This document shows, in pieces, positions 1-64,000 of a stretch of 64,000 nt of DNA (positions are counted from its first letter, which is position 1; the number at the start of each line of letters is the position of its first letter). The position numbers and the translations under genes are program-made. The notes under the pieces were generated by a model. The model had not been told where the DNA came from, ran no database searches, and worked only from the letters and a program-made list of their open reading frames with translations. Origin of the DNA: an uncultured Christensenella sp. (GTDB lineage: Bacteria; Bacillota; Clostridia; Christensenellales; Pumilibacteraceae). The DNA lies in contig CAJUGC010000007.1 in NCBI GenBank assembly GCA_910585955.1, forward strand, positions 6,320 to 70,319, in the 5' to 3' direction.

Positions 1-855
1 CCTTACGAAATTACCGAAGGAAGCGCGGACGCACTGTATGAAAAGTGGAACGCCATAATTTGCGAAGATCTAAAAAACAAGAAAAACAATTTCAAAAAAT
101 ATGTGCCGATGATAGTCAAAGAATTCGACGCTTTGCCCGTAAAAGACGAAATACGTCCGAAAGTCGGAATCGTAGGCGAGATTCTCGTCAAGTTCCACCC
201 CGTCGCGAACAACAACGCCGTTCGGCTTATCGAGCGAGAGGGCGGCGAAGCGGTGGTTCCCGACTTTGCGGACTTCTTCCTTTACCAGCTCGTGAACTCC
301 ACAACAAAATACGAGATTCTCGACGGACCGAAGAAAAAGAGCATTGTCGGAAAACTCGGTATTTGGTTCATAGAACATTTAAGGAAGCCTATGGCGAAAG
401 CTCTTAAAGGCACTAAATTCGGAGAGCCTACACACATATTCCCCATGGCGCGCGAAGCCAATAAGATAGTCAGCCCCGCCAACATGAGCGGCGAAGGTTG
501 GTTCCTTACCGCGGAAATGCTCGAACTGATCGAAAGCGGCGTTAACAATATAATCTGTATGCAACCGTTTGCCTGCCTCCCCAATCACGTCACCGGCAAG
601 GGCGTAATGAAAGCCATTAAAAAGCACGAGCCTAACGCGAATATCGTCGCGGTAGACTACGATCCCGGAGCAAGCGAAGTCAATCAAGTCAACCGCATAA
701 AGCTTATGATGAGCGTCGCGTTCTCCAACCTCAGAGGCGAAAAAAAGAGTCTGTCCATAGAGGACGAACCCGAAGAAAAGCCTGCTGTAGGCTGTAATAC
801 CTGCCACAAAGACGACGAAAGTTTCGCAGAAGCAGCGGCAAGCAAGGACGAGTAA
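1..855 (+). CDS. C-terminal part of a CoA-substrate-specific enzyme activase / 2-hydroxyacyl-CoA dehydratase-related protein (5' end lies outside the window)
   Basis: Frame 1 is open from base 1 (PYEITEGSADALYEKW...), so the gene starts upstream of the listed Met at 103. The motifs VGIVGEILVKFHP, EGWFLTAEMLELIESGVNNIICMQPFACLPNHVTGKG and DYDPGASEVNQVNRIKLM are typical of the conserved C-terminal domain of BadF/BcrA-type activase fusion proteins. Confidence 0.7.
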   Translation, partial: PYEITEGSADALYEKWNAIICEDLKNKKNNFKKYVPMIVKEFDALPVKDEIRPKVGIVGEILVKFHPVANNNAVRLIEREGGEAVVPDFADFFLYQLVNSTTKYEILDGPKKKSIVGKLGIWFIEHLRKPMAKALKGTKFGEPTHIFPMAREANKIVSPANMSGEGWFLTAEMLELIESGVNNIICMQPFACLPNHVTGKGVMKAIKKHEPNANIVAVDYDPGASEVNQVNRIKLMMSVAFSNLRGEKKSLSIEDEPEEKPAVGCNTCHKDDESFAEAAASKDE

Positions 856-870
856 AAGTAAAGTGTATGC

Positions 871-905
871 AAAAAGGCTTTCGCGCAAATTGCGAAAGCC
901 TTTTT
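871..905. terminator. Bidirectional Rho-independent terminator between convergent genes
   Basis: aaaaaggctttcgc / gcaaatt / gcgaaagccttttt gives a perfect 9-bp GC-containing stem. The A-run on one side and T-run on the other provide a U-tract on either strand. Confidence 0.65.
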
Positions 906-910
906 CAATC

Positions 911-1702
911 TCAAATTCCGAGAAGAGATTTCGCATTCCCCGAAAAAATTTTTTCGAGAAGGATTTCATCTTCTATAAACGATCGCATTTCGGCAACTTC
1001 GACGGACTGCCTTTGCCACGGCGTATCCGTGCCGAAAAGAATTTTATCCTCACCGTGAAGTCCTATGAAACGAGCTATCTCTTCCTCTGTCAAAAATTTA
1101 AATCCGAAAGACGTATCGACATAAACATCAAGCGGCGCAATGTATTCGAACACCTCGTTCCACATATCCTGTCCGCCAAGGTGAGCGCCCACTATTTTGG
1201 CTCCCGAAAAATCCTTGACGACGTGTGCAAAATCTTTAGGCTCGCACATATATTTGTTTCTGAGAACGAGGTCGTGACCGCAATGAAAGACCATGATCAT
1301 ATCGTTTTCCGCAATTTTCTCGTACATAACATACGCTCTTTTGTCTCCGACGAAAAAGCCCTGAAAGTCGGGATGAAACTTGATACCTTTTACTCCCTCG
1401 GATTTCAGTCGCTTTAATTCCGTAAACCAATCATTATAATCGGGATGAACAGAACCGAAAGAAATTATACCGTCCTCACGATTCGAAGCAATTGCCCAAT
1501 TGTTTACTTTCACGCATTGATGAGGCGCAGTTGCTATATTCAGAATGACGGAGACGTCTATTCCCGCTTCTTTCATTGACGTTTTGAGGCCGCAAAGAGT
1601 ACCGTCGTAATGCGGAGGATAAAGAGATTGCTCCGTAAGATTTGCCATAGCGCGCGGGGCAAGAGCATCGGTAAAACAGTGCGTGTGAAAATCTATAATC
1701 AT
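911..1702 (-). CDS. Metal-dependent amidohydrolase-family (TIM-barrel) hydrolase
   Basis: The 263-aa ORF starts MIIDFHTHCF, the HxH metal-binding start typical of amidohydrolase_2 proteins. Internal FHCGHD and GTDTPW motifs also fit. Confidence 0.7.
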   Translation of the reverse strand: MIIDFHTHCFTDALAPRAMANLTEQSLYPPHYDGTLCGLKTSMKEAGIDVSVILNIATAPHQCVKVNNWAIASNREDGIISFGSVHPDYNDWFTELKRLKSEGVKGIKFHPDFQGFFVGDKRAYVMYEKIAENDMIMVFHCGHDLVLRNKYMCEPKDFAHVVKDFSGAKIVGAHLGGQDMWNEVFEYIAPLDVYVDTSFGFKFLTEEEIARFIGLHGEDKILFGTDTPWQRQSVEVAEMRSFIEDEILLEKIFSGNAKSLLGI

Positions 1703-1832
1703 AATGTTTCTCCGTTGTCTTTTAAGGACATAAACATTCTAACGCTTAATTCGTATTAGGTCAAGCAAAAAACGAACGCGAATCATATAAGATAAAGATT
1801 GGCAATAGCTCGGCTTTTTATAAGCTAAGCGT

Positions 1833-1861
1833 TTGACTAATTCATCTATTTGTTATATAAT
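1833..1861 (+). promoter_or_regulatory. Sigma-70-type promoter for purA
   Basis: TTGACT (1833-1838), a 17-nt spacer, then TATAAT (1856-1861), about 70 nt upstream of the purA ATG. Confidence 0.55.
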
Positions 1862-1929
1862 ACTAAAGTATCGTTCTTTTCAGCCACTGTTGTTTTAAAG
1901 GACATACAGAACATTTCGGAGGTATTATT

Positions 1930-3201
1930 ATGGCTACCGTAGCACTTGTGGGAACTCAATGGGGCGATGAAGGTAAGGGAAAAGTCATAGATATTCTTGC
2001 CGCAAAAGCCGACATGGTGGTTCGTGCGCAAGGCGGAAACAATGCGGGACACACCGTCGTAAACGGCGGCGTAACATATAAGCTCAGACTTGTACCGAGC
2101 GGAATACTCTATAAGGGTTGCGATTGTATTATTGCGGGAGGCGTCGTAATAGACCCTAAGGCGCTCCTTACGGAGCTTTCTGACATCGCGTCGAAAGGCG
2201 TCAGAACAGAAAAATTGCACATTGACGAACGCGCTCACATAATTCTCCCCTATCACCTGAGCCTTGACGCATTGAGCGAAAAAGCTCGCGGCGGCAAAGA
2301 TATAGGAACTACGGGGCGCGGCATAGGTCCATGCTATACCGACAAAGCGGAACGCAGCGGAATAAGAATGTACGACTTTATCCGTCCCGAAATCTTCAAA
2401 GCAAAACTATTTGACAGAGTCGCTACGAAAAACAAAATAATCACGTCGGTCTACGGCGGGCAGGCGCTCGATGCGCAAGCAATTTACGACGAGTACAAAA
2501 CTTATGCAGACGAGCTTAAAAAATACGTTTGCGATACGAGCGTGCTTATCTACGAAGCAATAACGAGCGGCAAGAGCGTTCTGCTCGAGGGCGCGCAAGG
2601 AACATTACTCGATCTCGGTTGCGGCACCTATCCCTATGTTACCAGCTCCTATCCCATAAGCGGCGGCTTCTGCATAGGCGCAGGTATCGGACCTACGGCG
2701 ATAAACGAATGTATCGGCATCGCCAAAGCATACACGACTCGTGTGGGCAAAGGTCCGTTCCCTACCGAACTTGACGACGAGATAGGAGAGACGATCCGCA
2801 AAGTAGGCGCGGAATTCGGTACGGTCACGGGACGGCCGAGACGCTGCGGCTGGCTCGACTGCGTAATTCTTCGGTTTGCCGTCAGAGTCAACGGACTTAC
2901 GAGTATCGCTTTAAATAAGCTCGACACCCTTTCGGGACTCAAAGAGCTAAAGGTATGCGTAGCTTACAAGACCGACAAAAAGCTTACCGAACACTTCCCC
3001 GCAGACATAGACGAGCTTGCTCATTGTCAGCCCGTTTACGAGACGTTGCCCGGATTTACCGAAGATATCAGCGGCGTAAGAAAATTCGAGGATCTCCCCG
3101 TCAATGCGAAAAAGTACGTCGAATTCATCGAAAAACAAATCGGCTGCCGCATATCCATGATCGGCGTCGGACCCGACAGAAATCAATGTATTTACAGATA
3201 A
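1930..3201 (+). CDS. purA: Adenylosuccinate synthase
   Basis: 423 aa with the N-terminal GTQWGDEGKGK P-loop, GGNNAGHT, TTGRGIGPCY and GTVTGRPRRCGWLD motifs. An RBS (ggagg) lies upstream. Confidence 0.97.
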   Translation: MATVALVGTQWGDEGKGKVIDILAAKADMVVRAQGGNNAGHTVVNGGVTYKLRLVPSGILYKGCDCIIAGGVVIDPKALLTELSDIASKGVRTEKLHIDERAHIILPYHLSLDALSEKARGGKDIGTTGRGIGPCYTDKAERSGIRMYDFIRPEIFKAKLFDRVATKNKIITSVYGGQALDAQAIYDEYKTYADELKKYVCDTSVLIYEAITSGKSVLLEGAQGTLLDLGCGTYPYVTSSYPISGGFCIGAGIGPTAINECIGIAKAYTTRVGKGPFPTELDDEIGETIRKVGAEFGTVTGRPRRCGWLDCVILRFAVRVNGLTSIALNKLDTLSGLKELKVCVAYKTDKKLTEHFPADIDELAHCQPVYETLPGFTEDISGVRKFEDLPVNAKKYVEFIEKQIGCRISMIGVGPDRNQCIYR

Positions 3202-3214
3202 TATTTATCTACCG

Positions 3215-3247
3215 AAAAAGCCTCGGCTGAACCGAGGCTTTTTTTAT
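3215..3247. terminator. Bidirectional Rho-independent terminator (purA / pyrG convergent)
   Basis: aaaaagcctcgg / ctgaa / ccgaggcttttttt: a perfect stem flanked by an A-run and a T-run. Confidence 0.75.
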
Positions 3248-3258
3248 TTCGGAAAAAT

Positions 3259-4830
3259 TCATTTCTTTTCGCACGATTTCAAAAATGCGGTTATAAGCGG
3301 ATGCGGCCGCGACGGACGAGAAATAAATTCCGGTCTGAATACAACGCCAATAAAGAAATTGTTTCCTTCAAGCTCAAATGCTTCCGGAACTTTACCGTCC
3401 AAACCGTAACCCGAAAATTTCAAGCCTCGTGCGGCGAACTCATCGGCATAATCTGCATTAAAGTCATACTTGTGGCGATGACGCTCTTTTACGGAAGATG
3501 CCGAATATATCTTTTCAAGCCTGCTTCCCTTTACTATCTTACACACTTTTGCTCCCGTGCGGAACGTAGGCTTTTCGCTAAGCGATTTAACTACGGGATC
3601 GGGCGTATCCGGCATAAACTCCGTACTTCCCGCTTCGCTCTTACAGAGAACGTCTCGCGCAAATTCCACAAGAGCGGCTTGCGCTCCGAGACCTATCATG
3701 AGCGCGGGAATTCCGTTTTCGCGCACATAGCGCGCGGCGGCAACTTTGCCGTCAAAGCCGCGCACACCGAAACCGGCGGGAATTATTACGCCGTCGAAAT
3801 CGGAAAGTCTCGTAAGATTTTTATCGATGCGTTCGGACGACAACCAGCTTACGGACACTTTTTCGTCGAGAGCGATCGAGCTGTGGTTTATCGCTTCTTT
3901 CAGCGAAATGTAGGCGTCGTGCTTTTCGACATACTTTCCGAGGACAGCTATTTTAAGCCCGCCTTTTCTTTTTGCAAGTTCCTCTTTCTTTTCATAGAAA
4001 GCCATTTGCGACGACAAATCGGGCTGCCTGTCCGCAAGCTTAAGCTTGCGAAGCACAACGCCGGCAAGTCCCTGCTCCTCGAGACGAAGCGGAACTTCAT
4101 AGATATTGTCAGTCGTAAGACTTTGAAGAATACAGTCTTTTTCCACATTACAGAAAAGCGACATCTTGCTTTTGCTGCTTGCGTCTATTTCGTAATCCGA
4201 ACGGCAAACGATGACATCAGGTTGAATACCGAGATTTTGAAGCTCCTTGACAGAATGTTGTGTGGGCTTCGTCTTTTGCTCGTGACTGACCTCTATATAC
4301 GGCACAAGCGTAACATGGATATATACTGCGTTATTCTTTCCGAGATCTCTGCGGCATTGACGTATCGCTTCCAAGAACGGATGACACTCTATGTCGCCTA
4401 CCGTACCGCCTATTTCGACTATAACGATATCCGCATCGGGCTTGGATAGCCTGATGCAACGCTTGATTTCGTCCGTAATATGCGGAACGACCTGAACTGT
4501 ACTTCCGTTGTAGACGCCGTTACGCTCGTTGTCAATCACGGCTCTGTATATCTTGCCAGAGGTTATATCGCAATCAGCGTCGAGGTTTTCGTCTACGAAG
4601 CGTTCGTAGTGACCTATAACCAAATCGCACTCCGCGCCGTCCTCGGTAACAAATATCTCACCGTGTTGATAGGGACTGAGATTTGAGGAATCGACATTAT
4701 AGTATGGGTCGAACTTTCGGAGGGTGACATTATAGCCGCGCGCCTTCAAAAGTCTACCGAGCGAAGCAGCCGTTATTCCTTTGCCCAATCCGGACGCCAC
4801 ACCGCCCGTAATAAAAACGTATTTTGCCAT
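3259..4830 (-). CDS. pyrG: CTP synthase
   Basis: 523 aa. The N-terminus MAKYVFITGGVASGLGKGITAASLGRLLKARG is the canonical CTP synthase start. A C-terminal glutamine amidotransferase region is present. Confidence 0.97.
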   Translation of the reverse strand: MAKYVFITGGVASGLGKGITAASLGRLLKARGYNVTLRKFDPYYNVDSSNLSPYQHGEIFVTEDGAECDLVIGHYERFVDENLDADCDITSGKIYRAVIDNERNGVYNGSTVQVVPHITDEIKRCIRLSKPDADIVIVEIGGTVGDIECHPFLEAIRQCRRDLGKNNAVYIHVTLVPYIEVSHEQKTKPTQHSVKELQNLGIQPDVIVCRSDYEIDASSKSKMSLFCNVEKDCILQSLTTDNIYEVPLRLEEQGLAGVVLRKLKLADRQPDLSSQMAFYEKKEELAKRKGGLKIAVLGKYVEKHDAYISLKEAINHSSIALDEKVSVSWLSSERIDKNLTRLSDFDGVIIPAGFGVRGFDGKVAAARYVRENGIPALMIGLGAQAALVEFARDVLCKSEAGSTEFMPDTPDPVVKSLSEKPTFRTGAKVCKIVKGSRLEKIYSASSVKERHRHKYDFNADYADEFAARGLKFSGYGLDGKVPEAFELEGNNFFIGVVFRPEFISRPSRPHPLITAFLKSCEKK

Positions 4831-4833
4831 GAT

Positions 4834-6264
4834 CTACTCCTTTGCACTTTGGGAAGTTCGGATTGTGAAACCTATTTCTTTCAATTTTTTGCCGTTGTAG
4901 TTCAAAACTTCGATAAGATGATCGAAAATCCGTTTAACCTCTTGTTTGTCCGTTATTATACGAGGAGCTCCGTCGCCGCTGAAATCGGAATGAGTATAAA
5001 AATTCCTACGGGAAAAATATTCTACATACAGAGCGCTCATAACTTCATTGTATACTACGCTGTCGATACGCTTGCGATAACCGGATTTCAGCCTGTAATT
5101 GCCGTCGTCATCCTTCTCGTAGCCCTGACCGATCATTTTAACTTCTATACCGCGCGCTTTTTGCAAATCGCTTATAAACTTTTCCAGTCCCCTATACGGA
5201 GGCGTCAAGAGCGACGAATAATCGGATAGTTTAGTCTCAGAATTGTTTATGTCGATATAACCTATCGTAAGGTCCATCTTCGATTGCTCGCCGAGCAGTT
5301 CGAACGCATCGGGCAAAACTTTTTTAAGTCGCCGCTGCATTGTGGACGCATTCTGAGTATTCTTCCCCTTTTCAGGCTCGTCGCGCGTAACGACTACGCT
5401 TTTAAAATCCGCATCTTTAAGCAGTAATACTTGCACATCCGAAAAAAGATGACAGCGCCTGCCTTGAATCTGCAAAATCTCTTTTTTCGGCATATAACGC
5501 AAAATTACTTTCTGTCCGCCCGAGCCCGAAATCATATACGTTTCGGCCTCGTCGGGCTTCCCCTTGTTCGCGACCGCATCGGGTTTGCAACTTACTCCGC
5601 GCATGGCTTTTACGCCTTTAAGCGCCTCTTCAAGTCTTCTGCGCGCATATTTCTTAATAGCATAGCCGTTTTTATACTCCGGCACGGAGTCATTATCCGC
5701 AACCGAATGCAATGGTCTTGCATTGTCAGACAGTTTCGTATCGGAGCTTGTATGAGTTTCGTCCGAGCGGTTTGACGTTCCTGCATTTTTCGTCGAAGCT
5801 TTTTTTTGCTTTGACTCAACCTTATCTTGCAAGCGAATTTTCGATTCGGTAGAATGAACCGCCGCTTTTCGCGGAAGGTTCTTTCCTCTATGTTCTGTGG
5901 GAAGTCTGCTTTTATCAGCGCAAACGACCATAGCAGAAGAATTTGCCTTGCCGATGTTTGCGCGAGTTTCCATTATAAGCGAATCGCGTTTTATATATAA
6001 CTGCTTAAAACGCTCGAGCACGTCAGCCCTTGCGGTAAGAGATATTTTGCCTGCTTTCGTGTCATAAACAACCACGCATTTTCCTGCCCCTTGCAATATA
6101 CCTTCCGTGAATTTATATATAACAAAGTGATTTTTATCGTCGGACGGTGTAAATGAGGTCTGAACAAGTTGCGGAGACAATTTCACGGCTTCGATAAAAT
6201 GCGCGAAATCAAGTTCCTCTGCCTTTATATCAAATCTGACGGGAGTATCCTTAACAGACTCCAT
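4834..6264 (-). CDS. RnlA/LsoA-like protein with a C-terminal HEPN-type Rx4H motif (putative RNase toxin-like), no obvious antitoxin partner
   Basis: 476-aa ORF ending 3 nt before the pyrG start. The C-terminal region ...YVEYFSRRNFYTHSD contains R-N-F-Y-T-H, which matches Rx4H (nt 4990-5010). Two N-terminal modules end in patterns like KISLTARAD and KEILQIQGRRC, reminiscent of the RnlA NTD/NRD repeats. A low-complexity K/S/T-rich linker lies between them. Confidence 0.45.
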   Translation of the reverse strand: MESVKDTPVRFDIKAEELDFAHFIEAVKLSPQLVQTSFTPSDDKNHFVIYKFTEGILQGAGKCVVVYDTKAGKISLTARADVLERFKQLYIKRDSLIMETRANIGKANSSAMVVCADKSRLPTEHRGKNLPRKAAVHSTESKIRLQDKVESKQKKASTKNAGTSNRSDETHTSSDTKLSDNARPLHSVADNDSVPEYKNGYAIKKYARRRLEEALKGVKAMRGVSCKPDAVANKGKPDEAETYMISGSGGQKVILRYMPKKEILQIQGRRCHLFSDVQVLLLKDADFKSVVVTRDEPEKGKNTQNASTMQRRLKKVLPDAFELLGEQSKMDLTIGYIDINNSETKLSDYSSLLTPPYRGLEKFISDLQKARGIEVKMIGQGYEKDDDGNYRLKSGYRKRIDSVVYNEVMSALYVEYFSRRNFYTHSDFSGDGAPRIITDKQEVKRIFDHLIEVLNYNGKKLKEIGFTIRTSQSAKE

Positions 6265-6300
6265 GAAAAAGCTCCTCGGGCATTATTCCCTTTCATAAAG

Positions 6301-6328
6301 ATTAAGCGGCTGTTGCGAGCCGCTTAAT
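6301..6328 (-). terminator. Hairpin downstream of the 1043-aa surface-protein gene (possible weak terminator or attenuator)
   Basis: attaagcggct / gttgcg / agccgcttaat is a perfect 11-bp stem. The downstream U-tract on the minus strand is weak (cuuuaug). Confidence 0.35.
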
Positions 6329-6350
6329 CGGATTATTGTGTCGAATTATT

Positions 6351-9300
6351 TTAGTTCTTAGCCTTACGCTTACGGAACAATACGAAGTAGAGGATGACCG
6401 CCGCGATAAGCACCACGCCTACGACGATAAGCACCGTGCTTATAGCCGCTATGGAAACCGCGCTGCCGCTCGTCTTATTGGAAACGGTTATCGAGAACTT
6501 CTTGACGGTGGTATTGCCGACCTTGTCGGATACTTCGTAAACTACCTCGTAAGTTCCCGACTTCGTGAGCTTAACGTCCGTATTGGAATTCTTCGTCTTG
6601 TCCGCATAAGTCTTACCCGTACCGCTTATCGTAGCTTCGCTGACGACATTGCCGCTCGGATCGATAAGGCGTTTGGTAAACGTGCAATCGGCAATTGTCT
6701 CCGCAGAGTCGAGATTTACGACGCTGAACTCAAACGATCTTCCGACAAAAGCCGAAGCGGAATGGGACGATGCGAGTTCGAACTTAGGTCCGATAACGTC
6801 GCCTACGTTTATGCTATATTCCGCACTTGTGGTCTTACCGTTGAGCGTACCCGTTACGGTAATCGTATAAGTGCCGTCCTTTGTAGGCTTGAAAGAATGG
6901 GTCTTAGTCGTCTCATCGTAATCGACCTTGACCGCGCCGCCCTTGACAAGCTTGACGGTGACGTCTACCGTGCCGTTTCCGTTAGCGCTGTAAGCAACTA
7001 TCGAAGGAAGATTCACGACGACATCTTTTTCGGAATAAGAAGGTATTACGCCTTGAATTTCTATTACGGGAGCGGCGTCGTCGGCAAAGTTTACGGTATA
7101 CGGCTCCTTCACCGTCATTTCCTTAACATCGCCGTCTACAAGCGCATATCCCTCGGATATTCTGTACGAACTTGCGGTAAGAGCCGTAAACTCGGTTCCC
7201 ATTATACTATGACTGCTGCCGACTATACGATAGACAGGATAGTAAGTGCCTGTTCCCTGTATAGTGAAGCTTTCGTTACGGAACGAATACGGCGTATTGA
7301 TGTTACCGCTTCTGGTAAGCGTAGCGGCAGTCGTTTCGGTCGTATCGTCCTTACCCTTTACGACATTTATAAGACCTACTTTAACGATATTCTGACCGGA
7401 AAGATCGAACGCACGCACGCTCACTTGATATACGCCTTGGCTGTTGGGCGTAAAGCTTACATTTCTTACAACTATTTTATTTGCCGCAGTATCGTAATAG
7501 TATTCGGAAGATACTTCGGGAACAAGACCTCCGTCGGGAGCCTTAACGGACAATTCGTATCCGGTAAACTTACGGAAAGAAGCATCGCCGACGTTGATTT
7601 CGAATCCGCCGAGATTTGCGAGGTCTTTCGACGCGAAATCACCACTAAGACTTAAATCAGATGTATCGAGCGCAAGAGCGGAATTACCACTTGCCGCGCT
7701 GAATACCATGATCTTAGCTTCGGCAGTTGCGGGGTCGTTACCCGCATTGTCGGTTACGGTAAGATTAAGCACTATGTTCTTGCCGCCCTCGATCTTAACT
7801 TTCTCGCCCTTTTCGTTTGCGATATAGAGCGCTTCTGCGCTGCCTACGGTTTCTCTTACGACGTCAAGCTTTTCTCCGCCTTCGAGGTTAAGAACATTGC
7901 TTGCTTCGTCCGCCTCGCTCGAAAGCGTATAAACGATATGAGGACGGGAGTCGCCTCTGTCGGAAGCAAGTCTTGCGGGAACGGAGAACGTATCTACGTC
8001 TGCGGTTACGGCGAAGTACTTGGGCGCGTCTACTATGGTGCACTCCGAAGGAGATTCTTCGTCGGTATAATTTTCGACTACGTTTATTTTGTAAGTACGG
8101 GTCGAACGGTTGCCCTTCGAATCACGCGCCGCATATTCTACCGTAAAATCGCCTGTCTTGTTCTCGGTATTGACGAGATTGAAATCAAATTCGAACTCGG
8201 AGAATTTATACTCCGTTCCGGCAGTACCGTACGAGCTTGTCGTACCCGTGTAAGAGGAGTCTGCGGAAAGAATATTAGAGAAATTGACAACGGTATTGTT
8301 CTCGGAATCGGTAACTTTAAGCGCAAGCGTAAGATTCTCTTTGCTACCGGAATTATCGACAATCACAGGAGTCGGGAATTTGATAGTAGCAGAAGCGTCG
8401 TTGACGGAAAGTCCCCAATTTGCGGGTATCTTATACTCTTCTACGCTCTTGAATACGGGAGCGGTCGTATCGGAAACGGTTATGCCGTAAGTATGAAGCG
8501 CCGAAGCATTCTTGTTACCGTCATCGAAAGCTTGGTAAGTAACAGTGTACTTGCCCTCTTTCGTAGGATAGAAACTCATTGCTTTGTCGTTGTCGAACTT
8601 GACATCCGCCGCACCTTCTTTTTCCGTCGCGTAACCGTCTTCGTTTACGTCTACTTCCTTAACGGGGTTGCCGCTCGGATCGGTGACTTTGATCTCGATC
8701 CTTACATTCTCATCGTAATTGTCGGTAGCGGTTGCCTTGGGAAGAGTAACCTTTCTGTTGATGGAAGCGTTCGTAGCGACGTTTACGACACTGAGAGTGG
8801 GTCTCTGGTCGTCGCTGAAATCGTCCTGCACTTTTACAACAAAGCTCTTCGTATAGCTATGCGTACCTTCCGCGCCGAGAGTAGCCACATAGGTGAGATA
8901 AACATTGCCTGCCGAAGCGGGAGTATATTTAGCCGTACCGTCTGCCGCGAACTCGGGATGATCCTTATCGGATGTCAAAACTTTGATCGAAACGTCTTCA
9001 CTATCCGCAACAACGACGTTGCCGTCCTTATCGGTGTAAACAAGAGAAGCCGCGGGAATAGTAAACTCATCACCCGTCTTTGCGTAAGTGGGAACATCCG
9101 CACCGCCGTTTACAACGCTTACCGAATAATCGTTCTCTACATAGCTGTAAACACTGAAATCATAGGAATAATCGGTTTCGCCGACTTTCTTGCTATACGT
9201 TACCGTATAAACGCCTACTTGCTCTGCTTTTACGTTCTTGTTCTCGTCACGCTCGGCAGGAAGTCCGTTGGGAGCGGTCACGGTTACGGTAGCGCCGTCT

Positions 9301-9482
9301 CCGTCGGGAACATTGAACATACCGTTATACTTTACTCTGCTCTCAATGCGAATGTTCGCCGTGTACGAGTCGACTTTTCCCACTTCGAGCGCCGAAGCGG
9401 TAAAACTCATCGTACCGATTACCATTGCCACTGTAAGCATCATTATTATTAACGACATACAAAGGCGCTTGATCTTTTTCAT
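6351..9482 (-). CDS. Large cell-surface protein with Ig-like repeats, an N-terminal signal peptide and a C-terminal transmembrane (TM) anchor
   Basis: I place the start at MKKIKRLCMSLIIMMLTVAMVIGTMSFTASA (ATG 9480-9482, AGGAG 13 nt upstream). The longer ORF start at 9536 would overlap the -10 box. The body is beta-rich with T/V/S/D/G-rich repeats (...YTVTY..., ...YTITVTG...). The C-terminus is AISTVLIVVGVVLIAAVILYFVLFRKRKAKN, a TM helix with a basic tail. No LPXTG motif. Confidence 0.8.
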   Translation of the reverse strand: MKKIKRLCMSLIIMMLTVAMVIGTMSFTASALEVGKVDSYTANIRIESRVKYNGMFNVPDGDGATVTVTAPNGLPAERDENKNVKAEQVGVYTVTYSKKVGETDYSYDFSVYSYVENDYSVSVVNGGADVPTYAKTGDEFTIPAASLVYTDKDGNVVVADSEDVSIKVLTSDKDHPEFAADGTAKYTPASAGNVYLTYVATLGAEGTHSYTKSFVVKVQDDFSDDQRPTLSVVNVATNASINRKVTLPKATATDNYDENVRIEIKVTDPSGNPVKEVDVNEDGYATEKEGAADVKFDNDKAMSFYPTKEGKYTVTYQAFDDGNKNASALHTYGITVSDTTAPVFKSVEEYKIPANWGLSVNDASATIKFPTPVIVDNSGSKENLTLALKVTDSENNTVVNFSNILSADSSYTGTTSSYGTAGTEYKFSEFEFDFNLVNTENKTGDFTVEYAARDSKGNRSTRTYKINVVENYTDEESPSECTIVDAPKYFAVTADVDTFSVPARLASDRGDSRPHIVYTLSSEADEASNVLNLEGGEKLDVVRETVGSAEALYIANEKGEKVKIEGGKNIVLNLTVTDNAGNDPATAEAKIMVFSAASGNSALALDTSDLSLSGDFASKDLANLGGFEINVGDASFRKFTGYELSVKAPDGGLVPEVSSEYYYDTAANKIVVRNVSFTPNSQGVYQVSVRAFDLSGQNIVKVGLINVVKGKDDTTETTAATLTRSGNINTPYSFRNESFTIQGTGTYYPVYRIVGSSHSIMGTEFTALTASSYRISEGYALVDGDVKEMTVKEPYTVNFADDAAPVIEIQGVIPSYSEKDVVVNLPSIVAYSANGNGTVDVTVKLVKGGAVKVDYDETTKTHSFKPTKDGTYTITVTGTLNGKTTSAEYSINVGDVIGPKFELASSHSASAFVGRSFEFSVVNLDSAETIADCTFTKRLIDPSGNVVSEATISGTGKTYADKTKNSNTDVKLTKSGTYEVVYEVSDKVGNTTVKKFSITVSNKTSGSAVSIAAISTVLIVVGVVLIAAVILYFVLFRKRKAKN

Positions 9483-9535
9483 TATACTTAGATATCTCCT
9501 GTGAATTGTTCTTTTTTTTATAGTGTAACAAGCCA

Positions 9536-9564
9536 ATTATACATTCTATTATGGCATTTGTCAA
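9536..9564 (-). promoter_or_regulatory. Sigma-70-type promoter for the 1043-aa surface-protein gene
   Basis: On the minus strand: TTGACA (9564-9559), a 17-nt spacer, then TATAAT (9541-9536). This is the canonical consensus. Confidence 0.6.
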
Positions 9565-9638
9565 ACATTTTTAAGCCCTTGGGACAAGATTATTATCCCA
9601 CTCCATGAAAAAATTATTTATGCGCAGACAATCATTTG

Positions 9639-10910
9639 CTAATCTTCTATAACCCTTATTTCGCTCCCCACCGAAAGCACTCCGTCAACATCGCGAAGCT
9701 CCGCCACGGCGGCGCGAAATAAGCGCTCGCTCGTCATGTGCGTGAGAATAACGACTTCGGCGCAATGTCCGTCCGCGTTTTCCTGCAACATCTTGCTGAT
9801 GCTTATACCGTGAGAGCCGAGCACGCCCGAGATTACGGACAACATTCCGGGGCGATCGAGTACGGAAACGGAAAAATAATATTCGGACGGAAAGTCGTCG
9901 CTAACATTGGCAAGCTTTGAACCGAAATCGTTTTTCTGCGGTCTGTCTTTACCCGCGCAATATACTATATCGCTGACGATCGCGCTTGCCGTCGGGTGAG
10001 CGCCCGCTCCTCTTCCGTACAGCATTATTTCGTCCACAAAGTCACCCTTCAAAAGCACCGCGTTGAACGAACCGCGAACAGAAGCAAGCGGGTGGCTTGC
10101 GGGAACGAATGCCGGATGAACGCGAGCTTGTACACTCCCGTCTGAATTCTGTCGCCCTATAGCGAGCAGTTTCAGCTCGTAACCCATGCTCTTTCCCACA
10201 GCGATATCCCGAGAAGTTATTTTGGAAATGCCCTCGCGGTAAATCTTGTCGAGGGGAATCCTCGTATGAAAAGCGAGCGACGCGAGAATGGACAGCTTAT
10301 ACGCCGCGTCGAAGCCCTCTACGTCGGCGGTCGGATCGAACTCCGCATAGCCGAGCTTCTGTGCCTCGCCGAGCGCGTAGGCATAATCGTCGCCCTCCTC
10401 GCTCATTTTAGTCAATATATAATTTGTAGTACCGTTTATTATACCCGTAAGTTCGGTCACTCTGTTTGCCTGCATACTTTCGGTAAGCGTGCGGATAATT
10501 GGCACTCCCCCAACGCAACTCGCTTCTATGTATAATCCCGAACCGCCTTTGTCCGCCGACGAAAGCAACTCGTCGAGACGTTTTGACAAAAGCTCCTTAT
10601 TTGCCGTAACTACGCTCTTTCCGCTTTCGAGAGCTTTTATTATGAAGCTGCCCGCAGGTTCGAGTCCGCCCATCGTCTCAACGACAACGGATATATCCGG
10701 ATCTGAAACGATCTCGTCGATGTTTGCCGCAAACAGCTTTTCGGAAGCCCCTTTATCCGCAAGTCTTTTCGGCGACTTATCGAGAATTTTAACGACTTCG
10801 ACGTCCACGCCGTAACCCGATTTGATCACTTCGCGATTGCGCGTCAGCACATCGTATGTGCCGCCGCCCACAGTTCCAAGCCCCATAATCGCCACTTTCA
10901 ATTTTTTCAT
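9639..10910 (-). CDS. hom: Homoserine dehydrogenase (with C-terminal ACT domain)
   Basis: 423 aa with the MKKLKVAIMGLGTVGGG Rossmann start, NGTTNYILTKM and LGYAEFDPTADVEG motifs. The C-terminal ACT-like segment is YYFSVSVLDRPGMLSVISGVLG. Confidence 0.93.
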   Translation of the reverse strand: MKKLKVAIMGLGTVGGGTYDVLTRNREVIKSGYGVDVEVVKILDKSPKRLADKGASEKLFAANIDEIVSDPDISVVVETMGGLEPAGSFIIKALESGKSVVTANKELLSKRLDELLSSADKGGSGLYIEASCVGGVPIIRTLTESMQANRVTELTGIINGTTNYILTKMSEEGDDYAYALGEAQKLGYAEFDPTADVEGFDAAYKLSILASLAFHTRIPLDKIYREGISKITSRDIAVGKSMGYELKLLAIGRQNSDGSVQARVHPAFVPASHPLASVRGSFNAVLLKGDFVDEIMLYGRGAGAHPTASAIVSDIVYCAGKDRPQKNDFGSKLANVSDDFPSEYYFSVSVLDRPGMLSVISGVLGSHGISISKMLQENADGHCAEVVILTHMTSERLFRAAVAELRDVDGVLSVGSEIRVIED

Positions 10911-10924
10911 GCTTTCCGAACCTC

Positions 10925-11698
10925 CTACCCTTCCGTATTCATCTTGTATATTATGTTAAGTCCCCGAAGCGTAAGCGTTCTGTCTACGACGTCTATCACT
11001 TTGCTTTCCGCAGCTACGATCTCCGACAGTCCGCCCGTTGCGACCACCTTAATTTTGTCGCAATTCATTTCCGACTTTATTTTTCCTATAAGATACTCGA
11101 CCATGCCGATATATCCGAATATAAGTCCCGACTGCATATTGGTGATAGTCGTTCTGCCTATAGCTCCGTCGGGTCGGGTAAGCTCGACTTTGGGAAGTTT
11201 GGAGGCGCTTCGAGTAAGAGCGTCCGACCCCGTTTTCAACCCGAAACCTATAGCTCCGCCCAAAAACTCTCCTTTGCCGCTTATGGCATTGAAAGTAGTC
11301 GCCGTGCCGCAATCCATGACTATGCACGGACCTCCGTAAGTATAGTAAGCCGCAACGGAACCGACTATTCTGTCCGCGCCCACTTCGCGCGGATTGTCGT
11401 ACTTAATATTCAGCCCCGTTTTGAGTCCCGCGCCGACCACAAGAGGCTTTTTACCGAAATAATAACGGATAAGATGTTCGAACGTATAGTTCATATTCGG
11501 ATTGACGCTGCTCATAATCACGCCGCCGATCTTATCGATATCGACGTTACGCTCTTTCAAAAGTCCCATGATAGTCATGCCGAACTCATCGCTCGTCTTA
11601 TTTACGGACGAAGAAAGACGCAAACTGCTCAGCAGCTTATCTCCGTCGAACACGCCGCATTTTACGTTCGTGTTACCTATATCGATCGCAAGTATCAT
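10925..11698 (-). CDS. coaX: Type III pantothenate kinase
   Basis: 257 aa. MILAIDIGNTNVKCGVF, VGADRIV, DCGTATTF and VVATGGL are the CoaX/ASKHA signature segments. Confidence 0.93.
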   Translation of the reverse strand: MILAIDIGNTNVKCGVFDGDKLLSSLRLSSSVNKTSDEFGMTIMGLLKERNVDIDKIGGVIMSSVNPNMNYTFEHLIRYYFGKKPLVVGAGLKTGLNIKYDNPREVGADRIVGSVAAYYTYGGPCIVMDCGTATTFNAISGKGEFLGGAIGFGLKTGSDALTRSASKLPKVELTRPDGAIGRTTITNMQSGLIFGYIGMVEYLIGKIKSEMNCDKIKVVATGGLSEIVAAESKVIDVVDRTLTLRGLNIIYKMNTEG

Positions 11699-11701
11699 TA
11701 T

Positions 11702-12250
11702 CTATCCTCCGTTGCGAGCGCGCACCTTATCCACGGCAAGAGCTATCGTCGGCACGCACAACACGTTTATCGCAAGTTCTATCGCTCCGCTTATGAGCAT
11801 AACCGGCACATAAACTATGACAGTCACATCCTCGAGTCCGACATTCGGCGCAAACAACACAAGAAGCGAAACAACTATCGCCGTATTAACTATCGAGCCG
11901 ACTGCCGCCCCGATACTACGCGGAAACACGCTTTTGAACTTGCCTTCTTTCTTGATCGCTCTGTCCGCCAGCATATATGCCCCGCGCGCCGCCGGTCCTA
12001 CGAGTAATCGTCCGACTATCGGTATCCACGGATTAGCCACGAACGCCAAGGCCACTACCGAGCCGCCCATCAGTGCGTAAATAAGCGAGATAACTCCGAA
12101 ACAAGACGACAAGACAAGCGACGTCTTAAAATCGGTCGTTACCGCAGCAAGCAGTACGGGTATCAAAAATGCGTATGGAATCGCGCCGAACAATATCGTC
12201 AAAGCGACGAGCACGGCGCAGAGAGCTACGCTCTTTGCCTTTCTTTGCAT
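11702..12250 (-). CDS. Small polytopic membrane protein, probable ECF-transporter S component (possibly pantothenate-specific, judging by its position next to coaX)
   Basis: 182 aa with about 5-6 hydrophobic helices. Its stop lies 3 nt from the coaX start. The substrate assignment is based on context only. Confidence 0.5.
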   Translation of the reverse strand: MQRKAKSVALCAVLVALTILFGAIPYAFLIPVLLAAVTTDFKTSLVLSSCFGVISLIYALMGGSVVALAFVANPWIPIVGRLLVGPAARGAYMLADRAIKKEGKFKSVFPRSIGAAVGSIVNTAIVVSLLVLFAPNVGLEDVTVIVYVPVMLISGAIELAINVLCVPTIALAVDKVRARNGG

Positions 12251-12379
12251 TGTTTGCCTCCTAATGGACTCCTCTGCGGGTAGCCCTTAGTATGTGTAAT
12301 TTATGCTTTGGATACGACGCGGCACGTCCGCTGTCGTTCCGACATTGACTTATTTATGCTATATAGATATGTAATGCGC

Positions 12380-13279
12380 TTACGTCTGCGTAAAATACGT
12401 CAGCCTTTTAACACTCACGCCGCCCGATGTAAAAGTCATGCGTGCGGCAAATTCGAATTTACCGAGCTCACCGCCGTGACCGTTTCCCGGAACGTTAAAA
12501 ACGAGATATACCTCGTCGAGCATTCTCGAAGAAGCCTTGATTTCCAGCCTTCCGCTGCAAACCGTACTGTCCGACAGATCGAAGAACCTCCAATCGCCGT
12601 TCGTCTCTTTTAGATTCAAAAGAGGCAAAAATTTATTAAGCCATTCGGCATATGCCCCTATGGAGTCGCTTTTCACCTCCGCGCCGACTATGATCGTTCC
12701 GCCGCTTTTGCCGCCGCGAAAATTCTCGAGTTTTGCGGGATCGAACAATCTGCTTCCGTCGCGCGTAAGTTTATCCGCTATACGGGCAATGCCGCTCGTT
12801 ATAGTATCTTTGTAGTTGCCGTTTCCGTATTCGTTCGGCTTTGACCAAAGCCCGTCGATAGCCGATTTCATGCTTTCGAGGTAACGGCTTCCGCCGGACT
12901 CGACAGCTTCCTGAAATCCGTACTCGTATTCGTCGTAATACGGCTCGAAAATGCCGTCGCGTTCGGTCAAAGCGTTCACGCTCTTTGCGTAAGAATACGT
13001 CTTGATCGGCTCACGATAGTCGTGAGTATAAACGGAACTCATTTCTATCGCCTTGTCGAGATTACCGCCGCTCATGGTTGCGACAACCGAGGCGGAAAAA
13101 GTCGGGTGCTCATCGAAATCGAAAGTCACGCCCTCTTCAAAAAGCGAATACACTCTTTTGTATTCGGCTTCGGCGTCTGTGCCGTTCAAATCGGAATTAT
13201 CGCAATCGCACGCAAATATCGGCAAGACGCAAATAAGCGCCGCCAAAACCATAGGTAACATTCGTCTGAAGCCTTTCAC
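12380..13279 (-). CDS. Hypothetical lipoprotein
   Basis: 299 aa. The N-terminus MKGFRRMLPMVLAALICVLPIFAC has a basic n-region, a hydrophobic core and a lipobox-like L-P-I-F-A-C. No recognisable catalytic motifs. Confidence 0.7.
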   Translation of the reverse strand: MKGFRRMLPMVLAALICVLPIFACDCDNSDLNGTDAEAEYKRVYSLFEEGVTFDFDEHPTFSASVVATMSGGNLDKAIEMSSVYTHDYREPIKTYSYAKSVNALTERDGIFEPYYDEYEYGFQEAVESGGSRYLESMKSAIDGLWSKPNEYGNGNYKDTITSGIARIADKLTRDGSRLFDPAKLENFRGGKSGGTIIVGAEVKSDSIGAYAEWLNKFLPLLNLKETNGDWRFFDLSDSTVCSGRLEIKASSRMLDEVYLVFNVPGNGHGGELGKFEFAARMTFTSGGVSVKRLTYFTQT

Positions 13280-13362
13280 CTGCGACCTCCGTCAAAAGAG
13301 TATAATTGAAAGTAGTATATCACGTTTACGCATTTTATGCAAGCAAATGCGAAAGAGTTGAG

Positions 13363-13401
13363 AAAAAAAGACGGCGCACGGAAGAATATCCGCGCGTCGC
13401 C
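13363..13401 (-). terminator. Rho-independent terminator of the Cys-rich mini-gene
   Basis: Minus-strand RNA GGCGACGCGCGG-auauucuu-CCGUGCGCCGUC forms 11 of 12 possible pairs and is followed by UUUUUUU. Confidence 0.7.
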
Positions 13402-13437
13402 GCTTGAGTTTATTGATCTATTGCCGCGATATGTCGC

Positions 13438-13635
13438 TTATTTGCAGCAAACGTCTTTGCCGCCGCAGCAGCAGTTCATAAGTAAGTAAAGCCATATAAG
13501 GTCGCAGCAATCGCATCCGCCACCGCGCTTGTCGTAGCAGCCGCAGCCGCAATCGTTGCCTTTGCCGCCGCAGCAGCAGAGTAAGATAAGGATAAGGAAA
13601 ATATCGTTTCCGCACCCGCATCCGTTGTTAAACAT
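13438..13635 (-). CDS. 65-aa Cys/Gly-rich mini-protein built from two internal repeats
   Basis: Sequence: MFNNGCGCGNDIFLILILLCCCGGKGNDCGCGCYDKRGGGCDCCDLIWLYLLMNCCCGGKDVCCK. It has 16 Cys in 65 aa. The unit [CxC / CxCC]-x2-3-[8-9 hydrophobic residues]-CCCGGK occurs twice. A GGAGG RBS lies 8 nt upstream of the ATG, and the gene has its own terminator. Confidence 0.75.
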   Translation of the reverse strand: MFNNGCGCGNDIFLILILLCCCGGKGNDCGCGCYDKRGGGCDCCDLIWLYLLMNCCCGGKDVCCK

Positions 13636-13972
13636 TTTGAGTTCCTCCGTTTATTATTTGATTATCCGATTTGCAGTTCATACTTTGGCGCCTGCTTAGC
13701 CATTGATCGCCCCGCCTGCCCGACAGCTTGTTTTGCGGCCTCTCCTCGCACGAAACGCGCGCAGTCTCTGTGCCGATTAAAGGGTTTGCAAAGCGAAACA
13801 ATTAGGCAGTTCGGATACGTTCGCAAGCGATTGCAAGCGCCGCCGCATGAGTCTGCTCTTAAGCCCGAAGAGCTTTGTCGATAAGTGTTTCTTTCGCGTT
13901 TCTTTTGCAAAACGGATATCCTACTACATAATATGAAACGTGACGGGCGGTGTGCCAAATATTTTTTCAAAC

Positions 13973-14012
13973 ATAAAAAAAATTCTCTCGCCAGTGATTG
14001 CGAGAGAATTTT
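13973..14012 (-). terminator. Rho-independent terminator of the aldo/keto reductase gene
   Basis: aattctctcgc / cagtgatt / gcgagagaatt is a perfect 11-bp stem. On the minus strand it is followed by U8 (plus-strand A-run 13975-13982). It starts 4 nt after the stop at 14016. Confidence 0.75.
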
Positions 14013-14015
14013 CGT

Positions 14016-14843
14016 CTACTTCGATTTTTCTTTAGGAGGTTTCCAGCAATAAATGCGTTTGTTTTTATCAAGCTCGTTTATCAATGCCATTTCCTCATCG
14101 GCAATCTCAAAATCAAAGATATCTATATTAGCCGCCAAATGCTCGGGATCGGTCGATTTGGGAAAAACAACATTACCCTCTTGAATATGCCAACGAAGAA
14201 TAATCTGCACGACGCTTTTACCGTACTTTGCCGCCAACTTCGCAAATATCGGCTCGGAAAGCAACGCCTTATCTCCGTGAGCTATAGGATACCAGCTTTC
14301 CAATACGATACCGTACGGTGCGAGACGTCTTTTAAGTTCCGTCTGCCTGAAATACGGATGACATTCGACCTGCATTACCGACGGCTTAACGTCTATTGCG
14401 TCGAGAAAATTTTCCAGCCTCGAATCCTCGAAATTGGAAAGCCCTATGCTTTTGACCTTTCCCGACAAAAGAGCTTTTTCGAGATCTCTCCATGCTCCCG
14501 AATAGTCGTATGCCTGCCTATGTAAAAGCAACAGATCTATGTATCCTATGTCGAGGCGTGAAAGCATTTTATCTATGGCTTTTGCGCTTTTGCCCTCGCC
14601 GTACTCGTTTATCCACAGCTTAGATGTGACCCATATGTCTTCTCGCTTTATCCCGCACTTTCCGACAGCCCTTCCCACGCCGCGCTCGTTGCCGTATATG
14701 TGAGCCGTATCGATATGCCTATACCCCATTTCAAGAGCCTTAAGGCAGGTCTTTTCCGTCTTTCTATCGCCACGAATCATAAACACTCCGAGTCCGAACT
14801 GCGGCAATTTGTTTCCGTCGTTTAAAGTAACGTATGGCTGCAT
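14016..14843 (-). CDS. Aldo/keto reductase (2,5-diketo-D-gluconate reductase-like)
   Basis: 275 aa. LNDGNKLPQFGLGVF, GYRHIDTAHIYGNE, LWINEY, IGLSNF and VVFPKSTDPEHL are classical AKR signature blocks. Confidence 0.9.
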   Translation of the reverse strand: MQPYVTLNDGNKLPQFGLGVFMIRGDRKTEKTCLKALEMGYRHIDTAHIYGNERGVGRAVGKCGIKREDIWVTSKLWINEYGEGKSAKAIDKMLSRLDIGYIDLLLLHRQAYDYSGAWRDLEKALLSGKVKSIGLSNFEDSRLENFLDAIDVKPSVMQVECHPYFRQTELKRRLAPYGIVLESWYPIAHGDKALLSEPIFAKLAAKYGKSVVQIILRWHIQEGNVVFPKSTDPEHLAANIDIFDFEIADEEMALINELDKNKRIYCWKPPKEKSK

Positions 14844-14936
14844 AGCTCACTCCTTCCGATTGTTTGTTTAACAGATAAATTATACACCTTTAATAAATCA
14901 TAAGTCAAGGAAAGAAAGCAAACCGAGATCAACCGC

Positions 14937-14965
14937 TTGACAAAATCCCAGAAAAATCATATCAT
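14937..14965 (+). promoter_or_regulatory. Sigma-70-type promoter for glyQS
   Basis: TTGACA (14937-14942), a 17-nt spacer, then TATCAT (14960-14965), about 30 nt before the ATG. This leaves no room for a T-box leader. Confidence 0.5.
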
Positions 14966-14995
14966 AAAAGAAACTAATTTCAGTGAGGTTACATA

Positions 14996-16366
14996 ATGAA
15001 TAAGCTGACAATGGATAAACTCGTCGCGCTCTGCAAAGGCCGCGGCATAATATTCGCCGGTAGCGAAATCTACGGCGGCATGGGCAACACATGGGATTAC
15101 GGTCCCGTCGGCGTGGAAATCAAAAACAACATAAAGCGGGCATGGTGGAAACGCTTTGTTCAGGAAAGCGAAAACTCTTTCGGCGTAGACGCGGCAATCC
15201 TCATGAACTCGCGCGTTTGGGACGCAAGCGGACACACCGCGTCGTTCTCCGATCCCAAAATGGATTGCAAAAAGTGCAAGTCGCGTATGCGCGCAGACAC
15301 GCTCATTTCAGCGCACGCAAAGGGCGCAGTCAATCCCGACACGATGAGCAACGAAGAAATGCAAGAATATATTGCAAAACATAAGCTCGTTTGCCCCAAG
15401 TGCGGCAACTGCGATTGGACGCCTATTCGTCAATTCAACCTAATGTTCGAAACCAGCCGCGGAGTGACCGACGAAAACCAAAACAAAATATATCTCCGCC
15501 CCGAAACGGCTCAGGGCGAATTCGTAAACTTTCTTTCCATTCAACGCTCTATGCGAGCAAAAGTGCCGTTCGGCATAGCGCAAGTCGGCAAAGCGTTCCG
15601 CAACGAAGTCACGCCCGGAAATTTCATATTCAGGACCATAGAATTCGAACAGATGGAACACCAACAATTCTGTAAAGAGGACGACAGTTCGGCCTTCTAC
15701 TCGCAATACAAAGAAAAGGCAATGAACTTTTTGCTCGATATAGGTTTTGCTCCCGAACACCTGCGTTTTAAAGATCACGACAAGCTCGCGCATTACGCAA
15801 AAGCCGCCTGCGATATACAGTACCTATACCCCATGGGTTGGGAAGAACTCAACGGAATACACAACCGCGGCGCATACGATCTTTCGAGACACCAGGAGTA
15901 TTCGGGTAAAAGTATGTTATACACGGATCCTTTTAACGGTGAAAAATATGTGCCCAATGTCGTCGAATATTCTATCGGCGCGGACAGACTTATGCTTGCA
16001 GTACTTTGCGAAGCATACTGCGAAGAAGAACTCGAAGGCGGCGACGTGCGTTCGATCCTTAAGCTCCATCCCGCGCTTGCCGCATACAAAGTCGCCGTTC
16101 TTCCGCTACAGAAAAATCTTTCTGATGCAGCGAAGCCGCTCTACGAACGTCTTAAAAAACGCTTCATGACGGCATACGACGACGCCGGCTCTATCGGAAA
16201 ACGCTATCGCCGCCAGGACGAAATAGGCACTCCTTTCTGTGTGACAATAGACTTCGATACGCTTGAAAACGAAACCGTTACGATACGAGAGCGCGATAAT
16301 ATGCAACAAAAAAGAGTAAGCATTGACGAAGCTGAAAAAATCATCGAAGAATCGCTTAGAGTATAA
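14996..16366 (+). CDS. glyQS: Glycine--tRNA ligase (homodimeric class II type)
   Basis: 456 aa. The start LCKGRGIIFAGSEIYGGMGNTWDYGPVGVEIKNNIKRAWW, together with YLRPETAQG and FRNEVTPGNFIFRTIEFEQME, is canonical GlyQS. Confidence 0.96.
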   Translation: MNKLTMDKLVALCKGRGIIFAGSEIYGGMGNTWDYGPVGVEIKNNIKRAWWKRFVQESENSFGVDAAILMNSRVWDASGHTASFSDPKMDCKKCKSRMRADTLISAHAKGAVNPDTMSNEEMQEYIAKHKLVCPKCGNCDWTPIRQFNLMFETSRGVTDENQNKIYLRPETAQGEFVNFLSIQRSMRAKVPFGIAQVGKAFRNEVTPGNFIFRTIEFEQMEHQQFCKEDDSSAFYSQYKEKAMNFLLDIGFAPEHLRFKDHDKLAHYAKAACDIQYLYPMGWEELNGIHNRGAYDLSRHQEYSGKSMLYTDPFNGEKYVPNVVEYSIGADRLMLAVLCEAYCEEELEGGDVRSILKLHPALAAYKVAVLPLQKNLSDAAKPLYERLKKRFMTAYDDAGSIGKRYRRQDEIGTPFCVTIDFDTLENETVTIRERDNMQQKRVSIDEAEKIIEESLRV

Positions 16367-16408
16367 CCGACAAACCGCAGTAGTAAAACTTGCGGCTTAA
16401 AAATGAAT

Positions 16409-16448
16409 ACACCCCGAAAGATCATATGGCTTTCGGGGTGTGTTTTTA
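16409..16448. terminator. Rho-independent terminator (glyQS; possibly shared with the convergent minus-strand gene)
   Basis: acaccccgaaag / atcatatgg / ctttcggggtgt is a perfect 12-bp stem followed by gttttt on the plus strand. Confidence 0.75.
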
Positions 16449-16471
16449 TTGCGACGAATTATTTACTCCTC

Positions 16472-17497
16472 TTACACAAGAGGTTTTTCGCATTTTGCCG
16501 CATCCGTTGCAACCGGCATTTCCGATTGCAAAGAATCGACGTTTTGAGCTTCGGTTACTTTTTGCAATGCCGGCTCGAAATCCGCTTCTTCTTTTACCGA
16601 AGGTCTATCCTTATCAGAATTTGCGCCTTCCGATTTTTCGGGCTCGTTTTTCCTCCGTCCCGGCATACTCGTGGCGTCACGCACAACGCGTTTGATCAGA
16701 CCTTTCTTTATAAGCGCGAGCGTGCCGCTGTACGGCAAATAATAGTCCACGTCCTCTCTATCCGACCGATTCAGCCAGAAACGTCTAAGCATTACCGTAA
16801 GAATGGCGAGCACGCGCTGAAGCGTCTTGTCGTTTTTTACTCTCGCAAGAATCGGAGTTTCTTTCATGGACGCCATACCGGAAGCGTCCTCGAGACGCAC
16901 TTTCACGTTCTCGACGTCGAGCGCTTCCTGCGCCATATAGACGCAAAGCGCCTTTCCGCGTATCATCAGTTTGACAAGCGTACGTCGTCTCATGCGGAAG
17001 CTTTCCCACTTCCAGGATGTGTTCGCCTTCATATCCGCATGAGAAAGAATAAGATTTTTTATATCGGAATACCACTCCTTCAAATCATCCTTAGACTGAA
17101 TATAGCGCGCTCTGAAACTACGGTTATAGTGCATGACGTTGTCGTCATCGTCGTCGTCTTCCTTAGCGCGAATGAGAAGTCGCGGCTGTTTTACGGATAC
17201 AGAAGCCTGCGTTTCGTTTAAGCGCACTCGCAGATCCTCGCTCGCTTGCTCTGTCTCGGAAAGCCGTACACGCAAAGTGTTGCTGACTTTTTGCGTTTCG
17301 CTGAGTCGTACACGAAGATTTTCGCTGTGCTCGCGAAGAGTATTCACCTCTTCCGTAAGTTCGCTGTGCCTTTTTTTGCTCATCAAATACAGCATTACGA
17401 AATCGCCCACAACAAGCCCCAATAAAACTACGGCTATGACGACTGTTATTCCTATCTGCGCTTTTGTGAACGATAAAATGTCAACAATGTAATTCAT
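16472..17497 (-). CDS. Single-pass membrane protein with a coiled-coil tandem repeat and a conserved-looking C-terminal domain, function unknown
   Basis: 341 aa. The N-terminal TM is ITVVIAVVLLGLVVGDFVMLYLM. It is followed by the repeats LRVRLSETQKVSNT / LRVRLSETEQASED / LRVRLNETQASV, a DDDDDD stretch and a basic C-terminal domain. The start lies 17 nt downstream of the giant gene stop, with a GGGGAGGG RBS in the gap. Confidence 0.75.
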   Translation of the reverse strand: MNYIVDILSFTKAQIGITVVIAVVLLGLVVGDFVMLYLMSKKRHSELTEEVNTLREHSENLRVRLSETQKVSNTLRVRLSETEQASEDLRVRLNETQASVSVKQPRLLIRAKEDDDDDDNVMHYNRSFRARYIQSKDDLKEWYSDIKNLILSHADMKANTSWKWESFRMRRRTLVKLMIRGKALCVYMAQEALDVENVKVRLEDASGMASMKETPILARVKNDKTLQRVLAILTVMLRRFWLNRSDREDVDYYLPYSGTLALIKKGLIKRVVRDATSMPGRRKNEPEKSEGANSDKDRPSVKEEADFEPALQKVTEAQNVDSLQSEMPVATDAAKCEKPLV

Positions 17498-17514
17498 GTA
17501 TTTTCCCTCCCCGA

Positions 17515-20500
17515 TCAGTAGCCGAGCTTTTTACGACGCACAAGCATCACGACAAGCAATGCGCCTGCGGCGACGGTCATTGTCGACAAAACCGAAACTG
17601 TCGCTATGAAGTCAACCGGCGCGTCTTTCTTGAGCGTCCACGACATCTCGAAATCATCGCTCGTGCCGTTCGCCCACTCGTAATTTGCCTTGTCTTTAAG
17701 CGAAACTATCGCCGTATAATCTCCGTTTTTATTTGCGGAGTTGCCGGATATCGTCATTACGGTTTCGTCGAAGCCCGAAGGCGTAAGCGTATACTTTGTA
17801 TCGTCCACCTCATACTTACCGCCGTCCTGTGCAGGAAGCTCGAGACGTTTGCGAGCAACTATAAAATCCGTTTCGATCGTATTCGTTTCTTTTCCTTGCG
17901 ACACGAAAACAAAGTTTTCGTTTTGAAGAACTATCGCCGCTTTATATGCGCCTGCCTTAACGGGAACAACCGTTATGCCGTCTTCGAGCGTATGAGAGAA
18001 TGTGCCGTCGTATGACGTTCCATAATAATAAACGCTGTGCTCTGCGGTTTTAAGCAGTCTGTCGTCGCTAAAGCTTTCGTCTGCATAAGCAAATATCGCC
18101 GAAGCGGGCACGATTGCGGACATATACATTCCTCCGCACTCCGCAAAATCAGCCGTTATCCTTCTGGGCGTAATTTCGAAACGCAAAGCCGTAGAGACCG
18201 CACCGCTGTAATCGGTAGTGTCCCTTACCACGGCGCGCACGCGATAATCGCCCACAGCACTCGGCACGGCACGAGAATATTCGCCGAGCGTATCGCCCGA
18301 AACGGAAGCATACTCGAAGAATACGTTATCGCCGCCCAGCAAGGCGTTTACGACAAGCCTGCTCTCGAGACGTTTTTCTATCGAGTTACCGTCGTATTCG
18401 AAAGTAGCGCTATCCGCATTTTCGAACTTTGCCGATACGGTATTGTCCATATTCTTTGTTATCGTGTAAGTAAGCGACGCAACCGAGCCTTCGCTGTGCA
18501 ACCATTTATAATTGCGCACAAAGTCGCTTGTAAAGGTCAGCAAAAGCGAATACTCTCCCACATTGATTCCGCCGGCACAGGAAACGGTGTACATACCGTC
18601 TATAGGCGCAAACCCTTCTATCCTTGCAATAGCGTCGGCGCTCGGAACACGAAGGAAACCGCTGTACACCGAGTCGAGAAGTCCCGCCGCCTTAGCGCTG
18701 TTTTCTATCGAAGTTTCATCTATTGCTCGACGGGCTATAGTGAATACTTTGGATAGCGTGCCTCCGAGACGATAATTTTGGTTGTTGTTGCCGTCGCTTG
18801 CCGGCGCAAGTTCTATCATCGCCCTGTAAGTACCGGCGCTTGCAGGCATGGAACCGTATGTTATGCCCGTAGTATCGTCGTAATAAACCACGAGAATCTC
18901 GACCCGACCGACGAACGCTCCGCTTTCGAGCGCGCCATCGACGCCTTCTACCGTAAACGTAGCTTTCGCTCCCGCCGTCTCTCCGAACACAAGTCCGCTC
19001 GGCACGTCTATGCCGGTTACGGTAATTATAAGCGCGTTAACAACATAAGTGCCGTCGCGGAAAGTTATGTCGTAATTCTCATTAGAATTGTTACCGCCCG
19101 AAACCGCTTCGCCGATTATGCGATAGCGCCCCACGCTTGTAGGCAAGCCGCCCTCTATCGAAAGAGTAATCGCTATTATATCGGAACCGAATTTAGGCGT
19201 AGACTCATGTATAGTCCACTTTGTTTCGTCAAGCAAGATCTCACCGTTGTAACTTGCGCTTTGATCGCCGATAAGAATAGTGATCGGACGTTTCGTTACC
19301 GTAAGAGAGGCTAAATTCTCGCCCGCTTTAAACGTATAATTTTCAGCCTCGAGTGTTCCGACGCCGCTTATTGCGATAGTTTGCATCGAACCGACTGCAT
19401 TTCCTGCCCTGTACGCCGTGTAGTATACGGGCGCACCGGAAATCACGGCATAGCCGTCGCCGTACTCGAACGAACCATCCTCGACCAAGAAACCGCGATC
19501 GTCATGCGTATATTCATTTCCGTAAACCACAGAACCGCTTGTCGGAAGAACAACTATTTCCTTTTTACTTATATGAAGTTTGACGCGACTTGCAGCCACT
19601 CCGTAATAATCGTCAGAGCCATCAACATAAGCCTCGATAAAGTAATCGCCCGAAGCTCTGGGAGCGCCCGCAAGAAGTTTACCGTCCTTGTCGTAATATG
19701 CGAACTGTACCTGACCGAAATCCGCTATCGCTTCGGACGCATACTCCTCGCCGTAAATCTTAGAAATATCGTCGAAATGCTTTAGACCGTTACGCGCTTT
19801 TTCTATCTTCCACACAATTACCAAAGAAGAGCTTCCGTCTTTCCACATATAATTACGCGTATGCGAAGAGCGTATATCTACCGTAATTTCATGACTACCC
19901 GCTTTCACTGCGCCTACGGTGAATCTTCCGCCTTCCGTGGAAACATCCGAGAAAGACACCCTCATGACATCGTTGTCGAAACTTCCGTCCATATATGCAG
20001 TAAGCCTGTTACCCGTATAAATCCAACCCGTACCGGTATCGGTCAGAGTAGGAGTTTCCAAAGCAAACTTCTCGACTCCGAAGTCGTACTCGCTCGTCGA
20101 AGTCGGCGCATTTATGTTTACGGTCCTTTCTATATTTACTCTTATCTTATGTATGCCCGCGTCCTCGGGAAGCAAGCGTCCCCACTGCGCATAGTTTTCG
20201 CTGTAATACTGAAGTTCGATAAAACTGTCGAACGTACCGTACGTCCTATTAGTAAGCTCAAACTCGCGACCGCTTTCTGTACGCACCGTCACTACGACGG
20301 TTGCAGTTACGTCGCTGATAACGTCTTTGTATGTCCAAAGCATTGTTTCCGAATTTAAATCGCTCTCGCTCACTTCGACTTTAACGCCGTTTTTAACGAA
20401 ACTCAACTTGTCAAGTTCCGCATTGACAACGTCAACGGTTTTTATGTGATAAGAGAACGAGCGGAATTTATTGATCGTTTCGGCAGTTTGATCTTCCGTA

Positions 20501-23500
20501 TGCGTAAACCAATAGAAGTTGTCGGAATCGATCAGTTTGAGTACAAACGAATAATGGCTTGCATTTATATTTTCGATTGCTTCGCCGTCCAGCTCGTATT
20601 TTACGCCGTAGAATTCGTTTTTCTTTACCGAGTCTTCCGCCGTATGCGCAAAGCCGTCGAAATCGAATGATTCGACAACTATTCTGTCGCCGTAAACAGC
20701 CTGACGCGCAACAATGTAATTTCCCTCCACATAGCCGCTTGTCGCATTTGCAAGCTCGAAGTTATGCGCAGACTCTCCGCTAAGCGATATGCGAACCTTA
20801 TAGCGACCGGCAAGCGTAGGCATTAAGCCGTCGCTTGCAACTCCGCCGAACGAACTTCCGACATAAACTATACTTACCGAAATACCGGCTTTCAAATCGT
20901 CGAAATCGGCAAGTCCCGTAACTGCGTCCGTAAAGTCGTAATCTCTTGCCGACATAGACGTATCTCCGTAAACGCCGCCTATATATTCGTCGTCGCCGGC
21001 GAACACAAGATTTATCCGACGAGCCGAAATGTCGCAAACTTTATATTCGGACGTCGTAGCCTCGGTATAGTCGTTCGTTTCGGGAATACGCACTTTGACA
21101 TAATATGTTCCCTTGCGCGTATGTCGAACCGAATCGAACTCTTCGTATGTTCCGTTTTCCGTAGAAGAAACGAGATATATTTTTGTCTCTTGTCCGAAAT
21201 CCGCAGTCACGCCCAGTCCGCCCTCATGTAGAGTTCCGTCATACACCCAAGAAAGTTCGCCGGGATTTGCGCCCGTCCAACGAACGACGTTGGCGGCCTT
21301 TTCTATTTCGAAAGTAAATTCGCGGCTTGCGACCTCTACGCTCGCCCACTTGTAATTGTGGAATACTGCGTTTTCGAGCGTAAGCGTAAATCCGTAAGTC
21401 CCTGCCGATACTTCTTTATCGCTCGCCGTTACGGTAAATAGCTTATCTACTCCCGACGGAAGAGGATAGAGAGCAGAGCCCAAAGTAACGACGCGATTAG
21501 CGACGTCTCCGTCTATCGAATATTCGTGTCCCGTATACGCGACTTTGAGTACGTTTTTAAGACTTGCGGCATTTTGAATAAGAGCGCCGTCCAAAGTGTA
21601 TTTTTCCACGGCGAACGCTGCGGACGCACCGATAAGCGTTATGTTGCCGCTGTTTGTTCCCGAAACAAGACCTACAGTGTAACCGCTCCCCGCAAACAAA
21701 GGCAAAGAAGGAGAATTGGAATATGTCGCACCGTTGTTCGACACGCCGGAATATCTGAGAACAAACGTCTCGTTTTCATTCAGTATAGTCGTGCTTGCCG
21801 TTGCGCTGTCCACGGTAAGTGTTTGCTCCGATCCGTCGTAAACATACTTAAGCGTGAGAGACAGATTTCCCGTAGGCGCGTTGCCGCGGTTGTAGACCAG
21901 CGTACCGCCTGCCGTAGCTTCCGTAACCGTAAGCGTAAGAGAATTTATCACGAACCTTCCCGAAGGTGTAACGGTTATATCGTAATTGTCGTTTTTGCCG
22001 ACGCTCGTAAACTTATAGGATATAGGATAGTTTCCTACATTCATGCAGTTATCCGGCAAAGAAAGAGCTATGCCGAGCGTATCGAGCGCCTGCGTTGTCT
22101 CGTTAGTGACAAGAGCGTTGTTCAAAACATACCAACCGTTTTTCTCTCCCATGCTTTCGTCGAGAGCATGATCGGATGTACCGTCGTAAGTAGCCTCCTG
22201 GCTGTTTATGATTACGGTTATCGACTTTTTATTTACTGTAAGAGTTGCGGTTTCGCTACCGTCGAAAGTAACGGAATAGTTATTTGCAAGCTCTCCCGAA
22301 ACAGCGACGCCCGAAAGCCCGCTTATTCTTATCGCGTACTCTCCCACGTCTGCGCCGACAAAATAGTTTCCGTTTTCATTTGAAACCGTTGCGCTCGGCA
22401 ATCCGCCCAAAACAGGAAGATCGTCATACATTGCGCCGACAAGTTCATAGTTGCCTTCAATAGTAAATGCCTCGCCGTATGTAAGAGCAGTATCTTTGGG
22501 TCTCACGGCAAGTACGGCTTTGACTATTTCGCAAGCCGCATATGCCGTTTCGGAAGCATAGTCGTCTTCTCCGCCTTGAGAGGTCGCGCCAATCCAATAT
22601 TTACCCACGCCTTTAGGGAAACCGACTTTCCAATCAAGTCCTTCGGGCACCATGCTCGGGTCAGTGGAATCGGTGTCTCTGCTTGCGTACATATAAGTTA
22701 TGACGCCGCCGAACAAAGCGCTTACTCCCGTCGAATCGTAAGTTTCGCCATAGTATATTCCCGTTTGAACAGTGAGTCCCGAAACGGTGTTCGTTCCCGC
22801 AGTGACCGTCCAGGTAATTATGACGTTACCGTTCTCAAGCTTAGTATGCTCGCTCGGCGTAAACTCATTCCACTCGTAATTAGTATCGTTGATAAGAGAT
22901 ACGGTAAGCTCATGCGCGCCCGCCGAAGACGTATGAAGAGTAATCGTACCCGCCTTAAGCTCGAAAGCCTCGGCATAAGTCATGCTCATTATACCCTCGC
23001 GATAGCCGCTTACGGTAGCGGAAAGCAAACTTCCGCCGTAAACTTTATCTGCGCCTTCCTCGTCGAACAGCGGAACGTCTATCTTATCTTTGGCAATACG
23101 GAATGCAAACCAGGCTTGAACGGGTATTCGCTTTGTTTCCGTCGTTCCCGTGTCGCTGCTTTCATAGGTGTAATCAACCGAACCTGTCGCGCGTACCATA
23201 TATGCGCCGGCATTAACGGGGCTGACTCCGTAAGTCCGAGTGCCGTCCAAAGAGTTTATGTCGTTTTGCGTAAGCGACATATTCCAAAGATTTTTACTGT
23301 CGAGAGACGCAATCGTCTCCTCCGAAAGAAGAGCGTAGGATATCGCTATGGTAGCGTTTTCGTCAAGCGCAAAGTCCTTTCCACCGGCTTCCGTAGCTTT
23401 AAGCTTAGGCTCCACAGCCGTATCGCCGTAAGTCCAGCCGCTCATACTTATAGTAAGGTTTATCTCGCTTACGAAAGTATTGAAAGAAAGCGTGACTGTC

Positions 23501-26500
23501 TGCGACTGCGGACTGTCTCGGTTTACGAGAATATAATCGTTAGCATAATCGGGCTTCAGCGAAAGGACGATGGAATAATTGCCGCTTTTGATGACAGGCA
23601 ACACAAGTCCCTTTCCGCCCTCGCCTATTCTGATACCGCCGTCGATCTCCATATCGACCGCACCGCCGAGCATTATGCCCGAACGGTCGAGGATCACGCC
23701 GTCGTAATTGGGTATCGTGTTCTCGTCCGCTCTGCCTTCCGCAAACTCGAAAGTCTGCGTCGTCCATTCGAGACGAACCACCTGCTTGGCGATCTCATAG
23801 CGGTCCGCAAACGTGTAGCTTGCTACCGATCCCGCAAACAAATAGTCGTATTCTCCGTTTTCGTTGGTGATCAAGTTAAGCGTAACAGTATAGTCGCCCG
23901 CTCTTGAAACGTCCGTAAGAGACGACACAGCGGTTCCGTCTTTAAGAACACCGTCGTAAGAGTATGCGAATATCTCGCTTGCAAAGCCGAAAACCGTATT
24001 CGTAAACGCTACGGGCGCGTTTTGTACAACGGGAAGGTGCGCGTTGTCCGCCGCAAAAGTCACGGTTTTCGCCGTAAGGCTTGCGCCTATCGTGCGCGGC
24101 AAAATCGCAATAGTTCCTTCATTTATGTCGAATTTATAGTTTTGAAGGGTTATGTCGTCAATCGTGACTTTATACTCGTCGCCTACATGAGACTCACCGA
24201 TCGTATACTCCGCCGCGCCGGAACCCGCCGTAAGAACAGTCTTATAGCTTATCGAACCGCTGAGGAACAGCCAGGACAAAGCAGACAGATTACCGGTTTC
24301 GCCTACGTTTCCCTGCGGAACAAAGCCGGAATATGTAGCATTATATATAAGAGCGTCGCCGTAAACCACAGAATGTGCTTTTCCCTCGTCGCCGCTGACG
24401 CCTACAAAAACCTCGAGAGTCTTTTTCTCGATCGTGAACGTACCGTCAGTCCCCGTGCTCCAACTTCCGGTAAATGCGATATCGTAATTTTTGTTCGTAT
24501 AATCCGCGCTTATAGCAAATCCTTTCAAAGAGCAATCGGTTTCGTTGCCGCCGCCTATTTTCAAGGTTATACCGAGATCGGCAACAGTATCGTTGCCTTC
24601 GTTTCCCGTTAAATCACCGCTTTTGAGAATAATATATTTGCCTGTATTTCCACCGCTTGCAAGACTTGCTTCAAGCTCGCTTTGAATCCATTCGTCATGC
24701 TTCGAGCCGGTATAAGTACGCGAGGCGTCTTTGATCTCGACGGTTATTTTGCGACCGACGACAGTTAACGTACCGGAACCGAACGAGGAATGATTGACAA
24801 CTATATTGTAATTGTTCGAAACGAATTCGTCCGAATTCGGAATTATGGTAAATATTTCACCCGCTGCCGAAGCCGTAGTATGGGCATTTGCCGAACTGTC
24901 GACTGCAGCATATGTAACGCTTGAAATATCTATCTCCTTTCCCACGCCGATGATACCGGCACTCGGGATTTCGTTACCCTGCGTTCCCTGCTGACCTATA
25001 TGTCCTTGCACGAGACCTTTGTAAAGTAAATTGTGGGTACTTCCCGCCGAACCGTCGAAACGATCACCATACTCTATCTTCTCGTTAGACGCTTTTACAT
25101 AAAGAGATTTTTGCGTTATCGTATAATTAAGCGTTACGGTGTCGCCCGCAAAACCTATCCATTCGTAATCGTCCGTAAATTCGAGTTTTACCTTGACCGC
25201 ATAGCTACCTGCATTTACGGCGCCGAACCCGAACGTACCTGCCGCAAAGTGACCGTCCCCGAATTTCGACGGAGCGCTGCCGAGATTGTCGGCATACTCG
25301 ATCTCGTAGGTCATAACATATCCGTTTTCGCGGTTGGGATCGGTCAAAGACGAGCAACCCGCAAGACTAAACGTAATGTCGTTTCCGTCGTAAACAGCGC
25401 TTGTATCGCCGATCGTAGTTACGACGTTTATCTTCTTCTTAGTAATAGTAAACTGGAAGTTGCGCGATGTTTCGTCCAAGACATAGTTGCCGTAAGCAAG
25501 CTCGGTAACGGTCGCCGTCGCGAGATAGGAACCCGCATTAAGCGGACTCGAAACAGATTCGTTATCCTTTCTATAGGAAATATTTATAAAATTCTCGAAA
25601 TCTTCTCTGTCCGGATCGGGCACAGCTTCAGGCACCGAAGAAAGCTTAACAGCATACGGACTTTGCTTGTATTCGACACTGCCCGTCAACGCTTCAGTAC
25701 CGCTTGCGTCCTCGTAAAGCCGCATATCCACAGCAACGGAAAGAGGGTTGACTTTCATAACGTAGTCGTCCGCAGAACCCGCAAACGTATAGTTGTTGTT
25801 GTTGTTTGCAATGAAGCGCAAATAGTATGTGCCAGCGTTTTTGGGAGCTACGCCCGTGTAATCGATGCCGCTGAGTGCGCTTCTGTAAACCGTACGGAAA
25901 GTTACGTCGTCAAAATCCGCATTTACGCATTCCGCTTTGAACTCCCACGCATAGCCGCTGTATGTTCCCACATACTCGCGCCCCGAAGCGGCAACGCTCG
26001 CTTCTGTTTCGCTTCCGTCGATCGAATGCCACACGGAGACGTTTATATTCAATTCGGCTTGCTTTATTTCGAACGTACCCTTAGTTCCGCCCGAATAAGA
26101 GCCTTCATAAGAAATGTCGTAATTAGCCGCATATTTATTTTCCTCGGCGTAAATAGGATATTTACCCACATCTTTCGTCGAAACCGCAAGATTTCCGCTC
26201 TCGTCGTATATAAAGGCGTCGGTCACGATATGCACCGGAATTTCCGCGCCGAACGGACGGTTTTCGCCGTCGTAATAATATCCGGCAGCGTCCTTGTTTT
26301 CAGCGCTCGTAAGATCGGTATCGATAGCCGCAGGGTCTTCTTTTTCGCCGCTAGAAATGTTGAAATTATACTTGTTTTCGGCGTTGTTGATATGGATCGA
26401 AAGCGGCTTCTTGTTTACGGTGAGAGTAGCCGTTTCAAGCACGGGCGCGTAATTTTTAAGCACTTCCATTCCTTCGAGGATCGACTGCACGCCGCCGACG

Positions 26501-29500
26501 AATCGTATATAATAAGTATTCGATACGCTTCCGTTTTCAAAGCCTGCCGCATAATGCGTAAAACTTTCGTCGTTTCCGTAACCTGCCTCGAGTCTCAAAA
26601 CTTCGTTTCTTATTTCGCTCGAGAAATCCTCTCCGTTTTTAAAGCTGCCGATCTCGAACTTCAGCGAATCGAAATCCAACGCGTCTCCGTACGTTATAGT
26701 CGCCGCTTTGGGAGCAAGAGAAAGCTCCGCCTTGTTAACGGTTATTTCGTATTCGCTTTCGAGATCGTAGAAATTGTCGTTGCCGTCTACACTTACGACA
26801 ACTTTATAAACGCCCGCGCCGAGAAGCTGACCGTTGTTGTAAGTCTCACCGCTTATAGTATCCGTGAGCCATGACCAATGCTCGCCGCTCATAGAGTATT
26901 CTCCCACAAGCGTAGCGAAATCCTCGCCGCCGAACAACGAAATCTCGGGCAATGTTTCTCCGCCGCTCGGCACGCGCTTAAAGTTTGCTTCGGGCTTGGT
27001 CTCCTCGTTTGCCGACAAATCGTAGCTTCCGTAAGACCAATATGATTTTGCAATCGCATATTCTTTATCGGTTTTCCAACCGTTGTATACCTTCGCAATT
27101 TCGGCAGTCAAGCTCCCCGTAACCGTATTATGATTCTCTCCCGAAATCATATAGTATACATAGTAAGTACCTGCGTCTATAAGCTTGGGAACGGAGTCGA
27201 GATCGTAACCGTTCTCGTCGGACGGCGCATAATCTTCTATTTTGCCGTCGCCTTCCGAAACTTTGATAAGTGCGTATTTGAAATCGAGTATGCTCGCTCC
27301 GCTCGGTCTTTCTTTGTCTGCCGGAGAAGCCAAAACTCCGTCCGAAGCGGTCGATACGATCAAATCGTGTTCGTTCTCGTCATAATCGGCGTTATAGCCT
27401 TTAAGCGTAAGTTCGATATCCGCAGGAACGACCTTATGCGAGCCGAGCGTGAAGCTTAAATCGTAATTTCCGTTTACGCCTCCGAGCTCCCTCCTTTCAT
27501 AAGTTACGGTATACGTTCCAACGCCGTTCATATCAGTACGGTTGCCGTTTGCGTCGTAAACGAATGCTCCGCTCTTTATAAAGAACAGTTTTTCATATTC
27601 GTGCGTACCGACGGATTTATCTCCCGCATACACATCGGTTATGGAATTGCCTGCTATGTCTTTTACGCCCGTTGTAAGCGTAAAGCCGTTTTCTGCCCTC
27701 ACATTGAGATCGCGCCCGCTTCCCGCGCCGTTAAACCAATATGAGTCTTCTATATCGCCTACCGTAATGATGACAGGCAGTTTTTCGACGGAAACGATAT
27801 TTTGTTCCTCCGGCGCGATATTAAAGACGTAGTTTCCTGCCGCGAATCCGAGATTTTCGACCTTCACGCGGTAGGTGCCCACAGAATCTCCCGCAATATA
27901 ATCAGTCGAAATGTCGAGCGTCCCGTCAATCCAACCTTCGAGCGGCAGTTCTTTTCCTCCTATTGCGCGAACGGCTTTAAACGAAACCTTACCGCCGCTT
28001 GCAGATGCAAACGTGATACTTTCATTCTCGCCGAGACCGTCGAAATCATAGTTGAAGTATTGAAGATCGGGCGTATTTTCCCCATAGTAAATATTTGCCG
28101 ATACAGATAAAACAACTTCTTTTTTAGTTACTGTTACGGTAACGTACCCAATCTCGGTTTCGTGATTGTCCGCCGAAATTCTATAGTACAAATAGTATGT
28201 TCCCGCATTAAGAACCTCGGGAATTTCCGAAGCAAACGCGGAAGCGTCGGGAGCAACCGTTTCGGTCGAAAGCGCGTAAGCCCAACCGAGATTATTGTCG
28301 GAAACATTTTCCGTCGCCGTCTTGCGCGCCTCGCTTTTAGTCGTTCCGTAATAGGAAACCGACTTAGACGAAATAGCCGCATGAACCGCGCCGTCGTAAG
28401 CAATGCCGCTTTCCGAATAAGAAACCACTTGTATATCCTCGAACGACGCTGTTTTAATATTATAGTAAGCGGCGACTTCCGACGTCTTTTGAGCGGACTC
28501 GTTCAATACGTCCGAATTAAGAATCACTTCCGCAAGAGTATCGCCTGCAGCGGATACGGGCTTGAATTTTACTATATAGTTGTCGCCCTTTGCGTCGGTA
28601 TTAAGAGACAATGTTACCGCATAGCCGTTCTTTGCTTCGGCGCGAACTCTTCCGTCGGGATTTGCGGGCGTAGTCGCCGTAAGCACGTCTACGATTGTAT
28701 CGAACGATGCAAGCCCGCCGCCTACGATTTGACTTGCGGAAATCTCTGCCAATCTCGAAACAAGAGGCGTATCGAATACTTCATCGCTACCGTAGATGTG
28801 TTCGAGATTTTTGACGTCTATTTTCAACTCTCGAGGACGAACCGTTATCTCTCCGTTCGTAAATACTACAGAGTAGTTTGCAAATTCCGCCTTACCGCCT
28901 GTCGCGATAAACTTATCGTTGCCGTGGAAAAGCTCCAAATCGCAGAAGCCGACATCAGTCCTCTCGTCGTCGACGCCTTCCCCCCCCGCAACGCGAATAT
29001 TTATATCCGACGTAAAGCCGTCGATTCCCGCGTTTTCGTCATCGTCGCAGAACTTAACGGTCGAAACATAATTCCAAACTCTCTTTTCCGAGCCTATCTT
29101 CTCGCCGTAAACGCTTTCGCTGTCCTCAACGGATATTTCGACTTCGCGCTTTGCTATCGTGTATTTATCCGCCGATTTCCAAGCAAGATCATAGCCGTCG
29201 GGAAGTTTGAGATTTGCCGTGCTGTCCGATTGAAGCGAGGAAACGGCAAGAGTATAGTCTCCTGCATTCTTAAACTCGACTTCAGCTCCGCTTTCGCTTA
29301 CTGCGGCAAGCAAAAGTTCGTGCGTCGAGCCGTCACCTCTGTCCGCATACGTTGCCAAGCCGAGCGTTTGTGTCGTCCTGTCGTTTGCATTATAGACGAA
29401 CGAACTTTCATTCCAAACTATGTCGGTTTCTTTAAGCTCGTATTTCTCTATCGTATGCGCGCCTTTCTCGACGTTGACCGTGAAATCGTCGAGCGTTATT

Positions 29501-32500
29501 TGTCCCGTAAAGTTTCCGCCGTTATAAACAAGGTAAGTTTCATAACTGCCCACGGAGCTTGTTCCGACTGCCGTCGAAGCAAATCCGAATGAAAGTACGG
29601 ACGGCGCAGAGTTTCCGGATTCTATCTCGATACCGCCGTCTTCCACAAACTTATCCGTGCCCTCGACATATACCCAACCGAGCGGATAAGATCCGACCAC
29701 GTCGCCGTAAATCGTCGTAACGTCCTTCGCCGCAATGTTTACCGTACGCTTTTGCATTTCTATGCTACGCGTAAGAGAGTCATACTCCGATTCGCCGCTC
29801 ACCGCAAGACGGTAATTCGCGTCGGATACTGCAGTCACCGCAAAGTCATACCGACCTGCTCTTTTAAAGATAGTATCCTGCCCCGAAATATCGACGCTTT
29901 CAAGAGCGACTTTATTTGCGTCGACATCCTCGTACCAAACGAATTTGCCGTTGTAATTAGCAAATTGATCGGTGCCGTCGTAAACAAACTTGTCGCTGTT
30001 CCATTGAACCTCTATGACCTTTTGTTCTACATCAAATACACCGTCAACATATGTTATATCGTAATTAGTAAGTTCGGCGCGCGGCGTGATGACCGTCTTA
30101 TAGTTACCGACAGAGGTGTTGTAGAGCACATATGCTCCGTCCGATTTTTTAGCCGTTACGGCAAAGCTGTCGAGGCTTATATTGTCGCTCGCAACGAAGT
30201 CGCCATCTGTAATTCTTACGAGATTTGCTCCGTCTATATTGAGATTTGCTCCGTCAGACGTAATTTTACTGCCGAAGATGTGGCTTGCATCGCCGGCGTT
30301 AAGCGTGACGGAACGCTTATCGATCGTCAATTTCGACTGAAGCCCCGACGTAGGAAGAACGTAGTTCGCGGCGGCTTCGCCGGTAATGCTCTTTATTTCG
30401 ATGTCATAATATGTTGCGTTTTTATCTGCGTCGAGCTTGACATCGACGGGATTGTCCATAGCATCGCCTGCAAGTCCTATCTGAAGCCCGAGCGTATCGC
30501 CGTACTGCGAATTCGTAACGGCGGCAAATCCCATATGAGAATTTCCGTCATATATAGCAGCAAACATATTTTCGACGGCATCGTATGTCACTCCGTTAAC
30601 TTCGCTCGATTGCCAATCGAAAGCAACTTCTTTCTTTTCGATTGCAAATTCGACAATGTAGCGCTGTTCGTATTCGTAGACGCCGTTACCCGTAGAATCG
30701 CCCGTTCTGTAAATTACGGCCGCACGGTATCTGCCTGCCGACTTGGGAAGCGCGGCAAAGAAATCGGCCTTATTCGTAATATCGTCAGATCCCGTCGAAA
30801 CAGTTTCGCCCGTATAAGCCGCATAAGATTTATCGTCCTCGTTATAGACATAATATACTGCCTCTCTCTGCGCGGGAACGTAATCGGACGGAATAACGCT
30901 GTCGGTGTGGAATCTAAAACCTGTCACGTCGTCTCCGTAAGTCCACTCGGCAACGGCCGTGCCGTCCGCGCTTTGTATCGTAAATTCAAGCTCGAATACC
31001 GATCCCGTAATCCTGTATTGCACTTTTAGTACGGTTTCGAAATCCAAAAGCGTATCCTCTATTCCGAGCGTAGACATTGTATTTTCGTCTACTTCTTCCT
31101 TAACGAAAGCGTAATCGTAAATACTTTCGTCATCCGTAAGCAACGAGAGAGTAAGAGTAATATCGTATATTCCGACAGCATCGGACGTTACGTTTCCATA
31201 TACTATGTTTGCCGAAACCACCCAATCTCCGCCGAGATCGAAATCCACGGAGCTTACAGCATCTTTCGCTTCCGAATATTTCTTATCCGCAACTGTCTCG
31301 CCGTAAGTCGAATACAGAACAGGCACGAATATCTTGCCCGCTTCGCGCGTAGTGGAACGGGACAACGTAGGCGCGTTAACCGCCTTTCTCTCGAGCTTGA
31401 AATCCAGCGTAACGGTATTGTCGTTTTCCGCATCGGGCGCTGTGCTACCGTCCTCGAAACAATAATTTTTACCGTCCGAAAGCGTAAACGTCACGAAATA
31501 GTCGCCCGCACGCTTGACCGATACCGTAATTTTTTTATTTGAATCGTCTGCGCTATGCGGAACGGTTATGCTTCCGACATCTTTTCCTCTCACATCATGC
31601 GCGTTTGCCGCATAGCTCATACGAGCAGAATCGTAATTCTTTATTACTACGTCATGCTCCGATTTATCGTATTCTCCGAGCGAGTTTCCCGCACCGAGCG
31701 CCGTTTCAATCGTCGGCTTTACTACGGCAGCGCGAATAATCGTGAAATTCGCCTTGGGCTTTACGGCAGCCGCAGACGAGAAATCTATCTTATAATTCTC
31801 AGCTCCCTCGCCCGTTAAACCTACGACATACGCCGTATAATAGCCCGCGTCCGTTACGTTCGCCAAGCCGCCGCTTGTTCCCGTATTGTCTTTGCCTTCG
31901 AGATACTCGAGAGAAAGAACAAGCGACTTATTGTCCTCAACCTCGAAATGATTGCTTACCGAAGCCGTCGGAGAAAGATAACTGCCGCTATAAGTCTGCT
32001 CCAAATCTGCCCAATCGACTTCGAGCGCCGCGGGATCGACGCGCATAAAGTATGTTTTATCCGCTATATTATAACCCTGCGAAGGATCGGAGCTTCCGTC
32101 CGCCCAAACATAGTTATATTTCGTTTTGTCGTCAAGCCCGACCGTGACTTCGTAGGAATTTACGGCGTCTCCGAATGCCGCGCGGTTAACATCGGTATGT
32201 TTGCCGCCGCTTACGGTTATATGATTTTCAATACCGACGTAATTTTGTATAATATCGATGAAATCATGCTCGACGCCGTCATATCCGACAACATACGGTT
32301 TTTCCTCGCTCGCGTCCTGCGAAAGAACAAAATCGACGAGAGCGGGAGTGATTTTAAACGTAAGACTTACGGGAGCGTTATCCGTGCCGACCGAGTCGTC
32401 AGACTTCGCTTTCCATTTATAGTTTTCGGGATCGCGTAAAGTGACTACGACAGTATAACTTCCTATCGTTGCCTTATCGGACGCTATCGATTGCCAAACA

Positions 32501-35500
32501 ACGTCTGTAAGAGACAGCGTATCTTGCGGCTCGTTTCCGCCTACCGCTTCCGTACCGTTTTTGTAAGCCGTAAACTTAATCTGCGCAACATCGCCGATTA
32601 TATAATTTTTCGCATAATCCTCGATATAGTCGATTATATCGAACGCCGAACCGTTATATTCTACTACATCGTCCGTGAAAGTCGGAGCAAGCAACAACGC
32701 AGAAGTTATCGCAAAAGCATGATATGTGACGTTTTCCGCCGTTTCGGGCATAACATAGCCATAAGCAATGTTATAGTCCATGCCGTCGAGAATACCCGTA
32801 AGATTTGCACCGCTCATATCGTCCAAAGTCATGACGTAATTTCCGACTTCGGTCACGCGAGCTACCGCTTCTTCTCCATTTTTGACGGAAACGCTCGCCG
32901 TAAGAGCGTCGCTTCCTTTAAGTTCTTTAAAGAGCGGAGCAGGTTTATGTTCCAGACCGTCGTAAATATAGGAAAATTCAGTCCCCCAATCGACGTTATT
33001 CGCACCGAGTTTTACAGGCGTTATGTCGAACGTAAGTTCGTACGAACGCGCGTTTGTATCCCAAATATAATTTGTGTCGTTAAGAGAAAGCTCCACGACG
33101 TACTTACCTGCATAAGTAGCTCCGAACGTCCAAACTTTATTTGCGTCTTGCGACAATAAAGAAGTCGAAATAAAACTTTTATTCGTGTCGAGCACACCGT
33201 TTATGTACGGATTGCCGCTTACGGAAGCATTTATAAGAGAGTAATCGAAGAACTCGTCGGAAGCGTTTGCGTCGTCGGAAAGCACTACGGTCTGCTTAGA
33301 CGAGCTGTACTCGCTTTCCTTTTCCAAAGTTCTTCCGATAGATTTAAGCGTGTACGGTTTAATAGTCCAAGTAAACGAAAAAGTATCGCCGGAAACAGAC
33401 GGATCGTCCCACTTATGGTTCTTGAAGTATTCCGCGGCTATTTTGACGGTTATCGTATATGTGTCTGCGTTGGTAGCCGTAAGCTTGCCGAGCACGGAAT
33501 CCGCGCTTACAGACGTATTGCCGGGCAAAGCCGCGCTTATGGAAACGGTCATATTCGTGCCGTCGTAGTTAAGAAGTTCCACTGTCTGCGCATTTTTGTC
33601 AAAGGTAAAATCGACCATACCGAGCGTGGGCTTTACCACCCCTTTCTTGTCGACAGTAAACCCTTTCGCCGCTTCGCAGTAATTGTAGCTTGTAAAATCG
33701 TCGCTGTTTTCTCCGTATTCGGAAGTTATATACGCGAGTACGAAGTAGTCGCCTGCGTTTACCGGCGCGTCCGTAGTAAACGTGAGCGAATTGGTTATTA
33801 TGTATTTTGCGACAAAACCTCTGTCGTCGCCGGATAAAGCGTCGGCAGCAGTCTTTGCGGTATCGTACACATCTTTTTCGACAAATATGTGTTTGATTTC
33901 TTTATAATAGGTCGGAGCGCTGTCGACAGGCTCATTCGCATTATCCTCATACGTCCAACCGCTTATCGAAACGCCGAGATCGTTGCCGACATATTTTTCT
34001 ATTTCAAAATAGAGCGTAGCCTTACCCGCGCCCGAATCGCCCGCCTCAAAAATGCCGTCGTCGATTCCGCTAACGGTTTCGGGCGACCATTCGTAAAGAT
34101 CGCTTTTCTCTTCCGACAATTTTAAATAAAGCGTATGCTTGCCCGCAACGATCGGCTGATAATCGGTAAGCACGGTCGCGAAAGTATCGTCGGTATAGAA
34201 GTTCCAATCGGTAGAAGCAAGGACTTCGCCGCTGCTTTCGTTTACTATGTAAATATAGTCGCTCGGGTCGTGCTTGCCTGCGTTATAGATCGGCGCGGAT
34301 TTGTAGTTCGGCGTACCGCTTAAATTATATTTCCAAGAAAAAGCAATTGCCTGACGCTTGATTATGAACTCTACGGGCTCGCTCTGCGCCTCGGCATAAT
34401 TGCCGAAAGCTTCGACTTTTATTATTGCGTAGTATGTGCCCGGGGTCGTAGGAACAGAAGATGTCGGAGCGGAAGCGGGAACGTCGTATAAACCGTTTGT
34501 CGACTTTCCGTAGTAAAGGAACGAATATTCGAACTCGGTTTCCGTCGCGTCGCCCGCGGTCTCGCCTATACCGGACGTCCAGCTTGACGACGTTCCGTCG
34601 TAATCGACAAAAATCCAAGCAAGTTCGGTATCAATGGGTTGATACTTTATGCTGTAGCCGATGTCGCCGTTTGTTTTGAGAAGACTGCCGTAATTGAAAG
34701 TCGCCACGGTATTCTCTGCACCCTCTTCATCGACGCCTTTGGCAATGCCGAGCGTTGCCGAGCCTTTCATAGGGTTGACGGTTACGGAGTAAGACAGAAG
34801 TGTATCGGAAGAAGCTCCGACCGCCGTATCCCATTTATAATCGGGTCCCACGATCTCAAAGCGTACTGTGTAATTTCCCGCATTTTCTGCGACAAGATAT
34901 TGACTGCCGTCAGCTGTTTCGGCAAACGACACTCCGTTTTCGATCTTTACGTTTTGAATATTTCCGCCGTTATATTCGTAGCCGTACTCGCCTACGGTTT
35001 CGGCTCCGCGAAGAACGGTCATCTTCACTTCCCTTCCGAGCAAGAAACCCCAAAGATCCGTATAGCCTACGGGCAGCGATACGGGAATTTCCGCACCGTA
35101 ACCGCCGTAAAGATTTTCGCCGATATCGCTCCCGTTACTTTTAACGTAACTCTGTTCGAACTTCTTCCAATCGAGCGCCGTGACGCCGTTCAAAGTGGGA
35201 GCCATTATAGCGGCAGGCAAAATATCTATGTCCGAAACGTCGAAATCTTTACAGGCGACGACGCTGTTTGTCTGATCTTTTCCGTTGGCTTCGACTACAT
35301 AGAGTATTCTTATCGTACCGACAATACTCGTCATGTATGTCGGAAGTTCGTTGCCGCCCGTATGCGTTTCGTCTTGCAAAAGCTCCTCGTCCGTCTTGCC
35401 CGAAATACTCGGAACAGTCGAACCTTTTTCGTAATAGTAAATCTTATACTTGCCCAAGCCGTTGCGGTAAAAGCCGTTTTCGAGCGGAGCACGGTCGTAG

Positions 35501-36465
35501 TCGAGGTTGATTATAATAGGACTGTCCGCATTTTCGCCTATGGTAAGATAAGCGTCGATGTCAGTGGGAACAAACGGCTCGAGCGCGGTCTGCGCCTGAG
35601 TGGGAACGCTCTCGTAGTTGTTGAGATCGAGTACGATATCCGTTATACCGGCATATCTGACCTTAACAAAGAACGAACCCGACGCGCTGACGCCGCTTCT
35701 TAAATTTATATTTATCTCTTTAAAGTAAAAATAGTTTACTCCGTCAAAGACCACGTCGTCTATACTGAAATCATCGGGCGGAGAAAAATCTTGACGAGTG
35801 GGAATATTGAATTCGTTGTTTCCGAGAGGCGTGGTATTGACAAAACCGTTGCTCATTACGGAATAAGCCTTGAATTCGGGATCTTTACCGAATACCGCCA
35901 TTGTATCCGTGGCGTTCAAGATCTTATCGTATTTAGCCGTAATTCCCGCAGCATTGCTTTCCTGAATATTATTCAAAGAAAGCGTGCAAGAAAGTCCTTT
36001 ATATGTCGCGTTTATTCCCGTATCCGTAAGTTCGAGCTCGACGCCGTCCGTAGCGCAAGAAATCGTTTCGCTGTTGCCGTCCGCATCCGTAAGCGTCAGA
36101 TTTGTGAGAAGTTTGAGCATTTCCGTGCTCGTATTTGCGGCGTTTTTAACAAATGCAAAATACGAAAAATCGTCCGAGGGCACGGCAAACTCGCAACCGT
36201 CGGACAATAAATATGTATTATAATCGGTTTTCGTAACATTAGAAACTCCATCGAGAGCGTTTGCCTTCAGATAGTACGGAGGATATTCTCCCGCTCTGTC
36301 CGTGTTTACCGAAAGAGCTATGCTTGTCGGATTTTCCACAGTCGCGGCTTCGGCATTTGTAAGCCGCGCAAATTGCGACGTCGCCGTAAAACCGATTGCC
36401 GACATAACCAATGCCAAAACTATGCCGACAAATGCCAAAACACTCTTTTTATGCTCAACTCTCAT
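17515..36465 (-). CDS. Giant (6316 aa) YDG/MBG-type repeat cell-surface protein (putative adhesin) with a signal peptide and a C-terminal TM anchor
   Basis: The ORF runs 18,951 nt without interruption. A GGAGG RBS lies 7 nt upstream. The N-terminus KKSVLAFVGIVLALVMSAIGFTATS...AEAA looks like a signal peptide. The C-terminus is VSVLSTMTVAAGALLVVMLVRRKKLGY. The body is many divergent repeats of about 90-100 aa carrying ..(V/I)YDG.., ..(I/V)YG(D/E).., ..VG(S/T)Y.. and NYx(I/V/L)..G.(L/F)x(I/V) patterns, plus recurrent N(Y/F)xW motifs (NYKW, NYEW, NYIW, NYVW, NYMW and others). Confidence 0.9.
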   Translation of the reverse strand: MRVEHKKSVLAFVGIVLALVMSAIGFTATSQFARLTNAEAATVENPTSIALSVNTDRAGEYPPYYLKANALDGVSNVTKTDYNTYLLSDGCEFAVPSDDFSYFAFVKNAANTSTEMLKLLTNLTLTDADGNSETISCATDGVELELTDTGINATYKGLSCTLSLNNIQESNAAGITAKYDKILNATDTMAVFGKDPEFKAYSVMSNGFVNTTPLGNNEFNIPTRQDFSPPDDFSIDDVVFDGVNYFYFKEININLRSGVSASGSFFVKVRYAGITDIVLDLNNYESVPTQAQTALEPFVPTDIDAYLTIGENADSPIIINLDYDRAPLENGFYRNGLGKYKIYYYEKGSTVPSISGKTDEELLQDETHTGGNELPTYMTSIVGTIRILYVVEANGKDQTNSVVACKDFDVSDIDILPAAIMAPTLNGVTALDWKKFEQSYVKSNGSDIGENLYGGYGAEIPVSLPVGYTDLWGFLLGREVKMTVLRGAETVGEYGYEYNGGNIQNVKIENGVSFAETADGSQYLVAENAGNYTVRFEIVGPDYKWDTAVGASSDTLLSYSVTVNPMKGSATLGIAKGVDEEGAENTVATFNYGSLLKTNGDIGYSIKYQPIDTELAWIFVDYDGTSSSWTSGIGETAGDATETEFEYSFLYYGKSTNGLYDVPASAPTSSVPTTPGTYYAIIKVEAFGNYAEAQSEPVEFIIKRQAIAFSWKYNLSGTPNYKSAPIYNAGKHDPSDYIYIVNESSGEVLASTDWNFYTDDTFATVLTDYQPIVAGKHTLYLKLSEEKSDLYEWSPETVSGIDDGIFEAGDSGAGKATLYFEIEKYVGNDLGVSISGWTYEDNANEPVDSAPTYYKEIKHIFVEKDVYDTAKTAADALSGDDRGFVAKYIITNSLTFTTDAPVNAGDYFVLAYITSEYGENSDDFTSYNYCEAAKGFTVDKKGVVKPTLGMVDFTFDKNAQTVELLNYDGTNMTVSISAALPGNTSVSADSVLGKLTATNADTYTITVKIAAEYFKNHKWDDPSVSGDTFSFTWTIKPYTLKSIGRTLEKESEYSSSKQTVVLSDDANASDEFFDYSLINASVSGNPYINGVLDTNKSFISTSLLSQDANKVWTFGATYAGKYVVELSLNDTNYIWDTNARSYELTFDITPVKLGANNVDWGTEFSYIYDGLEHKPAPLFKELKGSDALTASVSVKNGEEAVARVTEVGNYVMTLDDMSGANLTGILDGMDYNIAYGYVMPETAENVTYHAFAITSALLLAPTFTDDVVEYNGSAFDIIDYIEDYAKNYIIGDVAQIKFTAYKNGTEAVGGNEPQDTLSLTDVVWQSIASDKATIGSYTVVVTLRDPENYKWKAKSDDSVGTDNAPVSLTFKITPALVDFVLSQDASEEKPYVVGYDGVEHDFIDIIQNYVGIENHITVSGGKHTDVNRAAFGDAVNSYEVTVGLDDKTKYNYVWADGSSDPSQGYNIADKTYFMRVDPAALEVDWADLEQTYSGSYLSPTASVSNHFEVEDNKSLVLSLEYLEGKDNTGTSGGLANVTDAGYYTAYVVGLTGEGAENYKIDFSSAAAVKPKANFTIIRAAVVKPTIETALGAGNSLGEYDKSEHDVVIKNYDSARMSYAANAHDVRGKDVGSITVPHSADDSNKKITVSVKRAGDYFVTFTLSDGKNYCFEDGSTAPDAENDNTVTLDFKLERKAVNAPTLSRSTTREAGKIFVPVLYSTYGETVADKKYSEAKDAVSSVDFDLGGDWVVSANIVYGNVTSDAVGIYDITLTLSLLTDDESIYDYAFVKEEVDENTMSTLGIEDTLLDFETVLKVQYRITGSVFELEFTIQSADGTAVAEWTYGDDVTGFRFHTDSVIPSDYVPAQREAVYYVYNEDDKSYAAYTGETVSTGSDDITNKADFFAALPKSAGRYRAAVIYRTGDSTGNGVYEYEQRYIVEFAIEKKEVAFDWQSSEVNGVTYDAVENMFAAIYDGNSHMGFAAVTNSQYGDTLGLQIGLAGDAMDNPVDVKLDADKNATYYDIEIKSITGEAAANYVLPTSGLQSKLTIDKRSVTLNAGDASHIFGSKITSDGANLNIDGANLVRITDGDFVASDNISLDSFAVTAKKSDGAYVLYNTSVGNYKTVITPRAELTNYDITYVDGVFDVEQKVIEVQWNSDKFVYDGTDQFANYNGKFVWYEDVDANKVALESVDISGQDTIFKRAGRYDFAVTAVSDANYRLAVSGESEYDSLTRSIEMQKRTVNIAAKDVTTIYGDVVGSYPLGWVYVEGTDKFVEDGGIEIESGNSAPSVLSFGFASTAVGTSSVGSYETYLVYNGGNFTGQITLDDFTVNVEKGAHTIEKYELKETDIVWNESSFVYNANDRTTQTLGLATYADRGDGSTHELLLAAVSESGAEVEFKNAGDYTLAVSSLQSDSTANLKLPDGYDLAWKSADKYTIAKREVEISVEDSESVYGEKIGSEKRVWNYVSTVKFCDDDENAGIDGFTSDINIRVAGGEGVDDERTDVGFCDLELFHGNDKFIATGGKAEFANYSVVFTNGEITVRPRELKIDVKNLEHIYGSDEVFDTPLVSRLAEISASQIVGGGLASFDTIVDVLTATTPANPDGRVRAEAKNGYAVTLSLNTDAKGDNYIVKFKPVSAAGDTLAEVILNSDVLNESAQKTSEVAAYYNIKTASFEDIQVVSYSESGIAYDGAVHAAISSKSVSYYGTTKSEARKTATENVSDNNLGWAYALSTETVAPDASAFASEIPEVLNAGTYYLYYRISADNHETEIGYVTVTVTKKEVVLSVSANIYYGENTPDLQYFNYDFDGLGENESITFASASGGKVSFKAVRAIGGKELPLEGWIDGTLDISTDYIAGDSVGTYRVKVENLGFAAGNYVFNIAPEEQNIVSVEKLPVIITVGDIEDSYWFNGAGSGRDLNVRAENGFTLTTGVKDIAGNSITDVYAGDKSVGTHEYEKLFFIKSGAFVYDANGNRTDMNGVGTYTVTYERRELGGVNGNYDLSFTLGSHKVVPADIELTLKGYNADYDENEHDLIVSTASDGVLASPADKERPSGASILDFKYALIKVSEGDGKIEDYAPSDENGYDLDSVPKLIDAGTYYVYYMISGENHNTVTGSLTAEIAKVYNGWKTDKEYAIAKSYWSYGSYDLSANEETKPEANFKRVPSGGETLPEISLFGGEDFATLVGEYSMSGEHWSWLTDTISGETYNNGQLLGAGVYKVVVSVDGNDNFYDLESEYEITVNKAELSLAPKAATITYGDALDFDSLKFEIGSFKNGEDFSSEIRNEVLRLEAGYGNDESFTHYAAGFENGSVSNTYYIRFVGGVQSILEGMEVLKNYAPVLETATLTVNKKPLSIHINNAENKYNFNISSGEKEDPAAIDTDLTSAENKDAAGYYYDGENRPFGAEIPVHIVTDAFIYDESGNLAVSTKDVGKYPIYAEENKYAANYDISYEGSYSGGTKGTFEIKQAELNINVSVWHSIDGSETEASVAASGREYVGTYSGYAWEFKAECVNADFDDVTFRTVYRSALSGIDYTGVAPKNAGTYYLRFIANNNNNYTFAGSADDYVMKVNPLSVAVDMRLYEDASGTEALTGSVEYKQSPYAVKLSSVPEAVPDPDREDFENFINISYRKDNESVSSPLNAGSYLATATVTELAYGNYVLDETSRNFQFTITKKKINVVTTIGDTSAVYDGNDITFSLAGCSSLTDPNRENGYVMTYEIEYADNLGSAPSKFGDGHFAAGTFGFGAVNAGSYAVKVKLEFTDDYEWIGFAGDTVTLNYTITQKSLYVKASNEKIEYGDRFDGSAGSTHNLLYKGLVQGHIGQQGTQGNEIPSAGIIGVGKEIDISSVTYAAVDSSANAHTTASAAGEIFTIIPNSDEFVSNNYNIVVNHSSFGSGTLTVVGRKITVEIKDASRTYTGSKHDEWIQSELEASLASGGNTGKYIILKSGDLTGNEGNDTVADLGITLKIGGGNETDCSLKGFAISADYTNKNYDIAFTGSWSTGTDGTFTIEKKTLEVFVGVSGDEGKAHSVVYGDALIYNATYSGFVPQGNVGETGNLSALSWLFLSGSISYKTVLTAGSGAAEYTIGESHVGDEYKVTIDDITLQNYKFDINEGTIAILPRTIGASLTAKTVTFAADNAHLPVVQNAPVAFTNTVFGFASEIFAYSYDGVLKDGTAVSSLTDVSRAGDYTVTLNLITNENGEYDYLFAGSVASYTFADRYEIAKQVVRLEWTTQTFEFAEGRADENTIPNYDGVILDRSGIMLGGAVDMEIDGGIRIGEGGKGLVLPVIKSGNYSIVLSLKPDYANDYILVNRDSPQSQTVTLSFNTFVSEINLTISMSGWTYGDTAVEPKLKATEAGGKDFALDENATIAISYALLSEETIASLDSKNLWNMSLTQNDINSLDGTRTYGVSPVNAGAYMVRATGSVDYTYESSDTGTTETKRIPVQAWFAFRIAKDKIDVPLFDEEGADKVYGGSLLSATVSGYREGIMSMTYAEAFELKAGTITLHTSSAGAHELTVSLINDTNYEWNEFTPSEHTKLENGNVIITWTVTAGTNTVSGLTVQTGIYYGETYDSTGVSALFGGVITYMYASRDTDSTDPSMVPEGLDWKVGFPKGVGKYWIGATSQGGEDDYASETAYAACEIVKAVLAVRPKDTALTYGEAFTIEGNYELVGAMYDDLPVLGGLPSATVSNENGNYFVGADVGEYAIRISGLSGVAVSGELANNYSVTFDGSETATLTVNKKSITVIINSQEATYDGTSDHALDESMGEKNGWYVLNNALVTNETTQALDTLGIALSLPDNCMNVGNYPISYKFTSVGKNDNYDITVTPSGRFVINSLTLTVTEATAGGTLVYNRGNAPTGNLSLTLKYVYDGSEQTLTVDSATASTTILNENETFVLRYSGVSNNGATYSNSPSLPLFAGSGYTVGLVSGTNSGNITLIGASAAFAVEKYTLDGALIQNAASLKNVLKVAYTGHEYSIDGDVANRVVTLGSALYPLPSGVDKLFTVTASDKEVSAGTYGFTLTLENAVFHNYKWASVEVASREFTFEIEKAANVVRWTGANPGELSWVYDGTLHEGGLGVTADFGQETKIYLVSSTENGTYEEFDSVRHTRKGTYYVKVRIPETNDYTEATTSEYKVCDISARRINLVFAGDDEYIGGVYGDTSMSARDYDFTDAVTGLADFDDLKAGISVSIVYVGSSFGGVASDGLMPTLAGRYKVRISLSGESAHNFELANATSGYVEGNYIVARQAVYGDRIVVESFDFDGFAHTAEDSVKKNEFYGVKYELDGEAIENINASHYSFVLKLIDSDNFYWFTHTEDQTAETINKFRSFSYHIKTVDVVNAELDKLSFVKNGVKVEVSESDLNSETMLWTYKDVISDVTATVVVTVRTESGREFELTNRTYGTFDSFIELQYYSENYAQWGRLLPEDAGIHKIRVNIERTVNINAPTSTSEYDFGVEKFALETPTLTDTGTGWIYTGNRLTAYMDGSFDNDVMRVSFSDVSTEGGRFTVGAVKAGSHEITVDIRSSHTRNYMWKDGSSSLVIVWKIEKARNGLKHFDDISKIYGEEYASEAIADFGQVQFAYYDKDGKLLAGAPRASGDYFIEAYVDGSDDYYGVAASRVKLHISKKEIVVLPTSGSVVYGNEYTHDDRGFLVEDGSFEYGDGYAVISGAPVYYTAYRAGNAVGSMQTIAISGVGTLEAENYTFKAGENLASLTVTKRPITILIGDQSASYNGEILLDETKWTIHESTPKFGSDIIAITLSIEGGLPTSVGRYRIIGEAVSGGNNSNENYDITFRDGTYVVNALIITVTGIDVPSGLVFGETAGAKATFTVEGVDGALESGAFVGRVEILVVYYDDTTGITYGSMPASAGTYRAMIELAPASDGNNNQNYRLGGTLSKVFTIARRAIDETSIENSAKAAGLLDSVYSGFLRVPSADAIARIEGFAPIDGMYTVSCAGGINVGEYSLLLTFTSDFVRNYKWLHSEGSVASLTYTITKNMDNTVSAKFENADSATFEYDGNSIEKRLESRLVVNALLGGDNVFFEYASVSGDTLGEYSRAVPSAVGDYRVRAVVRDTTDYSGAVSTALRFEITPRRITADFAECGGMYMSAIVPASAIFAYADESFSDDRLLKTAEHSVYYYGTSYDGTFSHTLEDGITVVPVKAGAYKAAIVLQNENFVFVSQGKETNTIETDFIVARKRLELPAQDGGKYEVDDTKYTLTPSGFDETVMTISGNSANKNGDYTAIVSLKDKANYEWANGTSDDFEMSWTLKKDAPVDFIATVSVLSTMTVAAGALLVVMLVRRKKLGY

Positions 36466-36614
36466 AACCTATCCTCCGATTTTACGCGGCAAACTTAAAT
36501 TCGTATATTAACTTCACGGGCACATTTAATATTCAGTTTACAACGAAAACCAAATAAAACGGACATACCCGTTTTGCGCATACATATATTACGCAATGTT
36601 TTTATTGCATTTTT

Positions 36615-36643
36615 ATTATATCACACGACTTTGTCGTTTTCAA
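36615..36643 (-). promoter_or_regulatory. Candidate promoter for the giant surface-protein gene
   Basis: On the minus strand: TTGAAA (36643-36638), a 17-nt spacer, then TATAAT (36620-36615), inside a 370-nt AT-rich intergenic region. It implies a 5' UTR of about 140 nt. Confidence 0.35.
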
Positions 36644-36836
36644 GTGTTTTAAGGAAATTTTTAGATATTTTTTAAATTAAGCACAATACGTCCCGTACCG
36701 TTTAAAACACACACTTTTCCCATGAAAAAAACTCAATTGAGAATTTTACCAAAAAAGTACAATTTACTTTGCTTCGTAAAGACATAATGTCCTAATATAA
36801 TATTTACAAATATTCTGCGACTGTTTTATTCGCTTT

Positions 36837-37331
36837 TTACAAATATCTTATGATTTTCAAGGGTTTATCTGCTTTGCGTGCTTTTTGAATAGTACCGTAT
36901 GTACCGCCGTAAGTCTGACCGCCCCAGACCGCCAAGACAAAATCCGAATTTTCCACCATGTATTCATTTCGTTTTGCCATACAAAAATCGGTATAATGCG
37001 GGCAAAGAGTCACTACTTTATCGGCTTTGCTCATAACGGATTCCCGCCGAGCCTTCCAAAACTTACTCCACGATCGAGCCTGCTCGGGACACGGTACCGC
37101 ACATTCGAGCGTTATCCCTTCCGTTTCACCCATAAGTTCTATGACTGCTTCGGCACAAAAAATATCAGCACCGCGAGCCATACCGGATATAAACTTACAA
37201 TAGCCGTTGCCGGCAAGCTCGGAAACGGCGACAAATATTTGTCTTTTAAGTTCAAGGCAACGAGGATCGTCCTCGTCTTCTCCCCAAGGAAAGCTCTCGG
37301 GACGACTGCCCGTAAAACAACAGGTTTTCAT
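36837..37331 (-). CDS. DUF1273 / YpsA-like SLOG-family protein
   Basis: I place the start at MKTCCFTGSRPE (ATG 37329-37331). The pattern CFTG(S/H)RP...FISGMARGADIFCAE...LECAVPC...W resembles YpsA/DUF1273 proteins. No strong RBS. Confidence 0.6.
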   Translation of the reverse strand: MKTCCFTGSRPESFPWGEDEDDPRCLELKRQIFVAVSELAGNGYCKFISGMARGADIFCAEAVIELMGETEGITLECAVPCPEQARSWSKFWKARRESVMSKADKVVTLCPHYTDFCMAKRNEYMVENSDFVLAVWGGQTYGGTYGTIQKARKADKPLKIIRYL

Positions 37332-37450
37332 TTTTAGAAGATTTAATGCTTTGATACGGCACAAAGAAGAACAATGTCGGCTAAACTTAGCCGAGCAAAA
37401 GCTCTATAGCGCGAAGTGAATGCCAACAAGCTTACAAAGTTTTTACGCCG

Positions 37451-38416
37451 TCAGAGGTAGAATTCGTCTTTGGTCGAACGATCGAAAAGCCTTTCGAGCG
37501 CCTCCTTCGGAGGAGTATGATTACAAATCATTTCGTAAACCTCGCGGGTAATCGGCATATCGACTCCGTACTTATCCGCAAGAACGCACAATGCGCCTGC
37601 CGTAGGCACGCCCTCGGCAAGGCGGTCGAACTTTTCGCCGCGCGCATAGCTTTCGCCCCACATACGATTATGAGAATATTGGGAAAAAAGAGTGGTTTCG
37701 TAATCACCGAGGTGACAAAGTCCGTAAGCCGAAAATTCGCTGCCGCCGAGAGCCTTCGTAAGCCGCGCCACTTCCCTGCTGCCGCGAGCCATAAGCGGAC
37801 CTTTCAGCTCGGACAGTTTCATTCCGTCAAGCATTCCCGCAACTATTCCCATGACGTTTTTAGCCGCCGCTCCGACTTCGGTACCTATTATGTCGCCACC
37901 GCAATAAAAGCGAATGAGATCGCTCTTGAACGCGTCCGCGAGACGGCGTGTAAGTTCGGGAGTATAGGAGTCTATGACCATGCAATTGGGAATACCTTTG
38001 ACAAACGACTGTATGTGCCCGGGTCCCACCCACACGGCGAGACTGTTTTTATCTATGCCCTCTTCGATTGCGACTTCGCTGAGACGTTTGCCGCTCGACT
38101 CTTCTATGCCCTTCATACAGAGCACGAAAGTCTTGCCGCTTATATCGTACTTTTTTATGCGCTTTACAAAACCGCGAAGCCCCTGCGCGCTTATGGAAAT
38201 AATGATCGTCTCTGCGTGCGCAATCGCCTTGCCGAGATCGTCGGTAAGTTCTATTTCGGGAGGAAACGTCACATATTCGTTGGCGCGCGTCGCCTTTAAA
38301 ATATCGTAGCTTTTTTCTCCGACCATGCCCCAGCTTACCGTCTTATTGCCTATTCTATTGTTATACCAAGCGAGAAACGAACCCCACCTGCCGCAACCGA
38401 GCACCGATACTTTCAT
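37451..38416 (-). CDS. gpsA: NAD(P)H-dependent glycerol-3-phosphate dehydrogenase-like protein
   Basis: 321 aa with the MKVSVLGCGRWGSFLA Rossmann start. GAAAKNVMGIVAGMLDG, GLCHLGDYETT and HNRMWG match GpsA blocks (G.A.KNV.AI, GDL..TC, RN...G), although the sequence is divergent. Confidence 0.75.
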   Translation of the reverse strand: MKVSVLGCGRWGSFLAWYNNRIGNKTVSWGMVGEKSYDILKATRANEYVTFPPEIELTDDLGKAIAHAETIIISISAQGLRGFVKRIKKYDISGKTFVLCMKGIEESSGKRLSEVAIEEGIDKNSLAVWVGPGHIQSFVKGIPNCMVIDSYTPELTRRLADAFKSDLIRFYCGGDIIGTEVGAAAKNVMGIVAGMLDGMKLSELKGPLMARGSREVARLTKALGGSEFSAYGLCHLGDYETTLFSQYSHNRMWGESYARGEKFDRLAEGVPTAGALCVLADKYGVDMPITREVYEMICNHTPPKEALERLFDRSTKDEFYL

Positions 38417-38447
38417 TATAATCTTTTCCTCCTGTCAAAAATATCCG

Positions 38448-38533
38448 TGAAAACACAGCCGCGCGTCCGACGTGCTTAGCCGAGCGCATAGCGCGACCGC
38501 CACGAAGCGCAGCGTAGCATGAATGTGTTTTCA
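38448..38533 (-). repeat. Hairpin-forming intergenic repeat, copy A
   Basis: The terminal inverted repeats tgaaaacaca (38448-38457) and tgtgttttca (38524-38533) are a perfect 10-bp match. The left 28 nt share 23/28 identity with copy B, and the right-end core atgaatgtgtYttca shares 14/15 with copy B. The right terminus overlaps the stop codon of the upstream gene. Confidence 0.6.
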
Positions 38534-39640
38534 GGCAAGCATACCCGCATAGCGCGGCAACAGCACATTATTGTAGTAATCGCGCATACTGTAATTGTTT
38601 CCGTTTATGTTTATGTGACCGAGATCGCCGCGCCATACGTCGTCGTTGGTCGTAATTCCGCCATAATAAGCGCTTGAAGAAAGCGCGGTCAAAAACGCGC
38701 TCGCGCTGTCCGCAAAGTTCGAGAGAGCGCGGAATACATAAAGTCCGTGAAGCGCGCTTTCCGCATCCGTTACCGTCATAGATACAGCATAATTTTTCAA
38801 AAGACCGAACTTGCTTTCTATATTTTTGAGCAACATTGTTTTGCCCTCGCGCGTGACAAGCGGCTCGAACCACCCCGTAAGCACAGTGTCCTTAATTGCG
38901 GCAATACTCCCGAGATCGTTTTCCGAAAGAGCGCCGAAGCTTTCGACGCCCGCTCGCTTGAAATCATGATCTATCATAGCGGACAGCATATTGAGCGCCT
39001 CGCAAATCTCGTCTATGTTGTTGCCCGTCGGCGCAAACTCGAGATTGACGAACATATTCGAAAAAATCGTCGTATCCGACTGCTCGCCGGCATATATCCA
39101 TTTGTCGCGCTCGCCGAGTTCGATACGCGCAAGATAGTTGTAGCGTACTAAATAGTCGCGATAGCTGTAAAGCGACGGATGGTAGTAATAAGGTTGATCT
39201 CCGCGCTTAATGTTGTACTCGTCTATAAGACGGTTGCGCTCGGCTATACGCGGAACGGCAAGATACTCGTCCGTATATTTTTTTACTTGCGCGGCTCGCT
39301 CCTCTTTTTCGACTTCGCTTGTCGCAGAGCCGTAAAGAGAGATAGAAAGCGAACAAGCGTTGTTGAGAGCAAGCACATATTTCGAATCGAGTTCGGGAGA
39401 CAACTCCTCGTATTTGCCGCGCTCGCGTTTCAAAAAGCTTTCCGCACATTCGAGCGCGCGTGATTTGTTGCCGAAATCGCCGTACAGAAGCATAGCACGA
39501 TACGGAAAAAAAGTCGTGAAAAGAGCGGCAGCAAGCATTATGGCTACAAACGCATAAACCACCGTCTTAATCGTTGTCTTTGCTATGAGAACGCCGATTT
39601 CCGCTTCCTCGGCGCGAACTTCTTCGTTGTCTTGCGTCAT
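38531..39640 (-). CDS. Hypothetical membrane-anchored protein
   Basis: 369 aa with an acidic N-terminus followed by one TM (TVVYAFVAIMLAAALFTTFFPY). The remainder is helical and soluble. No recognised motifs. Confidence 0.65.
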   Translation of the reverse strand: MTQDNEEVRAEEAEIGVLIAKTTIKTVVYAFVAIMLAAALFTTFFPYRAMLLYGDFGNKSRALECAESFLKRERGKYEELSPELDSKYVLALNNACSLSISLYGSATSEVEKEERAAQVKKYTDEYLAVPRIAERNRLIDEYNIKRGDQPYYYHPSLYSYRDYLVRYNYLARIELGERDKWIYAGEQSDTTIFSNMFVNLEFAPTGNNIDEICEALNMLSAMIDHDFKRAGVESFGALSENDLGSIAAIKDTVLTGWFEPLVTREGKTMLLKNIESKFGLLKNYAVSMTVTDAESALHGLYVFRALSNFADSASAFLTALSSSAYYGGITTNDDVWRGDLGHININGNNYSMRDYYNNVLLPRYAGMLA

Positions 39641-39734
39641 TTAAGACAGCTCCTTACATAGAACTGCCTTAAGTATAACACATTATTCGCAGATTGAAAA
39701 GTGTTTTAAGCTAAATATTCGGCGCTACGACCTG

Positions 39735-40415
39735 CTACTTGTTTTTGACGCCCACTACTTCGGCTGTCTTTCTGTCGATGAGAACCGCGCTTGTGCCGCT
39801 TTCTTCCACAAACGCAACATACCAATAGTAGCCGCCGTCGGCATTTATTGGATTTGCTATGAGACGAACGTATATTTCGCAGGCAAACGTATTGCCGTTT
39901 TTCAGACTTTCAAGTTCGTCTCTGAGGGCTGTGAGCGCTGTGTCGAGCGCGTGATCGGCGTCAATGTCGTCGTCCTCTATTACCGAGACAAGCTCGACCG
40001 TTTCGTCCTTCGAGCCGATTTTGATATTCAGCGAAAGCGACGCTTCGTGCGTGCGCTTCTCTATTTCCACGGAATAGGTTTCGCCGAACGGGTGCATGGT
40101 CATGACTCCGCCGTAGTCTTTTCCGTCTATCGTCACGGCATATGTATAGAGACTGTTCGGCATAAATTCGACGGGTCTCAGCGTAATTACCGTGAACTCG
40201 CGCTTTTTGCCCGCTTTTCCGTCGGGCAAGAACGGATCTTCGTGCACACCCGAAACGGCGGTTACGGAAAAGTCCGATCCTGTGCCCTCATACACGACGT
40301 CGCGTATCTCGGAAATGGACGAATCGTACTTTTCCGTGGGAGTTCCGCAACCTGCGAATACAAGCGACAGCGCCGCGCAAAATGACATAAATAAACAAAT
40401 AATTTTCTTTTTCAT
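39735..40415 (-). CDS. Hypothetical lipoprotein
   Basis: 226 aa. MKKKIICLFMSFCAALSLVFAGCG is a classical lipoprotein signal with an L-V-F-A-G-C lipobox. Confidence 0.75.
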   Translation of the reverse strand: MKKKIICLFMSFCAALSLVFAGCGTPTEKYDSSISEIRDVVYEGTGSDFSVTAVSGVHEDPFLPDGKAGKKREFTVITLRPVEFMPNSLYTYAVTIDGKDYGGVMTMHPFGETYSVEIEKRTHEASLSLNIKIGSKDETVELVSVIEDDDIDADHALDTALTALRDELESLKNGNTFACEIYVRLIANPINADGGYYWYVAFVEESGTSAVLIDRKTAEVVGVKNK

Positions 40416-40454
40416 GGTTTAGTATATGCGAGATTTTTTTCGTTCATGTCGAAA

Positions 40455-40491
40455 CATAAATAAAAAAACCTCTTGCATAAGGCAAAAGGTT
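40455..40491 (-). terminator. Rho-independent terminator ending the V-ATPase operon
   Basis: Minus-strand RNA AACCUUUUGC-cuuau-GCAAGAGGUU forms 10 bp including one G-U pair. It is followed by UUUUUUUAUUU and begins about 25 nt after the ntpD stop. Confidence 0.65.
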
Positions 40492-40515
40492 TTCCGCGTT
40501 TTTACTTTTCTATTT

Positions 40516-41151
40516 CTAATTGTCTGGCGTAATCATCGACTTGACCTTCATGAGACGTACGAGAGCGCCTCGCTCGTTTTCGTCGAGCTTCATAACGATA
40601 TACTTAATGGTTTCGTTGAGCTGCGGGATCATGACGTACTCGAGAGCGTTAACTCTGCGACGGTTGCGCTCTATCTCGTCGGCGAGCATATTACACGTCT
40701 TTTCGACCTGAGCAAGTCTCAAAAGCTTTTCCATAAGCGTGGAGATTTTTTCCACCGCTACGTCGAGATCGGACGTAGCCGACAACGTACTGTACGGAAG
40801 CGTATCTACGGAATTCTCGTTTTCCGTTATTTCCACGACCGGCACTTCTACGCCCATGACGTTTTCGAGATCGGTCCGTACGTTTACGGTGCGGGCGGGA
40901 AGGCACAATGTCTGCTTGAGTTCCTCTCCGCTCATAACGGCACGGGTAAGCATGAACGAACGCATTGCGTCCGCAAGATCCTCTTCTATCTCCTCGCGCA
41001 GACGCTTATTTTCGCGAACGTACGAAAGAAAGCGACGCACCATTTCGTCGGACTTGTCTTTTAAAAGCTTATGCCCGCGCTCCGCCGTCTTTAAACGAGC
41101 CTTGAGGCGGCGAAGCTCCATTCGCGTAGGATTTACCGCAAGCCTTGTCAT
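40516..41151 (-). CDS. ntpD: V/A-type ATP synthase subunit D
   Basis: I place the start at MTRLAVNPTRMELRRLKARLKTAERGHKLLKDK (ATG 41149-41151), the canonical subunit D N-terminus. The TTG at 41175 would lie upstream of the AGGAGG RBS (41165-41170). Confidence 0.9.
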   Translation of the reverse strand: MTRLAVNPTRMELRRLKARLKTAERGHKLLKDKSDEMVRRFLSYVRENKRLREEIEEDLADAMRSFMLTRAVMSGEELKQTLCLPARTVNVRTDLENVMGVEVPVVEITENENSVDTLPYSTLSATSDLDVAVEKISTLMEKLLRLAQVEKTCNMLADEIERNRRRVNALEYVMIPQLNETIKYIVMKLDENERGALVRLMKVKSMITPDN

Positions 41152-41200
41152 TCCGAGACCAAAACCTCCTGTCAAAAATCAGCTTTTCAATAATCGGATT

Positions 41201-41323
41201 TGAAGATACAGTCGCGCGTCAGACGGGCAACAGGTGACGAGTCGAGTGGGTGCTGTACTCTTTCGTACTGCGCCCGCTCGGCGAGGAGCACATAGCCCGC
41301 CTGACACGATGAATGTGTCTTCA
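41201..41323 (-). repeat. Hairpin-forming intergenic repeat, copy B (inside the V-ATPase operon, between ntpB and ntpD)
   Basis: The terminal inverted repeats tgaagataca (41201-41210) and tgtgtcttca (41314-41323) match at 9/10. An inner stem pairs gtcagacgggc with gcccgcctgac. The termini are homologous to copy A. Confidence 0.6.
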
Positions 41324-41325
41324 AA

Positions 41326-42702
41326 TTATGCTTTCTGTTTTAAGTATTTGTCTATATATTCGTCCTTGATACGCTTGAGTTCGCTTCTCGGAAGAATGGA
41401 GAGCAGTTCCCAGCCGAGGTCGAGCGTCTCTTCTATGCTGCGATTGGTATTGAAGCCCTGCGAAACATAACGGCGCTCGAACTCCTCGGCGAACTTAGCG
41501 TACTTCTTGTCTGTCTCCGTAAGAGCCGCGTCGCCGAGTATGGCTGAAAGCTCCTTGGCTTCCTTGCCGAGCGAGTATGCGGCAAACAACTGGTTCATCG
41601 TGTCGGCGTGATCCTCGCGCGTCTTGTTTTTGCCTATACCTTTGTCCTTTAATCGGGACAGGCTGGGCAAAACGTCTATAGGTGGGTTGAAGCCTTTTTT
41701 GTAGAGCTCGCGCGAGAGGATTATCTGCCCCTCGGTTATATAGCCAGTAAGGTCCGGTATCGGGTGTGTCTTATCGTCCTCGGGCATGGTAAGAATGGGG
41801 ATTTGAGTTATCGATCCTTTCTTGCCGCGAATACGTCCGGCACGCTCGTAGAGCGAAGCGAGGTCGGTATACATATAACCCGGATAGCCGCGGCGACCCG
41901 GTACTTCCTTTCGAGCCGCAGACACTTCGCGCATTGCTTCCGCGTAATTCGTTATGTCGGTCATTATGACGAGCACATGCATTCCCTTGTCGAATGCGAG
42001 ATATTCCGCCGCCGTAAGCGCCATACGCGGCGTCGAGATACGCTCTATGGCGGGGTCGTCGGCAAGGTTCATAAATAGCACCGTGCGCTCGATCGCGCCC
42101 GTCTTGCGAAAGTCGTCGATAAAGAATTCGGCTTCCTCGTAGGTTATGCCTATGGCGGCGAACACTACGGCGAAGCTTTCGCCCTTGCCGAGCACTTTAG
42201 CTTGGCGTGCGATTTGAGCCGCAAGGTTGGCGTGCGGAAGTCCGCTCATCGAAAACACGGGGAGTTTCTGACCGCGAACGAGCGTGTTGAGTCCGTCGAT
42301 CGCCGAAACGCCGGTCTGAATAAACTCATCCGGATAGTCGCGCGCGGCGGGGTTTATAGGCTGACCGTTGACATCCATGCGCTTTTCGGCGATTATGTCC
42401 GCGCCGCCGTCCTTGGGTCTGCCCATGCCGTCGAACACGCGTCCGAGCATATCGATGGACACGGGAAGTTCTATGCTCTTGCCGAGAAAGCGCGCCTTTG
42501 CCGTGCTTATTTTAAGCCCCTGGCTGACTTCGAAGAGCTGAACGAGCGCTTTGTCTCTGTTTATTTCGAGCACTTTGCCCTGTCGTATTTCGCCGTTTGC
42601 CTGCTCTATTTCGACAAGCTCGTTGTACTTTACGTCCTCTACGCCCTCAACGAGCATCAAGGGACCTACGACTTCACTTATACTGCGATATTCCTTTAAC
42701 AT
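41326..42702 (-). CDS. ntpB: V/A-type ATP synthase subunit B
   Basis: 458 aa. [29 protein letters not shown] and [15 protein letters not shown] are typical of the non-catalytic B subunit. The start overlaps the ntpA stop by 1 nt. Confidence 0.95.
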
Positions 42703-44462
42703 CAGTCACTCTCCTTGCCTGCCGCTTCGGCAAGTTCGCCGCTCATCTGCGCGTCGATACCGTCGAATTCGGCTATGCGCTCCTCGGGAATATACTTGCT
42801 TCTGCCTATCTTCTCCCTCGCGCTTATGCCGAGCACTTTGTCGAGCGCCGCTCCGCCCTCGAGCGCCGAGAGCGAACGTCGATAGCAGTCGATGATAAGT
42901 TTGAGCATACGATACTGCTTGTTAAGCGACGTGTAAGTATCCACCTCGTGGAAGGCGTTTTGGTGGAGATAGTCCTCGCGCACGGCTTTCGCCGTCTCCA
43001 TGGTAAGCCTGTCGCGCGGTGAAAGCGCGTCCATGCCGACGAGGCGGACTATTTCGTCAAGCTGCGCCTCTTCCTGAAGTATGCGCATTGCCTCGGCGCG
43101 ATAGTTGTTGAAGTCTCGCGCGACATTCGACGTATACCAAGACGCAAGACGGTCGGCATATAGGCTATAGCTCGTAAGCCAATCTATAGCGGGGAAATGC
43201 CGCTTATACGCAAGGCTTGCCGACAAGCCCCAATAAACTTTTACTATGCGAAGCGTCGCCTGCGAGACGGGTTCGGACATATCGCCGCCAGGAGGAGAGA
43301 CAGCGCCGATTGCCGTGACGCTCCCCACCCTGTCGCCGCTTCCGAGCACGGACACCTTGCCCGCGCGCTCGTAGAACTCGGCAAGACGGCTCGAGAGATA
43401 TGCGGGATAGCCTTCCTCGCCCGGCATTTCCTCGAGTCTGCCCGACATCTCGCGCAGAGCTTCCGCCCAACGCGACGTGGAGTCCGCCATAATCGCGACG
43501 TTGTAGCCCATGTCGCGGAAATACTCGGCTATCGTTATGCCCGTGTATATGCTCGCTTCGCGCGCCGCAACCGGCATATCCGAAGTGTTGGCTATTAGCA
43601 CGGTGCGCTTCATGAGCGGCTTACCCGTCTTGGGGTCGCTGAGCTCGGGGAACTCGTTGAGAACGTCGGTCATTTCGTTGCCGCGCTCGCCGCAGCCGAC
43701 GTAGACTATGATGTCCGCGTCCGCCCACTTCGCGAGCTGGTGCTGAACTACCGTCTTGCCCGAGCCGAACGGTCCTGGAACTGCCGCGACGCCGCCTTCG
43801 GCTATCGGGAACAGAGTGTCTATTACGCGCTGCCCGGTTACGAGCGGGCGGGCGGGCGGAAGTTTGGACTTGTAAGGGCGACCGCGACGCACCGGCCACT
43901 TCTGCGCCATACGGATATTGACGGTACCGTTTTCGTCCTTTAAGGTGGCTACGGTCTCGTCTATGTTGAAACTGCCTTCTTCTATGCTTGCAACGACGCC
44001 GCTCTTTCCGGGAGGAACCATTATGCGGTGCTCGATGACTTCGTTCTCGCGGACGGTGCCTATAATGTCGCCGCCCGTCACCTTATCGCCCACTTTTACC
44101 GTCGGCAAAAAGTCCCATTTCTTTTTATGATCGAGAGCTGGCACTTCGAGTCCTCTTCCTATCCTGTCGCCGCTCTTTTCCACAAGCATATTCAAGGGGC
44201 GCTGTATGCCGTCGTAAATGCTTTCGATAAGTCCCGGTCCGAGCTCGACGGACAGCGGCGCGTTTGTAGACACAACGTCTTCGCCCGTGCCGAGCATACT
44301 CGTCTCTTCATAGACCTGAATGGACGCTTTGTCGCCGCGAAGCTCTATGACTTCGCCGATGAGTCGGCGCGACGAAACGCGCACGACGTCGTACATCTTT
44401 ACGTCCGCCATGCCTTCCGCAACTATGAGCGGTCCGCTGACCTTAACAATTTTACCTTTCAT
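42702..44462 (-). CDS. ntpA: V/A-type ATP synthase catalytic subunit A
   Basis: 586 aa with [18 protein letters not shown], the Walker A motif GPFGSGKTV, and [22 protein letters not shown]. Confidence 0.96.
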
Positions 44463-44516
44463 AATTTTTAATCGTGACCTCCCGTCACAATGATTCGATG
44501 AGAGTGTTTGATCTTC

Positions 44517-44852
44517 CTACTTCGCGCTGTCCGAGAACAGTATGTCCGCGCCTATCGCCTTTTCTACGTCGCGCTTTACGCCCGACATTCCGAAACCGTT
44601 GCTGCCCGCCGCCGACGGAATGGGTATGACGACGGGAAAAGGCTTTGCCTTAATCGCATCTATCTGCTTGGGAATAAGGGCGGCGACATTTTCCGTAACG
44701 AACACCACGGCATACCCGTCCGCTTCGAGTTTTTTCAATGCGCTTATCGCTTCAAACTCCGTCGAAGCGCCGTACACGTCAGCGCCCGCCGCCACAAACA
44801 GTTCGACGCTGTCTCTGTCGCCGAGCACGGCTATCTTTCCGCTTTTTTGCAT
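44517..44852 (-). CDS. ntpF: V/A-type ATP synthase subunit F
   Basis: I place the start at MQKSGKIAVLGDRDSVELF (ATG 44850-44852). It overlaps the ntpC stop as TAATG. The listed GTG at 44861 is less likely. Confidence 0.85.
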   Translation of the reverse strand: MQKSGKIAVLGDRDSVELFVAAGADVYGASTEFEAISALKKLEADGYAVVFVTENVAALIPKQIDAIKAKPFPVVIPIPSAAGSNGFGMSGVKRDVEKAIGADILFSDSAK

Positions 44853-45820
44853 TACGACCACCTCACTCGTCTGTTTATCTCGCCGCGCACGTTGTTTTTG
44901 AGACAGGTAAGAATAATCTTGACTGTCTTGTATTCGTTAAGCGCGGAAGCGTAATAATGAAGGAGCGGCGCGCTTGACAGCATATTCTCGAGATCGCCGT
45001 CGAAAAAGGTCGTCTCCGCGTACTCGGCGTCGGTTTCAAACAGCGGCAACGCTTCAAAGCCCTTTTCACTTACGCGTTTTAATACGTCGTAATACGCCGT
45101 GTCGCGAAGTTTGTCGGCAAAACCCGTAAGCCCCGCCTCATATGCCGCCATAAGGTCGTCCCTGTCGATACTGCCGCCGTCTATGAAAAGCTCTTTTAGG
45201 CTGTCCGCGCCCGCGTTCATCCGAAGACACCTTAAAGCGGACGCAAGATTTACGAAATCTATCTTTGCCGTCACATAATTCTTGACTGCCTTGCCAGCCT
45301 TTTTCGCGTGCTCGCTCATATCCGCATACATGGCGCGCGTGAGAGCTTCGTCGATCTCTCTTGCGCTTACCTTGCCCGTAAGCGACTTTGCGTCAAGCTC
45401 CGAAAGAGCTTTCAACATAGGCTCGGGACAATCTGCATAAGTTCCGTTCGGTATTCCGAGAGTATAATCGCTTTCCATATCGTAAAGCGCGCTTACGCTC
45501 TCCTTGCCGCCGGCTTTGAACTTATATCTCGCCTTAGCGTTGTTGTAATAGAAACGAGCGAGAAGAACCGCAGAAGTATGAGGATCGAAGCAATCTTCGG
45601 AAATGAAATTTATGAGATTTGCCGTTTCTTCGGAAATGAGCTTGTCGACGTCGAAGCTGTTTTCGCCGAGACGTCCTCCGCCGTAGCCGTAATCGCACAG
45701 CATTTTGACCGCTCCTGCAAAATCCGCGTCCGCAAGGCGGCGCAGTTTTTCCTCCGAGAGAAGTTTGCCCTCGTTGTATTTTGCAAGCGTATTCGCATAT
45801 ATTTTCGTAGTCTGTGCCAT
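44852..45820 (-). CDS. ntpC: V/A-type ATP synthase subunit C (eukaryotic d-like)
   Basis: 322 aa, helical, with YANTLAKYNEGKLLSEEKL...DYGYGGG near the N-terminus. It sits between ntpE and ntpF. Confidence 0.85.
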   Translation of the reverse strand: MAQTTKIYANTLAKYNEGKLLSEEKLRRLADADFAGAVKMLCDYGYGGGRLGENSFDVDKLISEETANLINFISEDCFDPHTSAVLLARFYYNNAKARYKFKAGGKESVSALYDMESDYTLGIPNGTYADCPEPMLKALSELDAKSLTGKVSAREIDEALTRAMYADMSEHAKKAGKAVKNYVTAKIDFVNLASALRCLRMNAGADSLKELFIDGGSIDRDDLMAAYEAGLTGFADKLRDTAYYDVLKRVSEKGFEALPLFETDAEYAETTFFDGDLENMLSSAPLLHYYASALNEYKTVKIILTCLKNNVRGEINRRVRWS

Positions 45821-46066
45821 TACGATTTCCTTTTAATTTTTTTATAAAGGGGCTTTTATGAGGAGCGTCGGTTAATTGCCCCCCAGTCGTCTGAAACGAC
45901 AGCTCCGCTCGGCTCAAAGGGCGCCTTTTACACGAAGTTTATCCGTTGACGGCTTAGGTGCGAGCGAGACGGACAGCTGTCGGCGTGCGTCCGAAGGAAT
46001 GTGCCAAACTGCACATGACCAAGGCAAACGCCGAACGCAGTCCGTATTCGTGACGCAAATAAGCCG

Positions 46067-46651
46067 TCAGCGAGAGAAGAGTTTTTCGCAAATTTCACTT
46101 TCCGTTTCGGGTCTTATCTGTTTTACGAGCGTGTCGAGCGTGAGATTTTTATCGCACTTGTATCCGACGAGCACAACTCCTCCGCGAAGTGTGTGATGTT
46201 TACTCGAAAGCGACAGATCTTTTCCGATACTCTCGCCGAGCTTTGTCGCCCAATCGTACGGCAAACGGCGTATATCGCGCTCGGACACCATTATTTCGTC
46301 GCCGTCATCGGCATAACGCGCGACGAGTCCGCCTATAAACTCACGGTAGACATTGTCCGTCATATTGAGCGTCTTTACTATCGCCGCGTCGTAAACCTTG
46401 TCGATAAGCGCCTGTTTTGCCTTAAGAACAAGTTTACGCCTGTCGAGATTGGCAAGAGTAACTTTGCGTTCCACCGTCTTTTGCGCTTCTTTTTCGGCTT
46501 TCGCGAGAGCTTCCGTTTCCCTATCTTTCAAACGGTTTCGCGTCGTTTCGAGCAACGCGTCCTTTTCTGCTATAGCGTCGTCGACTATCGCCCGAGCTTT
46601 GCTTTCCGCCGCCGCGATTATGCTGTTTATTATCGCGTCCTTTCCTTCCAT
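46067..46651 (-). CDS. ntpE: V/A-type ATP synthase subunit E
   Basis: 194 aa. A long charged N-terminal helix (IINSIIAAAESKARAIVDDAIAEKDALLE...) is followed by a C-terminal globular part (GGVVLV...). It sits after ntpK. Confidence 0.85.
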   Translation of the reverse strand: MEGKDAIINSIIAAAESKARAIVDDAIAEKDALLETTRNRLKDRETEALAKAEKEAQKTVERKVTLANLDRRKLVLKAKQALIDKVYDAAIVKTLNMTDNVYREFIGGLVARYADDGDEIMVSERDIRRLPYDWATKLGESIGKDLSLSSKHHTLRGGVVLVGYKCDKNLTLDTLVKQIRPETESEICEKLFSR

Positions 46652-46663
46652 AATCTACTCCGC

Positions 46664-49227
<2,564 letters not shown>

Positions 49228-49239
49228 TTCGTCCCTGCC

Positions 49240-49554
49240 TTATGCTTTGCTTATCTTATCGGCTATTTTGCCTACGCATTTAGCGAAATCGCGCTCGTTT
49301 ACCTTTGCGAAATCGTCCGCTTCGGCTTTTGCCGCTTTGAGAATTTCGTTTGCTTTTTCGTCGCCCTCGATCTCCGCGCGCTTTTCTATCTTTTCAAGCT
49401 CTTCCCTAAGCCTTGCGTCAAACTCCTTGCGAATATCCTCCACCTCCGCACGGGCGCTTTGCGAGATATTGCGAGCACGTTCCCGAGCCGCGGATATGAT
49501 CTCCTCGGCTTTGGCTTCCGCCTCTTCTATCTCTTTCATAACTTCGCTTATCAT
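49240..49554 (-). CDS. ntpG: Small coiled-coil V/A-ATPase peripheral-stalk subunit (G/H-like)
   Basis: 104 aa, almost entirely charged helix (EEAEAKAEEIISAARERARNI...). It is the first gene of the ntp cluster, 12 nt upstream of ntpI. Confidence 0.6.
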   Translation of the reverse strand: MISEVMKEIEEAEAKAEEIISAARERARNISQSARAEVEDIRKEFDARLREELEKIEKRAEIEGDEKANEILKAAKAEADDFAKVNERDFAKCVGKIADKISKA

Positions 49555-49573
49555 ATAACCCCTAACCCTTTAC

Positions 49574-50023
49574 TTACTTAAAATATTTTTCCTCGATGGC
49601 GGTCGTCTTGTCTATTCTGCGTATGTGCCTGTCGTCGCCGCTGAACTGCGTATCGAGAAAAGTATCGACTATTTCGAGCGCGACGCCCATTCCCGTAACG
49701 CGTTCTCCCAAGGCAAGCACGTTCGCGTCGTTGTGCTGCCTGCACGCCTTCGCCGAAAACGTGTCCGTGCAATGCGCACACCGTATGCCCTTGACCTTAT
49801 TTGCGGCGATACTCATGCCTATTCCCGTGCCGCAGATAAGAATACCTTTTTCGCATTTGCCGCTTGCAACAGCTTCCGCCACCTTTAAAGCGTAATCCGG
49901 ATAGTCGCACGAATCCATATCGTTCGTACCGAAATCCGTATATTCGATCTTTCGTTCGTCAAGGTGCTTTTTTATGCACTCCTTGTACCGAGTTGCGGCG
50001 TGATCGCCGCCTATAGCCAACAT
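49574..50023 (-). CDS. rpiB: Ribose-5-phosphate isomerase B
   Basis: 149 aa. GILICGTGIGMSIAANKVKGIRCA and NDANVLALGERV are RpiB/LacAB signatures. Confidence 0.92.
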   Translation of the reverse strand: MLAIGGDHAATRYKECIKKHLDERKIEYTDFGTNDMDSCDYPDYALKVAEAVASGKCEKGILICGTGIGMSIAANKVKGIRCAHCTDTFSAKACRQHNDANVLALGERVTGMGVALEIVDTFLDTQFSGDDRHIRRIDKTTAIEEKYFK

Positions 50024-50077
50024 TCAACCGTCCTCCTCGGATCTGACTCTCAGTTCGCTTGTCTTAAGTATGTTGTA

Positions 50078-50106
50078 ATTATACTATATTTATTTTGATT
50101 TATCAA
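50078..50106 (-). promoter_or_regulatory. Candidate promoter upstream of rpiB (and possibly the ntp operon)
   Basis: On the minus strand: TTGATA (50106-50101), a 17-nt spacer, then TATAAT (50083-50078). Confidence 0.45.
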
Positions 50107-50168
50107 TTATTTCGCCGCTCTTTATCCGAAATTTCACCGTATTTTTATATTCCCACGGAGACTTTCAT

Positions 50169-50993
50169 TTAACGCTCCACACCTCTTACGGTTTTAATAG
50201 CACAGTCGTATACGTCGCCGCACGCATATTCGAGGTAAGCGGCAACTTTGCGGTAATCGTCGAGCGAGCCGCCCCACGGATCGGGCACATCCGCCCCGCC
50301 GGTAATACGCGCAATCGTTGTGACGTTCGGCAGACCTCCTACGGTGCGAAAATGCCCCTCGGTCATGCACACAACGAGATCGCTCGATTCCGCCATTTCT
50401 CGAGTAAGTCTGCGAGCAAAGTGATTCACGTCTTTTATTCCCTTTTCGAAAAGCGCCCGTTTTGCCTGCTCGCTCATGTCGTCGCCCGTAAGTGCGGACA
50501 GACCGGCTCCTTGAACGTCGAAATATTCGCTTTCGCCCTTTTTCCTTACATACTCCGAAAAGATGTACTGCGCCATTGCCGAACGGCAGGTGTTGCCTGT
50601 GCACACAAACAGAACACTTATTCTTCTCGGAGGCCGAGACGACTTTGCGGAAGCGGGTTTTTCTTCCGACGCCGAATTTTCCTCTTTTTCTTTCCGGTCA
50701 GCCGGTTTTGACTCCGCAGGCTTGACCTCGTGCGAAAAATTCGAAAGTTTCTCCTCAACTTTCTTTTCGTCCGATGATTGTCCGCCAATTGAAGAAAGAA
50801 CCGACTTATCGCAAGGCAAAGACAGTTTTTGTTTTACGGGTTTCATTGCGGGCTTTTCAAATTCCGACACCGCCTCCGTAACACCCACCGAAAGCGTAGG
50901 CTTTTTTTCTTTGCCCCTTTTCTTTTTAGGAGCGGGAACGCTCGTCACCGTAACCGCCTTATTTTTTGCGGATTTTTTTCTCCTGTCTGCCAC
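50169..50993 (-). CDS. Low-molecular-weight protein phosphatase (YwlE-like Tyr/Arg phosphatase) with a roughly 125-aa low-complexity N-terminal extension
   Basis: The catalytic core starts at ISVLFVCTGNTCRSAMAQ, which is the CX5R(S/T) P-loop, and a DPWG-type Asp loop (VPDPWGG) follows. It is preceded by a K/S/P/E-rich segment (MADRRKKSAKNKAVTVTSVPAPKKKRGKEKK...). Confidence 0.85.
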   Translation of the reverse strand: MADRRKKSAKNKAVTVTSVPAPKKKRGKEKKPTLSVGVTEAVSEFEKPAMKPVKQKLSLPCDKSVLSSIGGQSSDEKKVEEKLSNFSHEVKPAESKPADRKEKEENSASEEKPASAKSSRPPRRISVLFVCTGNTCRSAMAQYIFSEYVRKKGESEYFDVQGAGLSALTGDDMSEQAKRALFEKGIKDVNHFARRLTREMAESSDLVVCMTEGHFRTVGGLPNVTTIARITGGADVPDPWGGSLDDYRKVAAYLEYACGDVYDCAIKTVRGVER

Positions 50994-50994
50994 T

Positions 50995-51996
50995 TTAGAT
51001 TATACGCCCTCCGCTTGACTTTATAAGTCTGTTTATCAGTGAATTGCCTATTCCTCTGTCCGGCACGCCCTCGGCTATTACATAGCCGTATCCCTTTTCA
51101 TCCGCGAGTCTTAAGTCCGCGAACAAATTGTGCGCATATTCTTCGTAGTTCGCACCGATTTTTATCACATCGCGTTTTCCGTACTTTTCGGAGTTTTCGT
51201 CGAGGCACAAAACGACCGGTTTTCCGCCGCGCGACACAATGCCGTCGTACCAATCGCATATAGCCTCGGTCATTTTTTCGTAATATGCGGAAAAAAAGAC
51301 TTCGGCTTTCGGCGCATAGTGCTTATACTTCATACCGGGGCACAGCGCAACGCTTCCGTCCGTCACGATTTCCAATTCTCCCACGATTTCCTTTATCTTT
51401 TCGACGGGAAGTCCGCCGGGCCGCAACAGTCTCGGAACTTTTCCGGTAACGTCTATGACTGTGGATTCAATACCTATCTTGCACACTCCGCCGTCGAGAA
51501 TATACGGGATTTTGCCTTTCATATCCGCAAGCACATGATTTGCCGCAGTGGGACTCGGCGCTCCGCTCGTATTTGCCGAAGGCGCGCATATCGGAGTACC
51601 TGCCGCTCGGATAAGAGAAAGAGCCGTCTGCGAAAGCGGTATGCGCAATGCTACCGTACCGAGCCCGCCCGTCACTTCGTCGGGAACTACGGATTTTTTC
51701 TTCATTACAAGAGTAAGCGGTCCCGGCATAAACCGCGCGGCAAGCCTTAAAGCGACGGAAGGAATCTTTTCCACCACAGCGGACATTGCGCCTATGGAAT
51801 CCACATGGACTATAAGCGGATTGTCGCTCGGCCTACCCTTTGCCGCGTAAATTTTTTTAGCCGCGTCCCTTTGCATGGCGTCGGCGCCGAGTCCGTACAC
51901 CGTTTCCGTAGGAAAGGCGACAAGTTCTCCACGTTTTATCGCGTCGCCGCAAATTCTTATATTTTCTCTTGTCGGTTTCAGTACTTTTGTTTCCAT
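50995..51996 (-). CDS. tsaC: L-threonylcarbamoyladenylate synthase (Sua5/YwlC type, with C-terminal Sua5 domain)
   Basis: 333 aa. FPTETVYGLGADA, KIYAAKGRPSDNPLIVHV and PSANTSG are YrdC/Sua5 signatures. Confidence 0.92.
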   Translation of the reverse strand: METKVLKPTRENIRICGDAIKRGELVAFPTETVYGLGADAMQRDAAKKIYAAKGRPSDNPLIVHVDSIGAMSAVVEKIPSVALRLAARFMPGPLTLVMKKKSVVPDEVTGGLGTVALRIPLSQTALSLIRAAGTPICAPSANTSGAPSPTAANHVLADMKGKIPYILDGGVCKIGIESTVIDVTGKVPRLLRPGGLPVEKIKEIVGELEIVTDGSVALCPGMKYKHYAPKAEVFFSAYYEKMTEAICDWYDGIVSRGGKPVVLCLDENSEKYGKRDVIKIGANYEEYAHNLFADLRLADEKGYGYVIAEGVPDRGIGNSLINRLIKSSGGRII

Positions 51997-52049
51997 AACG
52001 TCCTCTTAAACGGTTTAACCGCTCCTCATTGCGGATATAATTTTACGGT

Positions 52050-52829
52050 ATGAGAGAGTCTAAAAGTTTACTTGCCGAAATAATAGACTGTATTTTGCTC
52101 GTGACAGTACTCACGGCGGGGCTTTTTATCGTCCTGCGTACTCGCCTGAATGCGCTTGACGCACTGTTTGCCGCACTTGCTTCGGTAGCATCCGTTCTTT
52201 CTTTTATCCGCGCCCGCGACCTTAAAACCAAGGCCAAGGAAAAACGTACAAAAAATTGCGAACGCTGTTTGAAGTCTCTGACGTTTGCCGGCGAAAAACA
52301 AAGGCTCGAATACTTTGCAAAGGCTTTCGGCAGGTTCGACGAGTTTACTGCGGTAAACGGTTATCTTATAGGAAAATCGGGAAAGAAACGAGTTTATCCT
52401 CTGTTCGTCCCCTCACCTGCAATACCGGGCAAACTCAGCCGTATTCACGACGAATGTGCCGACGCCGATTGCAAAGCGGTAGTCGTAATGCCGTCCGCGC
52501 CCGACCCCGCCGTCCTCTCGTTCATAGCCGACAGCGGACGCATAAAAGCGTTATACGGCGAAAAGCTGTACGACCTTATCGACGATTGTTCGATAGAACT
52601 GCCCGACACGAAAAAATCTCGCAAAGGCAAATTCAAGGCGCTTATGAAAACTGCGCTTAAGCGCGAACTTTTCAGACGTTATCTGTTTTCCGGAGCGCTG
52701 CTTATCGGCACGTCGTACATTCTCCCGACCTCGCCGCTTTATATCGCAATGGGAGCGCTATGTATTGCGCTCGCAATCGCCACGCTTATTCCCATAGGAA
52801 AGAAGAAACAACGCAAAACGCAAAACTAA
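52050..52829 (+). CDS. Hypothetical membrane protein (two N-terminal and two C-terminal TM helices flanking a cytoplasmic domain)
   Basis: 259-aa ORF with hydrophobic segments at both ends. No recognised catalytic motif. Confidence 0.6.
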   Translation: MRESKSLLAEIIDCILLVTVLTAGLFIVLRTRLNALDALFAALASVASVLSFIRARDLKTKAKEKRTKNCERCLKSLTFAGEKQRLEYFAKAFGRFDEFTAVNGYLIGKSGKKRVYPLFVPSPAIPGKLSRIHDECADADCKAVVVMPSAPDPAVLSFIADSGRIKALYGEKLYDLIDDCSIELPDTKKSRKGKFKALMKTALKRELFRRYLFSGALLIGTSYILPTSPLYIAMGALCIALAIATLIPIGKKKQRKTQN

Positions 52830-53170
52830 AGCTTGTCCTGTTTTTCGCCCTCGTCTAAAGATTCTTCGCGCTTTCCGTCGCCTTCGGAAACGGTTAGTTC
52901 GGCTTTCTCTCCGCCCGTTTCTTCCGTCTTGTCCGCATCCGTCAAGTCATGCCTTTTTCGAGCCTGTTCGTTACGCCTTTCCGCACGGTCGTTGAAGTAC
53001 AGAACAAAAAACAGCGATATGCCCAAAAAGCCGGTAAACAACGCGATAAAACCTATTCCGCCGTTCGGCAGCATATTTATATCTATAAGGCATAGGACAA
53101 GCGAAACGGTAAAAAGTCCCATGAATACGAGAGCTATTATAGATACGGCTTTTCTCAGTTTTTTGTTCAT
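52826..53170 (-). CDS. Small two-TM membrane protein with an acidic C-terminal tail
   Basis: I place the start at MNKKLRKAVSIIALVFMGLF (ATG 53168-53170, AGGGG upstream). Two hydrophobic helices are followed by an E/K/D-rich tail. Confidence 0.55.
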   Translation of the reverse strand: MNKKLRKAVSIIALVFMGLFTVSLVLCLIDINMLPNGGIGFIALFTGFLGISLFFVLYFNDRAERRNEQARKRHDLTDADKTEETGGEKAELTVSEGDGKREESLDEGEKQDKL

Positions 53171-53336
53171 AATAACGATTATCCCCTGCAACTGACATTC
53201 GAAAGAACAGCTACGTCAATCCACACGCTTTCGAGCTGCCCTTTAGTAAAGCAAATGCGCCTCACTTCTTATATTTTACCACAAAAAAAGACGAGGCGCA
53301 AGAGAATAAGCGGTTTATTTGATGTTTGTTTCGGTG

Positions 53337-55088
53337 TCATAAATTTTTAAATTGATATTCGTAAAGTTTTTTATATGTTCCGCCCTTTTCCATAAGAACG
53401 GAATGAGTCCCGCGCTCCTCTATGCCTTCGCCCGTCACCACGATTATTTCATCGGCGTTCTTTACGGTAGAGAGTCTATGCGCAACGACAAGCGTCGTTC
53501 TTCCCTCCGAAAGCTTAGACAGAGATTCCTGTATCAACATTTCGGTAGCATTGTCGAGGGCGCTCGTAGCCTCGTCCAAAATGAGTATGGGCGGATCTTT
53601 CAGAAAGGCGCGAGCAACCGATATCCTCTGTTTTTGACCGCCCGATAGCTTCACGCCGCGCTCGCCTACGTTTGTATCGTACCCTTCCGGCAAACTCGCG
53701 ATATAGTCGTGTATATTCGCCTTTTTCGCCGCTTCGACTATCTTCTCGTCGCTTGCGGTAAAGTCGCCGTAAGCGATGTTTTCGCGTATCGTACCGTTAA
53801 AAAGAAAAACGTCTTGCTGAACGATACCGATGTTGCGTCGCAGATCCGCTCTTTTCAACTCCTTTATGTCGTATCCGTCCACGCTTATCTTGCCGCCGTC
53901 TATCTCGTAAAAGCGAGGAATGAGATGGCAAAGCGTCGTCTTACCGCTGCCCGACGGGCCTACGAGAGCTATGGTTTTACCCGCGGAAATATTCATGGAA
54001 AAATTCTTTATTACCTTGTCGCCGCCGTCGTGCTTGTATCCGAAACTGACGTTGTCGAAAACTATATCCCCCTTAAGCATCTCGACGCTTATCGCGTTTT
54101 CGCTCTCTGTTTCGGGAGGTATATCCATTATGTCGCAAAACCTTATAAAACCCGTCGCTCCGCCCTGAATTTCCTCGTAGATAGTGGTAAGAGTGCGGAT
54201 CGGCGTAATAAGCGTACTTATGTATAATACAAATGCGGCGAATTCACCAACGTCTATCTTTCCGTAATAAAAGAACAATCCTCCCGCCAAAAGCACGACG
54301 AAATAAAGAAGATCCAACAGAAAAGTCATCGACGAGAAGAACTCGCCCATTACTTTATACTGCTTGCTCTTGGTCTTGACAAATTCGCGATTGCCTCGTT
54401 CGAACTTTTCGCTCTCGTGCGCTTCCGAAGTATACGCGCGCGAAATGCGCACCCCCGAAACGGCGCTTTCTATATCGGCGTTTATTTCACCTTGCGCCTC
54501 GCGCATTTTAGTAAATACACGTCTCATTCTTCGACGCATGAGAAGCGTATAAACGGCTATGAAAGGAATAAAAGCAAAAACTATCAAAGCCAGATATACA
54601 TTTATCGCAGAAAGCATGGCGAATGCCCCGATAAGCGTTATGAGCGACAAAAACACGTCCTCGGGACCGTGGTGCGCAAGTTCGGAAATTTCGAAGAGGT
54701 CGTTTGTCATTCGGCTCATGATGACGCCCGTCTTATTATCGTCGAAATATGAAAACGGAAGCTTCTGAATGTGCGCAAACAGTTCGGAACGCATATCGGC
54801 CTGAATACGCACGCCGACAAGATGTCCCCAATATTGCAGGACATAATTCAAAGCGGCTTTTATTGCGAATACAGCAAGCAAAATGCCCGAAGAAGCGAGA
54901 AGCAAATCGATCATCTTATTCGGGACAAAGTTGTTTATTATTTCCTTTGTAATGTACGGATAAACGAGATTGAACACAGATATTACGAGCGCGCAGATCA
55001 TGTCTATGATAAACAGCTTTCTGTGCGGTCGATAGTACGCAAAAAAACGCTTCAAAAGCCCCCTCTTTTTGACCCTTGATTTTTTCAT
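53337..55088 (-). CDS. ABC transporter, fused permease/ATP-binding exporter (MsbA/LmrA-like)
   Basis: I place the start at MKKSRVKKRG (ATG 55086-55088, GAGGAG RBS). A six-TM domain is followed by Walker A GPSGSGKTT, the signature LSGGQKQR and Walker B ILILDEATSALD. Confidence 0.92.
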   Translation of the reverse strand: MKKSRVKKRGLLKRFFAYYRPHRKLFIIDMICALVISVFNLVYPYITKEIINNFVPNKMIDLLLASSGILLAVFAIKAALNYVLQYWGHLVGVRIQADMRSELFAHIQKLPFSYFDDNKTGVIMSRMTNDLFEISELAHHGPEDVFLSLITLIGAFAMLSAINVYLALIVFAFIPFIAVYTLLMRRRMRRVFTKMREAQGEINADIESAVSGVRISRAYTSEAHESEKFERGNREFVKTKSKQYKVMGEFFSSMTFLLDLLYFVVLLAGGLFFYYGKIDVGEFAAFVLYISTLITPIRTLTTIYEEIQGGATGFIRFCDIMDIPPETESENAISVEMLKGDIVFDNVSFGYKHDGGDKVIKNFSMNISAGKTIALVGPSGSGKTTLCHLIPRFYEIDGGKISVDGYDIKELKRADLRRNIGIVQQDVFLFNGTIRENIAYGDFTASDEKIVEAAKKANIHDYIASLPEGYDTNVGERGVKLSGGQKQRISVARAFLKDPPILILDEATSALDNATEMLIQESLSKLSEGRTTLVVAHRLSTVKNADEIIVVTGEGIEERGTHSVLMEKGGTYKKLYEYQFKNL

Positions 55089-55104
55089 ACGCTCCTCTTG
55101 ACGG

Positions 55105-55635
55105 CTACTTACAGAACTTATCGAGATAGTTTGCACGAGCCTTGGAAATGATCCCGAGCGCGGCGTTCCTGTCCATGACTTCGTTTACCGCAGTCTCTTT
55201 GTTTTCGAGTTGCTTATAGACGGTGAAGAAGTGGCGCATTTCGTCGAAGATGTGTTTTGGAAGTTCTTTAAGATCCTTGTATCCGTTGTACGACGGATCG
55301 GCAAACGGAATCGCGATGATCTTTTCGTCGTTTGCGCCGTTGTCCATCATGGTAATTACCCCTATCGGATAAACTCTGACGAGAGACAGCGGCTCGAGGC
55401 TTTCCGAGCAAAGCACGAGCACGTCGAGCGGATCTCCGTCGTCGGCAAGCGTACGCGGAATAAAGCCGTAATTGGACGGATAGTGCGTGGACGTATAAAG
55501 CACTCTGTCGAGTATGAGTAGTCCCGTAGCCTTATCCAGCTCGTATTTTTGTTTACTGTTCTTACTTATTTCTATGACGGCTATAAAGTCGTCGTCGTTT
55601 ATTCTTTTATGATCTATGTCGTGCCAGATATTCAT
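55105..55635 (-). CDS. ppa: Inorganic pyrophosphatase (family I)
   Basis: 176 aa. IEISKNSKQKYELDK, YPSNYGFIPRTLADDGDPLDVLVL and DEKIIA are the family I PPase blocks. Confidence 0.95.
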   Translation of the reverse strand: MNIWHDIDHKRINDDDFIAVIEISKNSKQKYELDKATGLLILDRVLYTSTHYPSNYGFIPRTLADDGDPLDVLVLCSESLEPLSLVRVYPIGVITMMDNGANDEKIIAIPFADPSYNGYKDLKELPKHIFDEMRHFFTVYKQLENKETAVNEVMDRNAALGIISKARANYLDKFCK

Positions 55636-55705
55636 ATGCTCTCCTTGAATATTAAAAACCGCCGCTCCGCAAACTATCGATATAAATATTAACGGAGGGA
55701 ATCAC

Positions 55706-55819
55706 ATGATCGACGTAAGAAAGATATTCGAAAGCGAAACCGACCCGGACGGTTGGTACACGGGCGCGCCCGAAGGCGGCGAATACGAAGAACCCGTCCA
55801 GGACGCAGACGACCTTTAA
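55706..55819 (+). CDS. Possible 37-aa acidic small protein (below the cutoff of the ORF track)
   Basis: Sequence: MIDVRKIFESETDPDGWYTGAPEGGEYEEPVQDADDL. The ATG at 55706 is preceded by GGAGGG with a 6-nt spacer. It fills most of the otherwise empty gap between ppa and the protease gene. Confidence 0.4.
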   Translation: MIDVRKIFESETDPDGWYTGAPEGGEYEEPVQDADDL

Positions 55820-55828
55820 AACTTAATC

Positions 55829-56605
55829 TTAACCGAAATACGGAAGATATTTGCGGATAAAATCGATCACTATATCCGACGGTATCTCGTATTTCATGCC
55901 GTCGGCGTGCTCGTTTTCACTGAGCATTGCCGCCGCAACATGTACGCCTATAACTTTGCCGCGCTCGTTGAAAACAGGTCCGCCCGAATTGCCGCCGTTA
56001 GTCGCACAGTCTGTCATGATGCGAGGACGTCCTTCAACAGTACGTCTGCGATCGCTTACTATGCCGCGAGTTATGCAGGTGCCGTGACCGAGCGAATTGC
56101 CTATGACGAACACCGGCTCACCCGTGCGGACGTTTGAAAAGTCCTCGAACTCGAGCACGGTCGCTTTTTCGGGCACGCTTGCGAGCTTAAGGAGCGCAAG
56201 GTCGTCTCCGCGATAGTATTCTCCGCTTCCCGCCACGCTGCCCACGCCTATAACTCGAGCCGTGACGCGTTGACCCGCGATATTTACGTTGACGCTTCCG
56301 ACGGCTTCACTGCCGTTCAGAACAACATGAGCGTTCGTAATCCCGTAGCCGTCGCGCGTAATCAAAAGTCCGCTTCCCGAAAACACGCCTCTGTTGCTCT
56401 TCCAGCTTATCTCGAGCACGCCGCCGACCGTACTTTCGAAAATGTCTACTCCGTTCTGGTTATTGACGCTTGCCTGCGTGCGCGAACTTACCGCCGCCGC
56501 AACCTCGAAATCTTCGGCGGAAAACGCGGCTCCGCAAAAGTTACACTTATAATTGCCGCCTCCGAGGTCTTTACAGCTGCCGCCGCAGTTCTTGCAAGTT
56601 TTCAT
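55829..56605 (-). CDS. Trypsin-like (S1/HtrA-type) serine protease with an N-terminal zinc ribbon; no signal peptide, no PDZ domain
   Basis: 258 aa. The N-terminus MKTCKNCGGSC...YKCNFCG has a CxxC...CxxC arrangement. The catalytic triad context is TNAHVV (His), DDLALLKL (Asp) and GGNSGGPVF (Ser). An AAGGAG RBS is present. The gene starts 23 nt downstream of the AAA ATPase gene. Confidence 0.85.
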   Translation of the reverse strand: MKTCKNCGGSCKDLGGGNYKCNFCGAAFSAEDFEVAAAVSSRTQASVNNQNGVDIFESTVGGVLEISWKSNRGVFSGSGLLITRDGYGITNAHVVLNGSEAVGSVNVNIAGQRVTARVIGVGSVAGSGEYYRGDDLALLKLASVPEKATVLEFEDFSNVRTGEPVFVIGNSLGHGTCITRGIVSDRRRTVEGRPRIMTDCATNGGNSGGPVFNERGKVIGVHVAAAMLSENEHADGMKYEIPSDIVIDFIRKYLPYFG

Positions 56606-56628
56606 ACAGAATCTCCTTTAAAGTATTG

Positions 56629-58728
56629 TTATTCGTTCGAGCCCTTCCACTCGAGCAATTTTTCTATGTCCTCGCTTTGCACCGAAGACGTGACTTTTTC
56701 GAATGCCGCGACTACGTCGTCGTTGCAAAGTTTCTTTTCTCCCGTTTTTATCGCACGCAAAGCGGATTGCTCCTCCGCTTTATCGAGAAGCGCTGTTATG
56801 TCCGAACCGTTAAAACCGTTTGACTTTTCGACTGCCGCCGCAACGTCTATGTCGTCGGATACTGCCACTATGCCCTTTTCGCGTATCTTTTCGATTCGAC
56901 GCATAAGCATATATTCGCGCGCGGGCGCGTCGGGCAATCCCACATACACGCGCGTACCGAATCGTCCCGGGCGAACGAAAGCGCTGTCTACATCCCACGG
57001 CTTGTTTGTAGCCGCTATAAGGAAGAGAATGTTGTCCTTCTTTTTGCCGTACGATTCTATGCCCTGAAGCTGGGACAGAAGCTCGCTTCGAAGCTGTTTT
57101 GCGTATTGCGATTTCGTAGACTTGGGGGAAATCGAATCCATTTCGTCAAAGTAAATGACGGCGCACGGAAATTCACGAGCCTGTGCAAACAGCGCACGCA
57201 CGGCTTTTTCCGTATTGCCCACGCCTTGATTGAGAAGATCGGACGGCTTTACGGAGCAGAACTTTGCGCCTATCTCGTTGGCTATCGCCGCCGCTATCAT
57301 GGTTTTGCCCGTGCCCGGAGGTCCGTACAGCAATAGTCCTCCACCGCTCTTTCTGACGTAACCCTCGAATACCTCCGGGTTTTGCAGAGGCAACAGAACT
57401 TTTACGCGCACGACTTCCTTTACGTCGTCCAGCCCTGCAATATCGTCGAAATTTATTACGGGCAGACTGTCCCAATCGAATTTGTATTCGCTTGCCGGTC
57501 CCGTGCCTTCTTCGAGCACTTTCTCCTCGGGCGTAAGCGCTTTGTCATCTTTAGGCGCCGGCTTAGGCGGCTCGGACTTAGGCTTAGGCGGCTCGTTTCT
57601 TTGAGAAGTCTCTTTGGACGCGACTGGCTCGCAATAGCGTACCTCGGACGGAAGGTCGTCTATCGTAATGGTAGTCATAGTATCGTTGTCGGGGTCGGAA
57701 AGTCTCGCCACTCTTCCCGACTGACGCGTGACGATGTTCTCGAAAAGGTTGCGCACGTCTCTTCCGTTTCCGAAATTCTCGTTCCTGTTCTCATAGAGAC
57801 TGCGGAAATAGTCCTTGAGCGCAAAGCGAGCGTCCGCATCCACCGCATAATGATTTTTCTTGCAAGTCACATCGAATATTCCGTATAACTCGCTTCCGTT
57901 GTAATCGTCGAAGTTTATGAACGTCTTAAAACGCGAGCGAAGTCCCGGATTCGACTTTATGAACTTCTCCATGGGCTTGTCGTAACCCGCGACTATGACG
58001 ACGAGATTAGAGCGTTTGTCCTCCATTTCCTTTAAAAGCGTATCTATAGCTTCCTGCCCGAAATCGTTTGCACCGCCGTTTGCAAGCGCATACGCTTCGT
58101 CTATGAACAGCACGCCGCCGTACGCCTTTTTGAGTACGTCTTTTGTCTTGACCGCAGTCTGTCCCACATAGCCCGCAACAAGCCCGCTTCTGTCCACCTC
58201 GACGAGCTGACCCTCCGACAGTATGCCGAGCGCACAATAAATCTGCGCCATAAGTCTGGCGACCGTCGTCTTACCCGTGCCCGGATTGCCCGTAAATACG
58301 AGATGATACGACATATCGGGGACGGGAAGTCCTCTGTCTTTACGCATTTTAAAGACTTTTATTTGGTCTATCCAATCGCCGACTTTGCTTTTGACGGTAG
58401 AAAGGCCGACGAGAGCATTGAGACGAGAGAGCGCTTCCTCAAGCGAAATTTTTTCGTTTTTCACCGCAGTCACGGAGCTTGAAGTCTCTTCCTCTTGTAC
58501 CGCCTTTTTCTCTACGCCTATGCTTTCGGCTTTCTCGATAAGACTCTTTGCACGGTTGAAACGCGCCTTTTGCAGCTCGCCTTCGCTTGCCTTTGCCATT
58601 TTCAGCATTTGCTCTGCGGCAAGCATGAAATAGCGTTTTGCCAAGAACTTATCGCCTTTCTCGAGACAAGATTTTGCCTTGCCGAAATACAAGTCGAAAG
58701 TCTCGCTAAGCATACTCAGATTATCCAT
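56629..58728 (-). CDS. Tandem AAA+ ATPase: MIT-like N-terminal helical domain, SpoVK/CbbX-type AAA domain, Pro/Lys-rich linker, Vps4/FtsH-type AAA domain
   Basis: 699 aa. The N-terminus KAKSCLEKGDKFLAKRYFMLAAEQMLKMAKASEGELQKARFNRAKSLIEKAESI parallels the Vps4 MIT layout (...Y..A.e.fl......k....RAK...yLdRAEkL). D1 has LEEALSRLNALVGLSTVK and HLVFTGNPGTGKTTVARLMA, then VLFIDEAY. D2 has FDDIAGLDDVKEVVRVKVLLPLQNPEVF, LLLYGPPGTGKTMIAAAIANE, VIYFDEMD and ATNKPWDVDSAFVRPGRF. Confidence 0.85.
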   Translation of the reverse strand: MDNLSMLSETFDLYFGKAKSCLEKGDKFLAKRYFMLAAEQMLKMAKASEGELQKARFNRAKSLIEKAESIGVEKKAVQEEETSSSVTAVKNEKISLEEALSRLNALVGLSTVKSKVGDWIDQIKVFKMRKDRGLPVPDMSYHLVFTGNPGTGKTTVARLMAQIYCALGILSEGQLVEVDRSGLVAGYVGQTAVKTKDVLKKAYGGVLFIDEAYALANGGANDFGQEAIDTLLKEMEDKRSNLVVIVAGYDKPMEKFIKSNPGLRSRFKTFINFDDYNGSELYGIFDVTCKKNHYAVDADARFALKDYFRSLYENRNENFGNGRDVRNLFENIVTRQSGRVARLSDPDNDTMTTITIDDLPSEVRYCEPVASKETSQRNEPPKPKSEPPKPAPKDDKALTPEEKVLEEGTGPASEYKFDWDSLPVINFDDIAGLDDVKEVVRVKVLLPLQNPEVFEGYVRKSGGGLLLYGPPGTGKTMIAAAIANEIGAKFCSVKPSDLLNQGVGNTEKAVRALFAQAREFPCAVIYFDEMDSISPKSTKSQYAKQLRSELLSQLQGIESYGKKKDNILFLIAATNKPWDVDSAFVRPGRFGTRVYVGLPDAPAREYMLMRRIEKIREKGIVAVSDDIDVAAAVEKSNGFNGSDITALLDKAEEQSALRAIKTGEKKLCNDDVVAAFEKVTSSVQSEDIEKLLEWKGSNE

Positions 58729-58804
58729 TCAATACCTCTCTGATTTTTTTTCGGATCGGAAATCGCCGCCGAACTTCAAATAAGCCGACGGCGATACAAC
58801 GCTC

Positions 58805-59377
58805 TTATATGCCCGAATCTATTTTCTTTTTCAGGGCTTCGAGTTCCTTGTCTATCATGCTTTCGGTCATGCCGTCCGCCGCCGCGGTATTCGTGAACAA
58901 CGCCTCGATCTCGGCGTTTTCGCTCTCGCTCGACATCGTGCCCGTCGAAAAAGCGGACTGTGTGTCGTCCATGAAATTCTCGAGCTGTTCCGTCTGCATT
59001 TCCATACCCATCATGGCTTCGTTGAACTGCTTTTGAACCTTTAAGAAATCTTTTTCTTTCGTGATTTTCATCATATCTTTGGAAAGCGAACTCATGCCGT
59101 CCAAAAACTGCACTGTCATCTGCGACATATCCTTCATCTGCGAGGTTATTTCGAAATTAAGCTTCATCTCATACACTCGCTTTTGCTGCGTGAGCGTCAT
59201 TTTAAGTCCGGACAGCGCAAGATTATACTGAGCGGTCAAGCCCTTTTGCTTCGCCGTCTTGCCGGCTTCTATGTAAACTTTTTTTTGCTCCTCGAGCTTT
59301 TGTATCTGCTTGTTCATGGTGTTGATCGTCTTATTGATCAACATCTTCTTTTCAAGTTCTTTTTTCGTATTTGCCAT
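58805..59377 (-). CDS. ESCRT-III-superfamily protein, CHMP2/3 (Vps2/Vps24)-like, with a C-terminal MIM1-like motif
   Basis: 190 aa, all-helical. It lines up by eye with CHMP3: IQKLEEQKKVYIEAGKTAKQKG against IRDIQREEEKVKRSVKDAAKKGQ, and LSKDMMKITKEKDFLKVQKQFNEAMMGMEMQTEQLENFMDD against STEVMKAMQSL..IQATMRELSKEMMKAGIIEEMLEDTFES. An acidic linker follows. The C-terminus ESMIDKELEALKKKI fits (D/E)xxLxxRLxxL(K/R), apart from Glu at the Arg position and Ile at the first Leu. Confidence 0.6.
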   Translation of the reverse strand: MANTKKELEKKMLINKTINTMNKQIQKLEEQKKVYIEAGKTAKQKGLTAQYNLALSGLKMTLTQQKRVYEMKLNFEITSQMKDMSQMTVQFLDGMSSLSKDMMKITKEKDFLKVQKQFNEAMMGMEMQTEQLENFMDDTQSAFSTGTMSSESENAEIEALFTNTAAADGMTESMIDKELEALKKKIDSGI

Positions 59378-59518
59378 TATCTAAATCATACTCCATTTTA
59401 ATAAAATCGGTTGAAGCGCTCTTTCACGCAAGTCTTGTCACCTCTTTCGTGGCTTGGAATCGACATAGCACGCAAGACGGACAAAAGCGGCACGCCGCCG
59501 AAACGTGATAAATGCGTT

Positions 59519-60112
59519 TCAGATATCGGTTGCGTCCGCCTTTACCTTAGGCGTTTCGGAGAACATCTCCTCCTCGTCCGCGACCTGTTCCTCTTCCTCG
59601 AACATTGCGAGAAGCGCGTTGTCTTGCTCGTTCATGCCGTAAATAGTCTGATTTACGTCGTACGCCTCTTCTATGCCTTTAAACGTCTCGTCCGCAGACG
59701 TCAGCACATCCTCTGCGGCGACTCTCGTATTCAGCGTCTTATTGAGGAACTTCGCAAGTCCTTTCTGATCGGCAAGGAGATTCCCGAGCGACGCTTTCGA
59801 CGTGTTTTTGAAAAACTTGTTGTCGTCTATGGCGTTTTTGAGTTTTTGAAGCATTTGGATATTGTACATTATGTACATATCGCGTTGCACGCTCTGTTCA
59901 CGTTCGGCTTTTAAGGCATTTATCTTTTTAGCGTACAAAAGTTTAAGACTTTTATCCTTTTCGGCTTTGCCCTTAGCCATCATGTCGTCAATCTGCTTCT
60001 GACCGGAAAGAAGCCCGTCCTCGATTTCTTTGGACTGCTGTTCGAGCTCGCAAATAGCCTTTACGACTTCTTCACGCGTCAACTTATCGTATTTGCTTTT
60101 AAAAGGCCACAT
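59519..60112 (-). CDS. ESCRT-III-superfamily protein, Snf7/CHMP4-like
   Basis: 197 aa. It starts MWPFKSK (yeast Snf7 starts MWSSLFGW). EEVVKAICELEQQSKEIE...GKAEKDKSLKLLYAKKINALKAEREQ follows the Snf7 alpha1-alpha2 hairpin pattern (AI..L.....L.kk......a....gnk..A...LkkKK..E.q). The C-terminal tail is acidic (EEEEQVADEEE). Confidence 0.55.
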   Translation of the reverse strand: MWPFKSKYDKLTREEVVKAICELEQQSKEIEDGLLSGQKQIDDMMAKGKAEKDKSLKLLYAKKINALKAEREQSVQRDMYIMYNIQMLQKLKNAIDDNKFFKNTSKASLGNLLADQKGLAKFLNKTLNTRVAAEDVLTSADETFKGIEEAYDVNQTIYGMNEQDNALLAMFEEEEQVADEEEMFSETPKVKADATDI

Positions 60113-60123
60113 AATTCCTCCGC

Positions 60124-60450
60124 CTATATCTTAGCGTTTCTGTCTGCTAACGTGAGCTTTATCTGCGTCAACAGATTTTCGGCCTTCTTGGTAGTCTCGC
60201 CGTCGCCTTTCGTGAGAGCTATACGCATATCGCCTATAAGGTCTCTGATTTTCTTATCGCAAGACTGGACTTCTTTCGTCTCGGTTGCTATAAGATACTT
60301 TAGCTTTTCTTGAAGCTCTTTGAGCTGATCTGTCAAATATTCGTTACCGTCCGCAAGAACCAAAAGAGCTTCGATCGCCTTATTGTTCTGCTCGACGAGT
60401 TCCTTGTCTTCGCGCGTCTTTTCCGACGCTTTCTTTTTAAAGAAAAACAT
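60124..60450 (-). CDS. Small (108 aa) all-helical protein of unknown function within the ESCRT-III-like operon
   Basis: An AAGGAG RBS lies 7 nt upstream. The gene sits 12 nt after the SPFH gene and 11 nt before the Snf7-like gene. It is charged and helical (KELVEQNNKAIEALLVLADGNEYLTDQLKELQEKLKYL...). Confidence 0.65.
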   Translation of the reverse strand: MFFFKKKASEKTREDKELVEQNNKAIEALLVLADGNEYLTDQLKELQEKLKYLIATETKEVQSCDKKIRDLIGDMRIALTKGDGETTKKAENLLTQIKLTLADRNAKI

Positions 60451-60462
60451 ATTTTCGCTCCT

Positions 60463-61521
60463 TTACTTTAATTTGTTTCCGCAGGTTGCGCAGAACATTG
60501 CGTCGGCTTCGTTGTTGCTCCCGCACTTGGGGCAAGCGGTCTTTTCTTTCACGAGCCTGTTGCCGCAATTAGGACAGAATATAGCGGCCGCAGTATAGGG
60601 CTTTCCGCAATTCGAGCAAAAAAGCGACGCGCCCGACGGTATGCCTGCCGCACCGGCGCCCACACCGACGACCGGCGCATGACCTATGACTTTCAAAACG
60701 TCGTAATACGCGTTCTTGTCCTGAAGCTCGAGTTGACGCAAATACTTATCGCGCTCCCATTGCTTGTCGTCGAGACGTTCGATCTCCGCAAGATATTCTT
60801 TAAGCTTCTTTTCTCGTTCTTCCTTGAGTCGCTTTTCGGCAGCTGCGTTTTCCACAGCCGCTTTGTCGCTCGCGTCTATTCCCACCCACTCGATTATGAA
60901 GTCGGTGAGACCAACGCCCCAACTCTTTTCAAATTTAGGCGAAAGTATGCCGCCGACTGTTATACCGATGTCCTTTTTATGCGCGTCGAACTGATCGTAT
61001 GTAAGCTTTCTTTCGGCAACGGCTTTCAGAAATGCGTCCGAAAACTCGTTTACCACTTCAGCCGAAAAGCGGGTTTGGAAATCATCCTTGTCGAACTCGC
61101 GGCGAACGCCTACTACTTTACGGAAAAACTGTTCGGGATTTGCTATCGTCACACCGAACTGACCGCGCGCACCGATGTTGACAACATGGTTGCTCGCTTC
61201 ATCCCTGTAGGTAAAACGTTGCGGCGTGCCCCAGAATACGATGAGACTGCAATCTTTGGGCATATAGATTACGTCAACCGAAAAGCCTTTCTTCCAAGCT
61301 TTTATTTCCTTACGATCGTCAAACACGTCGTAAGCTCCGCTCTTGTAAAAACGCGCGTCTCCGCCGCCCTTTATTATATATGCGTTGTGCGTATAGGGCA
61401 CTTCTATCATCGCGTGTTTGTCTCTTATCTCATCCGCCACGCGAACAAAGAGCACGCTGTTATCGTTTATGTCGGCATTGCAATGATTCTGCTCGAACTT
61501 GACAATCTGCGGTTTTCCCAT
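60463..61521 (-). CDS. SPFH-superfamily protein of the YdjI ('virion core protein-like', COG4260) type with a C-terminal double zinc ribbon
   Basis: 352 aa. The N-terminal 230 aa (…YIIKGGGDARFYKSGAYDV…VFWGTPQRFTYRD…VNIGARGQFGVTIANPEQFFRKVVG…WGVGLTDFIIEWVGIDAS) resemble YdjI-type SPFH domains. A coiled coil follows (KRLKEEREKKLKEYLAEIERL). The C-terminus is CSNCG..CPNCG...CPKCG..CATCG, four CxxC pairs. Confidence 0.7.
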   Translation of the reverse strand: MGKPQIVKFEQNHCNADINDNSVLFVRVADEIRDKHAMIEVPYTHNAYIIKGGGDARFYKSGAYDVFDDRKEIKAWKKGFSVDVIYMPKDCSLIVFWGTPQRFTYRDEASNHVVNIGARGQFGVTIANPEQFFRKVVGVRREFDKDDFQTRFSAEVVNEFSDAFLKAVAERKLTYDQFDAHKKDIGITVGGILSPKFEKSWGVGLTDFIIEWVGIDASDKAAVENAAAEKRLKEEREKKLKEYLAEIERLDDKQWERDKYLRQLELQDKNAYYDVLKVIGHAPVVGVGAGAAGIPSGASLFCSNCGKPYTAAAIFCPNCGNRLVKEKTACPKCGSNNEADAMFCATCGNKLK

Positions 61522-61589
61522 AAATATAATCTCCTTAAAGGTTGTTTACAATTACTATACGATATAGCATAATTTTTACTGTTACTAAC

Positions 61590-61618
61590 ATTATAATAGA
61601 TTTTTCGGAAATAGTCAA
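61590..61618 (-). promoter_or_regulatory. Sigma-70-type promoter of the SPFH / ESCRT-III-like / AAA / protease operon
   Basis: On the minus strand: TTGACT (61618-61613), a 17-nt spacer, then TATAAT (61595-61590), about 70 nt upstream of the SPFH ATG. Confidence 0.5.
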
Positions 61619-61873
61619 GAACGTAGAGATTAGAAGTAGATTAAAAAGGGAAAAATTGTTCCACTAAAACGATCGTCTTTTTTTCGCTTTCATTGAATAA
61701 ATCAAACTGTTTTGACCGAATTGCCCACGCTTACCTGTTTGCCTTTTCTGTTTACGCCGTCGGGACGAAATGCGCCGTCTTAATGAATATAAGCAAAAAC
61801 ACGTTTAGCAAAAACGACGAAACGAAAAGCGCCTGAATTCAATCAAGCGCTTTTATCATAACGATTTCGGAAA

Positions 61874-62311
61874 TTATAAATAGTGTTTCATCTCGTCGAG
61901 ATTCTTTTGTTCGATACATTTCAGTCTATAAGCGAGATTCACCGCGTCGTCATCGCAACTTTCGCAGTTTTTAAGCTGTTTCGTCACGTCGATTATTCCC
62001 ATTGTACTACCTTGCACTACCATCTCCGCAATGTGCTCGTTCGACTTATCCATTAGCATTTTCACGTTTATCATCGCACGGGCGCATATTCCCGTAAACT
62101 TGTCATCGGAAGGCTGTTCGCCTAATATCGCGAGTTTGTCCTTTGCCTGACGCTCGATATGGCGATATTCGGCAACTTGAGATTCCAAAGTCGCCTTAAG
62201 CCTTTCGTCTTTTACGTCGGAAAGAACGGTTTCGAGATTGTCCGCTCCCATTTTGGCATTTTTGCCTAAGTACTTTAAAAGTTGCGTATTCTTTTCTTTG
62301 TCGCCGTTCAT
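61874..62311 (-). CDS. Hypothetical helical protein (possible four-helix bundle)
   Basis: I place the start at MNGDKEKNTQLLKYLGKNAKMG (ATG 62309-62311, GAGGAG 8 nt upstream). 145 aa, helical. No recognised catalytic motif. Confidence 0.6.
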   Translation of the reverse strand: MNGDKEKNTQLLKYLGKNAKMGADNLETVLSDVKDERLKATLESQVAEYRHIERQAKDKLAILGEQPSDDKFTGICARAMINVKMLMDKSNEHIAEMVVQGSTMGIIDVTKQLKNCESCDDDAVNLAYRLKCIEQKNLDEMKHYL

Positions 62312-62443
62312 GATACATTTCTCCTCGAATATATTATGCATGACAAAGACAATAGTTATGCGCGGCATTTTGTCGACGGCAAACTTTTTTGTTGATTTTT
62401 ACCGTCTTATGATGTATAATACCTAAAAGCGGAGGAGCGTTAC

Positions 62444-63244
62444 TTGAAGATAACCAAACGCGACATCATCATAGGAGTTCTGTTTTTGACTGCGTGCGCA
62501 ACATTTTTCGTACTCGGGCTGGACTTCGTTCGCCTTTCCGAAAACGACGCGACAAACGAACTTTTCAAAGGCGCCCTCTCCCGCGGCATTGCCTGTCTGC
62601 CTCTTATAGCTATAGTCATACTTTTGAAAAGCGGCAAAATATTCTACTCGCACAATCGACCGCTCTGTAAAGCTCTCCTATGGTGCTTACCCGCGTTTTT
62701 CGTAGCCGTCGTAAATTTCCCATTCTCCGCGCTGATATCGGGAGTAGCGAAAATCACCAAGCTCGAACTTCTGCCGGCGTTTATTCTCGAATGTCTTGCA
62801 ATCGGGGCAATGGAAGAACTTATATTTCGCGGACTGTTTCAGCCGATATTTCTCGACGCGTTCAAGGACAAAAAGTACGGCGTAACAATTTCCGTCGCCG
62901 TAAACTCCGCGCTGTTCGGATTGTGGCATCTCTCGAATCTCTTTGCAGGCGCGTCGCTTTTCCCCACCCTTCTCCAAGTGTGCTACAGCTTTCTCATAGG
63001 CGCAATGCTGTCCGCGGTATTCATTCGAGTAGGAAATATTTTTCCCTGTATACTGCTTCACGCAGTCTTTAATTTCGGCGGATTTTTTGTTCCCACGCTT
63101 GGCAGCGGACTTTTTCAGGACACGATATTCTGGGCGCTTACGGCAGTTGTAGGCGCACTTTGCACCGTACACGTTGTTCTCTATCTTTTCCGCAGAGACA
63201 AGGACAAGAATAAAGAACCGAACGAAAGCAAAGAAAAAGAATGA
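62444..63244 (+). CDS. CPBP-family (CAAX/Abi) intramembrane glutamic protease
   Basis: 266 aa with a TTG start preceded by GGAGGAG. It is polytopic, with the signature motifs EELIFRG, FGLWHL and LLHAVFN. Confidence 0.85.
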   Translation: MKITKRDIIIGVLFLTACATFFVLGLDFVRLSENDATNELFKGALSRGIACLPLIAIVILLKSGKIFYSHNRPLCKALLWCLPAFFVAVVNFPFSALISGVAKITKLELLPAFILECLAIGAMEELIFRGLFQPIFLDAFKDKKYGVTISVAVNSALFGLWHLSNLFAGASLFPTLLQVCYSFLIGAMLSAVFIRVGNIFPCILLHAVFNFGGFFVPTLGSGLFQDTIFWALTAVVGALCTVHVVLYLFRRDKDKNKEPNESKEKE

Positions 63245-63285
63245 TCTCTTCAAGCACCGCTCCCCACCGACAAACATAAGTCATA

Positions 63286-63335
63286 GTAAAAAACAGCCGT
63301 CGCATCTATCGAGACCGACGGCTGTTGTTTTATTT
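63286..63335. terminator. Bidirectional Rho-independent terminator (CPBP gene / ppdK convergent)
   Basis: aacagccgtcg / 13-nt loop / cgacggctgtt is a perfect 11-bp stem, flanked by an A-run upstream and gttttatttta downstream. Confidence 0.7.
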
Positions 63336-63360
63336 TATGATTTTATTTTCCGATTTACGC

Positions 63361-64000
63361 TTACTTACGAGGCGAGCGAATATTGGCTTGCGCTGCGGAG
63401 AGGCGAGCTATGGGCACGCGATAAGGCGAGCAGGAAACGTACGAAAGACCGATCTTATGGCAGAACTCTATCGACGAAGGATCGCCGCCGTGTTCGCCGC
63501 AGATACCGCAGTGAAGATCTTTTCTCGTCTTTCTTCCGAGCTCGACAGCCATTTCCATGAGCTTGCCTACGCCTATCGTATCGAGACGTGCGAACGGATC
63601 GGACTCGTAGATCTTGTTTGCGTAGTACGAAGGAAGGAACTTGCCTGCGTCGTCTCTCGAGAAGCCGAAAGTCATCTGCGTCAAGTCGTTCGTACCGAAG
63701 CAGAAGAACTCCGCTTCCTTTGCAATCTCGTCGGCAGTGAGAGCCGCACGCGGAATCTCGATCATCGTGCCGACCTCGTACTTAAGCTCTACGCCCGACT
63801 TCTTGATGATTTCGTCGGCGGTCTTGACGACGATGTCTTTAACGAACTTCATTTCCTTGGTTTCGCCCGTAAGAGGGATCATGATTTCGGGCACGACTTT
63901 CCAATTCTTATGCTTCTTCTGAACGGCTATTGCAGCCTTTATGACTGCGCTCGTCTGCATGACTGCTATCTCGGGATATGTTACCGTAAGGCGGCAGCCG
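63361..64000 (-). CDS. ppdK: Pyruvate, phosphate dikinase, C-terminal part (5' end lies outside the window)
   Basis: The frame stays open to base 64000 (…LTVTYPEIAVMQTSAV…). MIEIPRAAL, FFCFGTNDLTQMTFGFSRDD and CGICGEHGGDPSSIEFC are the PEP-utilising TIM-barrel signatures of PPDK. Confidence 0.92.
   Translation of the reverse strand, partial: GCRLTVTYPEIAVMQTSAVIKAAIAVQKKHKNWKVVPEIMIPLTGETKEMKFVKDIVVKTADEIIKKSGVELKYEVGTMIEIPRAALTADEIAKEAEFFCFGTNDLTQMTFGFSRDDAGKFLPSYYANKIYESDPFARLDTIGVGKLMEMAVELGRKTRKDLHCGICGEHGGDPSSIEFCHKIGLSYVSCSPYRVPIARLSAAQANIRSPRK

What the first reader, a model, noticed from the sequence alone, without database searches (positions are those of the whole stretch)
59519..60112. 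Second ESCRT-III-like paralogue (Snf7/CHMP4-like) gives a two-subfamily arrangement
The 197-aa protein begins MWPFKSK and has the Snf7-type alpha1-alpha2 pattern (KAICELEQQSKEIE...KSLKLLYAKKINALKAEREQ). A helical core and a strongly acidic tail follow, and there is no MIM1-like end. Having one Snf7-like and one Vps2/24-like paralogue side by side mirrors the two ESCRT-III subfamilies of Asgard archaea and eukaryotes. It differs from the single PspA or Vipp1 usually found in bacteria. This raises the question of whether the module arose by horizontal acquisition or by deep divergence from PspA.
Basis: inference. Interest (0 to 1): 0.65.

Follow-up and report, generated by a model that had tools for sequence, protein, structure and literature searches.

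The report
Bacterial ESCRT-III pair with Vps4-like ATPase
The 197-residue protein is real and is most likely a very divergent bacterial ESCRT-III-type membrane-remodelling subunit, sitting in a conserved gut-Clostridia operon with a second ESCRT-III-like protein, a Vps4-style ATPase and an SPFH scaffold, a combination that recent reviews say bacteria lack; the specific 'Snf7/CHMP4-like' label is not supported.

Summary
The ORF at 59519-60112 (minus strand, 197 aa) exists as described and is under strong purifying selection. Ordinary HMM searches (Pfam, NCBIfam, PDB) find nothing. A family profile does match a Snf7-family reference profile over the N-terminal motif and the alpha1-alpha2 hairpin (hhalign 76%, P=2e-5; 0 of 100 decoys reach it). 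The AlphaFold model has an ESCRT-III helix layout. The top Foldseek hits are mostly ESCRT-III, PspA or Vipp1 structures, though none is significant. The protein is basic in its N-half and acidic in its C-half.

In all 74 informative loci (71 GTDB species, all Clostridia and mostly Christensenellales-like gut MAGs) it lies directly upstream of a 190-aa protein. That neighbour weakly matches Pfam Snf7 and ends in a MIM1-like motif. The conserved module is SPFH+Zn-ribbon, a small helical or TM protein, the 197-aa protein, the 190-aa protein, and a MIT-AAA ATPase. The ATPase has the Vps4/CdvC architecture in about half the species. In the window's clade it carries an inserted SpoVK-like AAA domain. 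Zn-ribbon-tagged TIR proteins or a trypsin-like protease often accompany the module.

The assignment to the CHMP4 subfamily and the ESCRT-IIIA/IIIB analogy are not supported. PspA membership is not supported either. I found no published description of this module.

The parts
61590..61618 (-). Promoter-like site (TTGACT-17-TATAAT, 11 of 12 matches), 69 nt upstream of the SPFH gene start; the likely operon promoter.
   Evidence: This is a consensus match only.
60463..61521 (-). 352-aa SPFH (Band_7_1) protein with a coiled coil and two C-terminal zinc ribbons; first gene of the module.
   Evidence: Pfam Band_7_1 E=2.7e-15, Zn_ribbon_3 1.3e-11, DZR 1.9e-9. Found upstream of the pair in 66 distinct loci ORFs and next to the most divergent homologues.
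60124..60450 (-). 108-aa helical protein with no family match. Orthologues in more divergent clades (130-150 aa) carry an N-terminal transmembrane helix, so it is a candidate membrane anchor or adaptor.
   Evidence: hhalign against the two ESCRT-III-like families is not significant.
59519..60112 (-). THE FINDING: a 197-aa divergent ESCRT-III-like protein. Its features are an N-terminal MWPFKSK motif (res 1-9), alpha1 (res 13-50), alpha2/3 (res 54-106), a conserved LLxDQKxLAxFLN segment (res 112-124), alpha4 (res 116-150), a conserved IYG...DDxLLAxFE helix (res 157-184) and an acidic tail.
   Evidence: sequence and conservation; AF2 pLDDT 74.7, hairpin above 90; Foldseek; hhalign against the Snf7 family, P=2.2e-5, decoy maximum 21.9 against 39.4; pI 9.2 in the N-half, 4.05 in the C-half; 65 synonymous, 5 non-synonymous.
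59491..59507 (-). Weak terminator-like hairpin 12 nt after the stop codon of the 197-aa gene, inside the 141-nt gap before the next gene. It could be an attenuator or a chance match.
   Evidence: Consensus scan only.
58805..59377 (-). 190-aa Snf7-family-like ESCRT-III protein with a MIM1-like C-terminus (IDKELEALKKKI). It is the obligate neighbour of the 197-aa protein.
   Evidence: Pfam Snf7 E=0.027 for the window protein. 19 of 28 diverse orthologues hit Snf7, best 4.6e-5. hhalign against the Snf7 reference gives P=5.3e-5 over 141 columns. The C-terminal motif is conserved in 28 of 28. Adjacent in 74 of 74 loci.
58489..58728 (-). N-terminal MIT-like three-helix domain (res 1-80) of the 699-aa ATPase.
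   Evidence: It aligns with the N-termini of the ~370-aa orthologues. Three of 28 such domains hit Pfam MIT, best 1.8e-6. The NCBIfam CdvC model aligns from residue 6. A PDB profile hit to the chitin synthase 1 domain 2mpk (a MIT domain, from my own knowledge) has E=0.14. The window copy itself has no direct MIT hit.
57649..58431 (-). ATPase domain D1 (res ~100-360). It is a SpoVK/CbbX/EccA-type AAA with AAA_lid_6 and intact Walker A (GNPGTGKT) and Walker B (VLFIDEA). It is an insertion specific to the window's clade.
   Evidence: spore_V_K 2.4e-89, EccA, CbbX; absent from the ~370-aa forms.
56629..57480 (-). ATPase domain D2 (res 417-699 plus the stop codon). It is a classical Cdc48/CdvC/Vps4-like AAA with a weak Vps4_C helix. 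Walker A and B are intact, but pore loop 1 is NQGVGNTEK, with no aromatic residue.
   Evidence: Vps4_C E=0.0021, below the gathering score. Short-form orthologues have SKWVGESEK, and Vps4_C is found in 21 of 21.
55829..56605 (-). 258-aa protein with an N-terminal zinc ribbon and a trypsin/HtrA-like serine protease domain. Last gene of the module; an accessory gene.
   Evidence: Pfam Trypsin_2 1.8e-26. 34 distinct loci orthologues were recovered beside the window copy, and the window ORF hits 37 of 74 loci.

Best explanation
The 197-aa protein is a highly divergent ESCRT-III-superfamily subunit, on the Snf7-family side rather than the PspA side.

The proposed mechanism is inferred, not shown. 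Its short hydrophobic and basic N-terminus (MWPFKSK) and basic alpha1-alpha2 hairpin would bind the cytoplasmic membrane. It would co-assemble with the adjacent 190-aa Snf7-like protein into polymers. An SPFH/zinc-ribbon scaffold and a small (elsewhere TM-anchored) protein would recruit or organise them, as the SPFH protein YdjI and membrane anchors YdjG/H do for PspA in Bacillus subtilis. The acidic C-terminal halves would autoinhibit the subunits and present short helices to the MIT domain of the operon's AAA ATPase: the MIM1-like IDKELExLKKKI on the neighbour and DDxLLAxFE on this protein. The ATPase would then remodel or disassemble the polymer, as Vps4/CdvC does.

The physiological output is most likely membrane repair or remodelling. 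In many species it is coupled to zinc-ribbon-tagged TIR proteins and a trypsin-like protease.

What is shown: the gene is real and constrained; the module is conserved; profile-level similarity to the Snf7 family is present; the predicted fold and charge layout fit; and the partner ATPase has MIT + AAA + Vps4_C.
For: - Profile-profile match: the family of 118 sequences against a 21-sequence Snf7-family reference gives probability 76%, P=2.2e-5 and score 39.4, aligning res 1-95 to CHMP2A 2-107. Reversed controls give P>=0.2. Of 100 heptad-block-shuffled decoys (mean 14.4, sd 2.7, max 21.9), none reaches 39.4.
- The reference sequences were checked by Pfam (Snf7 E=1e-16 to 1e-59).
- AF2 model from a 51-sequence alignment: pLDDT 74.7, above 90 over the hairpin; helices 13-50, 54-106, 116-150 and 162-184.
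- Foldseek against PDB: 18 of the top 25 hits are ESCRT-III, PspA or Vipp1 structures. CHMP1B 6tz4 has E=0.085, TM 0.45-0.50, 165 columns. The Shrub hairpin fits at rmsd 2.1 A over 94 columns. CdvB2 and Asgard ESCRT-IIIB also appear.
- Charge: N-half pI 9.2, C-half pI 4.05; family medians +5 and -13.
- N-termini are MWPFKSK or MGLFKSK, as in CHMP3 MGLFGK (sequence).
- Context: always adjacent to the Snf7-like 190-aa protein.
- Partner ATPase: the short form is MIT-like + AAA + Vps4_C in 21 of 21, has pore loop SKWVGESEK, and aligns end to end with the CdvC model.
- The SPFH partner parallels pspA-ydjGHI (PMC8581546).
- The most divergent homologues (25-28% identity) keep the same module.
Against: - No HMMER-level hit to Snf7 or PspA_IM30 in any of 51 members or to any PDB chain.
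- No Foldseek E-value is significant, and generic helical hairpins (prefoldin, BAR and SMC coiled coils) also appear.
- The confident profile alignment covers only res 1-95. The C-terminal half is modelled at pLDDT 43-67 over res 101-170.
- Direct comparison with the neighbour is not significant (P=0.11).
- The reference profile is small and rich in CHMP2A.
- In the window's own ATPase the Vps4-like pore loop has lost its aromatic residue, and the MIT and Vps4_C signals are sub-threshold.
- Polymerisation, membrane binding and MIT binding are untested.
Confidence: 0.6

Rival explanations
1. The whole module is an immune or conflict (abortive-infection-type) system. The AAA ATPase and zinc-ribbon-tagged effectors (TIR, trypsin-like protease) would be the active parts. 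The two ESCRT-III-like proteins would then act as membrane-directed effectors or as self-protection and repair factors, not as housekeeping remodelling machinery. This rival concerns biological role and is compatible with an ESCRT-III fold.
For: - 61 of 77 loci carry one or two same-strand Zn-ribbon+TPR+TIR_2(+LRR_5) proteins next to or inside the module.
- A Zn-ribbon trypsin-like protease is present in about half the loci.
- The same type of N-terminal zinc ribbon recurs on the variable partners and on the SPFH protein. This resembles the effector-adaptor logic of NTP-dependent conflict systems (PMC7159879).
- The AAA D2 domain resembles IetA of the IetAS defence system (PADLOC 7.8e-41).
- The accessory gene content is variable: a 3.9-kb TIR-type gene is present in the closest species and absent from the window.
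- L076 has PP2C, Ser/Thr kinase and VWA genes upstream.
Against: - No PADLOC system-specific match for five of the six proteins.
- The core is syntenic across 71 species of one lineage, with identities running continuously from 99% to 25%. That pattern looks like vertical inheritance rather than the patchy distribution usual for defence islands.
- No copies in phage, plasmid or IMG/VR collections.
- The window's own module lacks any TIR gene.
- The IetA similarity is weaker than the similarity to Cdc48, CdvC or PAN.
Confidence: 0.2
2. The 197-aa protein is not an ESCRT-III homologue. It would be an unrelated helical-hairpin or coiled-coil adaptor that works with the true Snf7-like neighbour and the ATPase, for example as a nucleator, an ATPase regulator or a link to the SPFH scaffold. 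Its resemblance to ESCRT-III would be convergent or compositional.
For: - No HMMER hit to Snf7 or PspA in 0 of 51 members.
- Foldseek E-values all exceed 0.08, and other hairpins are among the hits.
- No significant similarity to the neighbour.
- The family-specific conserved motifs (DQKGLAKFLN, LTSADETF, IYG) have no ESCRT-III counterpart in the alignments.
Against: - The hhalign score is about 9 sd above heptad-preserving decoys, and the alignment is in register from residue 1.
- It scores as well as the neighbour, which does have Pfam Snf7 hits.
- Size, helix lengths, N-terminal motif and basic/acidic split all fit ESCRT-III.
Confidence: 0.15
3. It is simply a divergent PspA/LiaH-type phage-shock protein of Firmicutes.
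For: - PspA is the usual bacterial ESCRT-III relative and is linked to an SPFH protein in B. subtilis.
- hhalign aligns the first 38 residues to PspA/Vipp1 (P=0.023).
- PspA and Vipp1 structures are among the Foldseek hits.
Against: - No PspA_IM30 hit in 51 members even at E<=10.
- The match to the Snf7 reference is about 1000-fold better in P than the match to PspA/Vipp1.
- At 197 aa with an acidic C-terminal half, it is associated with a MIT-AAA ATPase rather than PspF, PspBC or LiaIFSR-type partners.
Confidence: 0.04

Closest known systems
Archaeal Cdv / minimal ESCRT systems (CdvB-type ESCRT-III paralogues plus CdvC/Vps4), and eukaryotic or Asgard ESCRT-III plus Vps4
   Same: - Two or more ~190-220-aa ESCRT-III-like proteins are encoded side by side with an ATPase built as N-terminal MIT-like domain + single classical AAA + Vps4_C helix.
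- In about half the species the ATPase is ~370 aa with pore loop SKWVGESEK.
- One subunit ends in a MIM1-like motif.
- Both subunits are basic in the N-half and acidic in the C-half.
- Archaeal ESCRT loci also recruit SPFH and Zn-ribbon proteins (PMC10936438).
   Different: - The host is bacterial (Clostridia).
- Both ESCRT-III-like proteins are far below Pfam Snf7 thresholds.
- There is no CdvA and no ESCRT-I/II-like wH proteins.
- The window's clade has an extra SpoVK-like AAA domain and a degenerate D2 pore loop.
- TIR and protease partners are present.
- By NCBIfam score the AAA domain is as close to Cdc48 D2 as to CdvC, so Vps4 orthology is unproven.
Bacillus subtilis pspA-ydjGHI (PspA with SPFH protein YdjI and membrane anchors YdjG/YdjH)
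   Same: An ESCRT-III-fold protein is encoded with an SPFH protein and small membrane anchors needed for its membrane recruitment. YdjG starts with a CxxC zinc-ribbon-like motif, read from the primer sequence (PMC8581546). Here the module holds an SPFH (Band_7_1) protein with zinc ribbons and a small protein that is TM-anchored in many species.
   Different: - The ESCRT-III-like proteins here are not PspA_IM30 members.
- There are two of them.
- A MIT-AAA ATPase is part of the operon. The psp/lia systems have no Vps4-like ATPase (PMC7619361).
Bacterial contexts reported by Ravi et al. 2024 (PMC11237479): VPS4-like ATPases transferred to bacteria with Snf7 displaced by a TPR+6TM protein, and PspA next to an 'inactive AAA + classical AAA' protein (e.g. 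Clostridium sp. BNL1100 AEY64320/1)
   Same: A bacterial classical AAA ATPase, sometimes with two AAA domains, is linked to a PspA/Snf7-superfamily protein.
   Different: - Here Snf7-like genes are retained, two of them, rather than displaced.
- The partner is not PspA.
- The N-terminal AAA domain has intact Walker A and B motifs.
- The ATPase carries a MIT-like domain.
- SPFH, TIR and protease partners are part of the module.
- Neither ESCRT-III-like family has a Pfam domain (only one cluster of the neighbour's family carries a Snf7 annotation), so domain-centred surveys would not have picked them up.

Membership tests
ESCRT-III superfamily, Snf7 family (Pfam PF03357) | Sequence match to the family model | tested here: inconclusive
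   HMMER finds nothing in 0 of 51 members. Profile-profile comparison gives probability 76%, P=2.2e-5 over res 1-95, and 0 of 100 decoys reach the score. This is below the level usually taken as proof (above 90-95%).
ESCRT-III superfamily, Snf7 family (Pfam PF03357) | Fold: a long alpha1-alpha2 hairpin followed by alpha3-alpha5, about 200 aa in all | tested here: met
   The AF2 model has helices 13-50, 54-106, 116-150 and 162-184, with hairpin pLDDT above 90. The best Foldseek hits are CHMP1B, Vipp1, Shrub, CdvB2, Asgard ESCRT-IIIB and PspA. Caveats: this is a prediction only, the E-values are not significant, and the C-terminal half has low confidence.
ESCRT-III superfamily, Snf7 family (Pfam PF03357) | Basic N-terminal core, acidic C-terminal regulatory half, and a short hydrophobic/basic N-terminal membrane motif | tested here: met
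   pI is 9.2 in the N-half against 4.05 in the C-half; family medians are +5 and -13. N-termini are MWPFKSK or MGLFKSK.
ESCRT-III superfamily, Snf7 family (Pfam PF03357) | Membrane-bound homo- or hetero-polymerisation | not testable with these tools
   This needs biochemistry or electron microscopy.
ESCRT-III superfamily, Snf7 family (Pfam PF03357) | Functional partnership with a MIT-domain AAA ATPase (Vps4/CdvC) | tested here: met
   This is genomic linkage only. An ATPase with MIT-like + AAA + Vps4_C lies in the same operon in all loci with enough sequence.
   hhalign gives P=0.095 against the Snf7+CHMP4B reference and P=1.1e-3 against the CHMP2A/3/1B reference. The top structural hit is CHMP1B. 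Caveat: the A-type reference is deeper (15 sequences against 6).
PspA/Vipp1 (Pfam PF04012 PspA_IM30) | Sequence match to the PspA_IM30 model | tested here: not met
   0 of 51 members hit at E<=10. hhalign against E. coli PspA plus Synechocystis Vipp1 gives P=0.023 over 38 N-terminal columns only. A PspA HMM finds nothing in the whole window.
Vps4/CdvC (for the partner ATPase, 56629-58728) | N-terminal MIT domain, a single AAA domain with a K-W-x-G pore loop, and a C-terminal Vps4_C helix | tested here: inconclusive
   The ~370-aa orthologues meet all three criteria: MIT in 3 of 28 with best 1.8e-6, SKWVGESEK, and Vps4_C in 21 of 21. The CdvC model aligns 6-360 to 6-366 of 370, but at 209-218 bits against a cut-off of 650, and the CDC48 model scores slightly higher. 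The window's 699-aa protein has an extra SpoVK-like AAA domain, pore loop NQGVGNTEK and a sub-threshold Vps4_C hit.
Known anti-phage systems (PADLOC-DB 2.0) | Match of module proteins to system-specific models | tested here: not met
   Only generic AAA (IetA, TRIP13) and protease-domain similarities appear. There is no hit for the 197-aa protein or the SPFH protein.

The most novel reading that the evidence does not exclude
Christensenellales-type gut Clostridia may carry a complete, vertically inherited bacterial ESCRT-III/Vps4 machine. It would consist of two divergent ESCRT-III subunits, a MIT-AAA disassemblase, an SPFH scaffold and a membrane anchor. It would act on, sort or guard against zinc-ribbon-tagged TIR and protease proteins. 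That would be a bacterial counterpart of ESCRT-mediated membrane repair or cargo handling coupled to immune-type effectors. Its origin would be either an ancient archaea-to-bacteria transfer or an independent bacterial line of Snf7/Vps4 evolution.
Probability: 0.3. Interest if true: 0.9.

Novelty: new variant of a known kind. Interest (0 to 1): 0.75.

Why it matters
[quoted passage not shown] This operon pairs two Snf7-side ESCRT-III-like proteins with a MIT-AAA-Vps4_C ATPase in a coherent bacterial lineage. If confirmed, it bears on three questions:
- When ATP-driven ESCRT-III remodelling arose, by transfer or by deep ancestry.
- How an SPFH scaffold recruits ESCRT-III proteins.
- Whether bacterial ESCRT-III machinery is wired to TIR and protease immune-type proteins.

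It also offers a compact system of five or six genes that could be reconstituted in vitro. Neither ESCRT-III-like family has Pfam coverage, bar one Snf7-annotated cluster of the neighbour's family, so both are invisible to domain-based surveys.

Tried and rejected
- BLASTP of the two adjacent proteins found no similarity.
- phmmer and hmmsearch of both families against PDB gave only chance hits.
- Pfam and NCBIfam on the 197-aa protein and on 51 family members gave no Snf7 or PspA hit.
- hhalign of the 197-aa family against the 190-aa family was not significant: P=0.36 with shallow alignments and P=0.11 with deep ones. It was likewise negative against the small 108-aa family.
- The first AF2 run with a shallow alignment gave a poor model (pLDDT 61). 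It was superseded by the run with 51 diverse sequences.
- The search for related loci with the deep alignment failed for lack of conserved stretches. The shallow alignment worked.
- The last large homologue search, meant to deepen the Snf7 reference, returned almost only CHMP2A orthologues. The A-type against B-type comparison therefore stays unbalanced.
- Searches of the phage, plasmid and IMG/VR collections found no relatives, so a mobile-element origin was rejected.
- PADLOC found no known defence system.
- Six literature searches found no description of this module. The Menshen paper was checked and is irrelevant.
Full report
**Observation.** It has the quoted N-terminus and alpha1/alpha2 strings and an acidic tail. 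It is a real, constrained gene. Against the closest species in the genome collection (L004, a Christensenellaceae MAG; 86.5% nt identity in this gene), 65 differing codons are synonymous and 5 are not. For the adjacent 190-aa gene the numbers are 51 and 2.

The family is narrow but well populated. It has 641 clusters at 90% identity. It has only 110 representatives at 50% identity among 1.84 billion proteins, all of them the same ~200-aa family or fragments of it. Relatives were fetched from 71 GTDB species, all Clostridia and mostly Christensenellales-type gut MAGs. None was found in phage, plasmid or IMG/VR collections.

**What the protein is.** Ordinary sequence searches are blind to it. 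There is no Pfam or NCBIfam family. None of 51 diverse members hits Snf7 or PspA_IM30 even at E<=10. There is no PDB relative by phmmer or profile search. Four other lines of evidence point the same way.

Pfam confirmed them as Snf7 members with E from 1e-16 to 1e-59. A database search returned 99-100% identical orthologues of CHMP2A and named yeast Snf7/YLR025W and CHMP4B proteins. I added 16 retrieved orthologues.
  - The 118-sequence family profile matches this reference with hhalign probability 76%, P=2.2e-5 and score 39.4. Residues 1-95 align in register to CHMP2A 2-107, covering the N-terminal motif and the alpha1-alpha2 hairpin.
  - Reversed-sequence controls give P>=0.2.
  - One hundred decoys with shuffled heptad blocks average 14.4 (sd 2.7, max 21.9).
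  - The neighbour scores the same way (P=5.3e-5 over 141 columns).
  - The known PspA-Snf7 relationship scored only P=0.017 against the initial five-sequence reference.
- *Structure prediction.* An AlphaFold model from a 51-sequence alignment has pLDDT 74.7, above 90 over the hairpin. Its helices are 13-50, 54-106, 116-150 and 162-184.
- *Structural search.* Eighteen of the 25 best Foldseek hits in the PDB are ESCRT-III-superfamily structures: CHMP1B, Vipp1, Shrub, CdvB2, Asgard ESCRT-IIIB, PspA, CHMP2A/3 and Loki CHMP4-7. No E-value is below 0.08, and generic hairpins also appear.
- *Composition.* The N-half is basic (pI 9.2) and the C-half acidic (pI 4.05). The N-terminus (MWPFKSK or MGLFKSK) resembles ESCRT-III N-termini.

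I put ESCRT-III-superfamily membership at roughly 0.8 and the full mechanistic picture at 0.6.

**What it is not.** The 'Snf7/CHMP4-like' label fails the only test I could run. The family matches the CHMP2A/3/1B reference (P=1.1e-3) better than the Snf7/CHMP4B reference (P=0.095), although the references are unequal in depth. The best structural hit is CHMP1B. Of the pair, it is the 190-aa neighbour that gives Pfam Snf7 hits: 19 of 28 orthologues, best 4.6e-5. The neighbour also carries the MIM1-like end, IDKELExLKKKI.

The two proteins show no significant direct similarity. 'Two subfamilies as in Asgard archaea and eukaryotes' is therefore an analogy only. PspA membership is not supported. 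The statement 'no MIM1-like end' is correct. However, a conserved amphipathic acidic helix (DDxLLAxFE, res ~162-184) is a candidate autoinhibitory or MIT-binding element.

**Context.** This is the main result. On the minus strand, behind a good promoter-like site (61618-61590), lie six tightly spaced genes:

- An SPFH/Band_7_1 protein with two zinc ribbons (60463-61521).
- A 108-aa helical protein (60124-60450).
- The 197-aa protein.
- The 190-aa Snf7-like protein (58805-59377).
- A 699-aa ATPase (56629-58728).
- A zinc-ribbon trypsin-like protease (55829-56605).

The SPFH / small protein / 197 / 190 / ATPase core is conserved in essentially every locus with enough sequence. The 197/190 pair is adjacent in 74 of 74 loci. 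The most divergent homologues (25-28% identity) keep the same order. In divergent clades the small protein has an N-terminal TM helix.

**The ATPase.** It comes in two main forms (a few are ~480-530 aa).

- In about half the species it is ~370 aa. It has an N-terminal MIT-like domain (Pfam MIT in 3 of 28, best 1.8e-6), one classical AAA domain with pore loop SKWVGESEK, and a Vps4_C helix in 21 of 21. It aligns end to end with the NCBIfam CdvC model, although far below its cut-off and with CDC48 scoring slightly higher on the AAA domain alone.
- In the window's clade a SpoVK/CbbX-like AAA domain with intact Walker motifs is inserted between the MIT and the Vps4-like domain. The latter's pore loop has become NQG[AV]GNTEK in 23 of the 31 long forms, and none of the 31 keeps an aromatic residue there. 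The window's own Vps4_C signal is sub-threshold.

**Accessory genes.** Sixty-one of 77 loci carry one or two same-strand proteins next to or inside the module. They are built as zinc ribbon + TPR + TIR_2, often with BspA-type LRR_5 repeats. The window lacks one. The closest species has a 3.9-kb insertion with a 1168-aa protein of this type between the DUF2383 gene and the SPFH gene. The recurring zinc ribbon on the SPFH protein, the protease and the TIR proteins suggests a shared docking module. This is an inference.

**Mechanism proposed.** The parts, their conservation and the profile and fold similarities are shown. The following is inferred by analogy with Vps4/CdvC systems (established knowledge) and with B. 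subtilis pspA-ydjGHI, where the SPFH protein YdjI and membrane anchors YdjG/H recruit the ESCRT-III-fold protein PspA (PMC8581546). The two ESCRT-III-like proteins bind the membrane through their N-termini and basic hairpins. They co-polymerise at sites organised by the SPFH scaffold and the small anchor. The MIT-AAA ATPase then remodels them through their C-terminal helices.

Whether the output is membrane repair, vesicle formation or part of an immune-type response remains open. I give the defence reading 0.2. For it: the TIR and protease partners, the IetA-like AAA, and the variable accessory genes. Against it: lineage-wide synteny with a continuous identity range, no mobile-element copies, and no PADLOC system match.

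**Comparison with the literature.** Makarova et al. [quoted passage not shown] A 2025 review says a Vps4-like ATPase appears absent in bacteria. Ravi et al. 2024 reported two bacterial contexts: VPS4-like ATPases with Snf7 displaced by a TPR+6TM protein, and PspA next to an 'inactive AAA + classical AAA' protein. Neither is this module. Six full-text searches found no description of it. Absence from the searchable library is not proof of absence.

**Verdict.** I rate it a new variant of a known kind, interest 0.75.

Noticed in passing
window 56629-58728 (-); loci L001-L074: The partner ATPase is dimorphic across species. One form is ~370 aa with MIT + Vps4-like AAA and pore loop SKWVGESEK. The other is ~690 aa with a SpoVK/CbbX-like AAA domain inserted after the MIT. 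In all 31 long forms, including the window's, pore loop 1 of the Vps4-like domain has lost its aromatic residue (NQG[AV]GNTEK in 23 of them), while Walker A and B stay intact in both domains. Six intermediate forms of ~480-530 aa also exist.
   Followed up: partly
L004:2527-6456, corresponding to window ~61661-61867; also L001:12128-16564, L005:9726-12467, L016:7771-9792, L042:8782-12297, L075:6045-7175: Large proteins built as zinc ribbon + TPR + TIR_2 (+ LRR_5, and one with 4Fe-4S ferredoxin motifs) lie on the same strand beside or inside the module in 61 of 77 loci. The window lacks one because of a 3.9-kb indel relative to the closest species.
   Followed up: partly
window 60124-60450 (-); L042:6890-7327, L059:7225-7638: The small helical protein between the SPFH gene and the 197-aa gene has no N-terminal TM helix in the window (it starts MFFFKKK). 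It has one in more divergent clades, where the protein is 130-150 aa. No family or profile match was found.
   Followed up: partly
L076:2818-5802: In one very divergent locus the module is preceded by PP2C phosphatase, Ser/Thr kinase and VWA genes. This trio is also seen in other regulated bacterial and archaeal membrane or conflict systems.
   Followed up: no
window 59378-59518 (-): There is an unusually long (141 nt) intergenic gap between the 197-aa and 190-aa genes, with a weak terminator-like hairpin at 59507-59491. The other genes of the operon are 11-76 nt apart. This could set different expression levels for the two halves of the operon.
   Followed up: no
window 61874-62368 (-): A DUF2383 (PA2169-like four-helix-bundle) gene lies just upstream of the module. 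It is conserved there only in the closest relatives (L001, L003, L004, L011, L017).
   Followed up: no
window 42001-44000: GC content peaks locally at 0.579 against ~0.48 for the rest of the window. Not examined.
   Followed up: no
L059:7638-7985 and L060, L062-L065 (~115-aa ORFs): In one subclade an extra ~115-aa protein is inserted between the small protein and the 197-aa gene. It is related to the N-terminal Zn-ribbon/TPR region of the TIR-type proteins but has no Pfam match.
   Followed up: no
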